This document shows positions 1-64,000 of a stretch of DNA of 64,000 bases, piece by piece (position 1 is the stretch's first letter; each line of letters starts with the position of its first letter). The stretch is from a virus (lineage: Duplodnaviria; Caudoviricetes). The position numbers were made by a program, and so were the translations under genes. The stretch is from the IMG/VR virus record IMGVR_UViG_3300035696_002928, positions 1 to 64,000 of that record. One strand, 5' to 3'. Under the pieces are notes generated by a model. The model was not told where the DNA came from. It worked only from the letters and a program-made list of their open reading frames with translations, and did not search any database.

Positions 1-351
1 TTAGGTTGGTGCCATTGCTCGAACTATTTTGTAGAAGGCCCTCGAATTCCGACCACTACCCCTCACCTCGACAATCGCCGCATCGCCAGACTCCGAGGTG
101 TAAACCTCAAAGTCCACGTCGCCGCCGTGTGGGTGGGTCTGCTGGAAGTGACACTTCGCCCCCTCGATTGCGTCTTTCAACGTGGTGGGATTATTCACAC
201 AGGGATAGAACACGCTGCTGTCCGTATCCGAAAGGACACCGACAGTAAACAGGGTCGTTTCGCTCATTTCACGCTCCTTCCATAGTTGCGTGTCCGTCGC
301 CTTCGCCACACTCTCGGCGACTCTTCCAAGTCCGGTCAGGTCTTCCATCAT
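1..351 (-). CDS. Hypothetical protein
   Basis: ATG at 351 preceded by AAGGAGG RBS; stop at 1-3; TGGTAAAAT extended -10-like element at 371-379. Confidence 0.6.
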   Translation of the reverse strand: MMEDLTGLGRVAESVAKATDTQLWKEREMSETTLFTVGVLSDTDSSVFYPCVNNPTTLKDAIEGAKCHFQQTHPHGGDVDFEVYTSESGDAAIVEVRGSGRNSRAFYKIVRAMAPT

Positions 352-437
352 CAGGCCCTCCTTGGCCGTCATTTTACCACGGATGCGGGGAAGACGGGAG
401 ACGCCTCCTGGCTGCTTCCAACCGGAAGGAGTAAGCG

Positions 438-770
438 CTAGTAGTACCGCTTGATGATGTCGGGAAATCGCGGGGCCGGGTCTCTGGCCCCGCTTTCGCT
501 TTCGATCCGCTCGACCTCCTCCAAGGGGATGCGGACCTGGCGGCCCGCCCGGTAGCAGCGGACCCGGCGGCTGCGGCACATGCTGTAGATCGTCTTGGGA
601 CTGATCTTCAAGCGGCCTGCCACTTCGGGCACGGTCAAGGCGGTGGGCTGTGGCATCTTGCCGCTGCCATCTATCAGAACAGCGGCCAAGGCGAGGCTGG
701 CGGCGGCGGCCTTGTCGCCGCCGGTATAGTCAAGATACTCGGCGTATAGGGCATTGACGGCGGTGTTCAT
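438..770 (-). CDS. Excisionase-like HTH DNA-binding protein (HTH_17/Xis-like)
   Basis: LTVPEVAGRLKISPKTIYSMCRSRRVRCYRAGRQVRIP matches the Xis/MerR-like winged HTH pattern. Confidence 0.8.
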   Translation of the reverse strand: MNTAVNALYAEYLDYTGGDKAAAASLALAAVLIDGSGKMPQPTALTVPEVAGRLKISPKTIYSMCRSRRVRCYRAGRQVRIPLEEVERIESESGARDPAPRFPDIIKRYY

Positions 771-1078
771 GGTGACTCCCGTTCAAGGAGTTCCTGTAGC
801 TTGTCCTCGTGACGGGCTCCGGTCTCGCACGCGCGGATCAGTTGCCTTCGCAGCCGCCTTACACGGCGGATCAGGGCGTCCGTGGGCGTGTTGTGTGCCT
901 GCTCCAGCAGGCTGTCGTAGCGCTCCCGCAAGGTGCGGACGCGCTGAATGTTGACCTGTCCGATGACCTCCAGCCGGCCGAGTTGGTACGCCTTGTCGAT
1001 GGCGGCCGTGATGTCGGCCAGCGTGGCAGCCAGACCGGCGGCCTCAACGGTTGATCTTGCGGGACTTCGGTTCTTCAC
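767..1078 (-). CDS. Hypothetical protein
   Basis: Overlapping start/stop coupling with neighbours; helical composition. Confidence 0.6.
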   Translation of the reverse strand: MKNRSPARSTVEAAGLAATLADITAAIDKAYQLGRLEVIGQVNIQRVRTLRERYDSLLEQAHNTPTDALIRRVRRLRRQLIRACETGARHEDKLQELLERESP

Positions 1079-1337
1079 CAGTCATCTTGTACAGGTTCGA
1101 GGTGTGCCGCTTCAAGTCTTCAAGGGCCTGGTCGCGGGCTCTTGCGGTGACGTACCAGGTCCGGTGGCACCATTTCTGGAACCACTTGGACCACTGCTCG
1201 ATGCCGAACTTCTTGTGTCGTGGCTTGCAAGCACGTTTGCGGTGTCGAGGAGCATCCTCGTAGTCGGGTTCACGCGGTCCCACAGTCGGGCAATCTCCGG
1301 GTAGTGGTCGGGCACGTCGGTCGGCTTGCGCCATCAC
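1044..1337 (-). CDS. Hypothetical protein
   Basis: ATGA coupling to the HNH gene; Trp/Lys-rich C-terminus. Confidence 0.55.
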   Translation of the reverse strand: MMAQADRRARPLPGDCPTVGPREPDYEDAPRHRKRACKPRHKKFGIEQWSKWFQKWCHRTWYVTARARDQALEDLKRHTSNLYKMTGEEPKSRKINR

Positions 1338-1810
1338 TTACCCTGCGGGCGTCGGCGCTGCGCCTCTTCGCGGATAACGCGAAGCAGGACGCTGTTGGTG
1401 CGAAGGATGAAGTGCATGATCCCTGCGAGTTCATCGACGAGCGGGTTGAAGCCGGAGAAATCGCCGCCGTGGCCGACCAGAAGGTGGCAGTTCAGGCGGT
1501 GGTCGCCTTCGCACAAGGGACGCCAGTACCGCTCGTCCATTTCGAGCGATGGGAACAGGTGGAACGGGTATTTGTGATGCGCTTGCAACCGTATCCGGCC
1601 GCCGCAGACGATGCAGCGTTTGTCCTTCAGCCAGAGTTTCGCTTCCCGTGCGAAACGGGGATTTCGCTTCGTATTGGCCGGCGTGGCGTCGGGGTCGATC
1701 CCCAGGTCGAGGGCGGCCCCGAGTATCTGGTCGATGAAGGCGCGGACGCCCTCCCCTCGGAGGATGTCGTCGGGCGGTAGGATCAGCGGTGACTTCGTTC
1801 TGGACGCCAT
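1334..1810 (-). CDS. HNH endonuclease
   Basis: CIVCGG...LQAHHKYPF...PLCEG...NCHLLVGH: CxxC plus HNH-type beta-beta-alpha-metal pattern. Confidence 0.8.
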   Translation of the reverse strand: MASRTKSPLILPPDDILRGEGVRAFIDQILGAALDLGIDPDATPANTKRNPRFAREAKLWLKDKRCIVCGGRIRLQAHHKYPFHLFPSLEMDERYWRPLCEGDHRLNCHLLVGHGGDFSGFNPLVDELAGIMHFILRTNSVLLRVIREEAQRRRPQGK

Positions 1811-1844
1811 TGTCAGTTTCTCTCGCTGCTGATTGCTCCCTGGC

Positions 1845-2258
1845 TCACTGGAAGAGTTTCCCCGCCGTGAGGTGGCTGAGGACGCGGCGACTGGCCTTGA
1901 AATAGCGGACCACGCCGCCCAACAGGCCCGCCCCGATGGCCAGGCCAAAGCCTTCGGCCATGCTGCCGGCGTGGACATAGCAGAGGTAGACGGCCCCGCC
2001 GATGATTCCGACCAGGACCAGTGTGACCAGCCCAGCCAGCAGGCACTCGCCCACGAGGATGATGGCCTTCTTCGTGAATCCCGTGGGCCTGAAATGGCTC
2101 TCGGCCCAGTCCACCAGGATTTCCTTCACCAGCGGCCCGTGGTTGCTGTTGTTCAGGGAGAGAGCGGCCTTCCGGCCGGCGATCTCGACATTCAGCCAGG
2201 TGCCTTCGTCGTTTTTGGTCAGTTCAACGGATGCTCGTGCGGTCTTCGTTTCACTCAT
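1845..2258 (-). CDS. Membrane protein (two TM helices), first gene after promoter motif copy 1
   Basis: Hydrophobic segments IILVGECLLAGLVTLVLVGIIGGAVYL and GFGLAIGAGLLGGVV. Confidence 0.65.
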   Translation of the reverse strand: MSETKTARASVELTKNDEGTWLNVEIAGRKAALSLNNSNHGPLVKEILVDWAESHFRPTGFTKKAIILVGECLLAGLVTLVLVGIIGGAVYLCYVHAGSMAEGFGLAIGAGLLGGVVRYFKASRRVLSHLTAGKLFQ

Positions 2259-2500
2259 TGGTGTCCCTTTCTCCCTACTGAATCAGCGAAAACAATCGAG
2301 CTAGAGTGATTCGTGACGAGTTTCATGCCTTTTGCGATTCGCCAGACCTCGGTCCCGTCCGTGTGTAGCGTTTGTCCAAGGGGTGTGGGTCTTGCCAGCG
2401 GCAGCGGGCCGCCTCGGCTAGCGTAAGGGCGGAAGGTCCAGGTCGCGGGCGATCTTGTCCGCCAGCCTTTGTTCCAAGGCGTCGCGCGGACAAGGCCCAC
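2255..2500 (-). CDS. Hypothetical protein
   Basis: Short ORF filling the gap between genes; overlaps motif copy 1. Confidence 0.4.
   Translation of the reverse strand: MGLVRATPWNKGWRTRSPATWTFRPYASRGGPLPLARPTPLGQTLHTDGTEVWRIAKGMKLVTNHSSSIVFADSVGRKGHQ
2276..2308 (-). promoter_or_regulatory. Bipartite repeated motif copy 1 (minus-strand reading CACTCTAGC-N11-CGCTGATTCAGTA), putative phage promoter
   Basis: + strand TACTGAATCAGCG-aaaacaatcga-GCTAGAGTG; 18 nt upstream of ATG 2258. Confidence 0.8.
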
Positions 2501-2565
2501 TGAGGTACTCGTAGACTCGCCGGGCTTCGGCCTCGCTGAGAATCACAATCTTGCTGCCGTCAACG

Positions 2566-2952
2566 TCAGTGCTGGGCATCGGTCAACTCCGTGCCTGCGG
2601 CCTTGCGCAGGCATTGCAGGGGCAACATCATGCACGACTTTCTCCGGCTGGCGGGCACCAGGACATTAACGTGCCGGTCCCAATCGGCGTCATAGAACGT
2701 GTCGAGCCAAGCCAGCGGCTTCCCGCGGGCCAATTCGGCGAGCATGGCGGCACAGCACTCGCTGATGCAGCAACCGCTCGCCACGACATCCACGACTTCC
2801 AGGCCGCGTTCGCCAATGACCAGTCGAAACTCGACTTCATCGCCGCACATGCTGCTCACGTCGGACGCCGCGTGCGTGTAGCCCTCATGCTTGAAGCCGC
2901 GAAGGCCCGGGTCCCAATAGCTGAGGAGGCGATCGGTGTACGTGTCGCGCAT
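2566..2952 (-). CDS. IscU/SufU (NifU_N) family Fe-S scaffold-like protein
   Basis: SMCGDEV, ASGCCISECCAAML and RRKSCMMLP carry the three conserved IscU-type cysteines. Confidence 0.8.
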   Translation of the reverse strand: MRDTYTDRLLSYWDPGLRGFKHEGYTHAASDVSSMCGDEVEFRLVIGERGLEVVDVVASGCCISECCAAMLAELARGKPLAWLDTFYDADWDRHVNVLVPASRRKSCMMLPLQCLRKAAGTELTDAQH

Positions 2953-3149
2953 GGGATGTCCCCGCGGGAGATGCTTAGACGATGAGCGCAAGAGCCGATC
3001 TTGTGGACCGGCGAAGCCGCTCTCACGGGAGCGGTAAGTCGTAGGTCGGCTCCGGTCTCGCCAGCGTCTTGTGCTGGTCCCCGGTCACGGCGGCCGTCTC
3101 CGGCGGCTTGGAGGATTGAGCCCTACGGGCAGCCGCGAACTCCTGCACG

Positions 3150-3380
3150 CTACGCGGACGGCGGGGCGGCCGGGGCGGTGGGAGCCGCGGGAGCCGGCGG
3201 GGTGGCCGGGGCGGCGGCCTGTTGCACGGCAGTCTCGGCCTGCTGCACGGCGGCGGATGCCGCCTGCTCGGCGGGCTTGGCGGCCTGCGTCAGGGCTCCG
3301 ACTTCGGTTTCGACGGCCGTAACAACTTTCTCCACGGCGGCCTCGGCCGCTTGGGCGGCCTGATTCAGCTTCTCGAACAT
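3150..3380 (-). CDS. Small Ala/Pro-rich protein
   Basis: 76 aa with GGAG RBS; low complexity. Confidence 0.6.
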   Translation of the reverse strand: MFEKLNQAAQAAEAAVEKVVTAVETEVGALTQAAKPAEQAASAAVQQAETAVQQAAAPATPPAPAAPTAPAAPPSA

Positions 3381-3409
3381 GGGACTTCTCCAAAGGTGAC
3401 AGGAACAAA

Positions 3410-3850
3410 TCAGGAAACGGTGGTGTCGGGGTTGGTGTCGGCCGACATGGCTGACACAAGCGCGACTTCGGTGGCGATGGCCAGCTTACGCCAGACACGG
3501 GCTTCCGTGCGGGGCGCGTGGAGCTTCTTGAAGGTCCGCTCCAAGGCGGCAGCCGCCGCGGTCTCGGCCTTCTCCAGGTCGGTGATGGCCAGCAGCACGG
3601 CGGCCACGGCCTCCATGCGGATTTGCACGTCGCCGATGGCGGCTTGGTAGTCGGGTGCATTCTGCGTCTTCGTCTTGACCATCTGCTCCTCGATCGAGCC
3701 GCGCAAGGCCGCCAGCAGGTCTTTCAGCTTCAGTCGGGCCTCGGTGAGGCTCTGCGGCGGGTTCGCTTCCAGGTCCGCGATGATGCCGGTGGCAAGTTCG
3801 GTGAGGGTTCGGGCGGCGATGGTTGTCGCGGCAACGGGCTGATTGTTCAC
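3410..3850 (-). CDS. Hypothetical coiled-coil protein
   Basis: Helical heptad-like composition; GTG start with GGAG RBS. Confidence 0.6.
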   Translation of the reverse strand: MNNQPVAATTIAARTLTELATGIIADLEANPPQSLTEARLKLKDLLAALRGSIEEQMVKTKTQNAPDYQAAIGDVQIRMEAVAAVLLAITDLEKAETAAAAALERTFKKLHAPRTEARVWRKLAIATEVALVSAMSADTNPDTTVS

Positions 3851-4521
3851 GAGCGGTCTCCAAATCGGGTGAGGGACTCATGGTAGAAGAACGCATCCCA
3901 CGCGCGGGTGCGATCCAGGATGTAGCCGTGGGGTTCCAGGATGCGGCGCAGCCGCATCAGTTCGCCGGCATCCTCGCGGTACTCGACCGTGAGGCAGCGG
4001 AAGCGGTGCATCGGATGGTGGAAATAGTCCCCCAAGACCGGCACCTCGGCCCCTTCGATGTCGAGCGAGAAGTAGTCGATCGTCTCCGGGGCCTTGTACT
4101 GGCGAAGCAGGTCGCAAAGCGTGATCGTCGTGACCCAGATGATCGGTGCCCGCCGATGCTCGTGCTCGCGCCGCCAGGCGTCCGGGAGGAAGGCCGTCAG
4201 GCCGCCCCACTGGCCACCGCGGCTGAACGACACCGTGGAATCCGTCGTGACACTCAAGGCGCGGGTCGTGTGCTGGCAGGCGGGGCGGTTCTTTCGCGCC
4301 TGATCGCTCAAGTATGGGTCGGCCTCGACAAGCAGACCGGTCCAGCCGAAGGAGTGCTCCAGGGCCAGCGTGTTGCTGTGCCGCAGACCATCGTTGATGC
4401 CGCACTCGACGAAGTAGCCGCGCTTCAGGCCGTGGGTGTGCTTAATCACCCATTCGTCCTGCCGGGTGGCCGGCTGGGAGTGCAGTTCGATGGCTCCATT
4501 GAGCAGCGTTGGACGGTGCAT
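3847..4521 (-). CDS. FkbM family methyltransferase
   Basis: GYFVECGINDG, NTLALEHSFGWTGLLVEADP, IDYFSLDIEGAE. Confidence 0.85.
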   Translation of the reverse strand: MHRPTLLNGAIELHSQPATRQDEWVIKHTHGLKRGYFVECGINDGLRHSNTLALEHSFGWTGLLVEADPYLSDQARKNRPACQHTTRALSVTTDSTVSFSRGGQWGGLTAFLPDAWRREHEHRRAPIIWVTTITLCDLLRQYKAPETIDYFSLDIEGAEVPVLGDYFHHPMHRFRCLTVEYREDAGELMRLRRILEPHGYILDRTRAWDAFFYHESLTRFGDRS

Positions 4522-5309
4522 CAGCGGGGCCTCAAGCGTTTGACGCCCGTGCGGAGCAGTTGCACCACGCTCAGGGCGTCTTCCAGAGCGGTGTGGGCAA
4601 CCGTGGGATTCATGCCGGCCCGTTCGTAGCACGTCTTGCTGTCGGGCAGCTTCTCGTCAGTTGGCAACCAGTAGAGCGTGGCCGGGTCCAGCGTGCGGTG
4701 GTGCAAACGGAACTTCCTCTCGAAGCCGTCGAGCCGTTTCAGGAATTGCCGATCGAATGAGGCGAAGTTCTTGCCGGCCGGCGTAATGGCCTTGCTCATG
4801 TCCCATCCGAGACACTGGAGCCAGGCGGCCATGTCGCTGGCCACGTCGTCCGGCCGCAGGAAAATGTCGCTCGGATTGTACGCATCGCTGGTAGGCGGCC
4901 AGTGCCGGTCGTTGTTGGGCGGCGGATTGGCCAGCTTGCGGAGGATGGCCGCGTTCAATGCCAGGGCGAACGGCTGGCCGACGATCTGCTTGTGGACCAC
5001 GTAGCAGTGGAACGTGGGCAGGTCCCGGATTGAAAGCGTCCAGTCGTCGAAGACGGCCCCGATCTCCAGGATTTGGCAGGTCTCGGGGTCCAGCCCCGTG
5101 GTCTCGATGTCGATGGAGACATAGGGAATGGCCGGCTTGGGATTCGGTATCCGCGGCTCGGTCAGGCCGTAGGAGAACGCGCCTTGCCAGCCACACGAGC
5201 ATTTCGCGGTCGGGTTTGCCGCCACGACACCTTCGCTGCTCAACACCGAGTACCGCGGGTCGATCTGCAACGGCCGCTCGCACTCGGGACAGAGTTTCGG
5301 GTTCTTCAT
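4521..5309 (-). CDS. DEDDh 3'-5' exonuclease (oligoribonuclease-like) with N-terminal Zn ribbon
   Basis: SIDIETTGLDP, AGKNFASFDRQFL, AHTALEDA; N-terminal CPEC...CSC. Confidence 0.85.
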   Translation of the reverse strand: MKNPKLCPECERPLQIDPRYSVLSSEGVVAANPTAKCSCGWQGAFSYGLTEPRIPNPKPAIPYVSIDIETTGLDPETCQILEIGAVFDDWTLSIRDLPTFHCYVVHKQIVGQPFALALNAAILRKLANPPPNNDRHWPPTSDAYNPSDIFLRPDDVASDMAAWLQCLGWDMSKAITPAGKNFASFDRQFLKRLDGFERKFRLHHRTLDPATLYWLPTDEKLPDSKTCYERAGMNPTVAHTALEDALSVVQLLRTGVKRLRPR

Positions 5310-5821
5310 GGTTGGATCACCGTGTTGTGTCGGGCTAAGACTTCGCGGACCCAATCCTCGGTCTCCTGGTGCCAGGCTCCGCAGGCACAGGGCCCAACGA
5401 GCATGTCGCACGGCTCGTTGCAGGCGTTGTAGTGGTAGTCGGTCCACTCGCTGGGCCAGGGCACAAGGCCGTTCACGTACTTCAAGACTGCGGGCGGCGC
5501 GCCGTGCGGCCGGTGCAGGGCCGTGAATAACTGGACCAGTGCATCCCTGCATTCGCGGGCTCCTACTCGGACCCTCCGCAGATCGGCCTCCGTGGCTCTC
5601 CCGGCCCTGCAAACGACTTCGGCTTCCAACTCTTTCCGGCAAACGTCACGGTAGAAGGCAAGCGCCTGCATGACGGAGCGGACGGGTTGGACCTCCGTTG
5701 TGGCCGGCGGCTTGCTGAGCACCTCCGTCCAATCGCCGAACCAGCCGCAGAGGTCGCACAGCCGGGCCGGGTCCTGGGCCGTTTCCAGGGGCGTTCCACA
5801 CTTGGGGCAGAATTCAGCCAT
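5306..5821 (-). CDS. Zn-finger hypothetical protein
   Basis: CPKC...CDLC at N-terminus; C-terminal CNEPCD...CACGAWH. Confidence 0.65.
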   Translation of the reverse strand: MAEFCPKCGTPLETAQDPARLCDLCGWFGDWTEVLSKPPATTEVQPVRSVMQALAFYRDVCRKELEAEVVCRAGRATEADLRRVRVGARECRDALVQLFTALHRPHGAPPAVLKYVNGLVPWPSEWTDYHYNACNEPCDMLVGPCACGAWHQETEDWVREVLARHNTVIQP

Positions 5822-5836
5822 CGTGGTAAACTCCCC

Positions 5837-6163
5837 TCACCTGCCGCCGCCGTAGTGACTCGGGTTCTTACCCTCCTCGGGATCGCGCGTGATGCCCTTG
5901 AACGTCAGGTTGAACTCGCGCAGCGCCCGCTGAAGCTCGGCATCGCCGTACTGCTTCTTGATGCGGTCCAGCAGGGTTTGCACCTTGACCGGCGCGGCCT
6001 TCCGGCTGCGGGCCTGGGCCTTGATGGTCTCTCGCAAGACCATCAGTTCCGTCTTGCCGCGGTCCTTCTGATTGCCCACAGTCTTGAACTGGGCATCGGA
6101 GACGGCCAGGCTTCTCTTGGTCAGCGGCAGTTGGCGTGCGCGGGCTTTCGCCATCGGTGTCAC
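5837..6163 (-). CDS. Basic hypothetical protein (paralog of 6160-6489)
   Basis: MAKARARQ start; shared C-terminal ...QYGDAELQRALREFN pattern. Confidence 0.65.
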   Translation of the reverse strand: MTPMAKARARQLPLTKRSLAVSDAQFKTVGNQKDRGKTELMVLRETIKAQARSRKAAPVKVQTLLDRIKKQYGDAELQRALREFNLTFKGITRDPEEGKNPSHYGGGR

Positions 6164-6489
6164 CTCTTCCCTTTCTTCATGCTCTTCATGTCGGCGATCT
6201 TCTCTGGGATCACGTCCATACCCCGGTAGGTCGGGTTGATAAGTTTCAGGGCGCGGTCGTATTCCATCGGGCCGTGTTGGTCAGCGATCTTGCGGAGGGT
6301 GGCGATGGTCGTGGCCTTGTTTGCCGACCGCAACTTCTCTCGCAGGGCCGCCAAGTTGCCCTGGCTGTGTTCGTCGCCGGCAAGGATGGCTCGCTTGCGG
6401 GCAGCCATTTCCGCGCGCCGGCCGCTGAGGCTGGTGGCGGTTTCCATGCTCACGCGGTTGTCGGTCTGTCGGGCGCGGGCTTTTCCCAT
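6160..6489 (-). CDS. Basic hypothetical protein (paralog of 5837-6163)
   Basis: MGKARARQ start; ...QHGPMEYDRALKLIN. Confidence 0.65.
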   Translation of the reverse strand: MGKARARQTDNRVSMETATSLSGRRAEMAARKRAILAGDEHSQGNLAALREKLRSANKATTIATLRKIADQHGPMEYDRALKLINPTYRGMDVIPEKIADMKSMKKGKR

Positions 6490-6491
6490 CG

Positions 6492-6899
6492 TCAGATTCC
6501 TAGTTCTGTGAGGGCTTGGATTTGCTTGACCGTGAGCCTCTTGATCGCCGCTTCGTAGACTTTGACGAGCCGGTCGTAGTCGGCTTTCTCGGCCTTGAAC
6601 GCTTCGACGAGTTGGCGGTACGCTTCCGCAACTGCTTTGCGGGGGCCGTAGCCGCTTCCTCCGCAGGTGGCACATTCGAGGGTTCGTCGTGAGCGGTTGC
6701 CTTCGAGCGGGCACGGCGGGTCCGTGGGGTCGTAGTTCCATCCCCGTCCCCGGCAGGCGAGGCAGGGCCACTTGTCGGGGTTGGCGGCGACCCAGGCCGC
6801 AGGCTTCCAGAGGAAGAGTTGGCGTCGGAAATCGGCGAGGCTGCGGCAGCTTCGCTCAGGTTCAGTTCGCCGCCAGCCGGTGACAAACTCTCGGGGCAT
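6492..6899 (-). CDS. Protein with DnaJ-type CxxCxGxG zinc finger
   Basis: CLACRGRG...CATCGGSG followed by a coiled-coil. Confidence 0.7.
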   Translation of the reverse strand: MPREFVTGWRRTEPERSCRSLADFRRQLFLWKPAAWVAANPDKWPCLACRGRGWNYDPTDPPCPLEGNRSRRTLECATCGGSGYGPRKAVAEAYRQLVEAFKAEKADYDRLVKVYEAAIKRLTVKQIQALTELGI

Positions 6900-7327
6900 T
6901 CGTCATCTTCCTCCGCGCGGTCATCGGTATTGGGAGCGAGCAAAATGGCCAGTGCCTTGCGGTTCAGCTTCTTCCGCGCCCAACGGGGAATAACTACCGG
7001 CAGCTTGCCGAACACGTCGAGCAGCCCCCGAACGCCGGTGGCCTCACACGCCTTCGTCCATAATTGCAGGTGCCGTTCGCAGTCCTCCTTGGCGGCATTC
7101 ATCGTCTTGTACAAGCGCGGCTTGCCGAGGAAGTCCCACACCTCCCGCGACGTTCCATGTTCGCCGCTGTAGTTGGGGACCATCACGCGGACGCACGCCT
7201 TGAAGCGCGCCGGCACGCGGATGCCGAAGGCTTCCTTGCGCCAGGTAATCCGGTAGCCCTGCTTCGAGAGCCACATCCGGGCAACCTTGCGGTTGACGCC
7301 TCGCTTCTTCTTGCGGACGAATTGCAT
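6500..7327 (-). CDS. Hypothetical protein; C-terminal low-complexity tail overlaps next gene
   Basis: N-terminal ~140 aa look globular; the remainder runs through 6492-6899 in another frame. Confidence 0.5.
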   Translation of the reverse strand: MQFVRKKKRGVNRKVARMWLSKQGYRITWRKEAFGIRVPARFKACVRVMVPNYSGEHGTSREVWDFLGKPRLYKTMNAAKEDCERHLQLWTKACEATGVRGLLDVFGKLPVVIPRWARKKLNRKALAILLAPNTDDRAEEDDECPESLSPAGGELNLSEAAAASPISDANSSSGSLRPGSPPTPTSGPASPAGDGDGTTTPRTRRARSKATAHDEPSNVPPAEEAATAPAKQLRKRTANSSKRSRPRKPTTTGSSKSTKRRSRGSRSSKSKPSQN

Positions 7328-7533
7328 TACTGGCGCTCGTCGATGCTTTCGTCGATGTCGTCCAGGCGGCGGGCGATCTGATTCAATCGCTCGGCAATCA
7401 TCAGCAGGATGATCGTGGCCGGTTCCATGCGTAGCCCCGCTTGCTGGACCTCCTCGCGGAAGCGAATGTAGGCAGCCACGGCGTCCTGGGCATCGGTGGT
7501 CGCCGGTGCTGTTTCTTCCGTCCGGTTCTTCAT
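7327..7533 (-). CDS. Hypothetical protein
   Basis: MKNRTEE start with GGAG RBS; coupled stop/start. Confidence 0.55.
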   Translation of the reverse strand: MKNRTEETAPATTDAQDAVAAYIRFREEVQQAGLRMEPATIILLMIAERLNQIARRLDDIDESIDERQ

Positions 7534-7739
7534 TGCCCGTTCCTCCCGATCCCGCTCCCGCGGCCCTTGCGCGGGTGCATGGGACTGTAGCGGTCGTGGT
7601 AGGCCGGCGGTCTGAGGATGGTGCGATAGGCACGCCGCTTGCCGCACTTCGGGCACTTGAACGGTCCCTTGGCGCTGCGGTCCTGGAACGCCTCGAAGTA
7701 GGCGTCACAGGCTCGGCAGTGGAAGTCGTACAACGTCAT
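7530..7739 (-). CDS. FmdB-family zinc-ribbon protein
   Basis: MTLYDFHCRACDAYFEAFQ...CPKCGK. Confidence 0.8.
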   Translation of the reverse strand: MTLYDFHCRACDAYFEAFQDRSAKGPFKCPKCGKRRAYRTILRPPAYHDRYSPMHPRKGRGSGIGRNGQ

Positions 7740-7954
7740 GGTCGGACCGTCTCCGGCTTGGGGACAATGAGCACGTTCTGCAAGTTCTTGATGGTCAGCA
7801 GGTGGCCGATGGCGTTGTAGCCGGCGATGTGGTCATCGCTGACCTGCGTGACGCTCAGCTTGTTGAGCCACATCTTGCTGCCACGGCGGACCGGATAGAC
7901 GACGGTATCGCCGGGCTGGATGGTGCGGCCGGTGAAATCGACGGCGGGTGTCAT
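7736..7954 (-). CDS. Hypothetical protein (small beta-barrel-like)
   Basis: DFTGRTIQPGDTVVYP pattern common in small phage proteins; ATGA coupling. Confidence 0.6.
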   Translation of the reverse strand: MTPAVDFTGRTIQPGDTVVYPVRRGSKMWLNKLSVTQVSDDHIAGYNAIGHLLTIKNLQNVLIVPKPETVRP

Positions 7955-8193
7955 GCGGGGACCTTCAGACTTTCGTAATGGTGGACAGGCGGCGGAAACT
8001 TGAAATGGACCTGCTTCGACAGTTCCGCCAGGATGGTGTCGAGAGCGGCCTTGTAGTTGGCGACGTACCGCAGCCGGGTGAGCAATTCCTTGCACGGCCG
8101 CGCGCCGTCGAAGACCAGGGCCTTCATCGCCGGCCAGAATTGCGGGTGGATGTCATGCTGCTCAAGGACCAGTTCCAGTAGCTCGCGTGTCAT
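7951..8193 (-). CDS. Hypothetical protein, first gene after promoter motif copy 2
   Basis: GGAG RBS; ATG at 8193. Confidence 0.6.
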   Translation of the reverse strand: MTRELLELVLEQHDIHPQFWPAMKALVFDGARPCKELLTRLRYVANYKAALDTILAELSKQVHFKFPPPVHHYESLKVPA

Positions 8194-8234
8194 GGTGTTG
8201 CTCCCGTGAAGGTGATTTGCGTTGTCCTGACACT

Positions 8235-8267
8235 TACTGAATCAGCGAAAAAACGAGAGCTAGAGTG
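8235..8267 (-). promoter_or_regulatory. Bipartite repeated motif copy 2
   Basis: TACTGAATCAGCG-aaaaaacgaga-GCTAGAGTG; its TAG is the stop codon of ORF 8260-8511. Confidence 0.8.
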
Positions 8268-8511
8268 GATTTCGCTGGCCGACCAAAGTCTTCAGGACGC
8301 GGAGCAGTAAATCCCATGCGAGCAAGCGCTTGCGGGGAAAGCCTGTGACCGTACCATGTCGCCACGGGCGGCCGGCAGCGTCCCTAAAGTCGGCAAAATA
8401 GTTGCCTTGAGACAGGCTCCCGGTCCCGATGTTGGTAATCGTGCCCGTAGCGAGGGTCCGTTTCCGGGCCTCGCAGCCGCCGGGGAGCAGTTCGATGGTG
8501 ATTCGGAGCAT
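8260..8511 (-). CDS. Hypothetical protein
   Basis: Globular-looking 83-aa ORF. Confidence 0.6.
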   Translation of the reverse strand: MLRITIELLPGGCEARKRTLATGTITNIGTGSLSQGNYFADFRDAAGRPWRHGTVTGFPRKRLLAWDLLLRVLKTLVGQRNPL

Positions 8512-8556
8512 CGGTCGTTTGGCGTCGGGTTGCCGGGATCGTGCGGATCATGTGTG

Positions 8557-9303
8557 TCAGAAGCCAAGCGTCCTGCGGGTCCAGTCCGGGCCGAGATAGC
8601 GCTTGATGAAGCCCCGCAGCATTGCAGCCTTACTGGTCGTGCGGAGGCGGTCGTAGACGGCCGAATGAATACCGGCCTGGCGACATAGGGCCAGGGTTCG
8701 TTCCGCCTGCCACCGGAGGAAGGCTTTCGTCTGCGCGTCCTGGGAATGGGCCGCCCACGGGACGCAGATTGCATAGACGATGAACTCCAGGGCATGGCGG
8801 CCGGTCTCTTCACGATCTGAGATACCGAGCCGGCAACGGGCTTCCAGGCCGTTCGTGTACGCGGTCCATTCATCGAAGATGTAGGACGGCTGATCGTTCC
8901 ACGCTGCTTGGCTCTTGCACAGGTACTCGTTGTAGACCTCGCCCCGAAGCATCGGCGGCACTAAGGCGGCCACGGCCGCCAGGGTCGTAGGCGGTTCCCG
9001 CAGCAACACAGCGTTGTCATTGAGGACGTAGAAGCCTGGCCGCCGGTAGGCGCTTCGCAGCCGGCCGTTGATGCCGTGCGTCCCCTCATGCACCCAGTTG
9101 ATGCGGTCGGCGCTGCGGTACGGGTGGCCGGCGGGCAGGTGGGATTCGATGTCCCGAACGACCGGCTCCAGGCCGCTGGCGTCACGCAGGGGCGGCCAGG
9201 GTGTCCAGACGGGGCCAGGCGGAAGCGGCGGCTCCGGGGCCACGTGCGGCCCAGGGCAGCCCGCCAGCACGATCAGGCAGAGGCAGAGACCGACGACCCT
9301 CAT
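8557..9303 (-). CDS. Lipoprotein with HExxH motif (possible zinc metallopeptidase)
   Basis: Lipobox LAGC after a hydrophobic signal; WVHEGTHG. Confidence 0.55.
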   Translation of the reverse strand: MRVVGLCLCLIVLAGCPGPHVAPEPPLPPGPVWTPWPPLRDASGLEPVVRDIESHLPAGHPYRSADRINWVHEGTHGINGRLRSAYRRPGFYVLNDNAVLLREPPTTLAAVAALVPPMLRGEVYNEYLCKSQAAWNDQPSYIFDEWTAYTNGLEARCRLGISDREETGRHALEFIVYAICVPWAAHSQDAQTKAFLRWQAERTLALCRQAGIHSAVYDRLRTTSKAAMLRGFIKRYLGPDWTRRTLGF

Positions 9304-10055
9304 GCGCCCTCCCAGACCGCTCGGTGCGGATAGGGGACGAGGGAGAGGGCGTTCTCCGCGGCGATCTGCCAGCAATACTCCCGGTCCAGTTCGATCAGGG
9401 AGCATCGCCGTTTGATGCGTTTACACACACGCAGCGTTGTGCCGGTGCCGGCGAAAGGATCACAAACCGTCCCATCTTCGGGGGTTGTGAGCAACAAGCA
9501 GCGTTCCACTAACCCCTCGTTCAGTTGAGTGGGGTGCCAGGGCCGCCGCTGCTTGCTGTTGCCCACGACGCGGGTGAAGTCGAACACGTCGCCCGGGACC
9601 CGGCCGCGGGGATCGGCCCGCTTGTCGCCGTTCTCTTGCCGCCATGACGGCACGCGGATGGCGTCGGGGAACAGCCGGGCGTGCGCCCAGCGGAGCCGCA
9701 ACAGCGGCCGGTAGTTGTTGCCCAGGTCATGGTGGTTGTGCTGGCCGAAGGTGAATGTCTGGATGCACGGCTTGGCCTCGATCTGTTTGCCGTACTGGCC
9801 CTCGATCTCGGTCACGATCCGCCCGACCTGAAAAGTCCACTTCGCGTTGTAACTGAACCAGACCGTGGCGGCCTTGAGCAGGAAGGCGTTGAGCCATTTG
9901 CGGAGCAGGTCGATGTAGTCACTCTCCGTCCGGTGGTCACGGTACTCGTTGTAGTCCAGGTCGATGTTGTCTGGCGGGTCCGCGAACAGGGTGTCCACGG
10001 ACTCCAGGGTTTCGAGCACTTCCAGGCAGTCGGCATTGTAGAGGTGATGTTTCAT
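9300..10055 (-). CDS. N6-A/N4-C DNA methyltransferase (beta class) with variant DPPD motif
   Basis: LFADPPDN (motif IV) precedes HPTQL and VCDPFAGTGTT (motif I). Confidence 0.8.
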   Translation of the reverse strand: MKHHLYNADCLEVLETLESVDTLFADPPDNIDLDYNEYRDHRTESDYIDLLRKWLNAFLLKAATVWFSYNAKWTFQVGRIVTEIEGQYGKQIEAKPCIQTFTFGQHNHHDLGNNYRPLLRLRWAHARLFPDAIRVPSWRQENGDKRADPRGRVPGDVFDFTRVVGNSKQRRPWHPTQLNEGLVERCLLLTTPEDGTVCDPFAGTGTTLRVCKRIKRRCSLIELDREYCWQIAAENALSLVPYPHRAVWEGA

Positions 10056-10597
10056 AGCGTGCAGGGATCGACAGCAGTGATGATGTACCAAGGCAGGTCG
10101 GCGTTGCGACGGTCGGCAAGAATAGCTTCAATGGCTGCAAAGTCGCCTGCCAATGCAGCCTTGTACTCCGGGTAATAGGGTTCGATGCGATCGTACATGC
10201 CTTGGTCTTGATGCTGCCGGAACAAGAGCCGCAGAGTGGCTTCCCGCTGTGCCGCAGTGTTGACAAGGTAGTAGACGATCGGCCCTCTCACCCCGTCATG
10301 GGAGAGGATACGAAGCTGCGTTGGGCGCTGCTTGGGATCAAGCTGCGGGCACAGATCAATTGTGGTGGCAAACTCCCAATCTACGCCGGATTCGCCCTGG
10401 CTCATGGTGAGCGCGTGTTGGATGGCTGCAAAGTCACCTGCTCTGGCGTCAAGGTGATAGGGTGCATCGCAGCCGGCGTAGCCGCCTTGCTCCGTGAGAA
10501 AGGCATAGAAATGCCGCATGGCGGCTTCAAGCTGCTTGTCCGTATCGACGATGTAATTTGGAGCATCCCTGTCGGCAGGAAGTAAAAGACGGCTCAT
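10052..10597 (-). CDS. Hypothetical protein with two internal repeats
   Basis: ARAGDFAAIQHAL and ALAGDFAAIEAIL repeats. Confidence 0.6.
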   Translation of the reverse strand: MSRLLLPADRDAPNYIVDTDKQLEAAMRHFYAFLTEQGGYAGCDAPYHLDARAGDFAAIQHALTMSQGESGVDWEFATTIDLCPQLDPKQRPTQLRILSHDGVRGPIVYYLVNTAAQREATLRLLFRQHQDQGMYDRIEPYYPEYKAALAGDFAAIEAILADRRNADLPWYIITAVDPCTL

Positions 10598-10869
10598 TCG
10601 ACGATCTCCGCGCGTACCAGGTCCCAGGATTCGTACTCGTACCCGTTGCGGGATTCGAGAATCGCTTGAATGCACGGCAGGTTCTCGCTGCGGGCTTCCG
10701 CCAGCAAGCGATTGAAGCGCTGATTGCCACTCTCTTCGTAACAGCCCATGTCGTCGAGCAGCTTGAACAGCGCCTTCACCGCCCCGACCACACGGCCCGG
10801 CGTGTCCACGATCCAATACTCGTCGCCGTGCTTGCCGTGGTAGACGAGGACGTTGTTCTGCTTGACCAT
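10594..10869 (-). CDS. Hypothetical protein, one copy of the same repeat domain
   Basis: YWIVDT...DMGCY...ARSENLPCIQAIL. Confidence 0.6.
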   Translation of the reverse strand: MVKQNNVLVYHGKHGDEYWIVDTPGRVVGAVKALFKLLDDMGCYEESGNQRFNRLLAEARSENLPCIQAILESRNGYEYESWDLVRAEIVE

Positions 10870-10897
10870 GTTTGACCTTCAGAATTCAGCGATGCCG

Positions 10898-11170
10898 TTA
10901 TTGCTGGCGATGGCCGCGATAGGCCACGACAAGGTAGGTGCCGATCCAGCCGCCGATGATGTAGGCGGCCACGGCAGCGACGCATTTCTCCACGATCAGC
11001 ACGGTCGAGACGATGGTGCAGAGGTAGAGCAACGCGCTGTAGTTAGCAGCCGTCAACGGCCGCCGGCTGGTGACAGCGTTCACGCAGAGCGTCCACACGA
11101 TGTCCATGAGAAAGCCACAGAAGAACGCGAAGGAGATGACGCTCCACGACGGCATAAAACACCCCGTCAT
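10898..11170 (-). CDS. Small membrane protein (three TM helices)
   Basis: Hydrophobic throughout. Confidence 0.6.
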   Translation of the reverse strand: MTGCFMPSWSVISFAFFCGFLMDIVWTLCVNAVTSRRPLTAANYSALLYLCTIVSTVLIVEKCVAAVAAYIIGGWIGTYLVVAYRGHRQQ

Positions 11171-11427
11171 TTCGGCACCTCGATCTTGGGCGTGGGCACG
11201 GCCTTCCGCAGCCCGAAGGTGATGGTCGGCAACAGGTCCGATGCTCCGAAGACCTCGCCTTTCAAGACGAACTCGAAGTCCACGGCGGCGTCGTCGAAGT
11301 GGCGCTCATTGACGGCCCTTTCCAGGCCGTCGATGATCGACGTGATCTTGGCCGGCGTCAGATGGGCCAGCAGCAGGCGTTGGCGAATGGCGTCGGGAAC
11401 CCTGAAGGTCAGCGTGGTATCAGGCAT
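11167..11427 (-). CDS. Hypothetical protein
   Basis: GGAG RBS; coupled to neighbour. Confidence 0.55.
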   Translation of the reverse strand: MPDTTLTFRVPDAIRQRLLLAHLTPAKITSIIDGLERAVNERHFDDAAVDFEFVLKGEVFGASDLLPTITFGLRKAVPTPKIEVPK

Positions 11428-11443
11428 ACAAGTCTCCTGCGGG

Positions 11444-12442
11444 TTAGAACCTGAGCTGGGGGCGGGTGACTTCGTTGAACCAGTCGTCGTAGGGACCGGC
11501 GGACTTGCCCAGACTCAGCGCCATGTCTTCCAGCACGTCGCGGCGGCAGGCGTTCTCCTCGGGGGTCAGGTCGGGGAAAATGTTGCCGCTGGTGATCGCC
11601 TCCCAACAGCGGCTCACGCGGTCTTGGAGCTTCTGCTGGTAGTCCGCCTTGATGCGGGCACGGTGGTTGGCAACCCGGAGCGTCGGCGCGGGCGTTGCCG
11701 GCTTCGCCACAATCTCCTCGATCATGCCGACCAGGTTCTCGTTGCCCGGCTTTTCGCCCAGCAGCCAGCCGTAGAGGCAAAGCTGGTCGGCATACTCGTC
11801 ATTGCAGAACTCCATGAACCCGACGTTGATCGTCAGGCCGCGGTGGTTCAGCGCGAGATAGTTGGTGTGTTGCGTGCCGTGGCTCTTGCTCGGCTTATCG
11901 CTCTGGAATCCATCCCGGCAGAGCATGTAGCCCTTGGACGGGCTGGTGGCGTACTTGCTGCAATACCCGCGGACCTTCCAGTCCAGGATGCAGTAGACCA
12001 GGCCGAGGCCGAAGTCGAGCACGAAGCGGCAGTCCGGCTTGCCGGTAAACGGTGCGCCGGCGATGACGCCATCGACCTTGAACTCGAAGCGCGGCGACTC
12101 GACCGACTGCCGGAGCAGGGCGAGCAGATCGCCGTAGCTGCCGGACAGCTTGTAGGCGTCGAAGACCACCTGGCCCGCGGTGCGGGCGAAGTCCCGGCAG
12201 TGCGCTTCGACCTGGCTCTCGAAGATGGCGGCGAACTCGAACTTGGGATTGTTGCCCGCGCCGAACAGGGCGACGTGCAGCGCCGACTTCACGTAGGCGT
12301 CGAAGCTGGCACCCACGGCCATCGGGGGCTCCTGTGGCAGTCGTGGGGCCGGATGCTCGGCCAGGTAGCGGAGGTAGAACTCCTCGGGGTTCTTTTCCCA
12401 GAGGGTCATGGACGAATAGCTGAGAGATTTAGGCAGTCGCAC
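11444..12442 (-). CDS. PD-(D/E)XK nuclease (RecB/Cas4-like exonuclease superfamily)
   Basis: LSYSS start; GKPDC...ILDWK; QLCLY motif. Confidence 0.7.
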   Translation of the reverse strand: MRLPKSLSYSSMTLWEKNPEEFYLRYLAEHPAPRLPQEPPMAVGASFDAYVKSALHVALFGAGNNPKFEFAAIFESQVEAHCRDFARTAGQVVFDAYKLSGSYGDLLALLRQSVESPRFEFKVDGVIAGAPFTGKPDCRFVLDFGLGLVYCILDWKVRGYCSKYATSPSKGYMLCRDGFQSDKPSKSHGTQHTNYLALNHRGLTINVGFMEFCNDEYADQLCLYGWLLGEKPGNENLVGMIEEIVAKPATPAPTLRVANHRARIKADYQQKLQDRVSRCWEAITSGNIFPDLTPEENACRRDVLEDMALSLGKSAGPYDDWFNEVTRPQLRF

Positions 12443-12458
12443 GATTCAATCTCCTGGG

Positions 12459-12893
12459 TCAGGTCCAGAGGTGCCCACGCACGGCGATCAGCCGGTGGAG
12501 CATCGCGCTGTCCTCGTAGTAGTCGTCGAAGTCGTTGTTGCCCTTGCGCCCTTGCCACCAGGCGTACAGTTCCCGGATGGTCTTCCATTCGACAGCCATT
12601 CGGCGTGCGTATGCCTCGACCTTTGCCCGCTCGTCCGGGTCCTCGCCCTGGTAATCGCTGTAGAGGGCGAACACGTCCGGCTCATCGAAGTGGCCTTTCT
12701 CCCGCTCCACAAACTCCGCGAAGATCGTGAAGGCGGCGTAGAGCAGCAGGTAATCGCGGTCGCACCAGGTCGGCGGCAGGTCCCGGCAGACCACGACGTT
12801 GTAGCGGTGCCAGAGCCGGCATTTCAGCCAGTACCAGGCGTCATGCAGCCGGCGGATCAGTTGCCGCAGTCTGCGTCGATGCCGTCGCCGCAT
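12459..12893 (-). CDS. Hypothetical protein
   Basis: Trp/Tyr-rich globular ORF. Confidence 0.6.
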   Translation of the reverse strand: MRRRHRRRLRQLIRRLHDAWYWLKCRLWHRYNVVVCRDLPPTWCDRDYLLLYAAFTIFAEFVEREKGHFDEPDVFALYSDYQGEDPDERAKVEAYARRMAVEWKTIRELYAWWQGRKGNNDFDDYYEDSAMLHRLIAVRGHLWT

Positions 12894-13272
12894 CGGTGCT
12901 CTCCGTCGTGGGGGTGATGGTGCCCGGACCAATCTCGACGGCCGTGCTGCCGGCCTGTAGGAAACCGCTCTCGAAAGGAATGGTCTTCCTGGCCGCCTGC
13001 TCGGCCACCAGGGTGTCAAACCGCGCTTTGACGGCCGCAGGGAGCGGTGGCGGCGGCGTGACGGTTGGCCAGTGGCCGAGGACGCCCGTGACGATCGCCT
13101 GGGTGCGCAGGGCGGGCGGCAGGGCCGCCATCATCTTGAGTCGCGCCAGGCAGCACTTCTTTGCCTTCCGGCCGCTTCCGCAAGGGCACGGCTGGTTGCG
13201 GCGGATGTCCATACGGGGCTGCACGGGCAGGATGGGACCTTGCCGGCGGGTGTTGGCTCGTCTTGCGTTCAT
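12841..13272 (-). CDS. SEC-C motif protein
   Basis: IRRNQPCPCGSGRKAKKCC. Confidence 0.8.
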   Translation of the reverse strand: MNARRANTRRQGPILPVQPRMDIRRNQPCPCGSGRKAKKCCLARLKMMAALPPALRTQAIVTGVLGHWPTVTPPPPLPAAVKARFDTLVAEQAARKTIPFESGFLQAGSTAVEIGPGTITPTTESTDAATASTQTAATDPPAA

Positions 13273-13279
13273 GCGTGTC

Positions 13280-13564
13280 CTACCTGTGAGGTGCCGGGGT
13301 TGGATGCGGACGCGGTGCCAGCGGCCGAGGATGGTCCGGCCCCGGGCACGGCGGCCGGGGCTGATCGGGGATCGGGTGCGGCCGGCGGCGATCCGGGATC
13401 ACCGGCACGACGATGAACGGCGGCTCCGGCACGATGATTGGCGCGGGCACGATGATCGGCCGGGGCACAAGGATCGGGCGGAGCGGCAGGGGACGCCGCG
13501 GTTGCGGCGGCTCGATCCAACAGCCGGCCAGCACAAGCAGCAGTAGCAGCGAAAGGTAGCGCAC
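13280..13564 (-). CDS. Proline-rich lipoprotein
   Basis: MRYLSLLLLLVLAGC lipobox followed by a Pro-rich chain. Confidence 0.65.
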   Translation of the reverse strand: MRYLSLLLLLVLAGCWIEPPQPRRPLPLRPILVPRPIIVPAPIIVPEPPFIVVPVIPDRRRPHPIPDQPRPPCPGPDHPRPLAPRPHPTPAPHR

Positions 13565-13577
13565 GATTGTCCTCCAG

Positions 13578-14207
13578 TTAGAACGGCCTCGAAAAGATTC
13601 CCGTGAACGCCACGGCGTCGGACCAGTATTCCTTGAGGTGCGGCAGCCCGACTTTCACGATCTGGCAGCCGTGCAGCCAGTTCAGGAGGCCCTCCGGCGT
13701 GAGAATGTGCGGGTGGCAGGCATCGGCCGGGATGTTGGGCCACTCGAAGATGCGGAGCACGCCGGTTTTCGGAGCCACCCGGGCGATGGCCTTGGCAACG
13801 ACTCTTGCCGGGTCTTGGACGTGTTGCAGGACGTTGTACAGCCACACCTCGTCGTAGTGCGTCAAGGTAAGGTGCTGCTGGTCCAACTCTTCGCCAGGCG
13901 CGCGGACGAAGTGGATGCCGTAGTTGCGGTAGCGGCGCTCCACGGATGCCGGCCAATCGCACGGGTCCACGACCGTGGGGTAGCGTGCGTTGAGGCAGCG
14001 GAGAGTCATAGACACCGGGCCGCCGCCAACATCGAGTACGGACCTTTGCCCCATGACCAATTCGCCGTGGCCATTGCCATAGGCTTCCCACAGCCCCATC
14101 TCCCTTGCGTACATCTCTTGCTTGACAAACTCTCCCCACGCCCGCATACCGAGGCAGTTGCCCCAATACTCGGCCTCGTGCTTCTGAGTCTCGTTCCAAT
14201 CCGCCAT
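13578..14207 (-). CDS. Class I SAM-dependent methyltransferase
   Basis: VLDVGGGP (motif I), VVDP, YDEVWLYNVLQHVQDP. Confidence 0.85.
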   Translation of the reverse strand: MADWNETQKHEAEYWGNCLGMRAWGEFVKQEMYAREMGLWEAYGNGHGELVMGQRSVLDVGGGPVSMTLRCLNARYPTVVDPCDWPASVERRYRNYGIHFVRAPGEELDQQHLTLTHYDEVWLYNVLQHVQDPARVVAKAIARVAPKTGVLRIFEWPNIPADACHPHILTPEGLLNWLHGCQIVKVGLPHLKEYWSDAVAFTGIFSRPF

Positions 14208-14221
14208 CGCTTGCCTCTCTG

Positions 14222-14354
14222 AAAATGGAGCGGGTTACTTGCGCGTTTCGCTATGCCGGTATAATCTCCGCTACTCCACGCGCCCTTCGGCCGTTAAATG
14301 GCTCCCACCCGGCCCAGCTACTACCGAAACCTTGCTGGGCACCCTCACCCGCTC
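14222..14354 (-). ncRNA. Candidate structured cis-regulatory RNA (riboswitch/attenuator-like), family unknown
   Basis: Perfect closing stem GAGCGGGU/ACCCGCUC plus internal stems GCCCAGC/GCUGGGC and GCGCGU/ACGCGC; alternative hairpin followed by UUUUC. Confidence 0.45.
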
Positions 14355-14360
14355 ACGGAT

Positions 14361-14576
14361 TCACGATCGCTTACCCCAGTCGATCTGATGCCAGATGCGT
14401 TCGTGGTAGTAGAACAGGACCAGCTTCACGACGAAGCAGACCAGCGTGAAGATCGCGCAACCGCCAAGGTTGCCGAACATCATGTAGGCCATCCCGAAGC
14501 ACACAAGATTACTGAAGGTCTCCCACGAGAAACCTTTGGCGAAAGATCGTTTGCTGCTGCTCGTGTCTGGCTTCAT
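14361..14576 (-). CDS. DUF2061-like small membrane protein
   Basis: KRSFAKGFSWETFS...VKLVLFYYHERIWHQIDWG. Confidence 0.75.
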   Translation of the reverse strand: MKPDTSSSKRSFAKGFSWETFSNLVCFGMAYMMFGNLGGCAIFTLVCFVVKLVLFYYHERIWHQIDWGKRS

Positions 14577-15190
14577 TTCTTCCTCCGTGTCACGATGCCG
14601 GCGCGCCTCACCGGCTTGCCGTGGTTGTGGCCGTCCAAGCAGTTCTCACCCATCCAGTTGAAAAAGTACCAGCGGTTGAGCCGGTCGATTACCGGATCGT
14701 GGGCAATGTGCCGAAGGTAGGTTGTCACCTGATCCCAGGTCGAGAAGATCATCTCGAAAGGGAAGGTGCCGAACAGCCAGTCCGGCGTGTGCTCGATGCC
14801 CTGCTCAATGCGGATCAGCACGGGCTTCTTCATCCGGTTCGCCCAGAACAACTCCTCGTAGGTGCCGCAGGCGTGGACCTGCATGTCCAGGTTGACGACC
14901 AGGAAATCGCAGATGTCCACCATCCGCAGATCGACCGGGCGAATCTGCTTCATCTGGCCGCGGACGCACTCGAAGTCGCCGGCCCGCTTCGCCTTGTGGC
15001 GGAGAGCACGGTTCTCCAGGTCCTCCACGCCGATGTCGATGGGCTTGCGCGTGGGATCGAGCCAGAGGATCTTCAGGTCCTTGAGGCTCTGAATCAGGTG
15101 TTGACGCCAGCCTACGCCGCCGTCCAGTACACGATCCATCGCGCCGCACAGGTAGCCGCGGTTCAAGGCGAGTCGATTCATCTTTCTCAT
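14573..15190 (-). CDS. Nucleoside 2'-deoxyribosyltransferase / dNMP N-glycosidase-like protein
   Basis: GYLCGAM, DLRMVDICDFLVV, GTYEEL...KKPV. Confidence 0.75.
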   Translation of the reverse strand: MRKMNRLALNRGYLCGAMDRVLDGGVGWRQHLIQSLKDLKILWLDPTRKPIDIGVEDLENRALRHKAKRAGDFECVRGQMKQIRPVDLRMVDICDFLVVNLDMQVHACGTYEELFWANRMKKPVLIRIEQGIEHTPDWLFGTFPFEMIFSTWDQVTTYLRHIAHDPVIDRLNRWYFFNWMGENCLDGHNHGKPVRRAGIVTRRKK

Positions 15191-15360
15191 GGTGCGCTCT
15201 GCAAGTCGTCAAGGATGGCCCGCTGTTTCTGCTGCAACTCGGCAAAGGCTTCTGGTGTAAAGGCGTCCGACCGCTGGAGGTACTCGTGCCAGTTCCGTTC
15301 ATCGCGGGTGAAGAATCGGAGCACCTTGGCCGGCGGTAGCGCATAAACGTCGTGGAGCAC
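15187..15360 (-). CDS. Small hypothetical protein
   Basis: GTG start; fills the gap between deoC and the NDT-like gene. Confidence 0.45.
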   Translation of the reverse strand: MLHDVYALPPAKVLRFFTRDERNWHEYLQRSDAFTPEAFAELQQKQRAILDDLQSAP

Positions 15361-15365
15361 GCTTC

Positions 15366-16073
15366 TCACGGCAGCAAGCCCTTGTAGCTGGCCACGCCAA
15401 CCCCGAGCCGCGTGCAGCCAAGAGCGAGGTACAGGCAGGCGTCCTCGTAGGTCTTGATGCCGCCGCTCGCCTTGACTTGGGCCGCCCCTTTGACGGCCTC
15501 GACCATCAGTTGCACGGCCCAAGGCGTCGCGCCGCCCGGCCCGAAGCCGGTGGAGGTCTTCACCCAATCCACGCGGGCGTCCAGGCACAGGTTGCAGGCG
15601 TCCGTGATCTGTCTCGGCTGGTAGTAGCACGTCTCCAGGATGGCCTTGACCTTCACGTTCAACCGACGCGCCAACTGCACGATGCGGCCTAGCTCCTGGA
15701 CAGCGGAAATCGGACGGCCCTCCAGGAAGCGACCGTAGTTGATGACGACATCCACCTCCCCCGCTCCATCCTCCATCGCGGCGCGGGCCTCTTGAAACTT
15801 GATGTCCGGCGACGTATTGCCGTGCGGAAAGCCGACGACGGCGCAGACCCGCGGGGTGAGCGGCTTGGCGACCGCGACGTTGTAGCTTGCCACGCAGACG
15901 GAAGCGGCACCCAGGTCTTCGACGATCCTGGCGGCATTGGTCACGTCTTCCAGCCGGGCGTCCGGTTTCAAGACAGCGATGTCCAGGGCGGCGATGATCT
16001 GTTCACGGGGAACCTGGGGGATCTCCTGCGACAGGACGTTCGCCAGGATCACGTCGGTCGGGATGTCAGTCAT
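15366..16073 (-). CDS. deoC: Deoxyribose-phosphate aldolase
   Basis: VCAVVGFPHG, GAGEVDVVIN, VKAILET, WVKTSTGF (Schiff-base Lys), VKASGGI. Confidence 0.92.
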   Translation of the reverse strand: MTDIPTDVILANVLSQEIPQVPREQIIAALDIAVLKPDARLEDVTNAARIVEDLGAASVCVASYNVAVAKPLTPRVCAVVGFPHGNTSPDIKFQEARAAMEDGAGEVDVVINYGRFLEGRPISAVQELGRIVQLARRLNVKVKAILETCYYQPRQITDACNLCLDARVDWVKTSTGFGPGGATPWAVQLMVEAVKGAAQVKASGGIKTYEDACLYLALGCTRLGVGVASYKGLLP

Positions 16074-16114
16074 AAAGGGCCTTCTCGGGGAGGAAGTAAT
16101 GCGGGGCGATGCCC

Positions 16115-16735
16115 TCACAGGTGACTTCGATAAAGGCGTCGGAGAGCATAGGACAAGCCGTAGAGCGTCGGTTCGCGTGTGGTGTGAAAGGAATGGCCGA
16201 AGAACGGGTAGTAGTCGTGCATGGCCTCATGTGCGATGACGAGGGCCGTGTCTTCCGGTTCCCAGCGCAGTAAGCAGGGATCGAGCGTGATGCCGGGGCA
16301 CCAGGGGCAGTTGCAGCCAAGCGTCTTCCCGCCAGAAGGCCCGTTGAGCGGCATGAACATCACGTCCCAGGGGCCGACCCTGTTGTAGCGCTGGATGGCG
16401 TAGTCCAGAACGCCCTGCAAGTCGGTGTCATGCGTGCAATGGCGGAGCAGCTTCAAGTGCTGGATACAGCGGTCCAGGTACATCTGCTCGTCGTCGTGGT
16501 CGCCGCAGGTGGCGTAGTACAGGCCGCCGATGAATGGCAGGCTGAGTTGCACGATGATGCCGTAGAGCACCCCCGTCAGCGCGACTCGAATCCAGGACTT
16601 ACAGTTCGCCTTCATCTCTTGCCCCTTGGCCACAAGGGTCTGGGTGCCGAGAGTCGTGGCGATCTCCGGTCTGTCCGCATTTGGAGGTTGGACAATACGG
16701 CTGATAGTCTGAGCCGTGACTTGAATATCGGACAT
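16115..16735 (-). CDS. Membrane-anchored HExxH protein, possibly preceded by an RNA-ligase N-terminal remnant
   Basis: TM segment VALTGVLYGIIVQLSLPFIGG; IAHEAMHD; alternative start 16615. Confidence 0.5.
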   Translation of the reverse strand: MSDIQVTAQTISRIVQPPNADRPEIATTLGTQTLVAKGQEMKANCKSWIRVALTGVLYGIIVQLSLPFIGGLYYATCGDHDDEQMYLDRCIQHLKLLRHCTHDTDLQGVLDYAIQRYNRVGPWDVMFMPLNGPSGGKTLGCNCPWCPGITLDPCLLRWEPEDTALVIAHEAMHDYYPFFGHSFHTTREPTLYGLSYALRRLYRSHL

Positions 16736-16747
16736 GCGGGGAATCCC

Positions 16748-16927
16748 TTAGAAGAGGCTGAATCGCTTGGCCACGTCGGCGACGGTCTGGGCGGTCTCGA
16801 CCAGCGTTTTGTCGATCTCGGTCAGCGCGTCCGCCACCACGTAGGCGGCCAGAAGCTCGGGATGCGCCTTGGCGTAACCCTCGCCGAGCGTCGTGTCGAT
16901 CTGTTTCACTGCGGCCTGAAGGTTCAT
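16748..16927 (-). CDS. Hypothetical protein
   Basis: 59-aa ORF coupled to upstream gene. Confidence 0.55.
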   Translation of the reverse strand: MNLQAAVKQIDTTLGEGYAKAHPELLAAYVVADALTEIDKTLVETAQTVADVAKRFSLF

Positions 16928-17148
16928 GCTTGGGTGTAGCCGTTCTCTTCGGCCCAGTTCTCCAGGTCGCGCTGCGAACAGACTTCCTCGGGGCTGGCGG
17001 CGTTCTCCTTGGCCCAGGCCAAGAGAGTCTCCGGCTCGAACACGTCCTCCGGCTCCATGTTGCTGCGAATCCAGTCGATGGCCTCGTCCAGCGGATACTG
17101 GCTGACGACGGCCGTGGTGAAGTCGCGGTTCTGTTGCGCGGACGCCAT
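16924..17148 (-). CDS. Small acidic hypothetical protein
   Basis: 74-aa ORF with short internal repeats (PEDVF..L.AWA / PEEVC..L..WA). Confidence 0.6.
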   Translation of the reverse strand: MASAQQNRDFTTAVVSQYPLDEAIDWIRSNMEPEDVFEPETLLAWAKENAASPEEVCSQRDLENWAEENGYTQA

Positions 17149-17151
17149 TGT

Positions 17152-17307
17152 TCAACCCCCTTGCTTCTTGAGGATCAGGTAGCCGATCAGCCAGACAGTG
17201 GAAATCCAGCCGACCATGAGGACGGCCGCGATCGGTGGGGCGGTAATGGTGATGACGACGCCTGCCATCAAGCCGGCGATGGTGATGGTGACGAGCCCGT
17301 TACTCAT
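17152..17307 (-). CDS. Small membrane peptide (51 aa), absent from the ORF track
   Basis: Read manually: MSNGLVTITIAGLMAGVVITITAPPIAAVLMVGWISTVWLIGYLILKKQGG. Confidence 0.55.
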   Translation of the reverse strand: MSNGLVTITIAGLMAGVVITITAPPIAAVLMVGWISTVWLIGYLILKKQGG

Positions 17308-18322
17308 GGCGGAACCTCTTCATGGTTTGCAGGTAGTGGGTCTCGCAGTTGCGGCAGTCGCGGCAGTAGGCGGACCCAATGCTGCTGCACATGCTCACCA
17401 GCCGATTACCTGCGTAGCGAAGCATGACCCAGCGCATGAACTCCTTCGTCGGGCACCAGTACGAGTTGATGTGCCGCACGCGCCACTCGTAGCACTGGCC
17501 CTTGAACGCCAGGTCCGCCGGCAGGTTCGGCTCATGGTCGTAGTAGGCCATGAACGTGATGACCACGGGCACCTTCGCGGCCGTCCAGGCAGCCACGGCC
17601 TTATCCACCAGGAGCAGGTTGGTGGCCGACGTGCGGAGCCGCACGAACATCAGGTTCGCGGCCGGCGAGTACCAGTCGTCCATGTGCCAGTTCGGCATGG
17701 CGTACTTGCTCTCGTCTTCCTCCTTGGGATTGGCCGTGAGGACGACCGGGCCGGGGAAGTCGTAGCGCGGGATGCTGGTGTTGAAGAAGAACCGCTTGTA
17801 CCGCAGGGCGGTCTCGATCACCAACTCCCGCTGGTTATTGGAGTCGTTGCCGCAGTTCATTCGCACAATGCCGTCGTCGCCGACTTCCGTGCCTGTTGGG
17901 ACGTGCGGCCGGTCGATGGGCACGTAGTACGCACCTGGGCGGTTGTAGAAGCACTGGTCGCAGGCGATCGGGCATGGGCCCACCTGCGGGATACAGTCCC
18001 AGAACGGCGTGCCTTCCTGCTTGGGGTTGCGGATGGTGCTTGTGAGCTTGCTCTTCGATTTCGGTCCTTGGTTGATGGCGGTGACTTCGTAGCAAGACTC
18101 GGACCGGCTGATGACCTTGTAGTCAAATCCGCCTTGGAGCCGCAGTTGCCGGAGGATGCGGTCGGGGGACGCCGGAGCGATGGCCGTGCGCGCGAAGATG
18201 TAGTCATGCAACTCGCGCATGTAGAAGCGGGGCGCGCCAGTCTGCCACCGGTCCAGAACAAACTGTGTGACCAGTTCGCCAATGTTGGCTTGAACCCGCG
18301 ACAACTCTTTGGTGTGACTCAC
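17300..18322 (-). CDS. Radical SAM-like protein with N-terminal winged-helix-like domain
   Basis: CPIACDQCFY = CxxxCxxC-aromatic; N-terminal APASPDRILRQLR segment. Confidence 0.65.
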   Translation of the reverse strand: MSHTKELSRVQANIGELVTQFVLDRWQTGAPRFYMRELHDYIFARTAIAPASPDRILRQLRLQGGFDYKVISRSESCYEVTAINQGPKSKSKLTSTIRNPKQEGTPFWDCIPQVGPCPIACDQCFYNRPGAYYVPIDRPHVPTGTEVGDDGIVRMNCGNDSNNQRELVIETALRYKRFFFNTSIPRYDFPGPVVLTANPKEEDESKYAMPNWHMDDWYSPAANLMFVRLRTSATNLLLVDKAVAAWTAAKVPVVITFMAYYDHEPNLPADLAFKGQCYEWRVRHINSYWCPTKEFMRWVMLRYAGNRLVSMCSSIGSAYCRDCRNCETHYLQTMKRFRHE

Positions 18323-18346
18323 GGTGCGAACCTTATGGGTGGGGGC

Positions 18347-19114
18347 TCAGAAATTGGTGAACAGAACTTCGATCTTGTTGCTGCACATGCCCCTGCGCTC
18401 AGAAGCCCCGCGACGAGGCGTATCGCGCTCGATGCGGTTCCACTGTCGGAAGAAGCTGCCAGCAACCGGCGACTCGGAGACCACCACCTTTGCGGTCGCC
18501 TCTTTCAGCAACTCGACCATCGCCGGGTAGTCAATCCGGTAGCGGTACTCGCCTTCGTGGCCGAGATAGGGCGGGTCAACGTAGATCAAGGTGTCCGAAC
18601 CGGTCTTGTAGACGCGCGCGATGGCCTTGAGTCCGTCTTCGTGCAAGAGTTCGACATCGCGGACTCGGTTGGCGGCCGGCAGCACCCGCAGGAACCAGTC
18701 GGCCCAGACCGCAGGGTTCGGCTTGTGCGGGGCGGCGCACTTGTCTAGCGACCATGTTGAAGAGTTGCCGTTGCCGCAGTAGAACTGCCGGCCCTGGGCC
18801 ATCAGCAGCACCGCCTCTTCGATGTCGCCCGGCGGCGGCAAGCTGCGCCAATTGGCGGCCGTGTAGGGCGTGGCCCAAAGCAGGGCGGCCAATTGTTCGG
18901 GCTGTGATTTGATCGCCCGCCACATGCCCATGATTCGGTCATCCAGATCGTTGATGATCTCGACAAACGAGCGGGGCTTGGCCAGCAGCACGGCAGCCGA
19001 GGCGCAGCACGGCTCCAGGTAGACCCGGTGCTCCGGGAGGTGCGAGGCGATCCACTTGGCAATGGACGCCTTGCCGCCGTACTGTCGATAGGTGATCTTG
19101 GGCGTTGCCGTCAT
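18347..19114 (-). CDS. Dam-like (D12 class) N6-adenine DNA methyltransferase
   Basis: YGGKASIA, YLEPCCASAAV, INDLD, IYVDPPY. Confidence 0.88.
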   Translation of the reverse strand: MTATPKITYRQYGGKASIAKWIASHLPEHRVYLEPCCASAAVLLAKPRSFVEIINDLDDRIMGMWRAIKSQPEQLAALLWATPYTAANWRSLPPPGDIEEAVLLMAQGRQFYCGNGNSSTWSLDKCAAPHKPNPAVWADWFLRVLPAANRVRDVELLHEDGLKAIARVYKTGSDTLIYVDPPYLGHEGEYRYRIDYPAMVELLKEATAKVVVSESPVAGSFFRQWNRIERDTPRRGASERRGMCSNKIEVLFTNF

Positions 19115-19257
19115 AGTTGTTTCTTCAGATGTTGTCGCACTCGCTTGGCTCCCTGCCGCTTGGCCCGGCGGCCCATGCCGCGCTTGTGGTTGATGCAGCG
19201 GGCATCGGACGCTTGCGTGCGGGCTACGGCCATGATCTCGGCCCGCTTGGGACTCAT
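19111..19257 (-). CDS. Small basic protein (48 aa), absent from the ORF track
   Basis: ATGA-coupled on both sides; MSPKRAEIMAVARTQ...RQHLKKQL. Confidence 0.5.
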   Translation of the reverse strand: MSPKRAEIMAVARTQASDARCINHKRGMGRRAKRQGAKRVRQHLKKQL

Positions 19258-20405
19258 TCCATGTCCCTCGGTCGCCAGTACCGCGCCTCTTTCGGGATGC
19301 CGTCATCCGATAGCTCGCGGAACTTGAACGTGACCACCTGGCCCTTCTTGAAGGCACGGCCCTGGAACCAGTCGGGCATGTCCATGCCGGGGTTGGCCGA
19401 TGCGAAGACGCCCATCTCGCCGGATGAGAACTCGCGCTCGGCGTCGGTCAGGCCGGACAATTCGAGCCGCTTGCCCTTGTAGTCGGTGATGAGCGCCCCG
19501 ATCCGCCCGAGATGCTTGCTGCCCTTCGTCGTCTCGCGGCCGGAAGTGAAGCCGATGATGCGGGCCTCGGCGTCCTCGAAGGGCTTGTATTTCAGCAGGC
19601 CCTTGTGGCGTTTGGGCGTCCACACGGCGTTCGGATTGCGGATCACGACGCCTTCGCCGCCCTTGTCCAGAACCCGTTGCAGGAACGCCTCCACCTGCTG
19701 GGCGGCGTCTTCGGCAATGTCGATCAACTTCGTTTGCGGATGGAGATAGCACTTGGACCCGGGGCCATTGTCCAAGTTGCCGGCCAAGAAGCGGACTTCA
19801 TCCGAGAACGGCACACCCAAGGGCAGGTACTTGTAGTCGTCGGCCAGGCAGCGTTTCGGGATCGGCACGCCCTCGCAGGCCGGCTCCCGACCCAGGGCAT
19901 CCAGCCGGCGGCGAACCCACTGCTCGATGCCGATGTAATCGAGATTGCACACCATGTTGGTGTTCTTGATCTCGCCCGTGCCGAACACGGCCGCCAGCGG
20001 CGGGGCCGAGTAGACGGCATAGACGATCTGCTTCTCGAAACGGGGATCGGGCTCGTCGCCGCCGCAGATCGACCGGCACAGTTGGAAGTTGCCCCGCCCG
20101 GCCCATAGCTCGCCGTCGAGCGGACAGCAGGGAAGCTGGTTCAGGAACGTGTCCGGGGCGAGGATCGGATTGCCGTAGCGGGACCAGAGCCCCGTGGCCA
20201 CCGGCTTGATCTTCGCCTTCCGCCTGCCGGTCTTGGGGTCGATGATGCTGGCCCAAGGGACGGTATCCGTGGGCTGGTCGCGGGACAGGCCGCCGTCCCA
20301 AAAGCAGCGCGTGCCGTCGAGTTTTTCGGAAATGAACCAACCGGCCACCCGGCTTGTGGACGGATCGTAATGGTCGGCCAGTTGCAGGAATTCGCGTCGT
20401 GCCAT
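19254..20405 (-). CDS. ATP-dependent DNA ligase
   Basis: ISEKLDGTR (adenylated Lys), LDGELW, GEGVVIR, LLKYKP, C-terminal OB fold. Confidence 0.92.
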   Translation of the reverse strand: MARREFLQLADHYDPSTSRVAGWFISEKLDGTRCFWDGGLSRDQPTDTVPWASIIDPKTGRRKAKIKPVATGLWSRYGNPILAPDTFLNQLPCCPLDGELWAGRGNFQLCRSICGGDEPDPRFEKQIVYAVYSAPPLAAVFGTGEIKNTNMVCNLDYIGIEQWVRRRLDALGREPACEGVPIPKRCLADDYKYLPLGVPFSDEVRFLAGNLDNGPGSKCYLHPQTKLIDIAEDAAQQVEAFLQRVLDKGGEGVVIRNPNAVWTPKRHKGLLKYKPFEDAEARIIGFTSGRETTKGSKHLGRIGALITDYKGKRLELSGLTDAEREFSSGEMGVFASANPGMDMPDWFQGRAFKKGQVVTFKFRELSDDGIPKEARYWRPRDME

Positions 20406-20600
20406 CTATGCGGCCTTTGGCAGGAGTGTGGATCGCAATATGGATTGGATCAGCAGCACCACGTCTGCCGACCGCCGGGCATGGACACGATGCTCGACCG
20501 CGATGGTCCGGCTGTAGCAGAGCAGCGATTGGCCTTGTCGTGCCGCCCAACAGGAGCGTTCCAGCCATTCGGCAGGGATGAACTCGACCTCGTGCAACAT
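20406..20600 (-). CDS. Hypothetical protein, first gene after promoter motif copy 3
   Basis: GGAG RBS; ATG at 20600. Confidence 0.55.
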   Translation of the reverse strand: MLHEVEFIPAEWLERSCWAARQGQSLLCYSRTIAVEHRVHARRSADVVLLIQSILRSTLLPKAA

Positions 20601-20631
20601 GGTTAATGCTCCGATCGAAAGTGCTGACACT

Positions 20632-20664
20632 TACTGAATCAGCGAAGAAATCGAAGCTAGAGTG
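20632..20664 (-). promoter_or_regulatory. Bipartite repeated motif copy 3
   Basis: TACTGAATCAGCG-aagaaatcgaa-GCTAGAGTG; intergenic. Confidence 0.8.
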
Positions 20665-20677
20665 GATTTCCTTGGAA

Positions 20678-21250
20678 TCAGTGAAACACCGCAAGTTGCT
20701 CGTCGATGGCATCGAACGGGTTGGCGACCCGCAGCCGATTCCACGGCCGCGGGACTAAGACGCCATGACCACCTTCTGCGCGAAAACGGTCCAAATTGGC
20801 CTCCAGATCGTCGATCAGCAGGGCGTCCGGGCGGCCGAACAGGTATTTGCGGGGCGTAATGGCGTACTGCCGGTGCATCCACGACGGCATGTGGCGGTGA
20901 ATCCAGTCCAGTTTCCCGGCCAGGCTTTCCGGGCACTTCGTCGGACCGCTGGCGATGCAGACGTTTTCCCGGCCCACGAGCCGGGCCGCCCGTAGCAGAA
21001 CCCACGGGAAGATTTCCGAGGTGGGGCATTCGGCCCAGTTGGTCCGGGTGATGGTGGACCAGAACCGGTCGGCACCCGCGAACTTGCGCCGGCCAAGCAG
21101 GTGATTGGCCGCCTCGTGGATTTCGTAGCCAAAAGAAACCGGGTGCTGTCGATAGTCGCGGGGATCGACCTGGCAACCAACGCAATGCAAAACGTGCATG
21201 GCCAGCGTGTTGCACACGTCGTCCAGGTCCAAGAAGATGCGGCGGATCAT
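20678..21250 (-). CDS. HAD-superfamily 5'(3')-deoxyribonucleotidase-like protein
   Basis: IFLDLDDV (DxD), KLDWI, LLIDD. Confidence 0.75.
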   Translation of the reverse strand: MIRRIFLDLDDVCNTLAMHVLHCVGCQVDPRDYRQHPVSFGYEIHEAANHLLGRRKFAGADRFWSTITRTNWAECPTSEIFPWVLLRAARLVGRENVCIASGPTKCPESLAGKLDWIHRHMPSWMHRQYAITPRKYLFGRPDALLIDDLEANLDRFRAEGGHGVLVPRPWNRLRVANPFDAIDEQLAVFH

Positions 21251-21888
21251 TGGCAGTCCCATTTCTTGAGGATTCGCTTTTGCAGTTTGCGGAACATCAA
21301 GTAGGCAGTCGGCAAGGGCTGATGGAGTGCTATACCGATCTCTTTGAACGTGTGGCCGGCGGCGCGCAGCCGTAGGCATTCGCGTTCTGTCTCGGTCTGG
21401 CAGCACACGTCGCAGACATCCTGCAAGTCCACTAAAGCAAATTGCGAACGGGCTGTGAGCGTTTCTGGCAGCACGTTGTAGACAATGGGCGTGTTGATGG
21501 GCCGAGCATTCCACGACACCGTTTCAGGATTGCGTGCGGCTTTCGCGGATTTGCGTGGAACTTGGATGGCTTGTTCCCGCGGGAGCAGTTCCAGCATTTC
21601 GTGCAGGATCGCACGACCCATCCACGTATTCAGTGCGCTCGCTGCGCGAAGACTGCTTTTGCGTGGCTTGGTGGTCGATAGCTTGTTGATTGCTTTAACC
21701 AGGCCGACGTAGCCCGCACTCACCAGGTCGTTACGCAGATAGGCAAAATGCGGCATTTGTCGGACCAGGCCATCGGCCTTAACAATCACCAGCGCCATGT
21801 TCTCTTCGATCAAGACGCGGCGGGCCTCGGCGTCCCCTGCGATGACGCAAGGCAATAGCTCGTTGTTTCGTTGCACACTGGAAGCCAT
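21247..21888 (-). CDS. Sigma-70 family RNA polymerase sigma factor (group 3/4-like)
   Basis: Region 2: LIEENMALVIVKA...DLVSAGYVGLVKAI; region 4 HTH: ERECLRLRAAGHTFKEIGIALH. Confidence 0.8.
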   Translation of the reverse strand: MASSVQRNNELLPCVIAGDAEARRVLIEENMALVIVKADGLVRQMPHFAYLRNDLVSAGYVGLVKAINKLSTTKPRKSSLRAASALNTWMGRAILHEMLELLPREQAIQVPRKSAKAARNPETVSWNARPINTPIVYNVLPETLTARSQFALVDLQDVCDVCCQTETERECLRLRAAGHTFKEIGIALHQPLPTAYLMFRKLQKRILKKWDCQ

Positions 21889-21890
21889 GC

Positions 21891-22370
21891 TCAAATCCTG
21901 TCGATGCGCCAAAGGTGCTGAGTGAAGAAACCCCGTTGCTCGCAGGCTTCGCGCGAGTGGTCGTACTCGCAGCCGTCCGGGTCGAAGATGTGGCCGTACT
22001 CGTAGGCGACAGCATGGCCGCAGTGGGAGCCGACGCCTTCAATCACGCCGCGCGTCAGGTCAATGGTCCGCTTGAAGCGCTGCCACGCCACGTCGTCCGG
22101 CAGCACGGGCCACTCGGGGCTGTTGGGAGTGGCCATCAGGCACGGAGCCAATTCGATCCGCGTGGCCGCAAAGCCGCGGGCCAGGCACACGTCGATTAGC
22201 TCCTGGGGATGGAAGCCCCGCCGGCACACAGGCTCGGGCATTCCTGGGAACTTGATCGCGCTGCCGTCGTGGCCGATCTCGGCGAGAATCTCGTCAAGCG
22301 TCAGGTCCAGGACCATCGCGAAGGATGCCGGCAAACACATCCAACGCCGCGGCTTGCGTAATAGGCGCAT
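21891..22370 (-). CDS. C39-like papain-fold cysteine peptidase-like protein
   Basis: CLPASFAMVL (Cys), GHAVAY (His), IFDP (Asp). Confidence 0.5.
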   Translation of the reverse strand: MRLLRKPRRWMCLPASFAMVLDLTLDEILAEIGHDGSAIKFPGMPEPVCRRGFHPQELIDVCLARGFAATRIELAPCLMATPNSPEWPVLPDDVAWQRFKRTIDLTRGVIEGVGSHCGHAVAYEYGHIFDPDGCEYDHSREACEQRGFFTQHLWRIDRI

Positions 22371-22414
22371 AGTGTCCCCTTGGTGCGGATATAGCGGTGC
22401 GCTGGCGCGGTAGA

Positions 22415-22876
22415 TCAGGCGGAAGCGTTGTTTCCAGGCGGCTGCAACGATTCGCCTTCGCGCACTAGCTCGTCGAGCATTCGGTCGATGTCAGCCTGGG
22501 TGGGAACCTGTCCCCACGAGGCTTTCCAATAGGTCTTCCAGTTCGGCGGCCTGAACAGCTTGTTGTATTGCTCTTGGTTGCCGGCTGTCAGAATCCAGAT
22601 GCCGATGCCAAAGGAGTCCCAGATCGGCCACTTTCGTCGCTGGTCGCGGGTGAAGCTGTACTTCTTCGGCTGCTTGCAGTCGATCCAGCGGGTGCCCCAT
22701 TTCTTGTGGGCGACGAACAGGTCAGGAAACCCGGTCTGGTAAAGGTTCCCGTGCGTTCGCTCGACGTGCCACCCGCGGGCGACCAGGTACTTGATAACGT
22801 CCTTTTGAATGTGCCATTCAGGGCCGTGAAGCGGCCGGGAAATCTTCCTCATACGGGCGGCTCCGGGCTTTCCCAT
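22415..22876 (-). CDS. VRR-NUC domain nuclease
   Basis: EWHIQKDV, GFPDLF, WIDCKQP, TRDQ. Confidence 0.75.
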   Translation of the reverse strand: MGKPGAARMRKISRPLHGPEWHIQKDVIKYLVARGWHVERTHGNLYQTGFPDLFVAHKKWGTRWIDCKQPKKYSFTRDQRRKWPIWDSFGIGIWILTAGNQEQYNKLFRPPNWKTYWKASWGQVPTQADIDRMLDELVREGESLQPPGNNASA

Positions 22877-23202
22877 TCCTCCTCAAGAAAGCGACGCACC
22901 CGCCATCGCCAACAGTCCTCCCACCTGTGCCGCAGCCTCCAGCCCCGACGTTCGCATCGCCAGACACGGTAGTAAGTCAGCGGCGCGGCCAGACAGAAGG
23001 CCGTCGCCGCCCCGATGGCAACGCGCCGGGCTAGCAACGCTTCAACGGCCGCGTTGTTGACGATCCGCGGCCGGCGGACCAATCCGAGAAAGAGCCAGGG
23101 GCGAACGACCCGCCATCGGTAGCGGGGATAGACGTGGCCCACCCTCTCCCACGGCCCATCGGCCGTCTTGAACTCAATCTCGTAGCTGTCGATGTAGCGC
23201 AT
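22849..23202 (-). CDS. Hypothetical protein
   Basis: Coupled to the polA stop; Arg/Trp-rich. Confidence 0.5.
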   Translation of the reverse strand: MRYIDSYEIEFKTADGPWERVGHVYPRYRWRVVRPWLFLGLVRRPRIVNNAAVEALLARRVAIGAATAFCLAAPLTYYRVWRCERRGWRLRHRWEDCWRWRVRRFLEEEWESPEPPV

Positions 23203-25961
23203 TACAGCATCTCCGGGGCTCGAATCTTGACCGGGGCCGCACCGCCCTTCTTCTCGGCCCAGTTGTCCATGCCCTCGAACCAGGTCATGCCAATGAGCGG
23301 GACGTGGCCGCGGAACGATTCCACGACCTCGCGGACGCTGGCCGTAATCTCGGTGACGATCTCGGGCATGGCCACGACCATCAATTCGTCGTGGACGTTC
23401 AACGGGGCGAGGCGGAGCGGGTGGACGCCCGCCGGCTGCAAGTCCCACAGTTGCCGCTGGACCGATTTGGTGATTTCGGCACCAGGCGATTGAATCTCGT
23501 GGTTGGCCGCCGCCCGCATGTTGGCCGCCTGCATCTGGAAGGCGGCACCATAGAGAGCGCTGGCCACGGCCCCGCCGGCAGTCTGCACGCGGTCGCGGCG
23601 GACGACCTTGACCTTGCAGTTCCGCCAGTGTTTCGGCGGGTTGCGGGCCAGGTCGAAGAGGGCCTTGCAGATTTTGTTCTCCAGCGTGAAGTAGCGACGG
23701 AAGCCGAGGAAGGTTTCGATGTACTCGGCGGGCGTGGCCCAGACCACTGCGCTCCCGATCCCTGCGGGTTGCCGCATGGAGCAGAAGGCGTCAAAGGTCT
23801 TGGTGCGGGCCTTGCCGATGCCGGGGTAGCGCTTCACGAAGTCCGCGTAGGCCCGTTTCGCCCTTTCCTCCGTGACGCCCAACTTCTGCACCAGTGTGTT
23901 CCAATCGCCGCCGTACACCAGGGCGAACACGCCACGCTTGCCCTTGTCGTACCAGTCGTTGTCGCTGCCGCTGGACGCAATGACCTCGGCGTAGCTGAGG
24001 CCAGAGAGGGCCATGCCGAACAGGGCATGGAGCTTCTGCGGCGTCATGCCGGTTGTTTCGCACTCGCCGCACGGCGTCCCCTTCTTCTTGTCCCTGCCGG
24101 TGCCGCCGCACTTCGGGCAGGGGCCCTTCGTCACCAGGTCCTTGCGGAGGGCCGGGTCGTTGTAGACGGCATCGGCAATCGTCACCTCGAACGAATCGAA
24201 GTCGCCGCCGCAGAGGATCATGTTTTCCCAGAACAAGGGGAACATCTTGCGCACGTCCTTGGCGTGCTTGATGCCCTGCGGATTCAGGCCGTCCGCCCCG
24301 GCCATGCGGCTTGACAAGGTGCCGATCACCACGAAGCTGGCGTGGAACTTGCCGGCAAGCAGCAGCTTCTTGTAGAGTTCCACCTCCTTGGCGGCGATCT
24401 TCACGTCGAGGACTTCCTGCGCCCGGCGGGCCGCCGGATGCCTACCGGGCTGAAGGACCCCGGCACCGCCGCAACGGGCGCAGTCATGGAACTTGGCCGC
24501 CGAACCATTGGTCAACGTCTCGTAGGCCGTCTGCACCCGCTTGAAGTCCGCCGCATTGCCGTCATGGTCAGGATGATGCTGTTGGACCAGGCGGCGGTAC
24601 GCTGCGTTAATCGCGTCAGTGTCGGCCGCTGGTTCCAATCCAAGGGCGTCGAACGATTGCAGACAGGCGGCCCCGTCACAACGTCCACACGGCTCCGGCG
24701 TCGCGATCTCCCAGCGAGTAATGGCTTCCAAATTGCTCTTCTTCGTGGACTCTTCGAGGACAATCCTCTCGGTGAGGTCCATCGCCGCCGTGATATACGC
24801 CCGGACCTCCGGCGGCTTGTTGATGTTCACTGGGCTGTTGGCGACCACTGCCTCGGCCTTGGCGAGCAGTTCCCCCATGCCAGCCTTGTTGATCGAGAAG
24901 CCATGCCAGCGGACGACTGGGACCATGCAAGCCAGCGTCGAGTCGTTGTCGCCCGGCGGCGGGCAGCCGAAGTGCTTGTCGAGCGCCCGCGTGTAAACGA
25001 TGTCATCGTTGGCGTATTCGCGCGCATCTGCCCGGGTGGCCCAATGCTCGATGTGCTTGTCGATGACGCCCGGCCAGGCGTGGCCCAGCAGGGCATCTTC
25101 GCCTGCCTTGGGCCTCCGCCGCTTGGGGACTACCTCTTCGCCGTCATGCTCGTCGTCCAGAGTCAGGGCGGGGTCCGTCAGTTGCTCTTCGACGGCCACC
25201 TTGGCTGTTTTGCCCTTCTTCTTGCCCCACACCTCCCAATTCCGCTCCGGCGACGAGACGGCCAGTGCCGTGGGCGCATAGCCCAATTCGTAAGGCCGCC
25301 AAGCCGCCGAGGGCTCAACGTCCTTGAAATGGAACTTGGGCTTGAAGCCCATCGCGTGCTCAGCGAGGAACTTGAGGCCGCCAGCCGGGTTGAATCGCAG
25401 CACGACATCCTTGAAGTCGGTGTCGATGTCGCCGTAGCGATCCTTGCGGTCGAAGACTTGCCACTTTGGGGCATTCGGATCGGCCGACTTGGCGAAGTAG
25501 ATGTTGTCCAATTGGACACGGCCCTCTAGCTCAGAAGCGAGGGCATAGGCCAGCGCCGAGGGCACCCGCTTGATGCGGATGTCCTCGCGGGCCATGAGGG
25601 ACTGGTACGGTCCCTTGCGGGAATGAAGCATCAGGTCCAACGCCGCAGCCGGCTTGACGCACGGCCCATCCTGCCCCTGGGGCTCCAAGAGAGCGATCTC
25701 GTTGACGTGCTCCCGTGGAATCCAATCCGGGTCCGCAAGGCGGAAGATGGTGTAGGTCTTGACGATGTGGAACCAGTCAAAGGAGAGGTTGAAGCCCACG
25801 ACCGTGTGCTCGGTCAGCCATTCGATCAGGCGCAGCGTTTCGCGGATCGGCCGCCGCCAGACCTCGTGGAGCTGGATCGGGCCATCTTCCTCGGCGTACT
25901 GCAACAGCACCATCATGCTGTGCAAGCCGCAGGTCTCGCTGTCGATATAGACCTTGCTCAT
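23202..25961 (-). CDS. polA: Family A DNA polymerase with 3'-5' exonuclease domain, inserted J-domain and two Zn-finger insertions
   Basis: Exo I YIDSET, Exo II GFNLSFD, Exo III YANDD; motif A GDFDSFE, motif B KGKRGVFALVYG, motif C VHDE. Confidence 0.92.
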   Translation of the reverse strand: MSKVYIDSETCGLHSMMVLLQYAEEDGPIQLHEVWRRPIRETLRLIEWLTEHTVVGFNLSFDWFHIVKTYTIFRLADPDWIPREHVNEIALLEPQGQDGPCVKPAAALDLMLHSRKGPYQSLMAREDIRIKRVPSALAYALASELEGRVQLDNIYFAKSADPNAPKWQVFDRKDRYGDIDTDFKDVVLRFNPAGGLKFLAEHAMGFKPKFHFKDVEPSAAWRPYELGYAPTALAVSSPERNWEVWGKKKGKTAKVAVEEQLTDPALTLDDEHDGEEVVPKRRRPKAGEDALLGHAWPGVIDKHIEHWATRADAREYANDDIVYTRALDKHFGCPPPGDNDSTLACMVPVVRWHGFSINKAGMGELLAKAEAVVANSPVNINKPPEVRAYITAAMDLTERIVLEESTKKSNLEAITRWEIATPEPCGRCDGAACLQSFDALGLEPAADTDAINAAYRRLVQQHHPDHDGNAADFKRVQTAYETLTNGSAAKFHDCARCGGAGVLQPGRHPAARRAQEVLDVKIAAKEVELYKKLLLAGKFHASFVVIGTLSSRMAGADGLNPQGIKHAKDVRKMFPLFWENMILCGGDFDSFEVTIADAVYNDPALRKDLVTKGPCPKCGGTGRDKKKGTPCGECETTGMTPQKLHALFGMALSGLSYAEVIASSGSDNDWYDKGKRGVFALVYGGDWNTLVQKLGVTEERAKRAYADFVKRYPGIGKARTKTFDAFCSMRQPAGIGSAVVWATPAEYIETFLGFRRYFTLENKICKALFDLARNPPKHWRNCKVKVVRRDRVQTAGGAVASALYGAAFQMQAANMRAAANHEIQSPGAEITKSVQRQLWDLQPAGVHPLRLAPLNVHDELMVVAMPEIVTEITASVREVVESFRGHVPLIGMTWFEGMDNWAEKKGGAAPVKIRAPEML

Positions 25962-26413
25962 GCGTCGTACTGCCCAAGGGCCATAAGCACGCGGCGGGCC
26001 TCGGCGATCGCAGCACTGGCATTATTGGCCCCGATGGCGTCTTTCTCGGCTGCCGTCTCGCACAGCACCTCGTAGCCAAGGGCGTAGGACTTCCAGGCAT
26101 CAGCGATGGTGTTAGCGAGAACCTTCTCCAGGACGCTGCCGCCGATCTCGTCCAAGAGCACCATGTTGTGCTGGTCATGCTGCCTGGCCTGTTCAGACAA
26201 TTGCTCCGACAAGCAACTCGTCTCAATCGCATGGAGCCTGTCGCGGTCCGTGAGCAACTGCTTGAAGTCTTCCGCACACCGCAGCGCGAGTCGTGTCCCC
26301 TGGCGACTGGTACGCAGCTTGTCTCGGGCTTCCTGCCACAGGCCGCGGTAGCGGCAAATCAATTCCACAGCCATCAACCCCACAATCAAGGCGGCGAGAC
26401 ACAAGAAGTACAT
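25958..26413 (-). CDS. Hypothetical protein with N-terminal TM helix and coiled coil
   Basis: MYFLCLAALIVGLMAVELIC. Confidence 0.6.
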   Translation of the reverse strand: MYFLCLAALIVGLMAVELICRYRGLWQEARDKLRTSRQGTRLALRCAEDFKQLLTDRDRLHAIETSCLSEQLSEQARQHDQHNMVLLDEIGGSVLEKVLANTIADAWKSYALGYEVLCETAAEKDAIGANNASAAIAEARRVLMALGQYDA

Positions 26414-26443
26414 GACGGTGTTTTCCCACAGTTAGAGGATGCG

Positions 26444-26578
26444 GCGGGACTCCCGGCCATCGCACGACGCCCTGCCAGCCACGGCAGTGGATACCATTCC
26501 GGGTCAGGCTTTACCCACCCCAGTCACCCGCCATGCGGTTATGGGTTCAGTGCCCCGGGCACATGCCGGGAGTCCTGC
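26444..26578 (-). ncRNA. Candidate structured RNA or processing element, family unknown
   Basis: 13 of 14 bp closing stem enclosing four small hairpins; fills the intergenic space. Confidence 0.4.
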
Positions 26579-26580
26579 GC

Positions 26581-26946
26581 CTAGAACACGCTGTAGTGCC
26601 AAGTGTCGCCCTTCACTTCTGCGCCCTGGACTGCGGACGAGAGGTAGTAGCCATTGCGGAAGCGAAGGTACATGCGCAGTCCTTTGCCGAGCCAAGCCGG
26701 AATCTCGCACGCAGGCGTCATTCCGGCCGGGCCTTCGGAAGAAAGCTGGCTGCTGACGAATTGCCCTACGGTTGGCTGCCGCAGTTGCGGATCGCTGGAC
26801 GAGATTTCCACCAGGCACAACTCCTGGTGCAGCACGCGCATCTCGTAAACGGCACTTTCCGTCTCGACCATCAGGCGCGTGCCGAGCTTGAGCCGTTTCA
26901 TGTCGATGCCGGGCTCCTGTCGCAGCTTTGCCGCTAATGTCGTCAT
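26581..26946 (-). CDS. Hypothetical protein, first gene after promoter motif copy 4
   Basis: GGGGAGG RBS; ATG at 26946. Confidence 0.65.
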   Translation of the reverse strand: MTTLAAKLRQEPGIDMKRLKLGTRLMVETESAVYEMRVLHQELCLVEISSSDPQLRQPTVGQFVSSQLSSEGPAGMTPACEIPAWLGKGLRMYLRFRNGYYLSSAVQGAEVKGDTWHYSVF

Positions 26947-26959
26947 ATCCAGCCTCCCC

Positions 26960-27844
26960 TTACTGAATCAGCGATTCTTCGTGAGCTAGAGTTGCTGCTT
27001 GAATATCTTCTTCAAGTTCCGCATCGCTGATGTACCCGGCGCACCACGCGCCCATCCGCGGGCCGAGTCCGGTAATTCCGCGTCCCAACATCTTGGCAAC
27101 CATCTTGTTGATCTCCGCCTTCGACTTGCGGTAGCCGAACTTGCGGCGGTACTTCAGGTCCAGATGTGCCAGTGAGGCGGTCTTGCCGTGCTCACGCTTG
27201 GCCTCCACGATCTTGCGGGCTGCGATGATCTGCTCATCGGGCGGCATGGCCGCCAGAACTTGAACGTGGACCATTCCAAGCAGTCCCGCGGCGGCGAGTT
27301 GTTGGACCTCTTCAGGAAGCGCCAGCAGCCGTTGACGGTCATGGACCCAGCGGGTCGGTCGTTTTAGCTCGGCAGCCGCCGCCCGCAGCGACACACCATC
27401 AGGAAACAGGCGGCCTAGTGCCTGGGCCTCTTCCAGCGGGTTCAGGTCTTTGCGTTCAAGGTTCTCGGTGAAGTTGAGGATGCGTGCTTGGCGTTCGGTA
27501 AGGTTATGCCGGATGCCTGCGGGTATGGTCTTCCAGTTGAGGATTTGGGCCACGGCGACGAAGCGCCGGTGTCCGGCCAGCAGGCGGTAGGCGTAGCCAT
27601 CCTGGTCCCGCGGCTCGACAATTACGGGGAATTGCAGGATGCTGTCCCGGATGCTGGCCGCCAGGTCCTCGACGGATTGCAACGTGAACGGCCCGCGGCA
27701 ATTGAACGTCTCGTCATAGAAAATGCTGGCGATCGGCACTGCGTAGGCGTCGTACTGCGGCAGGCGCTCTAGGTTGTCGTCACGCTTCGTTTCCCTGGCG
27801 ACTTCAACCTCTAGCCCAGCTTCGTGTTGCACGGCTTCGGCCAT
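26960..27844 (-). CDS. ParB/Spo0J-like protein
   Basis: LAASIRDSILQFPVIV, LLAGHRR, NFTENLERKDLNPLEEA, HTH. Confidence 0.85.
   Translation of the reverse strand: MAEAVQHEAGLEVEVARETKRDDNLERLPQYDAYAVPIASIFYDETFNCRGPFTLQSVEDLAASIRDSILQFPVIVEPRDQDGYAYRLLAGHRRFVAVAQILNWKTIPAGIRHNLTERQARILNFTENLERKDLNPLEEAQALGRLFPDGVSLRAAAAELKRPTRWVHDRQRLLALPEEVQQLAAAGLLGMVHVQVLAAMPPDEQIIAARKIVEAKREHGKTASLAHLDLKYRRKFGYRKSKAEINKMVAKMLGRGITGLGPRMGAWCAGYISDAELEEDIQAATLAHEESLIQ
26961..26993 (-). promoter_or_regulatory. Bipartite repeated motif copy 4 (inside the 3' end of the ParB-like gene)
   Basis: TACTGAATCAGCG-attcttcgtga-GCTAGAGTT. Confidence 0.75.
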
Positions 27845-28599
27845 GTTCCAAGCCACTCCAAGACGTTGGTGGTGCCGTCGTCTTCGATCTTGACATAGGT
27901 GTCGTTCTGACGAGCCCACGACCCGGTGTTGAAGTGGTAGTCGCCGATTCGACCTGGGGCGTGCGTATGGCCGTAGACCACCACGTCGCACTGCTTTTCC
28001 TGGCGGTACTTCTCGACGCCCTCGACCATCTCAGCCTGCCGGCCGTGCTGGAACGTCAGCGTTCTCCACAGCGTCAGGGCGCTTTCCAGCGTGCCGACAA
28101 ACTCGTCGGCGACGGCGTGGCCCTTGTGCGTGAACGGGCTCTTGTTGCGATCTTCCAGCATCCCGCTGATGATGGCCGTGATTTCGCCGACGCCGGGATT
28201 CGGCTCGCAGCAGTACGGATCGGCTTCGTGGCCGTGGAGGAAGGCAAACCTCCGGCCGCCGATGGTTTCCTCGAAGGGGTGGCAGGACCGCTGGAACAGC
28301 GGGTGGTCGATCATCAGCGGCGTGCCGATCAGCGGAGCCAGGGCGTTGTCATGGTTCCCTACAATCCACGTCGCCCCCATCGCATCGAGCCGATCCAACA
28401 GCAAGCGGTGCGCCACGATGGCAGCCCCAACCGGAACCTGCCAGAAATCGAGCAGATCGCCAAGAATCAGCAGCCGGCCGTGTTCGCTCTCCACCATGTC
28501 AAGGAACTTGCCGAACCGCACCTCCCGGTCCTGGAAGGCGAAGGCGTCGCGCGGGCCTTTATCGCAAGCGTGCAGGTCACTGACACAAAAATGCGGCAT
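27811..28599 (-). CDS. Calcineurin-like metallophosphoesterase (LpxH-like)
   Basis: VSDLH, LGDLLD, VGNHD, FLHGH, VYGHTH. Confidence 0.85.
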   Translation of the reverse strand: MPHFCVSDLHACDKGPRDAFAFQDREVRFGKFLDMVESEHGRLLILGDLLDFWQVPVGAAIVAHRLLLDRLDAMGATWIVGNHDNALAPLIGTPLMIDHPLFQRSCHPFEETIGGRRFAFLHGHEADPYCCEPNPGVGEITAIISGMLEDRNKSPFTHKGHAVADEFVGTLESALTLWRTLTFQHGRQAEMVEGVEKYRQEKQCDVVVYGHTHAPGRIGDYHFNTGSWARQNDTYVKIEDDGTTNVLEWLGTWPKPCNTKLG

Positions 28600-28616
28600 G
28601 AGTCTGGCTTTCTGGG

Positions 28617-29291
28617 TTAGCGTGGCCTGATTTCATCCAGCGAGCGGAAGCCGGGTGCCCCGAACACGCCGTCCATGAATCCTTTGTCCACGGCCTCCGC
28701 CGCAGGCATGTACCACTCGCGGACCTCGTTCATGCGTTGTCGCAGGTACTCGCGCACACGGTCCTTGGAGTATTTGTTGCGCCGGAAGAATGAGCCGCGG
28801 TAGCACTTGGCTGTGTAGATGGCGAGCATCTGGCCGTCCAGGCGATCATTCTGCTTGGCCTCCGCCAGAAAGCTGCGAGCATCGCCCTCATAGGCGGCCG
28901 TGCCGAAGTGGACCATGAAGTCCGCGTTGGGCATGATGACCCGCTTCTTGGCTGCCTGCGGAATGATGCTCGACATGCTTCGCGCGTGGGCGTAGGCAAG
29001 CAGTGTGACGGGCGATTGACTGGCCGCGATGGCATCGTAGATGGCGATGCCGTAATTCCAGTCACCGCCACAGGTGCATTGATGCACGAGGATGGACTGA
29101 TGATTCAGCGAATTCAGAAAGAGAAGGTTCTTGATGAACGTGTTGGCGCAGGCGAAATCAATGCCGTCCTCCTCGTTCGCGGCCGGACTCATTAGTACGA
29201 TCTCGCGCGTATCGGGATTGATCCCGAACTCGTGCAGGTCATAGACCAGTTCCGACCGTTGCGAAATGCTGCGGCGAGGCTTACGTTTCAT
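28617..29291 (-). CDS. ClpP-like serine protease
   Basis: GGDWNYGIAIYDAI, ARSMSS (Ser), FMVH (His), WYMPAAEAVDKGFMD. Confidence 0.85.
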   Translation of the reverse strand: MKRKPRRSISQRSELVYDLHEFGINPDTREIVLMSPAANEEDGIDFACANTFIKNLLFLNSLNHQSILVHQCTCGGDWNYGIAIYDAIAASQSPVTLLAYAHARSMSSIIPQAAKKRVIMPNADFMVHFGTAAYEGDARSFLAEAKQNDRLDGQMLAIYTAKCYRGSFFRRNKYSKDRVREYLRQRMNEVREWYMPAAEAVDKGFMDGVFGAPGFRSLDEIRPR

Positions 29292-29442
29292 CGGCTTTCT
29301 CCACAGTGAGAAAATGCACGTCCGCGGGATGGCTGTCGAAATCCAGCCACTCGCAGATTTGCCGCCGGAGAACGTCGCCGACCGTGTACAGGTCAGTGTC
29401 CGCCGGCATGTTGTCAAGTTGCAGGACAACTCTCACGTTCAT
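29281..29442 (-). CDS. Small hypothetical protein
   Basis: ATG immediately downstream of the tRNA. Confidence 0.45.
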   Translation of the reverse strand: MNVRVVLQLDNMPADTDLYTVGDVLRRQICEWLDFDSHPADVHFLTVEKADET

Positions 29443-29445
29443 AGG

Positions 29446-29518
29446 CTGCATCGCCAGGACTCGAACCTGGAACCACCGCATTAACAATGCGGCGCTCTAC
29501 CAAATGAGCTACGATGCA
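29446..29518 (-). tRNA. tRNA-Asn (GTT)
   Basis: Acceptor TGCATCG/CGATGCA, D arm GCTC/GAGC, anticodon arm CCGCA-TTGTTAA-TGCGG, T arm CCAGG-TTCGAGT-CCTGG; CCA not encoded. Confidence 0.95.
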
Positions 29519-29586
29519 GAACGGCTCGCACCGTCGTCCCACGGGCGGCCACGGTGCGGGTACTGTTTCCGCGCATGGCGGATCAG

Positions 29587-29805
29587 CTACGGTACGTCCT
29601 GGTTGTTGCGCGGGTCCTCGTAGGCGTCGTCCTCGTTGTCGCTGAAGTCCTCGTCTTCGTCCTCGTCGTCGAAGTCCTCGTCTTCGTCGAAGTAGGGATC
29701 GAACTCGTCGTCATCGAAGTCGTCCTCGTCGAAGTCGTCCTCGTCGAAGTCGTCCTCGTCGTCCCACTCCTCGGGCACTTCAATGGGTCGGTCGGCGTCG
29801 GGCAT
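29587..29805 (-). CDS. Extremely acidic small protein
   Basis: 43 of 72 residues Asp/Glu with periodic Phe; GGAG RBS. Confidence 0.7.
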   Translation of the reverse strand: MPDADRPIEVPEEWDDEDDFDEDDFDEDDFDDDEFDPYFDEDEDFDDEDEDEDFSDNEDDAYEDPRNNQDVP

Positions 29806-29918
29806 GGATGCGCTCCTGGTACTGGGGGATTGGGAAGCAGTCGCAAGGACGCGGGCGGACGTTTATCGGCGTCTCGTTTAACTGCCAGGCAGGAACCCCT
29901 GGCCAGCCCGCGGTTCGT

Positions 29919-30467
29919 TCAACGATGGCCGCCACCGCCGTGACCGCCACCGTGGCCACCACCGCCACCGTGGCTACCGCCATGACCCGGCGGCGGGCCG
30001 CCATGACCCGGCGGCGGGCCGATATGACCGGGCGGACAGCCGTGATGCGGGTCGTGCCCGGGGTAATGCGGCGGCCCCAGCGGGCCGACATGCCCCGGCG
30101 GCGTCGGATAGCCATAATGCGGCTGGTGGTAGGACGGCCCGTGGTAATACCAGTTGTCACCCCAGCCGTAGACGTAGGGCTCGTCGTTGTTGTCGTACCA
30201 GTAGTCGCTATACAGCGACGGGTAGAACACCCACGACTGGCTCGATACGCAGGGATTGACGCAGAGCCCGTAATGCGGCGCGTACACGGTCGGCGTCGGC
30301 GGCTCCGGCAGAGGGTCGTCGTCCGCGATTTCCAACCTGGCACCCGCAGGAACCAGGTATCGCGTGCCATTCTCCAAGACGAGCACGCCGCCCTTGGGAA
30401 GATTCACGGTCGCCGCCTGCACGAGGCCGGCGGTCAACATCACGACCAGGGTCAACAGATACTTCAT
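29919..30467 (-). CDS. Secreted protein with Tyr/Pro- and Gly/His-rich low-complexity tail
   Basis: Signal peptide MKYLLTLVVMLTAGLVQAA; GHGGPPP repeats. Confidence 0.7.
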   Translation of the reverse strand: MKYLLTLVVMLTAGLVQAATVNLPKGGVLVLENGTRYLVPAGARLEIADDDPLPEPPTPTVYAPHYGLCVNPCVSSQSWVFYPSLYSDYWYDNNDEPYVYGWGDNWYYHGPSYHQPHYGYPTPPGHVGPLGPPHYPGHDPHHGCPPGHIGPPPGHGGPPPGHGGSHGGGGGHGGGHGGGGHR

Positions 30468-30727
30468 GGCTGGCCTTTCTCCGCGTTGACCTTGGCTCGC
30501 AACTCGCCGAGCACTTCGTCAAGCGTCTGGTACTCGCCGCGCTCGATGGCGGCAATGCAACGGCGCTCCATTTCGGCGTCGTAGACGACCACAACGTCGT
30601 CCACGCTGTAGCAGCGGCCGAGCCACTGCCGCCAGACGCAGAAGTGAAGCTGGTGGCTGGCGTCCCAGTAGCGTGTCCGGTACATCAGCGGAAAGAGTTG
30701 CTTGAGGTAGTAGAGGAGCGTACTCAT
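30464..30727 (-). CDS. Hypothetical protein
   Basis: ATGA-coupled. Confidence 0.55.
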   Translation of the reverse strand: MSTLLYYLKQLFPLMYRTRYWDASHQLHFCVWRQWLGRCYSVDDVVVVYDAEMERRCIAAIERGEYQTLDEVLGELRAKVNAEKGQP

Positions 30728-31080
30728 GGTTTCTCGATCTCCAAGCGGTTGAAAGCGATGATCCGCATGTCGTCCAGGTGCCGTTGGATGGCCTCTGTTT
30801 GCCCGACGCTGCTCCGGCTCCGGGTGGGCCGCAGCCCGCAATCCCAGAGCATGTCCATTAGCTCCTGGGCCTCCATCCCCTGAAGGCGAAAGGTCGGATC
30901 GAGCGGTGCGCCGTCCGGCAACTCCACGAACTCCAGGGGCTTGGCGACCCGCCGCGGCTGGCCGCTCACATGCTCCACCAGCAGGAAGCCCACCTGCTCG
31001 CTCCACGGGTCGCGGTGCGCGACCGCGCGGATGAACTTGTAAAAGTCATAGCCAGATAGATCACGCACCGGTATCTCCAA
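30724..31080 (-). CDS. Hypothetical protein
   Basis: AQELMDMLWDCGLRP...AIQRHLDDMR, a pattern typical of phage proteins. Confidence 0.6.
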   Translation of the reverse strand: MEIPVRDLSGYDFYKFIRAVAHRDPWSEQVGFLLVEHVSGQPRRVAKPLEFVELPDGAPLDPTFRLQGMEAQELMDMLWDCGLRPTRSRSSVGQTEAIQRHLDDMRIIAFNRLEIEKP

Positions 31081-31279
31081 TCACGTAGTAGTTGACGAGC
31101 AGGTCCATGATCTGATACAGCGTCAGGCCGTGGGCATAAATCAGCGTGTCGCCGTACCGCATGAGCAACTCGTAGCGGACCAGTACACCGGTCTGCATCC
31201 GCACGTCGCGGAAGCGCTGGTCGCCGTTGGCCTCCCGCTCTTGCGCATCGCATGGTCCGCCCAAGAAGATCGCTCTCAT
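31061..31279 (-). CDS. Hypothetical protein
   Basis: MRAIFLGGPCD start resembles a common small phage family. Confidence 0.55.
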   Translation of the reverse strand: MRAIFLGGPCDAQEREANGDQRFRDVRMQTGVLVRYELLMRYGDTLIYAHGLTLYQIMDLLVNYYVIGDTGA

Positions 31280-31293
31280 GCTCGCTCAGGGTC

Positions 31294-31575
31294 TCAGATG
31301 AAAAGGTGGAAAAGGAAGCCCAGGCCCAGGACCACGGCCCCTTCGGCGAACACGTTCAGGATGTTGCCGCCTTCCTTCGTCGTGCGGAGGAAGTAGTTGA
31401 TGACCAGGGCCACGCCCAGGGCGGCGGCAATGGTCAGCCTCGGCAGCCCGAAGACGGGAACGATCAGCCAGCCCCACAGGACCGACAGGCAGAACCCGCG
31501 GACCAGCGCCGCAGCCACGATCAGGCAGATGGTTCCCAGCAGAAAAGACAGGGACAAGGAGACCTTGTTGAACAT
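31294..31575 (-). CDS. Small membrane protein
   Basis: GFCLSVLWGWLIVPVFGLPRLTIAAALG; three hydrophobic segments. Confidence 0.65.
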   Translation of the reverse strand: MFNKVSLSLSFLLGTICLIVAAALVRGFCLSVLWGWLIVPVFGLPRLTIAAALGVALVINYFLRTTKEGGNILNVFAEGAVVLGLGFLFHLFI

Positions 31576-31612
31576 AGAGCACTCCGGGTTGGAGGAAAGG
31601 AAACGACTCGTT

Positions 31613-32926
31613 CTACTGCAACGGCCCCACGTCACGGCCGCCGTCGATGAGGTAGCGCCGCGGTCCTTGCTTCTCGCGCTCGTGCCGTAGCTTGACGTTC
31701 ATCCGCCAGGTGATGCCGTGCTTGGCATTGACGCCGTGAATCCATTGCGACGGCTCGCGGTAGCCGGACAGCGAGTTGTAGGCGAAGGCGTCGGTGCCGA
31801 CCCACGACCCGTTGACCAGCAGTTCGCCGTCCACGTCGGAAAGGACGCTGGCGGCATGGTGATGGCCGCAGCAGAAGTACCGGCAGCGTTGTGCGCCGGC
31901 CGCGGCCCCCAGGGCGATCAGGCCCTTCTGGCGGCGGACCATGCCGTACCACGGGATGCCCAGGTTCGATCGCACGTCGTCACCGTGCGAGACGTTGAAC
32001 CCGACGCCGTTGATGTTCAGGTTGGCCGACCACGCATCGGGAATGGTGAAATGGACATTGGCCATTTCACGGCAGTGCAAGCGGGCCACCTCGGCGACCA
32101 GATAGTCCCAGTTGTCCTGCGCGCCGAGGTAGTCCTTCTTCGGCGTCCGCCGGCCGTGATTGCCCGCCAGGTACAGGATATGGACCTGCTCGAAGTGGGC
32201 CGCCAGGTCGCGGTACATCAGGGCGTGAAGCTGGCCGATGGCCAGGCAGTTCTTGAACTGGTTGCGGTAGTAGGACCGCTCGCAGGCTTTGTGGATTTCG
32301 CCGCTGGTGTAGTCGCCGTAGGCCAGCACCCAGAGCACCGGAAAGTAGAACTTCGGCACCAGGGTGTCCTGGGTCCATTCGACCACGGTGTCCACGTACC
32401 GCTCGGCGCGGGCGCAACTGACCGGGAAGCTGTAGTCTTCCAGGCCGCCGACCTCCTCCGGCCGCACGACCTGATCGTGGTGGCCGTCCGAAAGGTGCAT
32501 GACGACATGCTCGGTAATCTTCGCCTTGCGCCGGAAGTCCAGAACCGGCGGAAGGGCGGCGAACGGCGTCACCCGCTGCTCCATTTCACCGACAATGGCC
32601 TTGAACAGGCCGGCGCTCTTGGCGCTGGCCTTGACCTTCTGCCGCTCGCGGTTGCGCTCTTCGGTCAGATGGATGACCTCGGCCTCCAACTCCATGATCT
32701 TCCGGTCGGTCGGGTCGTAGTCGGGGATCGCCTTGTGCTGGCCGCCGGCCGCCTTGGGTCCGGGGGCTTCCCCATCGGGCCACGGCACGTCCTTATGCAC
32801 GCGGCCGGTGGCGATGTCGGAAACGATGGATCGGCTGACCTTGTGCCGCTTGGCAATGACCGGCTGCGATACGCCCGCGGCGATTGCCGTCTTGATCTTC
32901 ACGACTGTTTTCTTGGACAAGCGCAT
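31613..32926 (-). CDS. HTH + coiled-coil + calcineurin-like metallophosphoesterase
   Basis: N-terminal VSQPVIAKRHKVSRSIVSDI HTH; LSDGH, YGD, AGNHG, SHGD, GHHH. Confidence 0.8.
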   Translation of the reverse strand: MRLSKKTVVKIKTAIAAGVSQPVIAKRHKVSRSIVSDIATGRVHKDVPWPDGEAPGPKAAGGQHKAIPDYDPTDRKIMELEAEVIHLTEERNRERQKVKASAKSAGLFKAIVGEMEQRVTPFAALPPVLDFRRKAKITEHVVMHLSDGHHDQVVRPEEVGGLEDYSFPVSCARAERYVDTVVEWTQDTLVPKFYFPVLWVLAYGDYTSGEIHKACERSYYRNQFKNCLAIGQLHALMYRDLAAHFEQVHILYLAGNHGRRTPKKDYLGAQDNWDYLVAEVARLHCREMANVHFTIPDAWSANLNINGVGFNVSHGDDVRSNLGIPWYGMVRRQKGLIALGAAAGAQRCRYFCCGHHHAASVLSDVDGELLVNGSWVGTDAFAYNSLSGYREPSQWIHGVNAKHGITWRMNVKLRHEREKQGPRRYLIDGGRDVGPLQ

Positions 32927-32969
32927 AGTGACTCCGCTCTCGCCTCGCCGGTGACAGGAAATGGATAAG

Positions 32970-33001
32970 GCCGGACGGCCCCTGGGACGGGACCGTCCGG
33001 C
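32970..33001 (-). terminator. GC-rich hairpin, possible terminator
   Basis: GCCGGACGG/CCGTCCGGC stem with a weak pyrimidine tract on the minus strand. Confidence 0.4.
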
Positions 33002-33016
33002 ATGGGAGGGCTGGAC

Positions 33017-33952
33017 TTACTGCGTGCGAACGAACTGCTCGATCCAGCTACGCGCGGCCTCGAAGTTGAAGCCGCCCAGACAGGGCTCGGACAAGTCGGG
33101 GCTGCCGCGCCCGGAGCCGACTACCGCGGCGTCTTCCACCGGAATGGCCTCGATGTCTTTCAGGGTGGGCATCTTGACGGTCGGGTCGATAGCCCATTCG
33201 ATCTTGGCTTCCTTGGCAAAGGCATGGATGCGCCGCACGGGAACGATGAAGTTGAAGCCCTGGAGCCGCTGCACGCCCTGGGTCAGCATCCCGACGTAGA
33301 CGCCATCCGCCTTGATGTACACGCCGCCGCCCGAGCTACCGGGGAAAGCCACGGCCGTCACCTGGTCGAAGACCTTGACGTTCGCGCCCTTCATCGGCAA
33401 CGTCCGCCCCACCTGGCTGAGCACGCCGGTCGTGTAGCTGTTCGCCCCGAATTGGCCGAGGAGACTGCCGCAATGCGCCAGTTCGACGCCGATGGCCGGG
33501 ATGTAGTCCTTCTCCAGGTGGAACTTCGTATTCAGCGTGATCGGGTAGGCATTCTTGCAGCGGACCATGAGCAGGGCCAGGTCTTCGCCATAATCGGCGT
33601 CCGACACCTTGATGACCTTGGCGTCGAACTTCACTTCGCCGACCCGCCGGCCGCCTTCCTGCCGCTCCTGGACGATCTCGGCGTCCTTGTATTCGATCAG
33701 GGTCCGCGTGGTGCCGTTGGCCGTGACGACCGTGCGTGACGTGCGCAGATTGTCAACGACGTGGGCCGCCGTCCAGACGAAACTCACGGTGTCCTCGCCG
33801 ATCTTTCGAGTGACGAGGTTGCCGGAACCCTGGGCCTCCCCGGACTTGATGGTCACGCTGATCTGCTGCAAATCGTCGGGCACGCCCGCCAGGGCCGTGC
33901 CGCCCAACAGGGCGAGGGACAAGGCGAAAACCAGAAACAGGCTACTCTTCAT
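33017..33952 (-). CDS. Secreted trypsin-like (S1) serine protease
   Basis: Signal peptide; WTAAHVV (His), DLALL (Asp), PGSSGGG (Ser). Confidence 0.88.
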   Translation of the reverse strand: MKSSLFLVFALSLALLGGTALAGVPDDLQQISVTIKSGEAQGSGNLVTRKIGEDTVSFVWTAAHVVDNLRTSRTVVTANGTTRTLIEYKDAEIVQERQEGGRRVGEVKFDAKVIKVSDADYGEDLALLMVRCKNAYPITLNTKFHLEKDYIPAIGVELAHCGSLLGQFGANSYTTGVLSQVGRTLPMKGANVKVFDQVTAVAFPGSSGGGVYIKADGVYVGMLTQGVQRLQGFNFIVPVRRIHAFAKEAKIEWAIDPTVKMPTLKDIEAIPVEDAAVVGSGRGSPDLSEPCLGGFNFEAARSWIEQFVRTQ

Positions 33953-34030
33953 CGGTGCAACTCCAAAAGGTGAAAAGGAAAGGAAAACGCGACAGCCGCT
34001 CAGATGTCGAGCGACGAGTCCTCGTCCATG

Positions 34031-34384
34031 TCACGATCCGTGTCGTAATCTTCGGTACTCCTCCGCGTCAGGGTCATCCATGATCTCGACTTCGATCTGA
34101 CGCTCGCACTCCGGTTTCAAGCGAACAACAAGTCCTTCGTGAAGGCGCTCGACAAGTGAACCCGGGTTGTCAGGGCACCACTCCATCAAGACTTCAATTG
34201 TCACGGCTAGGCCCACCGAATTCGGCTCGGTGAGCATAAACGCCAAGCCGACAAGTTCACCCTCGTCAGCAACGGCCTCGTGAACCGCGGCACGAAGGCG
34301 CTTGCCCCAACTACGACGAAAGCCGCTCGCGTCTTCGTCCCAGTGGCCGGAATACACCAGGATGCGGCATTGGATGTACTTCAC
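34031..34384 (-). CDS. Hypothetical protein
   Basis: GTG start coupled to the helicase stop. Confidence 0.5.
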   Translation of the reverse strand: MKYIQCRILVYSGHWDEDASGFRRSWGKRLRAAVHEAVADEGELVGLAFMLTEPNSVGLAVTIEVLMEWCPDNPGSLVERLHEGLVVRLKPECERQIEVEIMDDPDAEEYRRLRHGS

Positions 34385-36354
34385 AACACGGCCTCCACGA
34401 TCTGGAGAGTTCCGTCCACACCATCCGAACTGGTGTCCCACTGGACGCCGGCCATCAGTTCGCCCATCGTCATTAGCTCCAACTTGCGGTTCTCACGAAT
34501 CACGTCCAGCACGCGCTCGTCGGTGGGCAAATGGATCAAGTCCACAATCAAGCAGCCCAGGTTCAGGTCCATGCCAATACGGTGAATGCGGTCCTCGCTC
34601 TGGATGCGGTACTCCGGCTTCCAAGAGTTGGACCAGTAGACCGCCGTGCGGGCCTCGACCAGTGTCAGGCTCATGCCGCCGGACTCTGGGTTCGCCACGA
34701 AGGCCACCCGCGGATGGTTCATGTTGGCCCAGTAGTCCAGTGGCTCTTCGCTGACAGGCTCGCCGTCGTGCGTGAGCACTTGAAAAGTGCCCTGGTCGCA
34801 CCGCACAACGGTCCACTTCTCCTTGAGGCACAGCCGGGCCACCCGATCCACCGAGCCCGTGAAGCCGGCGAAGATTACAAGACGGCCGGTCTCCTCGTTC
34901 TCGTCCAGGAGCATCTTCAGGGCGGCGTCCTTCGGGCACGGGACCTCGTGGGATGTGCGGATCATCCTCGGGACTTCGCGTGCGCCACCGCACACCGGGC
35001 ACGTCACCGTCTGCTCAATCAGCCGAGCCACCACATCGGGCGGCAATAGGCCAATACCCGGGTACGATTGCTCCGGGTTCTGCGGGTCCACGTACTGCGT
35101 GACCGTGCCGTCGCTGCAATGTGTGCAGGGCTTCGTGCCATCCTGCTCTTCGCGGTACTGGAAGCCGTCGCTCAACTCCCGGAGCAGGGTCATGCCGGTG
35201 ATGGCGTTCGGGGCCGACGACACGACAGCCTCGGCCACGCGGACGATGCTCGCGGACGGCTTGCAGATGATCTTGCGGTAGCGCTTGTCGGGCAGGTCCA
35301 GGCAGTCCTTCTTGTGCTTGATCGTGACCAGCCCCTTGAGCCGTTCGTGCAGGTAGGCGACCTCGTTCGTGCTCGCCTGGAACGGGTGATAGGCGTCCGG
35401 CTCCGTGAGCCCATCCAACTCGTGTGGCCCCGCCTCGCGGGTCTCGCCGCACTTCTCGCACTTCTTCTCGTCGTCCTTCCAGCCGATCCGCTTCTTGAAC
35501 GCGCCTTCGTCGAACTGTTGCAGGACCATGAAGGCCATCCGCTCTTCCATCGCCTTCTGGCTCCCCTCGCGGAGGAACCCGGGCCAGGCGATCTCGCACT
35601 GGCTCCACCAATCCACCGGCGACTTCGGCGACGGGGTGCCGGACATCTCGATCACGAAGCCGTGCTCCAGCCCGTACTTTTCGCGGATCATGTCCGCCAG
35701 GCGTTGGCAGGCTTGCGAGCGCTGCGAGCCGGAGTTCTTGCACCGGCTGGATTCATCGCAGATCATTCCCGCCGGAAACGGCTGGCCGGGCTTCCACTCG
35801 TCCACCCACAGTTTCAGTCCCTCGTAGGTGAAGAACTCGACGTTGAACCGGTCGAAGGGGAAGTTCCACTTGCGGAACTCCCGCTTGATGTTCGGCAGGC
35901 TGGTCTTCGGGCCGACCCAGAACCACCAGTCGATGCTCGACCGCTCGATGACTTCCTGGGCCGACAGGGTTTTGCCCGTGCCCATTTCGGCCGCGAAGAT
36001 GTGGTAGTGGTACGTCAGCCCGTTGTCGGTCAGGTCTTTCTGGTGGTCCTTCAGCGGTCGCGTGTACTCGTGCCGCACCAGCGGCCGGTCGAACCATGCG
36101 TAGGCATCTTCGCCTACGAGGAAGGAAAGCTGAAAGCGGTTGCGCGGGCAGTCCTCCACGGACCAAATCTTCCGCGGGTCCTGCTCGTCGTAGCCGTGCC
36201 AACGCGAGCCGCGCATCGCCTTGATCTCGTCCTTCAGGCTGTAGGGGCTCTTGATGAAGAAAATGCGACCATCCTTGTACTCCAAGGTGGCCGTCACCAG
36301 GATCGGCGTCCCGGAGGAAGTCGTAGTACGCAACTGGGTTTGGACGACGGGCAT
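34381..36354 (-). CDS. SNF2-like superfamily 2 helicase
   Basis: AEMGTGKT, ICDESS, SGTP, QSEDRIHRIG. Confidence 0.85.
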   Translation of the reverse strand: MPVVQTQLRTTTSSGTPILVTATLEYKDGRIFFIKSPYSLKDEIKAMRGSRWHGYDEQDPRKIWSVEDCPRNRFQLSFLVGEDAYAWFDRPLVRHEYTRPLKDHQKDLTDNGLTYHYHIFAAEMGTGKTLSAQEVIERSSIDWWFWVGPKTSLPNIKREFRKWNFPFDRFNVEFFTYEGLKLWVDEWKPGQPFPAGMICDESSRCKNSGSQRSQACQRLADMIREKYGLEHGFVIEMSGTPSPKSPVDWWSQCEIAWPGFLREGSQKAMEERMAFMVLQQFDEGAFKKRIGWKDDEKKCEKCGETREAGPHELDGLTEPDAYHPFQASTNEVAYLHERLKGLVTIKHKKDCLDLPDKRYRKIICKPSASIVRVAEAVVSSAPNAITGMTLLRELSDGFQYREEQDGTKPCTHCSDGTVTQYVDPQNPEQSYPGIGLLPPDVVARLIEQTVTCPVCGGAREVPRMIRTSHEVPCPKDAALKMLLDENEETGRLVIFAGFTGSVDRVARLCLKEKWTVVRCDQGTFQVLTHDGEPVSEEPLDYWANMNHPRVAFVANPESGGMSLTLVEARTAVYWSNSWKPEYRIQSEDRIHRIGMDLNLGCLIVDLIHLPTDERVLDVIRENRKLELMTMGELMAGVQWDTSSDGVDGTLQIVEAVL

Positions 36355-36417
36355 CAGAGTCTTCTCGCGTTTACACGCCTCTTCCAGCCTTGAGCACCGA
36401 GTAAGAGAGCTGACACT

Positions 36418-36450
36418 TACTGAATCAGCGAAAAAATGAAGGCTAGAGTG
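36418..36450 (-). promoter_or_regulatory. Bipartite repeated motif copy 5
   Basis: TACTGAATCAGCG-aaaaaatgaag-GCTAGAGTG; its TAG is the stop codon of the MTase 36443-37636. Confidence 0.8.
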
Positions 36451-37636
36451 ATTTCAGGCGGGCGACCGCGATTTCGCAGTTGTGCTCGCTGAGTTCGACG
36501 CCGATACACGGCCGCCCGAGCCGTTTGGCAGCCAACAGCGTGGAACCGCTGCCGGCGAACGGGTCCAGCACCATCCCGCCCGTAGGCGTAGACAGCAGAG
36601 TGAGGAGATACTCCATCAAGGCAAGGGGCTTGACCGTGGGATGGTCATTCTTCATCCCCGGCGGGTTGCGCTCTTTCTTGTTGGCCTTCGCCGTGTAGAA
36701 GAACCGGCTGGCCCCGCCCGAATCTCCGTAGGTGCCGGCGGCCGTGGCCGTAGGCGGAAAGCCGCGGTGATAGCCGCCGTCCTTGCCGTCCGAGCGCTGC
36801 TGCCCGGGCTTCATCATGCCGCTCTTGAGCGTGCCGGTTTGCTGGTCCAGCATGGCCGCCGCCCCTTCATCCAGGAGCAGGTTTGCCGGCCAGCGCCCGC
36901 ATTCCGAGCCACCCACAGGAGACCGGTTGACACTGACCCAGCCGCCGTCCGACTCCGACCGTGGGTTGCGCGTGCGGATCGTGCTGTCCATCCCGATCCG
37001 GCTGGCGTTGATGTTCAACCCGGCCACGCCCCACTGCTCGGCGTTGTGCGCCAGCGTGCCGTCCAGGGGCTTCATTGCTAACGTGACCGGTTCCCAGGCG
37101 GGCTTCAGTGAGTTGGCCCAACCGGTCCATGCTTTCGCCAGGTCAGTGGCCGGGGCCGTAATGGCGCATTCGGCCGCCGGATTGTGAAGATCACCGTAGA
37201 CCTCGTTCGTGCGGCCGTTGTCGGCAAGCGAGTAGCCGGGCTGACCGACCTTCGTACCGATGACCTCCCGCTTGGCCCCTTTCGCCTTGTCGATCATCAG
37301 GCCCACGTCCGGGGCCTTGGGAAAGCCCTGGCCTTGCAGCCACATGAGGCAATCACGGACCTCCCAACCGGCGTCCTCAATCGCGCAGACGAGCCGGTGA
37401 TAGGTCCGGGTGCCGCCGAAGGCCATGAGCATCGCACCCGGCTTGCACACCCGAAGGAACTTCTCCCAGAACAGCGGACCAGGGACACCGTGGTCCCATT
37501 CGTGGCCCATGAAGTCCAGGCCGTAGGGTGGATCGGTGCAGATGAAGTCCATCGACAATTCGGGCAAGGTCGGCACGATCTCGCGGTTGTCACCGCAGTA
37601 GAGTGTGATGTTGTCACGCTGGTAGTACGGAGTCAT
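36443..37636 (-). CDS. N6-A/N4-C DNA methyltransferase (beta class)
   Basis: ICTDPPYG, HPTVKPLALM, VLDPFAGSGST. Confidence 0.9.
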   Translation of the reverse strand: MTPYYQRDNITLYCGDNREIVPTLPELSMDFICTDPPYGLDFMGHEWDHGVPGPLFWEKFLRVCKPGAMLMAFGGTRTYHRLVCAIEDAGWEVRDCLMWLQGQGFPKAPDVGLMIDKAKGAKREVIGTKVGQPGYSLADNGRTNEVYGDLHNPAAECAITAPATDLAKAWTGWANSLKPAWEPVTLAMKPLDGTLAHNAEQWGVAGLNINASRIGMDSTIRTRNPRSESDGGWVSVNRSPVGGSECGRWPANLLLDEGAAAMLDQQTGTLKSGMMKPGQQRSDGKDGGYHRGFPPTATAAGTYGDSGGASRFFYTAKANKKERNPPGMKNDHPTVKPLALMEYLLTLLSTPTGGMVLDPFAGSGSTLLAAKRLGRPCIGVELSEHNCEIAVARLKSL

Positions 37637-38160
37637 CGCTGTGGCCTGTATTCCAAGAGAAGGGTGGCGTTGTCAGGGGCAGGGCGACTGCGGTAGTCGC
37701 CCCACACGTCCAAACCGGCACCACGAAAGATGCTGTGGACCTTGTTGAAGCCGGCGCGCACCGACAACTTCACCGCGGGCGTAGACCCCGCAGCGACGGC
37801 ATCGCGCCACTGAGCCAAGGTGCCGCTGATGACGGCTGCCGACACGCCACGAGCGGTTGTCTCCGCGGTGACATACGGCATCCCGGAACAGCGCTCCAGG
37901 ATGTCGTACAAGTCGCCGTCCTCGGCGACCAAAAAGACACTGAAGAAGGCGTGAGGCAACAAGTCCGCCGTGAAGCCAGCCGGGGCGTCCGGGTCCCGCA
38001 ACGCCGCCAGACAACTCAGAAACTTCTCCGCCTCTGACAACTCGCGCGGCATCGCCGCCGCGGCGCGCACGGGCGAATAGCCCAGCACTTGCTGGCAGAT
38101 GCTCGTGAACGCACGAAGGTTCACGGCGGGCGACGTTAGCAACAAGCATTCCGGCTTCAT
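37633..38160 (-). CDS. Hypothetical protein with weak ThyX-like fold resemblance
   Basis: HAFFSVFL and VISGTLAQWRDAV resemble ThyX segments; RHR motif absent. Confidence 0.4.
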   Translation of the reverse strand: MKPECLLLTSPAVNLRAFTSICQQVLGYSPVRAAAAMPRELSEAEKFLSCLAALRDPDAPAGFTADLLPHAFFSVFLVAEDGDLYDILERCSGMPYVTAETTARGVSAAVISGTLAQWRDAVAAGSTPAVKLSVRAGFNKVHSIFRGAGLDVWGDYRSRPAPDNATLLLEYRPQR

Positions 38161-38394
38161 GGTGAACACGCAGAGAATGCCTGTCTTGCGGCACGATTGC
38201 CGCAAGACAGGCGAGGATCAGGACCCGCCAGAAGGCCCGTTGGCACGACTGGCGGGGAGCAAATACCTGCCCTTGATGCACGTCACCGAGCGTCGGTGGC
38301 CGATGCGCAGTCGGCCGGCGTTTGCGGGAGCGGTGCGGCAGGTGTGTCTAGCCCTGCCGGAGCCTTTCAGCAGGTCCAGCAGGGAACAGAGAAG

Positions 38395-39141
38395 CTACCG
38401 GGCACGGCTGGTCGGAGCGGGCGCGGCGCGCTGGACACCGTTGTTCTTCACGCTGACGAAGGCGTTGATCTCCTTCACGATGCGGTCCATCGACGGCATC
38501 CGCTCGAAGGTGTCCAGACACTTCACGACGACCGGGACGTGCCACGAGTAGGTGCCCTTTTCCACCAGCCGGCTCTTGAGCGTCAATGGCAATGGAGGAT
38601 GCGGCACCAGGCCGGTCACGTCTTCGCCCCTGGCCACCTTGGCGTCGATGTCCGCCTGCGACAGCGGCAGATAGGAGAAGAGTTTCTTGGATTCCTGGCG
38701 ACCCGATTTGTTGCCGCAGAAGAACTCCAGAAAAAGGTTCTGGCTCCGCTCGTAGACGAGGAAGCTGGGGCCGAACATGCAGTGGCTCTCCTTCTCCGCG
38801 GCCTGTGCCTGGATGCGCTGGAACTCCGCGGAGGCCGGGTCATAGCTGACGATGATCGCCTCGCTGTCGGTCATGTCGATGGCCTTCGGCCGGCGGGCCA
38901 GCGGGATCACGTCGATCTGGTCGCCCAGATCGGTCACTTCCTCGTCGGAAAGGGGAATGCCGTAGTTGCCGGGGCGCACGAGGTTGCGGTTGACCGCCTT
39001 GCCCTTGGTAAACAGTTGCAGGCGGAGGAGGTAATCTGCGCTCTTGGCCAGATCGGTGAACTGCTCATCGCTGCCAAGCTGCGTGGAGGGGAGTTGGTCC
39101 AGGTTCACGGGGACCAGGGCATTGTTCGTGTCGTCGGACAT
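38395..39141 (-). CDS. Probable phage single-stranded DNA-binding/annealing protein
   Basis: LLRLQL, SRLVEKGTYSWHVP; position in the replication module. Confidence 0.5.
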   Translation of the reverse strand: MSDDTNNALVPVNLDQLPSTQLGSDEQFTDLAKSADYLLRLQLFTKGKAVNRNLVRPGNYGIPLSDEEVTDLGDQIDVIPLARRPKAIDMTDSEAIIVSYDPASAEFQRIQAQAAEKESHCMFGPSFLVYERSQNLFLEFFCGNKSGRQESKKLFSYLPLSQADIDAKVARGEDVTGLVPHPPLPLTLKSRLVEKGTYSWHVPVVVKCLDTFERMPSMDRIVKEINAFVSVKNNGVQRAAPAPTSRAR

Positions 39142-39197
39142 TGGTGCTTACCTCAAAACAGGTGCATGAAAACAGCGAAACAAAGCGGACAGAGGAG

Positions 39198-40088
39198 TCA
39201 GTCTTGCTTGTCGGGAATGTCCTTTCTCTTGCGGTTACGGTTCATCACGACCTGGCGTTGGTTCTCGACACTCGCGTGGTCTAGGTGCATCACCCAAGCC
39301 AATGCCGCCCGCCAGGCGTCTAGCAGCGTCTTGCAGTTCTCAGTGGCCAGGACCAGGGCCGAGACGGTCGGCCGCTCGTACTCCGGTTGCAGTTCCTTGA
39401 GGGGCCGCATGTACGGCTGCGGCTTGAAGTCCTCCGTGAAGAAGGCATCCAGCTTCCCTTGCCGCACGGCCTCTTGGAACTGCTTCAGGAATGCTTGGAC
39501 CGCGGCCCGGAACTCGCCCACCGGCATCGTCCGGGCCATGTCGAAGAACTGCGCCTGGTGCTTGTAGGGCACCCGCGCCAACTCATAGGCGGACCCCAAC
39601 GGCATCTCGCCACGGTCCACCGCCTTCTGATACTCCTTTTTCAGGTCCAGCAGCCCCAGGGTCTCGCTGACCCAGCCAGGGCTCTTGTGGAGGATGCGGG
39701 TGCTGATCTCTGCCAAGGTGGCCTCGGGGCGAGCCTCCATGATCCGTTTGATCTGACGGGCATAGTCCATCGGCGTCGTCTCTGGCCGGAGGGCGTTCGC
39801 CTGAATCTGAATCGCCAGCAGGTCGTCGTCCGTCAGGTCCTTGACGAGGCAGGGCGTGGTCGCCAAGCCGGCTTCACGGGACGCCGTGACACGGTACAGG
39901 CCATCCGCCACGTCGTATTTCCCCGGGAAGCGGGCGGACGGCCGGACCAGGATCGGGTTCAGGATGCCACGGTCGGCAATCGAGTCCCGCAACTCCAGGT
40001 AGGCCATCGCCCCGCGATTCACCAGCCGGAGCACCAGCGGCGGGTCCACAAGCTGATCGGTCGGAATCCATCGCAATTCGTCTGTCAC
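39198..40088 (-). CDS. ParB/Spo0J-like protein
   Basis: LRDSIADRGILNPILVR, ADGLYR, IQANALR, HTH. Confidence 0.82.
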   Translation of the reverse strand: MTDELRWIPTDQLVDPPLVLRLVNRGAMAYLELRDSIADRGILNPILVRPSARFPGKYDVADGLYRVTASREAGLATTPCLVKDLTDDDLLAIQIQANALRPETTPMDYARQIKRIMEARPEATLAEISTRILHKSPGWVSETLGLLDLKKEYQKAVDRGEMPLGSAYELARVPYKHQAQFFDMARTMPVGEFRAAVQAFLKQFQEAVRQGKLDAFFTEDFKPQPYMRPLKELQPEYERPTVSALVLATENCKTLLDAWRAALAWVMHLDHASVENQRQVVMNRNRKRKDIPDKQD

Positions 40089-40167
40089 ACCCTTACCAGA
40101 CGGCAGAACAAATCGTTTTTCTAAGACTCCTTAGAAAAATTGCCGCTTCTGCCGTCTGGTAAGGGTG
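40088..40167. repeat. Nested perfect inverted repeat (21-bp outer arms, 10-bp inner arms); bidirectional promoter/origin candidate
   Basis: CACCCTTACCAGACGGCAGAA (40088-40108) / TTCTGCCGTCTGGTAAGGGTG (40147-40167); TTTTTCTAAG (40116-40125) / CTTAGAAAAA (40130-40139). Confidence 0.9.
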
Positions 40168-40223
40168 GCACACCAATTACGCTCTTGAGCGATCGGCGTG
40201 TAAACGCGCTAAACGGAGCCACC

Positions 40224-42902
40224 ATGCCACAGGTAAGTGAAGCCCTGCAAGCCTTCCTGCAAGCCCGCAAGACGGCTGCGAACACCGATCTTCTTGATCG
40301 GTGGTCCATTGCAATGGAAACCCAGGTAAATGTCCTGGCCGGCGATGGCGAGCCCGTGGCCGGCAAGCGCAGCACCTGGACCAACGGCACGGAGACCTGG
40401 TGGTCCATCCGCATTCCGCACGACGCCAACTCGGAGCCAACCTGGGACGACTACAAGCTGACCTTCTCCTTCACCGAGCGTGCCGAGGGGATCGGCTGCA
40501 CGGGCTGGGACTGGCGGGCACGACGCTCCCGCCGGGTGGCTTTCGACTTTGACAGCCTCACGGCGCACGCCAAGGGCGTGGGGCTCAGCAACGAGGATTT
40601 GGAGAAAGTCAAGCAGGCCGCGATGCGGCTTCCCTATATTGAGGTGCGAAAAAGCACGGGTGGAACCGGCCTCCATCTCTATGCGTACTTTGACGACGCC
40701 GGCATCCCCACGGCCAATCACACGGAACACGCCGCCTTGGCCCGCTGCATCCTCGGCATGATGTCGAGCGAGTGCAACTTCGACTTCGCCTCGCAGATCG
40801 ACTGCTGCGGCGGGGTCATGTGGATATGGCATCGCAAGATGACGAAAGCCAATCAGGGGCTCGCCATCATCAAGCCGGCCACCAAGGTCCTTGCTGAAGC
40901 CGATCTGCCGGCCAACTGGCGCGACCATATCGAAGTGGTCACTCGCAAGCGTACAAAGGTCCGCATCAATGAGGTGGCGGAGGATGACCTGGACCCCTTC
41001 GAGGCATTGACCTCCAGCCGGAAGATCATCCCCCTCGACGACAGCCACAAAGCGCAGATCGCCGCGCTCCAGCATACCGGCTACACCACGCTCTGGGTCG
41101 CCGACCACCACCTCTTGCAGACGCACACCTGTGCGCTGAACGAGGTGATGGAAAATCAAGGCAAGGAGCTTGGGCTAGTCGGTGTCTTCGGGACCAATTC
41201 CCAAGGCCGGAATCCCGGCAACCCAAACTGTTTCCTGTTCCCTTTGCCGAACGGCGGCTGGCGGGTCTTCCGCTTTTCGCCCGGCGTAGCCGAAGCAAAC
41301 ACTTGGACGCAAGACGGCCAGGGGTGGACCACCTGCTACTTCAACCATCGGCCGGACCTGACCGCTGCCGCCAAACTTCGCGGTGGAATCGAGGACCCGG
41401 ACAAGGGCGGGTACACGTTCAAGACACCCGAGGACGCTATACACGTCGCCAAGATTCTCGGTGAAGAGAACATTGCCGTGGACCCGATGTTCGTGGATCG
41501 CCGCACGCTGCTCAAGCCGCACAAAGACGGCCGCCTCGTCATGGAGATCGAACGAAAGAGGGGTGACGCGGACCTGAAAGAGCCGGACGGCTGGCTGGCG
41601 AAGAAGACGAAGTGGGTCCGCGTCTTCGAGACCGTCGTTACCGACAAGAAGAACGACGACCTCGGTTTGACGGAGTACGACAATCTGCTGCGTGCCGTCG
41701 AAACCTCCGCCAAGCAATTCGTCGGCTGGGTCGTCCACAAGGATAAGGAATGGGTTGGCGAACCCGCGGCCAACGTGAAGATGCTGCTGCAAAATATCGG
41801 CAATGCCAAGGATGCCGCCGAGTGCATCATGGGCGGAGCCGTTGCGAAAGGGTGGCGGCTGGTCAGCCTGCCCTTCCATGCAGAATACCCCGGCGGCCGG
41901 CAGTGGAACTTGGATGCCGCCCAATTCTTGTACTTGCCAGCGGCCTTGGAACCGGACACGACGCCCGAGCATCCCCACTGGGACATGATCTTCGAGCACA
42001 TCGGCGTCGAATTGACAGTGGCCCTGCGTGATCTGCCCTGGGCACAGCAGGCCAACATCAGGACCGGAGCCGACTACTTGAAGACATGGGTGGCGTGCGC
42101 CTTCCGCGAGCCTTTCGAGCCACTGCCCTACTTGTTCTTGTGGGGCAACGAGAAAGCCGGCAAGAGCGTTCTCCACGAGGCTTTGAGCCTCTTGGTGACA
42201 AAAGGCGTTGTCAAGGCGGACAAGGCCCTTACCAACAACAACGAGTTCAACGGCGAGCTGGCCGGGGCAGTCATTTGTGCCGTGGAAGAAAAGGATGTCT
42301 CCCTCACACCCGGCGCATACGCCCGCATCAAGGAGTACACCACCGCCACCACGTTGTCCATCCGCCAGATGCGGCGAGATGTCTACTCGGTCCCCAACAC
42401 CACCCACTGGATTCAGACAGCCAACAAGCAGTCCGCGTGCCCCGTGATGTCTGGCGACACCCGCATCACGGTCATCGAAGTTGGCGACCTTCTCACTGAG
42501 CAGCAAGTTCCCAAGAAGACCATGCTGCAAAAACTGACCGCCGAGGCCCCGCACTTCATGCACACGCTCTTGAACATGCCGCTTCCGCCACTGTTCGACC
42601 GCCTGCGGCTACCGATGGTGTCCACCGCGAGCAAGACCAGAAGTGAAGAGCTGCACAAGACCGACTTGCAACGCTTCCTGGAGGAATGCTGCCAGGCCCG
42701 AAAGGAGACCTGCTCGCTGCGTTTCGGCGAGTTCTTCGACGCCTTCCAAAAATGGCTCGACGCCGGAGAAAAGCACCTGTGGTCCAAGATCAAGGTGTCC
42801 CGGGAGATGCCGAACCGGCACCGGATCATCCGGGGGCACGCAGGGGACCGCTACGTCCAAGACCTGGTGTTCAAGGCCCCTGTGGAGGCTACACCATGTT
42901 GA
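40224..42902 (+). CDS. Primase-helicase (Prim-Pol-like N-terminus, SF3/D5-like P-loop C-terminus)
   Basis: FDFD, KSTGGTGLHLY; WGNEKAGKS Walker A, CAVEE Walker B, WIQTAN. Confidence 0.8.
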   Translation: MPQVSEALQAFLQARKTAANTDLLDRWSIAMETQVNVLAGDGEPVAGKRSTWTNGTETWWSIRIPHDANSEPTWDDYKLTFSFTERAEGIGCTGWDWRARRSRRVAFDFDSLTAHAKGVGLSNEDLEKVKQAAMRLPYIEVRKSTGGTGLHLYAYFDDAGIPTANHTEHAALARCILGMMSSECNFDFASQIDCCGGVMWIWHRKMTKANQGLAIIKPATKVLAEADLPANWRDHIEVVTRKRTKVRINEVAEDDLDPFEALTSSRKIIPLDDSHKAQIAALQHTGYTTLWVADHHLLQTHTCALNEVMENQGKELGLVGVFGTNSQGRNPGNPNCFLFPLPNGGWRVFRFSPGVAEANTWTQDGQGWTTCYFNHRPDLTAAAKLRGGIEDPDKGGYTFKTPEDAIHVAKILGEENIAVDPMFVDRRTLLKPHKDGRLVMEIERKRGDADLKEPDGWLAKKTKWVRVFETVVTDKKNDDLGLTEYDNLLRAVETSAKQFVGWVVHKDKEWVGEPAANVKMLLQNIGNAKDAAECIMGGAVAKGWRLVSLPFHAEYPGGRQWNLDAAQFLYLPAALEPDTTPEHPHWDMIFEHIGVELTVALRDLPWAQQANIRTGADYLKTWVACAFREPFEPLPYLFLWGNEKAGKSVLHEALSLLVTKGVVKADKALTNNNEFNGELAGAVICAVEEKDVSLTPGAYARIKEYTTATTLSIRQMRRDVYSVPNTTHWIQTANKQSACPVMSGDTRITVIEVGDLLTEQQVPKKTMLQKLTAEAPHFMHTLLNMPLPPLFDRLRLPMVSTASKTRSEELHKTDLQRFLEECCQARKETCSLRFGEFFDAFQKWLDAGEKHLWSKIKVSREMPNRHRIIRGHAGDRYVQDLVFKAPVEATPC

Positions 42903-43081
42903 TCCACGTCTACCGCACGGCTGGCTACGTGACCCGTTCCATTGTGCTCGTCGAACCTGTCGCCGAGGTTGAAATGGATGCCTTCCCGGATGATCCGCAG
43001 GACTTCGCTGACAGGCGTGACGGCGATTACCTCGAAGTTGCACCCGGAGAAGAAGACCGTGAGCAAGTACAGCATGTGTGA
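42896..43081 (+). CDS. Small acidic hypothetical protein
   Basis: GGAGG RBS; ATG at 42896. Confidence 0.55.
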   Translation: MLIHVYRTAGYVTRSIVLVEPVAEVEMDAFPDDPQDFADRRDGDYLEVAPGEEDREQVQHV

Positions 43082-43523
43082 CAACGGCAAGCGACAATCC
43101 TTCGGCAAGGGCCGGGCGATCCGCGACACCGCGGACGACAAGCCGCGGCCCGACCTGATCTCCCCCTTCGCCGAAGAGCGGCAGGGCCACTGGCTCCGCA
43201 TGGGAGCCGCGAAATATGCCGAGCGCAATTGGGAGAACGGGATGCCATTCAGCCGGTGCGTGGCCTCCCTGAAACGGCACCTGATGAAGTTCCAGCAGGG
43301 GTTGAAGGACGAGGACCACCTGGCGGCCATCATGTTCAACGCGATGGCCCTGATCCACTACGAAGAGATGATCGAGCGCGGCGTGTTGCCTGCCAGCCTG
43401 AACGACATGCCAAGCTACCGGGCGGTCATCAAAAGCGCCTTGAGGGCCATCAAGCGGAAGGCCAAGAAGCCGGCCAAGCGCAAGCTGGCGAAGAAGGCCG
43501 CAAGGAAGACCTGCAAATCCTGA
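43059..43523 (+). CDS. DUF5664-like dATP/dGTP diphosphohydrolase
   Basis: KPRPDLI, GAAKYAERNWENG, SLKRHL, EDHLAAIMFN. Confidence 0.85.
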   Translation: MSKYSMCDNGKRQSFGKGRAIRDTADDKPRPDLISPFAEERQGHWLRMGAAKYAERNWENGMPFSRCVASLKRHLMKFQQGLKDEDHLAAIMFNAMALIHYEEMIERGVLPASLNDMPSYRAVIKSALRAIKRKAKKPAKRKLAKKAARKTCKS

Positions 43524-43537
43524 CCCAATCCCAACCG

Positions 43538-43565
43538 CTCCGGCCCCGCACGCGCGGGGCCGGAG
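43538..43565. other. Perfect 12-bp hairpin between co-directional genes
   Basis: CTCCGGCCCCGC-acgc-GCGGGGCCGGAG; no U tract. Confidence 0.6.
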
Positions 43566-43587
43566 GCATCCGACCGAGCAAACCCCC

Positions 43588-44199
43588 ATGAAGACCTATC
43601 CCGGACTCCTGAATCTCAATGGCAACCTGCTCGTGTCCGTGGACTTGGAGACCACCGGCCGGCGGCCCGGCTACCACGAGATCATCCAGGTCGCCTGCGT
43701 GCCGCTGGACGCCGAGTTGAAGCCGGCGGCCAACCTCCGTCCCTTCTACACCGAGATCAAGCCCAACTTCCCCGAACGGGCCGAGCAGCAGGCACAATTC
43801 AAGCACAACATCCCGATGGAGCAACTGCTGCTGCACGCCCCTGACCAGGACAAGGTGAAAGATTTGTTCGTCGAGTGGTTCGAGAGCCTAGACCTGCCCT
43901 TCAAGAAGAGTCTGGTGCCGATGGCGCATAATTGGTCGTTCGAGTCGAGTTGGCTCAAGGAATGGCTGGGCGTCACGCTCTTCGACGACATCTGGTTCAG
44001 CCACGCCCGCGATGGGATGCTGCTGGCTATTGCCATCAACGACCGGGCCGCCATGCGTGGCGAGGCGATCCCGTTCAACCGCGTGGGGTTGGGATCGCTC
44101 TGCGCCAAGTTCAACGTCGTCAACGCCAACGCCCACGACGCCCTGGCCGACGCCTTGGCTGAGGCCGAAGTCTACCGGGCGCTGCTGCAAATGTTCTAG
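43588..44199 (+). CDS. DEDDh 3'-5' exonuclease (DnaQ/Orn-like)
   Basis: SVDLETTG, MAHNWSFE, AHDALADA. Confidence 0.88.
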   Translation: MKTYPGLLNLNGNLLVSVDLETTGRRPGYHEIIQVACVPLDAELKPAANLRPFYTEIKPNFPERAEQQAQFKHNIPMEQLLLHAPDQDKVKDLFVEWFESLDLPFKKSLVPMAHNWSFESSWLKEWLGVTLFDDIWFSHARDGMLLAIAINDRAAMRGEAIPFNRVGLGSLCAKFNVVNANAHDALADALAEAEVYRALLQMF

Positions 44200-44209
44200 G
44201 AGGTGTGAC

Positions 44210-45229
44210 ATGGGACCAGTTCTGAAACTCGCCGACTGGAACAAGATCATCCAGCAGGTCAACGACCTGGCAAACAACCCGCCGGCCGGTTGCAATGGCA
44301 CGTCCGCACTGAGTCCGGTGACGGACCCGCATCGTTGGTCGAAGACCGACATCAAGGGGGTTCAGGATGCGCTGCAAGCCATTTGCAGCAGCAACACCTT
44401 CGACACCATTCCCGATCTCTGGAAACAGAAGACCATCGACGACATCAACACGGCGATTGCCAACGGCTGGTGCCAGCAATGCAAGCAGCAGTCCGTCAAG
44501 ACCTACCAGGTCGTTCCGATCCACGGGTGCGAGGTGGCGACGTGCGGCGACCTGAGTAATCCCGTCCCTTACACGTCAACCATCGCCCTCGGCAACCAGG
44601 CATGGGCGGCCTGCACCGCCTACTACCTGGACTATCTTGCCCGCTGTACGTTGCAAAGCCAACTCGCCACGGAACAGGCGAAGCCGAAGCCGGACCAGGG
44701 CGTCATCAACGGGCTGCAAGGACAGATCAACACCAAGACTTCCGACATGGCCGTCCAACGCGGACTGGCCGACGCAGCGGCCACGGCGCAAAGTGCCTTC
44801 TTTACCAGCTATGATTCCTGCGCCCAGGCCCATGACCTTCCCGGGAACTGCCAGAATATGTGGCCGATGGTTGCCGCACTGACCGGCCACCCGTGGGCCG
44901 ATAAGCCGTGCAGCCCGAAGGACATGCTCGGCCCCTGGCGCGAAAGTTGGACGCTTGCCGTCCGCTGGGGCACCAGCGGTCCTTTTAACCTCGTCCTAAG
45001 CGGCTACTTTTCACCAGGCGGTGTCCCGTTTGCCCTGATGACCTTCTCAAGCGCCGCACCCATCGCTGGAAAGAAGGCGGTCTGGTGCTATTGCGGTGCA
45101 GGTTGCTTGACTCCGAACCTGTCGTGGTTCCCTCCCTACAAGGACATGAACCCCTGTAGTGACGCCGAGAACACGACCGACTACGACGGCTCGACCACTT
45201 GGAGCGTCGAGTACCGCTGGTATGCGTGA
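44210..45229 (+). CDS. Cys-rich hypothetical protein (possibly virion-associated)
   Basis: AGGAGG RBS; many Cys and Trp; internal coiled coil. Confidence 0.6.
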   Translation: MGPVLKLADWNKIIQQVNDLANNPPAGCNGTSALSPVTDPHRWSKTDIKGVQDALQAICSSNTFDTIPDLWKQKTIDDINTAIANGWCQQCKQQSVKTYQVVPIHGCEVATCGDLSNPVPYTSTIALGNQAWAACTAYYLDYLARCTLQSQLATEQAKPKPDQGVINGLQGQINTKTSDMAVQRGLADAAATAQSAFFTSYDSCAQAHDLPGNCQNMWPMVAALTGHPWADKPCSPKDMLGPWRESWTLAVRWGTSGPFNLVLSGYFSPGGVPFALMTFSSAAPIAGKKAVWCYCGAGCLTPNLSWFPPYKDMNPCSDAENTTDYDGSTTWSVEYRWYA

Positions 45230-45238
45230 GGATAAACT

Positions 45239-46045
45239 ATGTTGCCAGTCATTGAACCTGACGGGATGATCCGCTACAGCGAGCCCCCGGCCAACGTGCC
45301 CGCGGGCTGGACGCCAAGCCCGGACAATCCGCAAATCTACTTGCCGCCGTGGCAGCCCTGCGCGCATCGCCTTGTCGGTTTCGACAACCGCACGATGGTC
45401 ATTACGCCCACCTGCCTTCTTGCCCTGGGGCCAGTCCCCATCAGCCGTTGCATCGGCTGTCCCCTGCGGCAGGACCCGTCGCCAGACCACTACCGGAACT
45501 TGGACTTCCGCAACCTCACGCAGAAGACCTACCCGGTCCCGGCCTTGGGGCCCCTCGAACGAATCCAAATGCAAATACCCGAGGGTTGCAAGGACGCTAA
45601 GACGGCGACCATCACGACCATTGCCGACAAGCCGCTCGCGGAGGCAGCCCCCGTGACCCCGCCGACCCCGGAAGCCTACTCGCCGAATGTCCCTCGCCCC
45701 GACCTGGCGGCCATCAGCACCACGCTGCCGCCGGATGACGCGAGCAAGGACCGGACCTTCAGGCGGCCCGTGTTCGAGCCCGATGGTTCCATCGTCTATC
45801 CGCACGACGACAAGGACTGGGAACCGCCGCAGAACATCAACGGCTATGTACGCGATCCCGACAACCAGTGGCGCTTCCTGCCGCTGTGGCTGCCATGTGC
45901 GCTACGGATGCAGACCGCCTTCCTCAAGGCCAACTGCGGCTGCATCGACATCATCATGCGGTGCAACAATCCGCAAGCACCCACGTTCGGGCAGCGTGTG
46001 CCGTCCACCATCTGTGCGACTTGTCCCGTGAGGAGTGAGCCATGA
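45239..46045 (+). CDS. Protein with two copies of an unassigned Cys-rich domain
   Basis: EPDG...N...PxWxPC.HR...CxxCP[LV]R twice. Confidence 0.65.
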   Translation: MLPVIEPDGMIRYSEPPANVPAGWTPSPDNPQIYLPPWQPCAHRLVGFDNRTMVITPTCLLALGPVPISRCIGCPLRQDPSPDHYRNLDFRNLTQKTYPVPALGPLERIQMQIPEGCKDAKTATITTIADKPLAEAAPVTPPTPEAYSPNVPRPDLAAISTTLPPDDASKDRTFRRPVFEPDGSIVYPHDDKDWEPPQNINGYVRDPDNQWRFLPLWLPCALRMQTAFLKANCGCIDIIMRCNNPQAPTFGQRVPSTICATCPVRSEP

Positions 46046-46557
46046 CCCAACCTTGTGATTGCCCGAGTACGCCGCTGCCGGTGCCCGGCGACAAGCAAGA
46101 CGGCCTACAGATCAACTACGTGCTCAACTACGACGGGCCGCAGACGGACGTGTACCGGACTCTGGCACACGCGGTTCCTGAAGGTGATCTGGAATGCGGG
46201 CGGCCCGTCTGTCATCCAGACGGAGCGCTCGAATTCCCAACGGGCACACCAGCCGACATCTACGGCTACACCCGCGACGGCACAAACCCGCGGCTCTTCC
46301 GCCCTGCATGGCCGGAGTGCATCCACCGGGCCTTCGGCGTCCTCATACGGGACAAGCAGCTTGTGATCGCCGGCCGGTGCAACCGCCTCGGCTGTGAGCA
46401 GTTCGGTTGCCCGGTCACGCTCGACCTTTGCCAGGGATGCCCCGTGCGGCAGGCGGCCACCGTCCACAAGCCGAAGAGCATCCGCACCCTGATTGCTGAA
46501 ATGGAAGCCCGCGGCAAAGCGGGCGCGGCAGCACGGATCGTGGCCGGCAAGAAGTAG
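46042..46557 (+). CDS. Protein with one copy of the same Cys-rich domain
   Basis: HPDG...GY.RD..NPRLFRPAWPECIHR...CQGCPVR. Confidence 0.65.
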   Translation: MTQPCDCPSTPLPVPGDKQDGLQINYVLNYDGPQTDVYRTLAHAVPEGDLECGRPVCHPDGALEFPTGTPADIYGYTRDGTNPRLFRPAWPECIHRAFGVLIRDKQLVIAGRCNRLGCEQFGCPVTLDLCQGCPVRQAATVHKPKSIRTLIAEMEARGKAGAAARIVAGKK

Positions 46558-46573
46558 GCACTGACACAGAAAC

Positions 46574-46612
46574 AAAAGGGCACCCGGCGCTTGTCGCCGG
46601 GTGCCCTTTCTC
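46574..46612. terminator. Bidirectional intrinsic terminator between convergent blocks
   Basis: AAAGGGCACCCGGCG-cttgt-CGCCGGGTGCCCTTT, 15-bp perfect stem with A/T tracts on both sides. Confidence 0.85.
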
Positions 46613-46633
46613 TACTTCTGGACTGCCTCCACA

Positions 46634-46816
46634 TTACGGGATTGGCACCGGGCAGTCGGGGTCAGGCCCCAAGGCTGCCACACGTTCTGCGCGAATGGCC
46701 TCTGCCGCAGACCGCGCCTTTGCCAGGTCCACTTGGACCGAAGGCGTATCGCGGCCCTGCGATTGCACGAGGACCATATCGGCATGGGTTGGTCGGGGAG
46801 GATTGATCGCCTGCAT
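46634..46816 (-). CDS. Small protein, paralog of 46820-47032
   Basis: MQAINPPRPTHADMVLVQSQGRD. Confidence 0.6.
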   Translation of the reverse strand: MQAINPPRPTHADMVLVQSQGRDTPSVQVDLAKARSAAEAIRAERVAALGPDPDCPVPIP

Positions 46817-46819
46817 GGT

Positions 46820-47032
46820 TCACTCCCCCTCAGCGGCCTCGTCCGGGCAAGACTCGCTGGATTCGTCGTCATGGACCCACTGCGGGGCAGGCGACGGCCC
46901 CATCCGCCGCGCGTGATCGTTGGCACGCGCGGCGGCCACGTCTTGATCGACGGCCTGGGGATCGCGCCCCTGGGCCGGGATCAGCGCCATGTCATTGTGG
47001 GTCGGCTTCGGGTTGTCGCCGATTCCCTGCAT
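46820..47032 (-). CDS. Small protein, paralog of 46634-46816
   Basis: MQGIGDNPKPTHNDMALIPAQGRD. Confidence 0.6.
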   Translation of the reverse strand: MQGIGDNPKPTHNDMALIPAQGRDPQAVDQDVAAARANDHARRMGPSPAPQWVHDDESSESCPDEAAEGE

Positions 47033-47035
47033 GGC

Positions 47036-47224
47036 TTAGAGTCCCTTCCACTGCCCGTCGTACTTGGCGGCCTTGTTGACCTCGGGGGCCTTCACGTCGC
47101 CGGACTCGGCGAGGGCTTCGCCCATCGCGGGCTTGCGCTCGACGTGCGTGCCGGTTTCGCCTTCGGCCTGAACGAGGATGTTGTCGATGTTGCCGTTGCC
47201 GGCCGGTGCTCCGATGTTCTGCAT
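47036..47224 (-). CDS. Small protein, distant paralog
   Basis: MQNIG...ILVQAEG. Confidence 0.55.
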   Translation of the reverse strand: MQNIGAPAGNGNIDNILVQAEGETGTHVERKPAMGEALAESGDVKAPEVNKAAKYDGQWKGL

Positions 47225-47292
47225 CGTAGTGTACCTTTTCGTTAAGAGAAACTGATCGAACGAAACGCACGCCAACCGAACGCCGGCTGACG

Positions 47293-47475
47293 TTACTTGC
47301 CCTTCCGGCGGTGTGACATCGCCATCAGGGTCCGCGCCATTGCGACCTGGCGCTTGGTCGTCGGGTCCTTGTGGGCCTCCCGCATGAACTGCGAAAGGCT
47401 CTCGCCTGCCCGTTTGGCCTTGGCTTTCAGAGCCCCAGGGTGCTTGATTGCCCCCTGAATCCACTTTTCAGCCAT
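47293..47475 (-). CDS. Small basic phage protein
   Basis: MAEKWIQGAIKHPGAL, a motif I recognise from uncharacterised phage proteins. Confidence 0.65.
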   Translation of the reverse strand: MAEKWIQGAIKHPGALKAKAKRAGESLSQFMREAHKDPTTKRQVAMARTLMAMSHRRKGK

Positions 47476-47560
47476 CGGTTGGCCCTCCAGTTGAAGGTTG
47501 CACAAATCAACTCGAACACGAACCCTCAAGTCAGTTTCCGTCGATCCCTACGGTCGCCGC

Positions 47561-50500
47561 TCAAGGTGACTGCAAGAACGCTGTCCCTGCGCCTAGCTTG
47601 CCGGTGTTCGTATCCAACTTGAAGTCGAATAACGCACCATCCGGCGCATCGTCCGTGATGATCTTCACACCGCTACTGCTTTGACCATCCACCATCAGAA
47701 GATCATTCTGGACGATGAACACATCGGACAGAGCACCATGCGTACTGTCCGTCACGTTGGTCACGAACGCGGTCAAGTCAATAGCTAACTGGCCGTCGTT
47801 GACGACCAATACCTGTTTGAGCGCCGTCTGCGGGCTGGCCGCAGGCAGGTCGCCCGCACTGCTGTCCACCACCTGGGCGTTGACATCCAGTGCCAACGCG
47901 CCATGCGAATTGTCGCCGGGGGCGGTAAGCCGAAACACGTCCCCAAAGTATCCGTACTTTGCGACCCCCGCCTTGGAATCCATTACCGTAGTTGTTGACA
48001 GGTCGATCACCAGCGGATGCGGGTCTTGCGCGATCTGCATGGAGGGTCCTGGTGCCAACAAGACGGGTGTAAAGTCGAACGGCAAGTGGGCAATGCCGGG
48101 CGTGTCCTGGTACAAGGCAATCGCCGGCAAAGCCTGTGCCGCAAAGCCCACGTCGGTCGGTGTCCGGTCGCCCCAGTCCGCGGGGCCGCTGAACACCACG
48201 TTCGGGCCGCCCAGAAACACGGGTTTGCTGGGGAGGCTCGACGTATCGCCGACAGGCAGCGTCCCGGACGCATTCGTTCCCAGGCCGCCGCCGCCCGCGT
48301 TCCCGCTGTCGATGTCGGCCTGCGAGGGCCAGGTCGTCGATTGCGGCAGCGCCGCGGGCCAGTAAAAGGGGTCCTGCACCAGGGTGCCGCCGCGCACGGG
48401 CGTCGCACACTCGAAGTCGATGCAGTTTTCCGCCGAATTGTAGTCCGCTTTCTCGACAACCATCTTCACCGGCCCCAAGGCGACGTAGCCCGTCGCGTCG
48501 AGCGTCAGGCAGTCGAACGCCTCGAATGGCAGTTTGTGGAGGTAGGTGCGGAACTTCACCCGCTTCCAAGCACTCGACAAGCGGATCAACCAGAAGGTCG
48601 CCATCTTGAGGATGATGTCCGGCTGGTTGAAGATGTACCAATCGTAATCCTTCTCCCAGAGGCCGTAGCGCTGGACGTTGTGCCGCAAGACCATGTACTG
48701 GCTCTGGCTGGCCTGCTCGGCGGAAAACTCGTAGGCCGGCACGTTCGTCAGCCGCCACGTAATGTTCATCTTCGTAACGATGTCTTCCGTGCGCTGCGCC
48801 AGTTCCACCGCCATGCCCTTGTCAGCGTCGATGTCGCTGACCGTGATCGTGCCCACCGGCGTCGGCTCCTCGGGCAGGTACTTGATGTAGACAACATTGT
48901 CCTCCAGCCACAAGGCGCAACGCGACTGAAAGCAAATCTCCTTGAGCACCTGCACCACGTTCTTCCGCTGCAAGAGCGGGAAGTTCGCCGGGAACGGAGC
49001 CAGCTTCGTGCGAACGTAGTTGAAGCTGTCCGCGTCGTAGGTCAGGTCCGTGTAGTTGTCGATGATGTACTCAAGGGTGTCAACGATGTTCGGGCCGACC
49101 GACGACTGGAAAGTGATGTACAACTCGTCGGACCAGCCGCGCACGTTGTCCCCGTGGGCGTTCACGAACCACACCTGACTCAGTTGCTCCTTCAACACGA
49201 CCTGCACGGCGGTGACGCTGCCGTAGGTTTTCGTCTCGATGGTGTAAAGGTCCTGCGGCACGGGCGTCAGCCGCCGCACGCCGTCCACGGACTGGAAGGC
49301 TTTCACGGCCAGCACAGTCCCCGGCGTAATCGACGCGATGTAGGTGATCGTGGGGTCCGTGTACAACCGCACCGGCGACCCGGCATCGTACCACGTCTCG
49401 TTCACCAGGGAGTTGATTAGCACAAAGCCGCCCGGCGGCGGCGTCAAGAACTTGTAGAGTCCGTAGTTGCGGACTTCGCACGAATTGCCTGTGCCCTCGG
49501 GGGTTGGCGTGCAAGGCACCGGCACGCGGAAGTCATACGGATGCCAGCCCGTGTCGGGAATCGGCTGGCAGTCCGGCAGCCGCACCCGCTGGTAGGCCGC
49601 ATTCGTGATCGTGTTGGCGATCTGGTTGGCGAGTTCCGTTTCCAACTGCGGGTCCACGCGGCTGCTGATGTAGAAGGCGTCCCCTTGGAAGACCCCGTGG
49701 AACAGGCCGCTGCCGATCTGGATGGTCACGGGAGTGTTCTGCGGGAAGTCTTCGCCGCCGAGGATGTGGACCGGGTTGGCACCCTCGCCCTGGAAGTCCG
49801 CCTCGGCCATCTGCAAGGCCCGCCGCTCGACCGCGCACTTCTCCTGCCGCAGCATCATAAAGGCTTCCATGCTGAGTTGCTGGTTCAACTTGTTGGCAGC
49901 GTCCAGCAAATCGGCGGACTTCTTCGGGTCAACGATCTGCCACAACTCGCTCGCCTGCATGAGCGTGCTGTAGTGGATGTGCTCGATGGACATTTGCATC
50001 AACTTGTGATCGTCCCGGTTCGAGCCGTTCACGTACAGCGGACTGTTCGAGTATTCCTGCTGTCCGCCGAGGATGCCCACGCCTTGCAGCGTCGTACCCG
50101 TGACCGCCAGCGACATCTTGAGCGCCGGGTAGTCGTAGGCCAGGCCGAACACCATCGGCCACGCCTTGCCCACCAGGTCCGCAGGGATGAAGGGGAACTG
50201 CCCCTCGTCTGCCGAGAACCCGATCTCCTTGTCTTCGATCTGCGACACGGCGCTGAACTTGACCGTGCGGTCGCGCTCGTTCCAACTGGCCGGTGTGTTG
50301 ATCTTGCCGGAGAACACCAGGAACTTGTCGCTCAACGCCAGGCCCGTGAACCACTGGTACAGCCGCACGGGCCGCTTGTGGATGTCGTAGGCATCGAAAA
50401 TCTTCTTGAGCGCGCCGTCCGTGTCGTCGAGCGTGATGGCGATTTCCTGTGACGGGCTGTTCTGCATCGTCACGTCGATGGCTTCGTCCAGGTCGCCCAA

Positions 50501-50662
50501 CTCCACGATCTTGCCTGGGATGGCCGGCGGCCCCGCGATGTCCTTGTCGGCATACGATGACGTGACCCCGCCTTCGGACCAGTCGATCTCCAGGATGCAG
50601 ACCGGCTCGTTGCCGTGGGTGGTCGTCAGTTTCGCCAGACCGTCGCTAGAAATGGTACGCAT
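47561..50662 (-). CDS. Large tail tip/hub (host-specificity J-like) protein
   Basis: 1033 aa; GKAWPMVFG, KQLSQ, SSVGPNIVD; position downstream of the TMP and tail genes. Confidence 0.7.
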   Translation of the reverse strand: MRTISSDGLAKLTTTHGNEPVCILEIDWSEGGVTSSYADKDIAGPPAIPGKIVELGDLDEAIDVTMQNSPSQEIAITLDDTDGALKKIFDAYDIHKRPVRLYQWFTGLALSDKFLVFSGKINTPASWNERDRTVKFSAVSQIEDKEIGFSADEGQFPFIPADLVGKAWPMVFGLAYDYPALKMSLAVTGTTLQGVGILGGQQEYSNSPLYVNGSNRDDHKLMQMSIEHIHYSTLMQASELWQIVDPKKSADLLDAANKLNQQLSMEAFMMLRQEKCAVERRALQMAEADFQGEGANPVHILGGEDFPQNTPVTIQIGSGLFHGVFQGDAFYISSRVDPQLETELANQIANTITNAAYQRVRLPDCQPIPDTGWHPYDFRVPVPCTPTPEGTGNSCEVRNYGLYKFLTPPPGGFVLINSLVNETWYDAGSPVRLYTDPTITYIASITPGTVLAVKAFQSVDGVRRLTPVPQDLYTIETKTYGSVTAVQVVLKEQLSQVWFVNAHGDNVRGWSDELYITFQSSVGPNIVDTLEYIIDNYTDLTYDADSFNYVRTKLAPFPANFPLLQRKNVVQVLKEICFQSRCALWLEDNVVYIKYLPEEPTPVGTITVSDIDADKGMAVELAQRTEDIVTKMNITWRLTNVPAYEFSAEQASQSQYMVLRHNVQRYGLWEKDYDWYIFNQPDIILKMATFWLIRLSSAWKRVKFRTYLHKLPFEAFDCLTLDATGYVALGPVKMVVEKADYNSAENCIDFECATPVRGGTLVQDPFYWPAALPQSTTWPSQADIDSGNAGGGGLGTNASGTLPVGDTSSLPSKPVFLGGPNVVFSGPADWGDRTPTDVGFAAQALPAIALYQDTPGIAHLPFDFTPVLLAPGPSMQIAQDPHPLVIDLSTTTVMDSKAGVAKYGYFGDVFRLTAPGDNSHGALALDVNAQVVDSSAGDLPAASPQTALKQVLVVNDGQLAIDLTAFVTNVTDSTHGALSDVFIVQNDLLMVDGQSSSGVKIITDDAPDGALFDFKLDTNTGKLGAGTAFLQSP

Positions 50663-51060
50663 TATTGCTGCACTCCCTCGAACTCGATGTCAATGGCTTG
50701 CAACTCGCCGCGCGGCATGGGCGTGATCGCCGGAGCCGCGGCGTTCGGCGTATCGAACTCGAACGGATTGTTGGTGAAGTGCCCCACCCACGTCCGCCCG
50801 CGGTGGTCCACCGCCTGCACCGCGACGGCGAAGTAGGCGAAGATGAAGGCCCGCAGTTCCAGCGCCTTGTTGCGGCTGAGAAGGAAGGTCCACTTCAGCT
50901 TGCGGCGGCCGTCCCGGCGCTTGACGTAGGTGTAGCGCGTCCCGTCCATCGCCAGCTTCCGAGACACCGTATCCAGCAGGTTCTCTTGATCGCTGAATTG
51001 CGGGCTCGGAAGCACGGTGGTCGTTTGCAGGAGTGGCGACGGTGCGGAAACTTGGAACAT
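50662..51060 (-). CDS. Distal tail protein-like
   Basis: MDGTRYTYVK...LKWTF; resembles the C-terminal domain of 51071-53845. Confidence 0.55.
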   Translation of the reverse strand: MFQVSAPSPLLQTTTVLPSPQFSDQENLLDTVSRKLAMDGTRYTYVKRRDGRRKLKWTFLLSRNKALELRAFIFAYFAVAVQAVDHRGRTWVGHFTNNPFEFDTPNAAAPAITPMPRGELQAIDIEFEGVQQ

Positions 51061-51070
51061 GCCTGCCTCC

Positions 51071-53845
51071 TTACGCCAGAGCGCCCTCAAACTCCAACGA
51101 CGCCGCAAACATCGCGCCTTGACCGTCCTGCGTCACGGCTTCGGTCGGATTAGTGATGACCCCCTTCCACAGGCGGTTCTCCCAATCCACGAAGCCGATC
51201 TCCAGGCCCAGGTGGCTGGACATGAAGTTGAGCAGGTCGGCGGCCTGCGTCTCCGACAGGCCCGTGAAGGACAAGACTTGCACCTGGGTCTTCGGCCAGA
51301 TGGGGTCCGCGTAGACCACCAGGGTTCCGCCGCGAGTCTCGCGGCTGATGCGGTTGAACGCCAAACGGTCCTTGTTGCCCAACTCGGGCGACCGCAGCGT
51401 CAAGGTGTCCGATGGCGACACCGCCGGATACAGGAACGTCGTCGGCGGGTAATCGGCGTCCGGGGCGTACACCAGCGTCCCCGGCGGGGGCGTCGGCAAG
51501 TCCGGCAGCGATTGCCCGATGCGCGGCTTGTAAAGGAACTCGATGTCGTTGGTCGGCGACTCGTAGACAAAGACTTGCCCGAGCGTCAAGCCGGACTCGG
51601 CCGACAGGACGCGCACCACCGTGACCGTGGCCTTGTGCCCAAGCGTCACTTGGTCGCTGGCCGGCTTGGACGACACGACCGTTGCCAGGTCGCCAAGCTG
51701 AAGAGCGCTGAACGTCGCCGATTCGCGGATCGAATAGGCCGCCTGCCCGAGGCTCAAAGCGCTGGTCGCGCCGACCGCGATGGCCGCCGCGTGCGTCACG
51801 CCGCCCAGGGCCGAATAGCCGAAGGACAAGTGGCTCGTCGCAGTGAGCACGCCGCGCTTGTCCACCGTCGTGGCGGCGTCGGACAGCCCGGCGAGGACCA
51901 CCAGCGAGTTCACAAGCGTGTCGGGATCGAACACGAAGCCCATCGTCTGGATCGTGTCCGTTGCGTCCACGCGGATCGGCCGGTTGAGCCGGTTCGTGTC
52001 CGCCATCGCCAGGTGGCTGACGGCCCCGCAATGCTGCGAGCCGGCGCGTACAATCGTCTGGTCCAGAACCACCTGATCCACGGCGGACAGGCGGGGCTTC
52101 GTCGGGTGGACGCTGGCCGCATCAATCAGTTGCAGTGCGCTGGCGGCTGCCAGGTGCGTTGCGCGGTTCTTGACATCGGCGCTGGACACCACAGCCAAGG
52201 GATCAGTCGCCGCAACATGGTGGACCGTGTTATAGCCGGTCGCCGTCTGGGCGACGGCCAACACGCTCGTGGCCTGCGGCACGCTGCGCTTGTGGACCGT
52301 GTTGCTCTGCGACAGCGGCAGGTTGCTGGTGCCGCGCTTGCTGAGGCTGCAAATCGAGTTCTGCCCGAAGGTCAGGGCGCTCGTCGCCCCGCGGAACTGC
52401 ACGCGCGTCCGCACGGAGGAGCCCGCCAGCGCCAAGGCGCTGGTCGCATCCCGCAGGGACGTGTGCCGCGCGCCCGTCGCGTAGTTGAACACCAGGGCGG
52501 ACGCCGCCCCACCGGTCAAATGCTGGCCGAGGTACGGGATCGTCGAGAACACAACATTGCTGCTGGCCGCGCGACCGTGTACGGTCGCGGTCGCTGCCGC
52601 GTGGCCCATCGCCAGGTGGCTTGTGGCGTCTGCCAGCACGGCGGGGATGCGCTCGGTCATCAGCGACAATTCGCCGAAGGAGCAATAGCCGCCGTCGCCA
52701 TTGTTGGACGTGACCGTCAGCCGGTAGTAGGCATACGCGCCCGTGACCGCCAGCGGGTAGTGCCGGCGCTCGCCGGGGTGCCAGTTCGTCTCGGTCGTGA
52801 TCGCATTCGAGAGCGTGGTCCAGGCGATGCCGTCCGTCGAGCCCTGGAGGCTGAACGCCTGCGGCATCTCAGCGCCGCGGTCCTCGAACGGGGCCCAGAG
52901 CGCGAAGGACTTGATCTCAACCGGCGCGGTGAATTGGTACTGCCACCAGACCGGGAACGAAGCCGCCGACTGCGAGGCCACGCTGCTGCTGTGGTAATCG
53001 CCGTCGAACGCCTTGTAGGCGTTCGCCAAGGAGTCGGACGAACTCGCGGTGCCAGCCGGCGTCGTGTTACTTGTCAACCGCGGGATCGCCGTGGACGGCC
53101 CGTACAGGAGCAACTCGCCAATCGACACGGCATCCACGCTGCCGTTGTTCGACGTAACCGTCAGCTTGTAGTGCGTGTACCAGTCGGGCGTGTCCACCAG
53201 GACCACGCGCTTCTGGCCCACCTGCCAGTTGGTCGCGTTGTTGACGGCCGACACCTGCGTCCAGTTGGTCCCGTCCGGCGAGCCCCACAGCTTGAAGCTG
53301 CGGGGCATCTCGTCCGTGGCCCCATCCGACCGTGCCCACAGGGCATAGGCCGTGACTTTCTGCGGCGAAGGAAACTGGAACTGCCACCAGGCCGGGTAGC
53401 CCGCCGACAGGACGCTCGAACTGAGCGCACCGTTCAAGCCGTCGAAGGCCAGGTACGCCGGGTAGGTCCCGGAGCCGTAGAGGGCCGTCGAACTCGCGGT
53501 GCCCAGCGGGGCCGTGTCGCTCGTCATCAGCGGCGTCAGCGGCAGGTCGCTGCGGACCAGGGTGACGGTCGCCGTCTGGCCCATCGCCAGGGCACTGGTG
53601 GCCGGACGCGCGGACCCGGAAAGGTCCGCCGAGGCCGACTGGCCCAGCGACAGCGCGCTCGCCGCCCCGCACCCGGGCAAGCCGGCCGTGTCCAGCATCA
53701 TCGCGCCGAGGCGTGCGCCGGCCGTGCCCAGGATGGAGGCTGAACCCTTCGGGGGCGCGCTCCCGCTGCTGCCGCCGCCCCCGCCACCGCCCCCGGTGAC
53801 GAGCGCGCCAATCGGCAAACCCGAGATTGGTGAGCGTCCGAGCAT
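51071..53845 (-). CDS. Tail fibre/structural protein with two F5/8 type C (discoidin-like) domains and a repetitive stalk
   Basis: AYLAFDG...WWQFQF...FKLWGSPDGTNW and AYKAFDG...WWQYQF...FSLQGSTDGIAW; AxSxLxLxQ repeats. Confidence 0.75.
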   Translation of the reverse strand: MLGRSPISGLPIGALVTGGGGGGGGSSGSAPPKGSASILGTAGARLGAMMLDTAGLPGCGAASALSLGQSASADLSGSARPATSALAMGQTATVTLVRSDLPLTPLMTSDTAPLGTASSTALYGSGTYPAYLAFDGLNGALSSSVLSAGYPAWWQFQFPSPQKVTAYALWARSDGATDEMPRSFKLWGSPDGTNWTQVSAVNNATNWQVGQKRVVLVDTPDWYTHYKLTVTSNNGSVDAVSIGELLLYGPSTAIPRLTSNTTPAGTASSSDSLANAYKAFDGDYHSSSVASQSAASFPVWWQYQFTAPVEIKSFALWAPFEDRGAEMPQAFSLQGSTDGIAWTTLSNAITTETNWHPGERRHYPLAVTGAYAYYRLTVTSNNGDGGYCSFGELSLMTERIPAVLADATSHLAMGHAAATATVHGRAASSNVVFSTIPYLGQHLTGGAASALVFNYATGARHTSLRDATSALALAGSSVRTRVQFRGATSALTFGQNSICSLSKRGTSNLPLSQSNTVHKRSVPQATSVLAVAQTATGYNTVHHVAATDPLAVVSSADVKNRATHLAAASALQLIDAASVHPTKPRLSAVDQVVLDQTIVRAGSQHCGAVSHLAMADTNRLNRPIRVDATDTIQTMGFVFDPDTLVNSLVVLAGLSDAATTVDKRGVLTATSHLSFGYSALGGVTHAAAIAVGATSALSLGQAAYSIRESATFSALQLGDLATVVSSKPASDQVTLGHKATVTVVRVLSAESGLTLGQVFVYESPTNDIEFLYKPRIGQSLPDLPTPPPGTLVYAPDADYPPTTFLYPAVSPSDTLTLRSPELGNKDRLAFNRISRETRGGTLVVYADPIWPKTQVQVLSFTGLSETQAADLLNFMSSHLGLEIGFVDWENRLWKGVITNPTEAVTQDGQGAMFAASLEFEGALA

Positions 53846-53847
53846 GG

Positions 53848-55104
53848 TTAGTACGCCTGGTTGTATTGCAGGATCGTTCCTGTGCCGCTGTCCGAAATCG
53901 TCTGGCTGCCCAGGTCACAAAGGGCCACGGTGCAGTTGTTGCAACCGCTGTCGATGGTGACGGAATGGGAGCCGTTGGTCTGGAACCGGCAGCCGATGAC
54001 GCTGATCGCCGAGGCGGTCTTGCCGCCGTTGTTGGAGATCACGATGCCTGGGCCGCCGTTGGCGACGAACACGCAGCCCGAGATGTTCACGCCGGCCATC
54101 GAGCCCAGGTTGTTCTGGAACTTGATGCCGGGCAGGCTGCTCCCGGTCGCCTGGATGATGCAGTTGGTGATGCGGGCCAGGTCGCCCTCGTCGATGCCGA
54201 TGCCGCCCACGCCGCCGCTCTGGCAGTTCGCGTTCACGTTGCAGTTGTCGATCAGGCAACGGTACGATTGGTTGTCAATCGTGATCCCCTCGTAGCCGTT
54301 ATGGTACGTGTAGCAGTCGGAGATTATCGAGTCCGTGACGTGGTTCTGCGAAATGCCGATCTGGCCGTTGTCGTGGGAATAGCAGGCGTGAATTCGGTTG
54401 TACGCGCACGTCGTCGATTGCCCGTCCAGGCAGATGCCGTGCCCCGTCGAATGGTGGTGGCTCTCCACGCCGTCCACGTAGTTGTTCGCGCCCTTGATGA
54501 CCAGGCCGCTGCCGCCGCTCTGGCTGTTGCCGTCGATGGTGATGCCGCGAATCTCGTTGTCGTTGCCCGTGACCGTGAGGGCGTCCACGCCGGCCGTCTT
54601 CTTGAGGATCACGCCCTTGGGGCCGGACAGCGATTGGCCGTTGTTGCCGGCCGTGAGCCCCGTGCTGATGGCGTAGGTGGCGGCCGGAAAGTAGACCGGC
54701 AGCCCGCTGTCGATGGCCGCCTGGATCGCGGCGTGATCGTCCGCTGATCCGTTGCCCACGGCCCCGTAGAGCAGGACATTGGCGACCGCGAGGGCCGCCT
54801 GCGTGAGCAGCTTTGCCGGCGCGTCCACCCAGACGTTCTTCGTGCCTGCCCCGAAGCTGACCGCGCTGCCGCTGTTGCTGCTGGCGAGGATCAGGTCGCG
54901 GCTCAACGTGGTGCCCGAGCCCGTGTACGTCCCGCGGCCGACTTCCCAGTTGCCTGCGCCGTCGTCGATGCAGTAGAAGCACTCGTTCCGGTCGCCCACG
55001 ACAGAGAACGCGCGAAAGCCCGAGACGGCCCCGCCCAGCGTCAGGGTGCCGGTGCCGGTCGTGGCCGTCGTTTCCTGGATGCGGTCTGCAACTACCAGTG
55101 TCAT
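53848..55104 (-). CDS. Tailspike-like protein with right-handed beta-helix (pectate lyase-like) domain
   Basis: Phage anchor ADRIQETTATTGTGTLTL; YGAVGNGSADDHAAIQAAI; Asn/Cys-ladder repeats. Confidence 0.8.
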   Translation of the reverse strand: MTLVVADRIQETTATTGTGTLTLGGAVSGFRAFSVVGDRNECFYCIDDGAGNWEVGRGTYTGSGTTLSRDLILASSNSGSAVSFGAGTKNVWVDAPAKLLTQAALAVANVLLYGAVGNGSADDHAAIQAAIDSGLPVYFPAATYAISTGLTAGNNGQSLSGPKGVILKKTAGVDALTVTGNDNEIRGITIDGNSQSGGSGLVIKGANNYVDGVESHHHSTGHGICLDGQSTTCAYNRIHACYSHDNGQIGISQNHVTDSIISDCYTYHNGYEGITIDNQSYRCLIDNCNVNANCQSGGVGGIGIDEGDLARITNCIIQATGSSLPGIKFQNNLGSMAGVNISGCVFVANGGPGIVISNNGGKTASAISVIGCRFQTNGSHSVTIDSGCNNCTVALCDLGSQTISDSGTGTILQYNQAY

Positions 55105-55115
55105 GTCGCTCTCCC

Positions 55116-56033
55116 TTAGCTGCCCAAGATGCCCGCCCCATCGTCCCACGCCGCCAAGGTCGCCCAACCGCCGACCGCCGGATTGATCGCCCCGAAGAAG
55201 ATGCGGTCAATCGTGCCCAGGTAAGCGGACTCGCCATAGCTGCCGATGTTGAGCCAGAACTTGCCGTTGTCCGAAATGTCGAAGTACCAGTTGCCATTGT
55301 TCGGCCGGCGGATGCGAAACCACATCCACTCCAGGACGGGGCAATCATAGGTCGTAATCACGTCGGGGAACACGTAGCTGGCAAGGTTATCCCACTTGTT
55401 GACGTTGGCCTGCTTCTTGTGCGACCAATAGTTCTGGCACACGATCTTGCCCGCCGTGTCCATGACGCCAATCGACGCGCCGGACCACCAGCCGTTGAAC
55501 GACGAGGGACCATGCGACACGCCCCGCACGGCCGCCGTAAGCTGCCAGGTCGGGCTCGTCGGCACCGGGCGGGTCAAGGCGGCGTTCGTCAGGGTGTTCG
55601 TCGCCAGGACGATGCTGCCGCCGCTGTCCGACTTCGTGGCCCCGCCGCTGCCCCAATCCTGCAAGGTGAAGTCCGCGGCCGTCAGGATGTCCTCGCTGGC
55701 GTCGGTGATGCGGAACGCCGGCCGCCCGCCGTCGAACAAAGGGTCATTGTCCTGGCAATAGCGTTGCAGGTCGCCTTGCGTCAGGAGTTGGTAAGCCCGC
55801 GTCCCGTCCCCATGCGACACGTTCGTCGTGCCCTCTTGCGCCCGCGCCACCGTCAACGTGTTCGTCGAGCGGGCCGTGCAAAGCACCAACTCGCTCTCGA
55901 TCAGGAGGTGGAAGTCGCCGCCGCTCGGGAACACCGAGCCGTCCGCAACCGTAATCGACGTGGCCGTGTCCGTGATCGCCCCGTTGAGGGTCGTCTGGGC
56001 GTTGTTCACAAACTCTTCGCGGCGTTGTGTCAT
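55116..56033 (-). CDS. Receptor-binding-like protein paralog 1 (lectin-like C-terminus)
   Basis: MTQRRE.F.N...LNG; WMWFRI...GNWYF.ISDNGK. Confidence 0.65.
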   Translation of the reverse strand: MTQRREEFVNNAQTTLNGAITDTATSITVADGSVFPSGGDFHLLIESELVLCTARSTNTLTVARAQEGTTNVSHGDGTRAYQLLTQGDLQRYCQDNDPLFDGGRPAFRITDASEDILTAADFTLQDWGSGGATKSDSGGSIVLATNTLTNAALTRPVPTSPTWQLTAAVRGVSHGPSSFNGWWSGASIGVMDTAGKIVCQNYWSHKKQANVNKWDNLASYVFPDVITTYDCPVLEWMWFRIRRPNNGNWYFDISDNGKFWLNIGSYGESAYLGTIDRIFFGAINPAVGGWATLAAWDDGAGILGS

Positions 56034-56044
56034 GTCTCGTCTCC

Positions 56045-56938
56045 CTAGCTGCCGAGGATGCCGCCCCCGTCGTCCCACGCCGCCAGCGTGCAATAGCAGC
56101 CGGCCGCCGGGTTAAAGGTCCCGAAGCAAATGCGGTTCGGCGTGCCCAAGTAGGCCGTCTTCCCGTAGCTGCCGACTTCGATCCACTGCTTGCCGTTGTC
56201 CGAAATCTGGAAGTGCCAGTTGCCGTCGTTCGGGTCCACGATGCGCAGCCACATCCATTCGGTCGCAAAGACATTGAAAGGCCCCACGATGTCGGGCGGG
56301 GTGTAGCTGCCGTTGTTCCACTTGTTGATGTGGATGGCCTGCTCATGCGCGCGGTAGTTGATGAACACCCCGAGACCGGCCGAGTCCAGAATGCCAATCG
56401 AAGCCGTGGCCCAGATCGCCACGGCGCTCGTGGACAAGCCGCGCACGGCGGCGGTCAGCGTCCACGTCGAGCCGCCGGGGTAGGGGCGCGTGATGAAACC
56501 GCCGACCGACGCGGTAACGACGATGCTCGTGCCCATATTCGTGGCCGCCAGGTCCGTGCCGCCCCAGTTGAGGATCGTGAAATCGGACGCCTGGAGGCGA
56601 TTCTGGCTGGCGTCCGTGATGCGGAACGCCGGCCGGTCGGTGTCGAACAACGGGTCATTGTCGCGGAGGTAGCTTTGCAACCCGCCCTGCGAGACGACGT
56701 GGTTGACCAACGCGCCGTCCGCGTGCGACACGTTCGTCGTGCCCTCTTGTGCCCGCACCACCGTCAGCGTGTTGGTCGAGCGGGCTGTGCAGAGCATCAA
56801 TTCGTCGTCGATCAGGATGCGGAAGTCGCCGCCGGCCGGGAGCGCGGAACCGTCCGCGACCACGACCGACGTGACCAGACTTGAGATCGCCCCGTTGAGG
56901 GGCGTTTGGCCGTCGTTCTTGAACTGCTCGCGCCGCAT
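56045..56938 (-). CDS. Receptor-binding-like protein paralog 2
   Basis: Colinear with paralogs 1 and 3; ends LAAWDDGGGILGS. Confidence 0.65.
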   Translation of the reverse strand: MRREQFKNDGQTPLNGAISSLVTSVVVADGSALPAGGDFRILIDDELMLCTARSTNTLTVVRAQEGTTNVSHADGALVNHVVSQGGLQSYLRDNDPLFDTDRPAFRITDASQNRLQASDFTILNWGGTDLAATNMGTSIVVTASVGGFITRPYPGGSTWTLTAAVRGLSTSAVAIWATASIGILDSAGLGVFINYRAHEQAIHINKWNNGSYTPPDIVGPFNVFATEWMWLRIVDPNDGNWHFQISDNGKQWIEVGSYGKTAYLGTPNRICFGTFNPAAGCYCTLAAWDDGGGILGS

Positions 56939-56948
56939 GTGTCACCTC

Positions 56949-57854
56949 CTACGCGCCCAGGATTCCGGCCCCATCGTCCCACGCCGCCAGGGTTGACCAA
57001 CAGCCCGCGTTCTGCGCGTCGATCATCCCGAAGAAAATCCGGTCAACGGTCCCCAGGTAAGAAGTCTTACCGTAGGTGCCCAGTTCCAGGAAACGCTTGC
57101 CGTCGTCCGAGAACTGGAAATGCCAGTTGCCGTCATTCGGGTCCGTGAGCCGCAGCCACATCCATTCCGCGCAGGCCGCCGGCACCTGGGAAATAATGTC
57201 GGGCGACACGTACCCCGAGTTGCCGTCGTTCTTGCACACATGGAGCATCTTGCGGTTTGCCAGCCACCGGTAATTCACCGTCTTGTTGCCGGTGTCCATG
57301 ACCCCGATGCACGCGCCGCCCCAGTACGCCGTGTTGGTCGTTGTCACGCCGCGCACCGCCGCCGTGAGTTTCCACGTCGGGCCGGCGGGGACGGGGCGCG
57401 TCATAAACGCCGTCGCGTTGCCGGGCGAAATGATGATGCTCTTCCCGTGCATCGCCGCGGAAGCCCCGCTCCCGTAGTCGTGCATCGTGAAGTCGGTCGC
57501 CGCCAGCCGGTTCTCGTTGGCGTCGATGATGCGGAACGCCGGCCGGTCGCTGTCCACCAGGGGGTCGTTGTCACGGAGGTAGCGCTGCAAGCCGCCCTGC
57601 GTCAGGACTTGGTAGACCGTCGCCCCGCTCGAATGCCCGGCCGCCGTCGTCCCTTCCAGGCCCCGCGCGACCGAGAGCGTGTTGCCGGAGACGCCGGTGC
57701 AGAGCATCAGTTCGTCGTCCACCAGGACGCGGAAGAAGCCGACGACCGGGAACGCGCTGCCGTCCACGACCGTGATGGTCGAGTCGCCCGACAGCACCGT
57801 CCCATTGAGGTTCGACTGGCTATCGTTCTTGAATAGCTCTCGGCGTTGGGTCAT
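56949..57854 (-). CDS. Receptor-binding-like protein paralog 3
   Basis: Colinear with paralogs 1 and 2; ends LAAWDDGAGILGA. Confidence 0.65.
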   Translation of the reverse strand: MTQRRELFKNDSQSNLNGTVLSGDSTITVVDGSAFPVVGFFRVLVDDELMLCTGVSGNTLSVARGLEGTTAAGHSSGATVYQVLTQGGLQRYLRDNDPLVDSDRPAFRIIDANENRLAATDFTMHDYGSGASAAMHGKSIIISPGNATAFMTRPVPAGPTWKLTAAVRGVTTTNTAYWGGACIGVMDTGNKTVNYRWLANRKMLHVCKNDGNSGYVSPDIISQVPAACAEWMWLRLTDPNDGNWHFQFSDDGKRFLELGTYGKTSYLGTVDRIFFGMIDAQNAGCWSTLAAWDDGAGILGA

Positions 57855-57930
57855 GGTCCGGCTCCGAAAGAGGAAATGGGGTCAGCGGCCGGGCTGTGCC
57901 CGGCCGCCGACCCACGCGAGGGAGAGATCG

Positions 57931-58554
57931 TTACGCGGTGACGGTGTACGTGACCTTCAACTGGTCGCCGTTCAGCACCGCCACGTCGCCGGCCGTGAAG
58001 GCGGCGGCGGCCCAGAGCACGCCGTCGGCGGCCGTGGTGTCGCCCTTGGTCTGCGACCCGGGGCTCGCCGTCCCGCCGACGATGAAGAGGCCCTTCACCG
58101 TGTTGCCGCTGGTAATGTCGAACACCGCCGCTGCGGCGTTGGTCGTGGACGCGACATGGCTGGTGACGCCCGCCGCCCCGGCTCCCCATGACGGCCGCGT
58201 GCTGGAACTGCCGCCGTTGAGGTTGTCGGTGTAGTCCTGGAACTCACGCCAGCCGTTGGTGCCCGCCAACTGGGCGTAGGCATCGCCCTGGCCGTAGGAC
58301 GTAAAGCTGCTGGCGCTGACGAGGCCCATCCACCAGGCCGTCAGCTTCGTGCCGTTGTGGAACATCACTTCCAGCAGCTTCGTGCGGCCCTCGTCGGTGA
58401 TGTAGTTCGACACGTCGAACTCGTTGATCTTCACGCCGCCGCGCCAGTGCTCGACGTGGAACCGCCCCTTCGGGGCCAGCTTGTCGGCAACGCCCTTGCC
58501 CGGACGCACCAGTTCGACGCCGGCCGCCTGGCCCATGTGCAATTCGCTCTTCAT
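57931..58554 (-). CDS. Virion structural protein (tail)
   Basis: NYITDEG...; C-terminal VLNGDQLKVTYTV is typical of phage tail proteins. Confidence 0.65.
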   Translation of the reverse strand: MKSELHMGQAAGVELVRPGKGVADKLAPKGRFHVEHWRGGVKINEFDVSNYITDEGRTKLLEVMFHNGTKLTAWWMGLVSASSFTSYGQGDAYAQLAGTNGWREFQDYTDNLNGGSSSTRPSWGAGAAGVTSHVASTTNAAAAVFDITSGNTVKGLFIVGGTASPGSQTKGDTTAADGVLWAAAAFTAGDVAVLNGDQLKVTYTVTA

Positions 58555-58571
58555 CGTTGATTCTCCGAAAG

Positions 58572-61500
58572 TTAGAGGACTGACGTGCCACGCCGCAACT
58601 CACGTCGCAGTTCCGTGGCAATGGATCGAGCCGTTTGGCGGCCCGTTCCGCCGCCTTCGACGGTTACGTTGATGTCGCCGACGTTGGTGACATGCCCACC
58701 CTGGCTGTGGTAGGACGGTTTGCCACCGGCGTTCATCGCCGTAAGCTGCGAAGCGAAACGACGAGTCGTTGCCGCGCTCATCACCATTTCGCCGGGCGAA
58801 AGCATGGCGGGGATCACGTCCGTGCCCCGCGGCCGTCCGCCGCCCGCCAGAAAGGCCATGCCGCCGTGCGCGGCGGTCATTTCCCCACCACCCCCGCCGG
58901 GCGATGGCACGTTACCGGCTGCGGCAGCCAACTCCCGCATGGCCGTGGTCGCTTGCTCGATCTGGCCGATGAAGCCCGCCAGCGACAAGCCATCAATGGC
59001 CGATTGGATCATGGAGAACTTGTTGGTCGTTTCCTGGACCTTCTTGCCGGTCTCCGGGATCGCCTCGTTCAGGTGTTCCATTCCTTGGGCGGCACCCTTG
59101 ATCTGTTGATCGAGGTTAGGGAACTTCGACTGGATACCCCGCAACCGCTCGGCATAGTCGAACATCTCCCGCAGGCTTTTCAGGTTGGCTTCCGTGGAAC
59201 TCATGTTGAGATCAAGCGACCAGGGCATGTTTGCCTTGAGGTTCTTGATCTTGTCCGTCAGGTCTGTCAGCGCTTTCGGATCAATCTGGAGAGGGTGCGA
59301 CCGCATCTGCAAGATCGTCTCATTGATCTCGCGGAACATCGTGACCGCAGCGTTCAGTTCGGCCTTACCGCTCCCGCCGAAGACGCCCGTGACCATGTTT
59401 GCGCCGACCTTCAGCGCCTGCACCGTGCCGACCGTCTCGTCCTTCTGCACGGCCATGTTGCCGGTGATCTGCCCTTGCAACGCCTCAATCCGTTGCAAGG
59501 CATCAGCCCGCTCCAACTCGGCGTCCTTGACGGCCTTAGCCGATGTCGCCTGCTCCCGCGGATAGTCCCCGGCAATCTTGAACTGCTCCTCCATCGTCTT
59601 GCCGGCCAGCTTCGACTTGTCGCCGCCGACGAACACATCGAGATTGATTCGTCCAAGTCCCGTCGTGATGCGCTGATTCAGCTTGCTGAGCGACTGATCG
59701 GCGATGAACAGGTCGCGGACTTCGGCCTTTGTCACGGTGCCTTCCATCGTCTCGCGCATCTTGCGCTTCATGCCGTCGAAATTGAGCCAGTCGGAGACCT
59801 CCCACTTCTTGCTGGCCATCATCAGGTTTTGGAATTCCTGAAGACCCGCCTTCGTCTTGGTGACAGCTTTCTCACGATCCTCGCCTGCAAGGGGGTGATT
59901 CTTCTTGTCGAACAGGTCCATGTCCTTGGAGATTGCCTTGGCCAACTCCCGCATCCGCGTGACGCGCTGTTCCTCGTCGGCCGCGGCCTGGGCAGCTTGC
60001 TTGGCCTGCACTTGCTTGCTGGCCCGCAACTGCTCATTGGCCGTCAATTCGCTCCGCAGAACGCCCTCGATCGCCGCCTCCGCGTCTTGCTGGCCGAGGG
60101 TGTCCTTCCGCCGCTGGGCAATCGACATCGACTCTTGGGCGAATGCCTGCGCCCGTTTGTAGATGCTTTGCGCCGCCTCGATGTCCTGCGGCGTCTTGGC
60201 CGTGGACATCAGTTCTTCGGCCTGGCGAGCCAAGCTGAGGGCGCGGCCGGCAAAGTCTTTCTGCTGTTCCCAGCCGCTCTTCCACTGGCTCTCGTACCAA
60301 CGGAACTGGGTGTCCGCCAGACTGCCGGCGATTGCGGTACTCCGCTTCATCGAATCGGAGATGGCGCGGTCGGCTTCACTGGCCAGGTTGCGCAGGATGT
60401 GGACCTCCTTGTCGGCCTCTTCGGTGATCTTGAGCATCGTGGCATGGGAATCGGCGATCAGACGCTTGTTGTCCGTCTGCGTGGCGTCCACCATGTCGAA
60501 GTAGTCTTTGCGCCGCTCGGCCAAGGTTTGCTCGGCCTTGTGGACGATCTCCTGGTTAGCGCGGTCCTCTTCGTCAATCCGTCGTTGAGACGCCGCGCGA
60601 ACCATGTCCAGGCGGTCCATTTCCGCCCGATGGAACTCGTCCTCCGCCTGCCGAATGCTCTGGATGATCCGGCTGTTGGTGAAGTCGAAGGCCGCATACG
60701 CCGTGAGTCCTACGAGTAGACCGTTCACGGCAAGGCCCAAGGGACCGAGCCCCAGGGCCGCCAGCCGCGCGTTGAGGGCCATTGTGCCCAGCACTGCGGC
60801 AAACGAGCCGAAGACCGCCACGCCTGTCAGCACGACGGGGACCAGTGCTTTGATGGCCGCACCGACCGCATCCGCGCCGCCGGCAAACGACAGGAATTGG
60901 TTCACCACCTTGACGATTGCCGCACCCAGGTCGGTGGTGAGGAAGGTTTTCAGCTTGTTCATCTCAGTGAGCGTCTTCTGCGCATCGCTCTCGATGAACA
61001 ACCGGTACTTCTCGTTGAAAGCGGCGACCGACACCTCATGGAGGTGCGCCAAGGCTTCCGCCGTCCGCCGGCCATTGTCATCCGTCTCCCGCAACGCCCC
61101 GCTGATGGCACGGACGTTGGGAATCAACTTGGCGAAAGCCGACATATTCTCGTCCGTGCTCTCGCGCAGCTTGAGCAAGGCCCCTTCGAGGCCCAAGGCC
61201 GCGATCATTTGCGGGCCGGACTCGAAGCCCAATTGGCGCAGTTCTTTCTGCAAGTCCTGCGACGGCTTGATAAGGGCCATCATCGCGGACCGCAACGCCG
61301 TGGCAGCCTCGGCCGGCTTGACGCCGGAAATGGTCAGCGTGACCATCATGGCGTTAAGCTCGTCGAGCGACACGCCCAGCTCCGACGACACAGCCGTTAC
61401 GCGGCCGAGCACGGAGGCCAGTTCCTCCCCACGCACGCGGCCGATCTGGATGGTGGCAAAGAACTTCGCCGCCACCTCCTCGGCCTGGCTGGAGGCCATG

Positions 61501-62258
61501 TGGTAGGCATTCATCGTGCCGGACAACAGGTTGACGGCCTGGCCGGCGTCCATCACCGCCACCTTCGACAGCTTGAAGGCCGCCGTCAGCACCTCAGTTT
61601 GCTGCGCGGTAGTGGTGAATTGATTCGAGAGCACCTGGTACTGCGCCTCGGCGACCTGCGCCAAGGGGATGTTGAACTCGCGGGAGAGTTGCGCGACGTG
61701 CTGCGCGATCGAATCCAGGCTGGTGTTGACGCCCGGAGCGATCGACTGAATCTCGGCCACGCGGGTCATAAACTGCAAGTTGGAGTCGAATGCCTCGTGC
61801 ATGGCGTCACGGATGGCGCTCAGCGCGCGGACGATGGCCTGCGTCATCACAACGCGGCTCATGGTCTCCCATGACACGATGAACTTGGCCGCCGCCTTGT
61901 CGGCCTCTTCAATCGGCGTCTTGTCAATCTGCGGCGTGACCTTCGGCACCTGGGCCGGGGCAACGGCCGCAGCCGGCGCGCCCGCCGCGCCACCACCGGA
62001 CTGACCAGGAACCGCCACCTGCGACGCGCCGAAGGCCGTATGCAACTTGCCCATTGCGACGGCTGCCAGATCGGCGTTGGCGGCGATGTCCTTCAACACC
62101 TGCACAGTGTCTTTCGCGCAGGCGTTCCACACCGCCATCGACTCGGCCACCGAGGACAAACGCCCCTCGAAGCTGCCGAAGGCCACGTCCATCTTCGCCA
62201 AGGCATCAAGGGCGGCGGAGGCATCGAATCCAAGCTGTTGAATGATTTCATCAGCCAT
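58572..62258 (-). CDS. Tape measure protein
   Basis: 1228 aa, Ala-rich helical, TP901-type core, C-terminal GTDVIPAMLSPGE. Confidence 0.9.
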   Translation of the reverse strand: MADEIIQQLGFDASAALDALAKMDVAFGSFEGRLSSVAESMAVWNACAKDTVQVLKDIAANADLAAVAMGKLHTAFGASQVAVPGQSGGGAAGAPAAAVAPAQVPKVTPQIDKTPIEEADKAAAKFIVSWETMSRVVMTQAIVRALSAIRDAMHEAFDSNLQFMTRVAEIQSIAPGVNTSLDSIAQHVAQLSREFNIPLAQVAEAQYQVLSNQFTTTAQQTEVLTAAFKLSKVAVMDAGQAVNLLSGTMNAYHMASSQAEEVAAKFFATIQIGRVRGEELASVLGRVTAVSSELGVSLDELNAMMVTLTISGVKPAEAATALRSAMMALIKPSQDLQKELRQLGFESGPQMIAALGLEGALLKLRESTDENMSAFAKLIPNVRAISGALRETDDNGRRTAEALAHLHEVSVAAFNEKYRLFIESDAQKTLTEMNKLKTFLTTDLGAAIVKVVNQFLSFAGGADAVGAAIKALVPVVLTGVAVFGSFAAVLGTMALNARLAALGLGPLGLAVNGLLVGLTAYAAFDFTNSRIIQSIRQAEDEFHRAEMDRLDMVRAASQRRIDEEDRANQEIVHKAEQTLAERRKDYFDMVDATQTDNKRLIADSHATMLKITEEADKEVHILRNLASEADRAISDSMKRSTAIAGSLADTQFRWYESQWKSGWEQQKDFAGRALSLARQAEELMSTAKTPQDIEAAQSIYKRAQAFAQESMSIAQRRKDTLGQQDAEAAIEGVLRSELTANEQLRASKQVQAKQAAQAAADEEQRVTRMRELAKAISKDMDLFDKKNHPLAGEDREKAVTKTKAGLQEFQNLMMASKKWEVSDWLNFDGMKRKMRETMEGTVTKAEVRDLFIADQSLSKLNQRITTGLGRINLDVFVGGDKSKLAGKTMEEQFKIAGDYPREQATSAKAVKDAELERADALQRIEALQGQITGNMAVQKDETVGTVQALKVGANMVTGVFGGSGKAELNAAVTMFREINETILQMRSHPLQIDPKALTDLTDKIKNLKANMPWSLDLNMSSTEANLKSLREMFDYAERLRGIQSKFPNLDQQIKGAAQGMEHLNEAIPETGKKVQETTNKFSMIQSAIDGLSLAGFIGQIEQATTAMRELAAAAGNVPSPGGGGGEMTAAHGGMAFLAGGGRPRGTDVIPAMLSPGEMVMSAATTRRFASQLTAMNAGGKPSYHSQGGHVTNVGDINVTVEGGGTGRQTARSIATELRRELRRGTSVL

Positions 62259-62261
62259 GAT

Positions 62262-62753
62262 CTACCTCACCTTGAGCTTGGCGGACCGGAGATACTCGAA
62301 CGGATTGGGCAAGCGCACGGTCTCCGCATACTGGCGGAAGGCGGCCTGCCCCTTCTTCTGAAAGTCGTAGGGGCCGGGCTTCCTGAGATTGAAGCCCCAT
62401 TGCGTGGCGTCGAAATACTCGTTAATGAGCAGCCACGGCAAAGTTGTCTGGTACTTGAAGACGTAGCGGCCCTTGGCCTCGTCGGTCTCCAAGGCCCCGC
62501 TGCTCTCCGCCTCCCCGCGGCTGATGCGACTCGGGGCGACGGGAAAAATCGGGATGCTGTATTCGATGTGGTTGGCCAACGCCCGAAACGTGGCCCGTGA
62601 CGCCCCGCTCCACACGGGCACTTCGGCCAGCACGGTCGCTTCCAACCATGCCATAAGGGCCTGAGCGATGGCTTCACGAAGATGCTTGTCCACCGCGCGG
62701 CGGTATGCCGACAGGTCCAGTCGCGGTGCCAGCAGCGTGCCCGTGAACTTCAT
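62262..62753 (-). CDS. Neck/tail completion-like protein
   Basis: PVWSGASRA motif typical of HK97-gp10-like proteins; position. Confidence 0.5.
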   Translation of the reverse strand: MKFTGTLLAPRLDLSAYRRAVDKHLREAIAQALMAWLEATVLAEVPVWSGASRATFRALANHIEYSIPIFPVAPSRISRGEAESSGALETDEAKGRYVFKYQTTLPWLLINEYFDATQWGFNLRKPGPYDFQKKGQAAFRQYAETVRLPNPFEYLRSAKLKVR

Positions 62754-62769
62754 GGTCAGGAACCTCCCG

Positions 62770-63010
62770 TCACTCGGCCGCATCGGGCATCCTTGCCCCC
62801 ATCAGGCGTGCGTCCCGCACAGACTCGTCGTAAGCGCACGTCTGGTCGAACGCGACGATCAAGGCTTGCGTCTCGACCGTGCAGTCGTCCCAGGCCGGCT
62901 TGACGCCTGGCGGCCGGAGTCCTAGGCGCTGGCAGGCGCACCAGACGGCGTACTCGCCGGTTCGGTGGGGAGGCCAGAGGACGCGGGCTTCGGTTCCTGA
63001 CCAGCTAGAA
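62770..63010 (-). CDS. Tail assembly chaperone frameshift extension (gpGT-like), -1 frame
   Basis: Open -1 frame LWPPHRTGEYAVWCACQRLGLRPP entered at G-GTT-TTT (63015-63009). Confidence 0.6.
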
Positions 63011-63446
63011 AAACCTCGCGGGCCTTCTTCAGCTTCAACTCGTCCAGGCAGTTGGCCTCCAGCACGAGGTTCATCACCCGATGGCACTCGATGTCGCTAA
63101 GGCCGCCGTTGCGCAGGTCCGTGGCCCAGCCCTTCCAGGTGCGCGGATCGCCTTCCGTCACCGTGTCCCATTCGATCTGGCTCGGTTCCAGCGACTTCAT
63201 CACCATGTAGCCGAGCCGCTGGCTGGCCCACCCCGCCAAGACCTGTTGGTAGGTGGGGTCGTTCTCCATCGGCACGAAGCCGTCGCGGGTCATCTTGCCG
63301 GGCGGAATCGGCCGCGGGCACACGGTCTCGAAGGCGTCCATGTCCCGCACGGGCTGCGCCCGAAAAACGATCTGCTGCTCGCCGCGGGGCAGCACGAGAA
63401 CCACTTCACTCGGAAGCGTGGTAGGATCAATCCCTGCGATCTTCAT
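62922..63446 (-). CDS. Tail assembly chaperone (gpG-like)
   Basis: Between the tail tube gene and the TMP; GGAG RBS. Confidence 0.7.
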   Translation of the reverse strand: MKIAGIDPTTLPSEVVLVLPRGEQQIVFRAQPVRDMDAFETVCPRPIPPGKMTRDGFVPMENDPTYQQVLAGWASQRLGYMVMKSLEPSQIEWDTVTEGDPRTWKGWATDLRNGGLSDIECHRVMNLVLEANCLDELKLKKAREVFLAGQEPKPASSGLPTEPASTPSGAPASA

Positions 63447-63482
63447 TGACTTGTCTCCCTCAGATGATCGAAAAGAGAAGAT

Positions 63483-63514
63483 CGGCAGCGCCGGCGATGG
63501 TGCCGGCGCTGCCG
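63483..63514 (-). terminator. Intrinsic terminator after the tail tube gene
   Basis: 13-bp perfect stem CGGCAGCGCCGGC/GCCGGCGCTGCCG followed by TCTTCTCTTTT on the minus strand. Confidence 0.65.
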
Positions 63515-63570
63515 GCTAGCCTATTGACTAGCGGAACCGGTCATTTCAGAAAGAGGACCGGGGAGTCGTC

Positions 63571-63999
63571 TTAGGCGTTCGGCCGGGTGACTTCCGGCTC
63601 ACGCACCTTGCACTTGCCTGACAGCACGATCGTCGCCGCGCTGTAGTTGATCTCGCGGGTCTCAGCCCGGAACATCGGGAACAGCGTGACTTCCGCCTGC
63701 GACGGCGCGCACGGCGGCTCGTAATCGACTTCCAGGTCGATGCAGAAGGGCTCGCACTGGTCGGGCGAGGAGCTAACCCACTCCGACGCCGCGCCCGTGC
63801 CCTTCAGGGCCTCCATCGGGCAGACGTGCTCGCCGGTGATCGAGACGATGTGCTCGTACACGGCGTCCAGCTTCACGTCCATCGGGACATCCTTCGGCTC
63901 CCGGACGGTATCCAACCGGCCGCGGTCCAGAAGGTATTGGTAGTCCCGGTGCTCGGTGTAGGTCAGGTTCCCGTCACCGATCTTGATGGCGATTTGCTG
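63571..63999 (-). CDS. Major tail tube protein (5'-truncated by the window edge)
   Basis: Frame open to the window end; IKIGDGNLTYTE...LLDRGRLDTVR; position upstream of the chaperone. Confidence 0.65.
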   Translation of the reverse strand, partial: QQIAIKIGDGNLTYTEHRDYQYLLDRGRLDTVREPKDVPMDVKLDAVYEHIVSITGEHVCPMEALKGTGAASEWVSSSPDQCEPFCIDLEVDYEPPCAPSQAEVTLFPMFRAETREINYSAATIVLSGKCKVREPEVTRPNA

Positions 64000-64000
64000 C

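Follow-up and report, generated by a model that had tools for sequence, protein, structure and literature searches.

A J-domain within the predicted thumb zinc knuckle of a phage family A DNA polymerase

Viruses are known to enlist Hsp70 for their replication in two ways: phages lambda and P1 rely on host DnaJ, and in SV40 the initiator helicase has a J-domain of its own. Lambda and P1 replication includes a DnaJ/DnaK/GrpE step, and the action of Hsp70 on replication complexes is established. Among phage family A polymerases, the thumb of T7 gp5 bears a thioredoxin-binding domain that engages an abundant host protein, and a domain of this kind of at least 50 aa is found in only about 29% of T7-like PolAs (PMC10201439). 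A J-domain carried by the DNA polymerase itself would be a further route to Hsp70, and no published case was found in the literature searched, which included the 2023 family A reclassification and a 2026 survey of bacterial polymerases. This agrees with the initial annotation of the DNA analyzed here, which knew of no described fusion of PolA and a J-domain. Here, we describe such a polymerase, encoded in a 64,000-nt stretch (the window) of IMG/VR record IMGVR_UViG_3300035696_002928, a metagenome-derived provirus of 84.6 kb in full (Table 1).

The 919-aa product passes the Pfam DNA_pol_A cut-off (53.3 bits against 34.3) and matches PHROG 17 ‘DNA polymerase’, and the best Foldseek structures for its model are phage G20c Pol I, Bst Pol I and Klenow (E 6e-13 to 1e-10, probability 1.00). 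Exonuclease motifs I–III are present; in an alignment of 62 relatives the residues D7, N58, D62, Y316 and D320 are conserved and E9 is nearly invariant, and the same holds on the polymerase side for D587, E592, K675, Y683, G684, H857 and E859 (conserved) and D858 (nearly invariant). Invariant positions across the 62 sequences include D587, F588, F591 and E592 of motif A, K675, F679, Y683, G684 and G685 of motif B, and N855, H857 and E859 of motif C. Motif B deviates by having Tyr671 instead of Arg four residues ahead of the Lys. Because all catalytic motifs are invariant, the enzyme looks active, as judged from its sequence. We take this family A enzyme to be, probably, the replicative polymerase of a tailed phage of Planctomycetota; the phage is probably temperate. 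Neither tblastn nor megablast matched the polymerase to any of 50,697 deposited phage genomes.

Table 1 Features of the polymerase gene and its thumb insert (window coordinates).
Feature	Position	Strand	Basis
Family A DNA polymerase gene	23202..25961	(-)	919-aa ORF with N-terminal 3'-5' exonuclease
First half of predicted thumb zinc knuckle, C425-G-R-C428-D-G	24672..24689	(-)	C425 and C428 invariant in 62 sequences
J-domain insert, residues 431-493, helices I-IV	24483..24671	(-)	Pfam DnaJ, AF2 helices
HPD tripeptide, H463 P464 D465	24567..24575	(-)	Read from sequence
Second half of predicted thumb zinc knuckle, C494-A-R-C497-G-G-A-G	24459..24482	(-)	C494 and C497 invariant, R496 and G501 nearly so
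Predicted long thumb helix, residues 509-536, Pol I helix I equivalent	24354..24437	(-)	AF2 model
Polymerase motif A DFDSFEV, residues 587-593	24183..24203	(-)	Aligns with Pol I DYSQIEL
Second CxxCxGxG pair, in fingers, C615, C618, C631, C634	24048..24119	(-)	Weak Pfam DnaJ_CXXCXGXG match
Polymerase motif B KGKRGVFALVYGG, residues 673-685	23907..23945	(-)	Aligns with Pol I motif B
Polymerase motif C NVHDELM, residues 855-861	23379..23399	(-)	Aligns with Pol I VHDE

The insert is recognized by Pfam DnaJ (PF00226) over residues 437–487 (E 2.9e-11, 43.7 bits against a cut-off of 27.8), and a six-frame profile search of the 84.6-kb record returned it, at 48.6 bits, as the sole J-domain of the record. 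In the AF2 model of the polymerase (mean pLDDT 83, pTM 0.79) it is predicted to form helix I (430–439), helix II (448–462), helix III (470–484) and a short helix IV (487–492), with the HPD in the loop between II and III and with pLDDT of 81–91 over helices I–III and 75 over helix IV. Hence, the J-domain with an intact HPD that had been read from the letters is borne out by both profile and predicted hairpin. Together, the profile match, the HPD and the Hsp70-contact residues (below) make the polymerase a true J-domain carrier. The protein does not qualify as DnaJ proper (a class A Hsp40), given that no G/F region, four-repeat zinc-finger domain or C-terminal client-binding domains were found in it; the second CxxCxGxG pair sits in the fingers, away from the J-domain, differs in length between relatives and stays below the 32.7-bit cut-off of Pfam DnaJ_CXXCXGXG (16.3 bits here, 21.6 and 27.2 bits in the relatives L002 and P0040). 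An intein or homing element was also rejected, as the insert has only 63 aa and neither a nuclease nor splicing residues.

The domain is bracketed by the half-sites CGRCDG and CARCGGAG, and the whole, with the 63-aa insert between them, runs exactly from C425 to G501, which are the coordinates first proposed for it (24459–24689). In J-less relatives the CxxC half-sites are just 2–4 residues apart. This supports the reading of C425, C428, C494 and C497 as one conserved, predicted zinc knuckle in which two CxxC pairs are brought together, as the initial annotation had suggested. The AF2 model flanks the knuckle with beta strands 419–424 and 502–507, and places three short helices (383–414) upstream of the insert and helix 509–536 at once downstream. 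That helix leads directly into GKFHASF..GTLSS, which an HMM alignment equates with Klenow GRVHTSY..TGRLSS and which also aligns with G20c Pol I GR(L/V)HT..TGRLSS and with T7 GKIHGSV. The model thereby supports the proposed thumb location, with the insert predicted to form the tip of the thumb, beside helix I. A local hhalign path between the polymerase and T7 gp5, which at 4.6% probability is a coarse anchor only, sets the insert opposite T7 residues roughly 311–360.

DnaJ residues Y25, K26, H33, P34, D35 and F47 contact the nucleotide-binding domain and linker of DnaK (PMC13012618), and their counterparts Y455, R456, H463, P464, D465 and F473 are kept in 5/5 of the J copies compared, as are L458, K474, A479 and E481. 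Part of this conservation, in the core of the J-domain, comes from the demands of folding. The HPD, in turn, is dispensable for the J-domain fold, and its retention therefore argues for use. To model the complex, the thumb fragment (residues 375–540) was combined with DnaK residues 1–605 and ATP, the DnaK being that of a stand-in host, a Planctomycetia MAG that carries a prophage polymerase 88% identical to this one. The complex scored 0.68 (runs at 0.70, 0.68 and 0.65) against 0.00 for the best control, with at least 95% contact agreement between runs and a partner pLDDT of 81–82; in calibration, the mark for this score was reached by 58 of 80 solved complexes and by 2 of 110 mismatched pairs. 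The predicted interface comprises helix II (452–460), the HPD (463–466) and helix III (470–481) on the polymerase side, and residues 209–212, the linker (385–390) and SBD-beta (415–419 and 477–478) on the DnaK side, with the HPD predicted to touch linker residues 388–390. The recruitment of host DnaK proposed in the initial annotation thus has support in silico, from the retained contact residues and from a predicted interface of the canonical form, but so textbook an interface may partly be a memory of solved DnaJ–DnaK complexes. Helix II of the insert has two basic residues; that of E. coli DnaJ has about six. The stand-in host encodes several Hsp70 paralogues, and the true partner may therefore not be the canonical DnaK.

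The insert recurs at the same loop in five distinct polymerases, this one and those of the IMG/VR contigs L002, L007, L008 and L082, and is thus not confined to one assembly; the relatives scanned with Pfam DnaJ all exceed the cut-off (L002 42.2, L007 35.1 and L008 32.6 bits). The five inserts are mutually 43–58% identical and are spread over two polymerase clades with 72% identity between them, and within a clade the polymerase backbones are 89–91% identical. The module is rare: the five J-plus cases come from partly overlapping surveys of 115, 126 and 19 relatives, in a family of roughly 2,000 or more members, 120 of them among the matches listed. None of the 19 relatives from a GTDB genome scan, mostly Planctomycetota MAGs, has a J-domain (0/19), and a metagenome scan gave 126 relatives, with a J-domain among the 80 kept only in the parent contig of L002. 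As polymerases 93% identical to this one are without the insert, it is an accessory and not a core part of the replisome. A single origin of the insert is rejected (AU p 1.5e-44), and the GC3 of the insert (0.71, against 0.84 ± 0.06 in 63-codon windows of the gene, about 2 SD low) is a weak hint of a different history. We propose that the J module is an optional accessory, evolving fast and adapting to the host, and that it was gained, lost or exchanged several times.

A donor could not be named. Among 1.84 billion cluster representatives, HMMER matched the 63-aa J part to 4,322 generic J-domains, the best being in small proteins about 55–60% identical. None of the matches was of polymerase size with the J-domain correctly placed, presumably owing to the clustering at 50% identity, which would put J-plus and J-minus polymerases together. 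A word search with residues 418–512 in a 5.8-billion-protein database returned no match at E ≤ 0.001, the query being too short for a database of that size. In the stand-in host genome the phage J profile has just two weak matches (40.5 and 36.1 bits), and a recent host origin of the insert is therefore not shown. Five J-less relatives encode no separate J-protein, and the phage record has no Hsp70 gene of its own; its other products include a primase-helicase (40140–42902) and SSB and ParB proteins. On many phage contigs, J-domains are encoded in contexts other than this one.

The role that we favor, and hold to be fairly likely, is that of an accessory module by which host Hsp70 is brought to the polymerase or replisome. 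A J-domain inserted into the 2–4-residue knuckle loop of this phage and a few relatives would, being nested in that loop, stand out on a rigid stalk at the tip of the thumb, and the polymerase would thereby become a class C J-domain protein. The J-domain would dock on ATP-bound host DnaK/Hsp70 where the nucleotide-binding domain, linker and substrate-binding domain meet, and the HPD would trigger ATP hydrolysis, upon which the chaperone may clamp onto a segment close by, in the polymerase or in one of its replisome partners. The outcome would be local chaperoning or remodelling, which could serve the folding and upkeep of a large polymerase or help to build and recycle contacts in the replisome. 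The analysis shows what the domain is, where it sits, how its residues are conserved, that it recurs and that its phylogeny is patchy; the Hsp70 binding, client and benefit that we infer are the conditional parts of this account, and any benefit would itself depend on conditions, given that near-identical polymerases work without the insert.

DnaK could instead serve as a processivity factor, with J-recruited DnaK-ADP staying clamped on a segment of the polymerase as a lid over the exiting duplex, although we consider this unlikely. It would suit the canonical predicted J–DnaK interface, an insert at the tip of the subdomain that bears the thioredoxin-binding domain in T7 gp5, and the optional nature of both modules in their polymerase families (PMC10201439). 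However, the insert is without sequence relation to the T7 domain and, in the model topology, adjoins helix I, whereas the T7 domain lies between helices H and H1, so the T7 parallel drawn in the initial annotation holds for the thumb tip and fails for the exact site. The loops of the T7 domain are basic, whereas the J-domain is net acidic (5 K/R against 9 D/E). Contacts between J-domains and Hsp70 are transient and specific to the ATP state, and a stable clamp would therefore need a dedicated client site. With 93%-identical polymerases doing without the insert as well, the suggestion of that annotation that DnaK may act as a processivity factor finds no support. An extended form of the idea, also improbable in our estimate, makes Hsp70 a working part of the replisome: the thumb-tip J-domain would load host DnaK as a processivity or fork-clearing factor, a counterpart of thioredoxin, and the J cassette of 60 codons would pass from one polymerase gene to another through recombination in the conserved flanks of the zinc knuckle, a plug-in that adapts the phage to the chaperone of its host.

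That the J-domain is a tolerated passenger in a surface loop, kept for its good folding and without Hsp70 function, seems to us quite unlikely. The insert is rare, patchy and missing from close relatives, it diverges far faster than the polymerase, and the knuckle region is a hot spot for further insertions (double knuckles and longer loops in relatives), all of which a passenger would explain. On the other hand, the five copies, otherwise about 50% identical, share an unchanged HPD and unchanged further Hsp70-contact residues, although folding does not need the HPD, and the domain persists in both clades.

We judge it very unlikely that the J-domain serves host take-over or counter-defence, titrating or redirecting DnaK, either with stabilization of the heat-shock sigma factor, as by RB43 Rki, or in competition with the host DnaJ of DnaJ-dependent defence sensors, its place on the polymerase being incidental. 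There are precedents in the free-standing phage J-protein Rki (PMC3486835) and the DnaJ-dependent bNACHT25 (PMC12169576), both as cited in PMC12619734, and the J-domains found in other contexts on phage contigs would be in line with it. However, a decoy would serve equally as a separate small gene, and all five copies are in exactly the same polymerase loop and nowhere else in the records searched, which points to a function bound up with the polymerase.

An assembly chimera or sequencing artefact is practically impossible and was excluded, given that four contigs of other samples carry a diverged J-domain at the same site, that the difference from J-less relatives is a clean in-frame 180-nt indel, and that exact unitigs cover the insert. 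Among the latter, a 630-nt Logan unitig of run X1, an independent assembly, crosses both junctions (24360–24989, zero mismatches), and a 229-nt unitig from a run of another study (24480–24708) holds the whole insert and the N-terminal junction, reaching only 3 nt past the C-terminal one; both runs are peat metagenomes. One contig of run X1 omits 24412–24721, and loose ends lie at 24491 in three runs, which suggest co-occurring variants.

If the domain works, changing HPD to QPD would offer a simple mutable handle on the role of Hsp70 at the replication fork, and the polymerase thumb would carry a second type of host-factor module beside the thioredoxin-binding domain of T7. The zinc-knuckle loop may be a docking site for swappable domains, and the natural J-plus and J-minus enzymes, 89–93% identical outside the knuckle region, are a ready comparison set.

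Among known systems, E. coli DnaJ shares with the insert the J fold and the Hsp70-contact residues, and CxxCxGxG-type motifs occur in the polymerase too, but DnaJ has a G/F region and C-terminal client-binding domains, both of which the polymerase is without, and the polymerase is not a DnaJ orthologue. SV40 large T antigen is likewise a viral replication protein with its own HPD J-domain, and the L002 copy even has the HPDKGG form; Hsp70 recruitment is presumed here, and in T antigen, the initiator helicase of a eukaryotic virus, the J-domain stands at the N-terminus, whereas here it is internal, in the knuckle of a bacteriophage polymerase. Lambda and P1 use host DnaJ supplied in trans, whereas here the J-domain is in cis on the phage enzyme. 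In mitochondria the replicative enzyme, Pol gamma, is a family A polymerase. Mdj1, a mitochondrial Hsp40 in mtDNA maintenance (PMC3750215), resembles the insert as a J-domain protein at a replication site of a family A polymerase, but is a separate class A nucleoid-binding protein, unfused to the polymerase. Rki of phage RB43 (PMC3486835, as cited in PMC12619734) is also a phage J-domain meant to engage host DnaK, but it is a separate small protein acting on sigma-32, whereas here the J-domain is built into the polymerase. T7 gp5 (a T7-like PolA, cluster 5 of PMC10201439) and the present enzyme, which belongs to a different, Planctomycetota-associated clade, are both phage family A polymerases with an optional thumb-tip insertion that is patchy within its family. 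The T7 domain is an extended loop and the insert a J-domain in a predicted zinc knuckle, with no relation in sequence or fold, and the host partner is thioredoxin in T7 and presumably Hsp70 here.

The 919-residue reading frame matches Pfam DNA_pol_A at 53.3 bits (cut-off 34.3) and also matches phrog_17 'DNA polymerase', with several J-containing PHROGs families lacking known function also matching. Residues 437–487 match DnaJ PF00226 with an E value of 2.9e-11 (43.7 bits, cut-off 27.8), which bears out the initial annotation of a J-domain with intact HPD in a PolA; the annotated region, 24459–24689, corresponds exactly to residues C425 to G501. In a six-frame search the insert (residues 431–493) scored 48.6 bits as the sole J-domain of the 84.6-kb record, and no Hsp70 gene was found there. 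An AlphaFold2 model from a 62-sequence alignment (mean pLDDT 83, pTM 0.79) places strands 419–424 and 502–507 at the borders of the insert and predicts helix I (430–439), helix II (448–462), the HPD loop, helix III (470–484) and a short helix IV (487–492), with pLDDT of 81–91 across helices I–III and 75 across helix IV; the expected helix II–HPD loop–helix III hairpin is present. Full-text literature searches yielded no relevant description of the fusion, and a 2023 PolA reclassification (PMC10201439) and a 2026 bacterial polymerase survey (PMC12926913) contain neither the term J-domain nor DnaJ.

Positions of the polymerase features, the ParB-like genes and a further J-bearing polymerase.
Feature	Position	Strand	Basis
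Family A DNA polymerase ORF, 919 residues	23202-25961	-	ORF translation
HPD tripeptide	24567-24575	-	sequence
Second CxxCxGxG pair in fingers, residues 615-638, between motifs A and B	24048-24119	-	sequence
ParB-like protein (ParB_N + HTH_ParB)	26960-27991	-	domain content
ParB-like protein (ParB_N + HTH_ParB)	39198-40088	-	domain content
L082 J-bearing polymerase	L082:1654-3852	+	IMG/VR contig

Alignments of the protein with 15 relatives, and then with 61, reveal a conserved cysteine motif at the insertion site, EPCGRCEG-xP-GCARCGGTG, whose two CxxC pairs in the relatives are only 2–4 residues apart; C425, C428, C494 and C497 are invariant in the 62-sequence alignment. Here the 63-residue J-domain takes the place of the short inter-CxxC loop, and compared with J-less relatives the DNA differs by a clean 180-nt indel that preserves the frame and whose flanks align well. 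The proposal that the two half-sites form one putative zinc finger holding the J-domain is therefore well supported. A double knuckle marks one clade, to which the J-bearing contigs L007 (4099–4599) and L008 (4102–4593) and some 20 J-less relatives belong: two additional CxxC motifs upstream (CPxCKGKG..CPxCxG) bring the thumb tip to four CxxC repeats, and L007 and L008 carry the J-domain between repeats 3 and 4.

The insert recurs outside this assembly, as the homologue survey and chimera check establish. Among 115 IMG/VR relatives (80 kept), this loop holds a J-domain in L002, L007 and L008 as well, and all three exceeded the Pfam DnaJ cut-off when scanned; L082 was found as a fifth J-bearing polymerase by scanning with the J-inserts. 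A metagenome scan yielded just one addition, the 147-kb parent contig of L002, and the insert was absent from 19 of 19 GTDB loci. An exact 630-nt Logan unitig from peat run X1 spans 24360–24989, and an exact 229-nt unitig from a run of another study (24480–24708) covers the entire insert and the N-terminal junction, extending just 3 nt beyond the C-terminal one. An assembly chimera is ruled out by the four other contigs together with these bridging unitigs. One X1 contig omits 24412–24721, and in three runs a contig follows the J-domain to about residue 490 (24491) before diverging to other sequence, which suggests that different versions of the knuckle region coexist in these peat samples. 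L082 has an in-frame fingers deletion that fuses LHALFGMAL straight onto MLAPLNVHDELM, with loss of about 196 residues including motif B and most of the fingers; this points either to an inactive enzyme in a decaying prophage or to a faulty assembly.

The five inserts share 43–58% pairwise identity, and the polymerase backbones 89–91% inside a clade and about 72% across the two clades with J-bearing rows. In trees computed with the knuckle columns removed, no two J-bearing rows come out as sisters; L052 and L004, which at 93% identity are the closest relatives of the window and L002 polymerases respectively, lack the insert. For groups chosen after seeing the tree, AU tests rejected a single clade for all five (p 1.5e-44) and for the three clade-1 J-bearers (p 0.0014) but did not reject one for L007 with L008 (p 0.32). 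Gain, loss or exchange of the insert has therefore taken place on no fewer than three or four occasions. Its GC3, about 2 SD under the gene mean, is a weak hint of a different history. No separate J-domain was found in the records of five J-less close relatives (55–77% complete), hence there is no sign of the fusion replacing a separate gene; no candidate donor could be named.

The record, listed in IMG/VR as a provirus, is 83% complete according to CheckV. Genes around the polymerase encode two ParB-like proteins, which may reflect a plasmid-like prophage stage, a Clp-type protease, DNA methylases, an ATP-dependent ligase, a DUF5906 primase-helicase, a discoidin-domain protein and a tape measure protein; the virus is a tailed phage. 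The polymerase has roughly at least 2,000 homologues, and none of 50,697 deposited phage genomes gave a match. The few named sources among the matches listed are Planctomycetota MAGs (Pirellulales, Thermoguttaceae), and its GTDB genome relatives are mostly Planctomycetota MAGs, with one 88%-identical copy on a 188-kb Planctomycetia contig. Three GTDB loci with 41–59% identical polymerases (L173, L179, L180) lie in MAGs labelled Anaerolinea, Gammaproteobacteria and Methanomassiliicoccales, so that either the host range is broader or viral contigs were binned wrongly. Sequencing runs containing the stretch are peat metagenomes.

Beyond the insert, residues 615–650 give a sub-threshold DnaJ_CXXCXGXG match in Pfam. 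Some clades lack the fingers CxxCxGxG pair, and in others (homologues P0021, P0024, P0040 and P0058) it has grown to four CxxC repeats that score up to 27 bits, below the cut-off; unitigs of three runs break in this region, at 24119. Throughout the family, motif B (23907–23951, minus strand) has an invariant tyrosine (Y671) four residues before the lysine, where Pol I has arginine. In homologues P0067 and P0101 the region between motifs B and C is extended by some 47 inserted residues that follow the PKHWR motif (alignment columns 943–990).

Twelve insert residues are invariant in all five copies (Y455, R456, L458, H463, P464, D465, G468, A470, F473, K474, A479 and E481). They include the equivalents of DnaJ Y25, K26, H33, D35 and F47, which contact the DnaK nucleotide-binding domain and linker (PMC13012618). 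We predicted a complex of thumb fragment 375–540 with ATP and residues 1–605 of the canonical DnaK (TIGR02350, 953 bits) of the Planctomycetia MAG with the 88%-identical prophage polymerase, a stand-in host; four further Planctomycetota DnaKs served for the partner alignment. The score of 0.68 (runs 0.70, 0.68 and 0.65; best control 0.00), a level that 58 of 80 solved complexes attained, as did 2 of 110 mismatched pairs, shows likeness rather than binding by this copy, since a similar complex has already been solved. Runs share at least 95% of contacts (partner pLDDT 81–82), and the predicted ones, which link helix II, HPD and helix III with DnaK 209–212, linker 385–390 and SBD-beta 415–419 and 477–478, are those of the textbook J–DnaK interface. 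Two caveats apply: helix II is less basic than that of E. coli DnaJ, and several Hsp70 paralogues are encoded by the stand-in host. The proposed recruitment of host DnaK thus gains a predicted interface and invariant contact residues, within that limit of likeness.

On balance we favour a class C J-domain protein, in which the J-domain, as an optional module, would bring host Hsp70 to the polymerase or its replisome partners for local chaperoning or remodelling. A thioredoxin-like processivity role for the recruited DnaK is unlikely, given that J–Hsp70 contacts are transient, the insert is acidic and no client site was identified. That the domain is a passive passenger is rather improbable against an invariant HPD, and a free decoy is very improbable when placement is strictly confined to one polymerase loop.

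The claimed position in the thumb agrees with the helix order of the model, whose best Foldseek matches are phage G20c Pol I, Bst Pol I and Klenow (E 6e-13 to 1e-10). Three short helices (383–414) precede the insert, and a long helix (509–536) directly follows, running into GKFHASF..GTLSS, which a profile search against PDB sequences pairs with QGRLHTNF..GTVSGRMSS in G20c Pol I and TGRVHTSY..TGRLSS in Klenow. Such GR(L/V)HT-type motifs are preceded in Pol I enzymes by thumb helix I, so the knuckle and J-domain would sit at the thumb tip, beside helix I. Farther upstream, a highly charged linker (residues 251–290; 25100–25210, minus strand; acidic, then KRRRPK; pLDDT 33–37) joins the exonuclease and polymerase parts; only some of the clades have it. 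On a low-confidence local hhalign path GKFHASF lies opposite GKIHGSV of T7 gp5. The thioredoxin-binding domain of T7 gp5, residues 262–338 between helices H and H1, shares the subdomain and the inter-anchor interval with the J insert but occupies a different loop.
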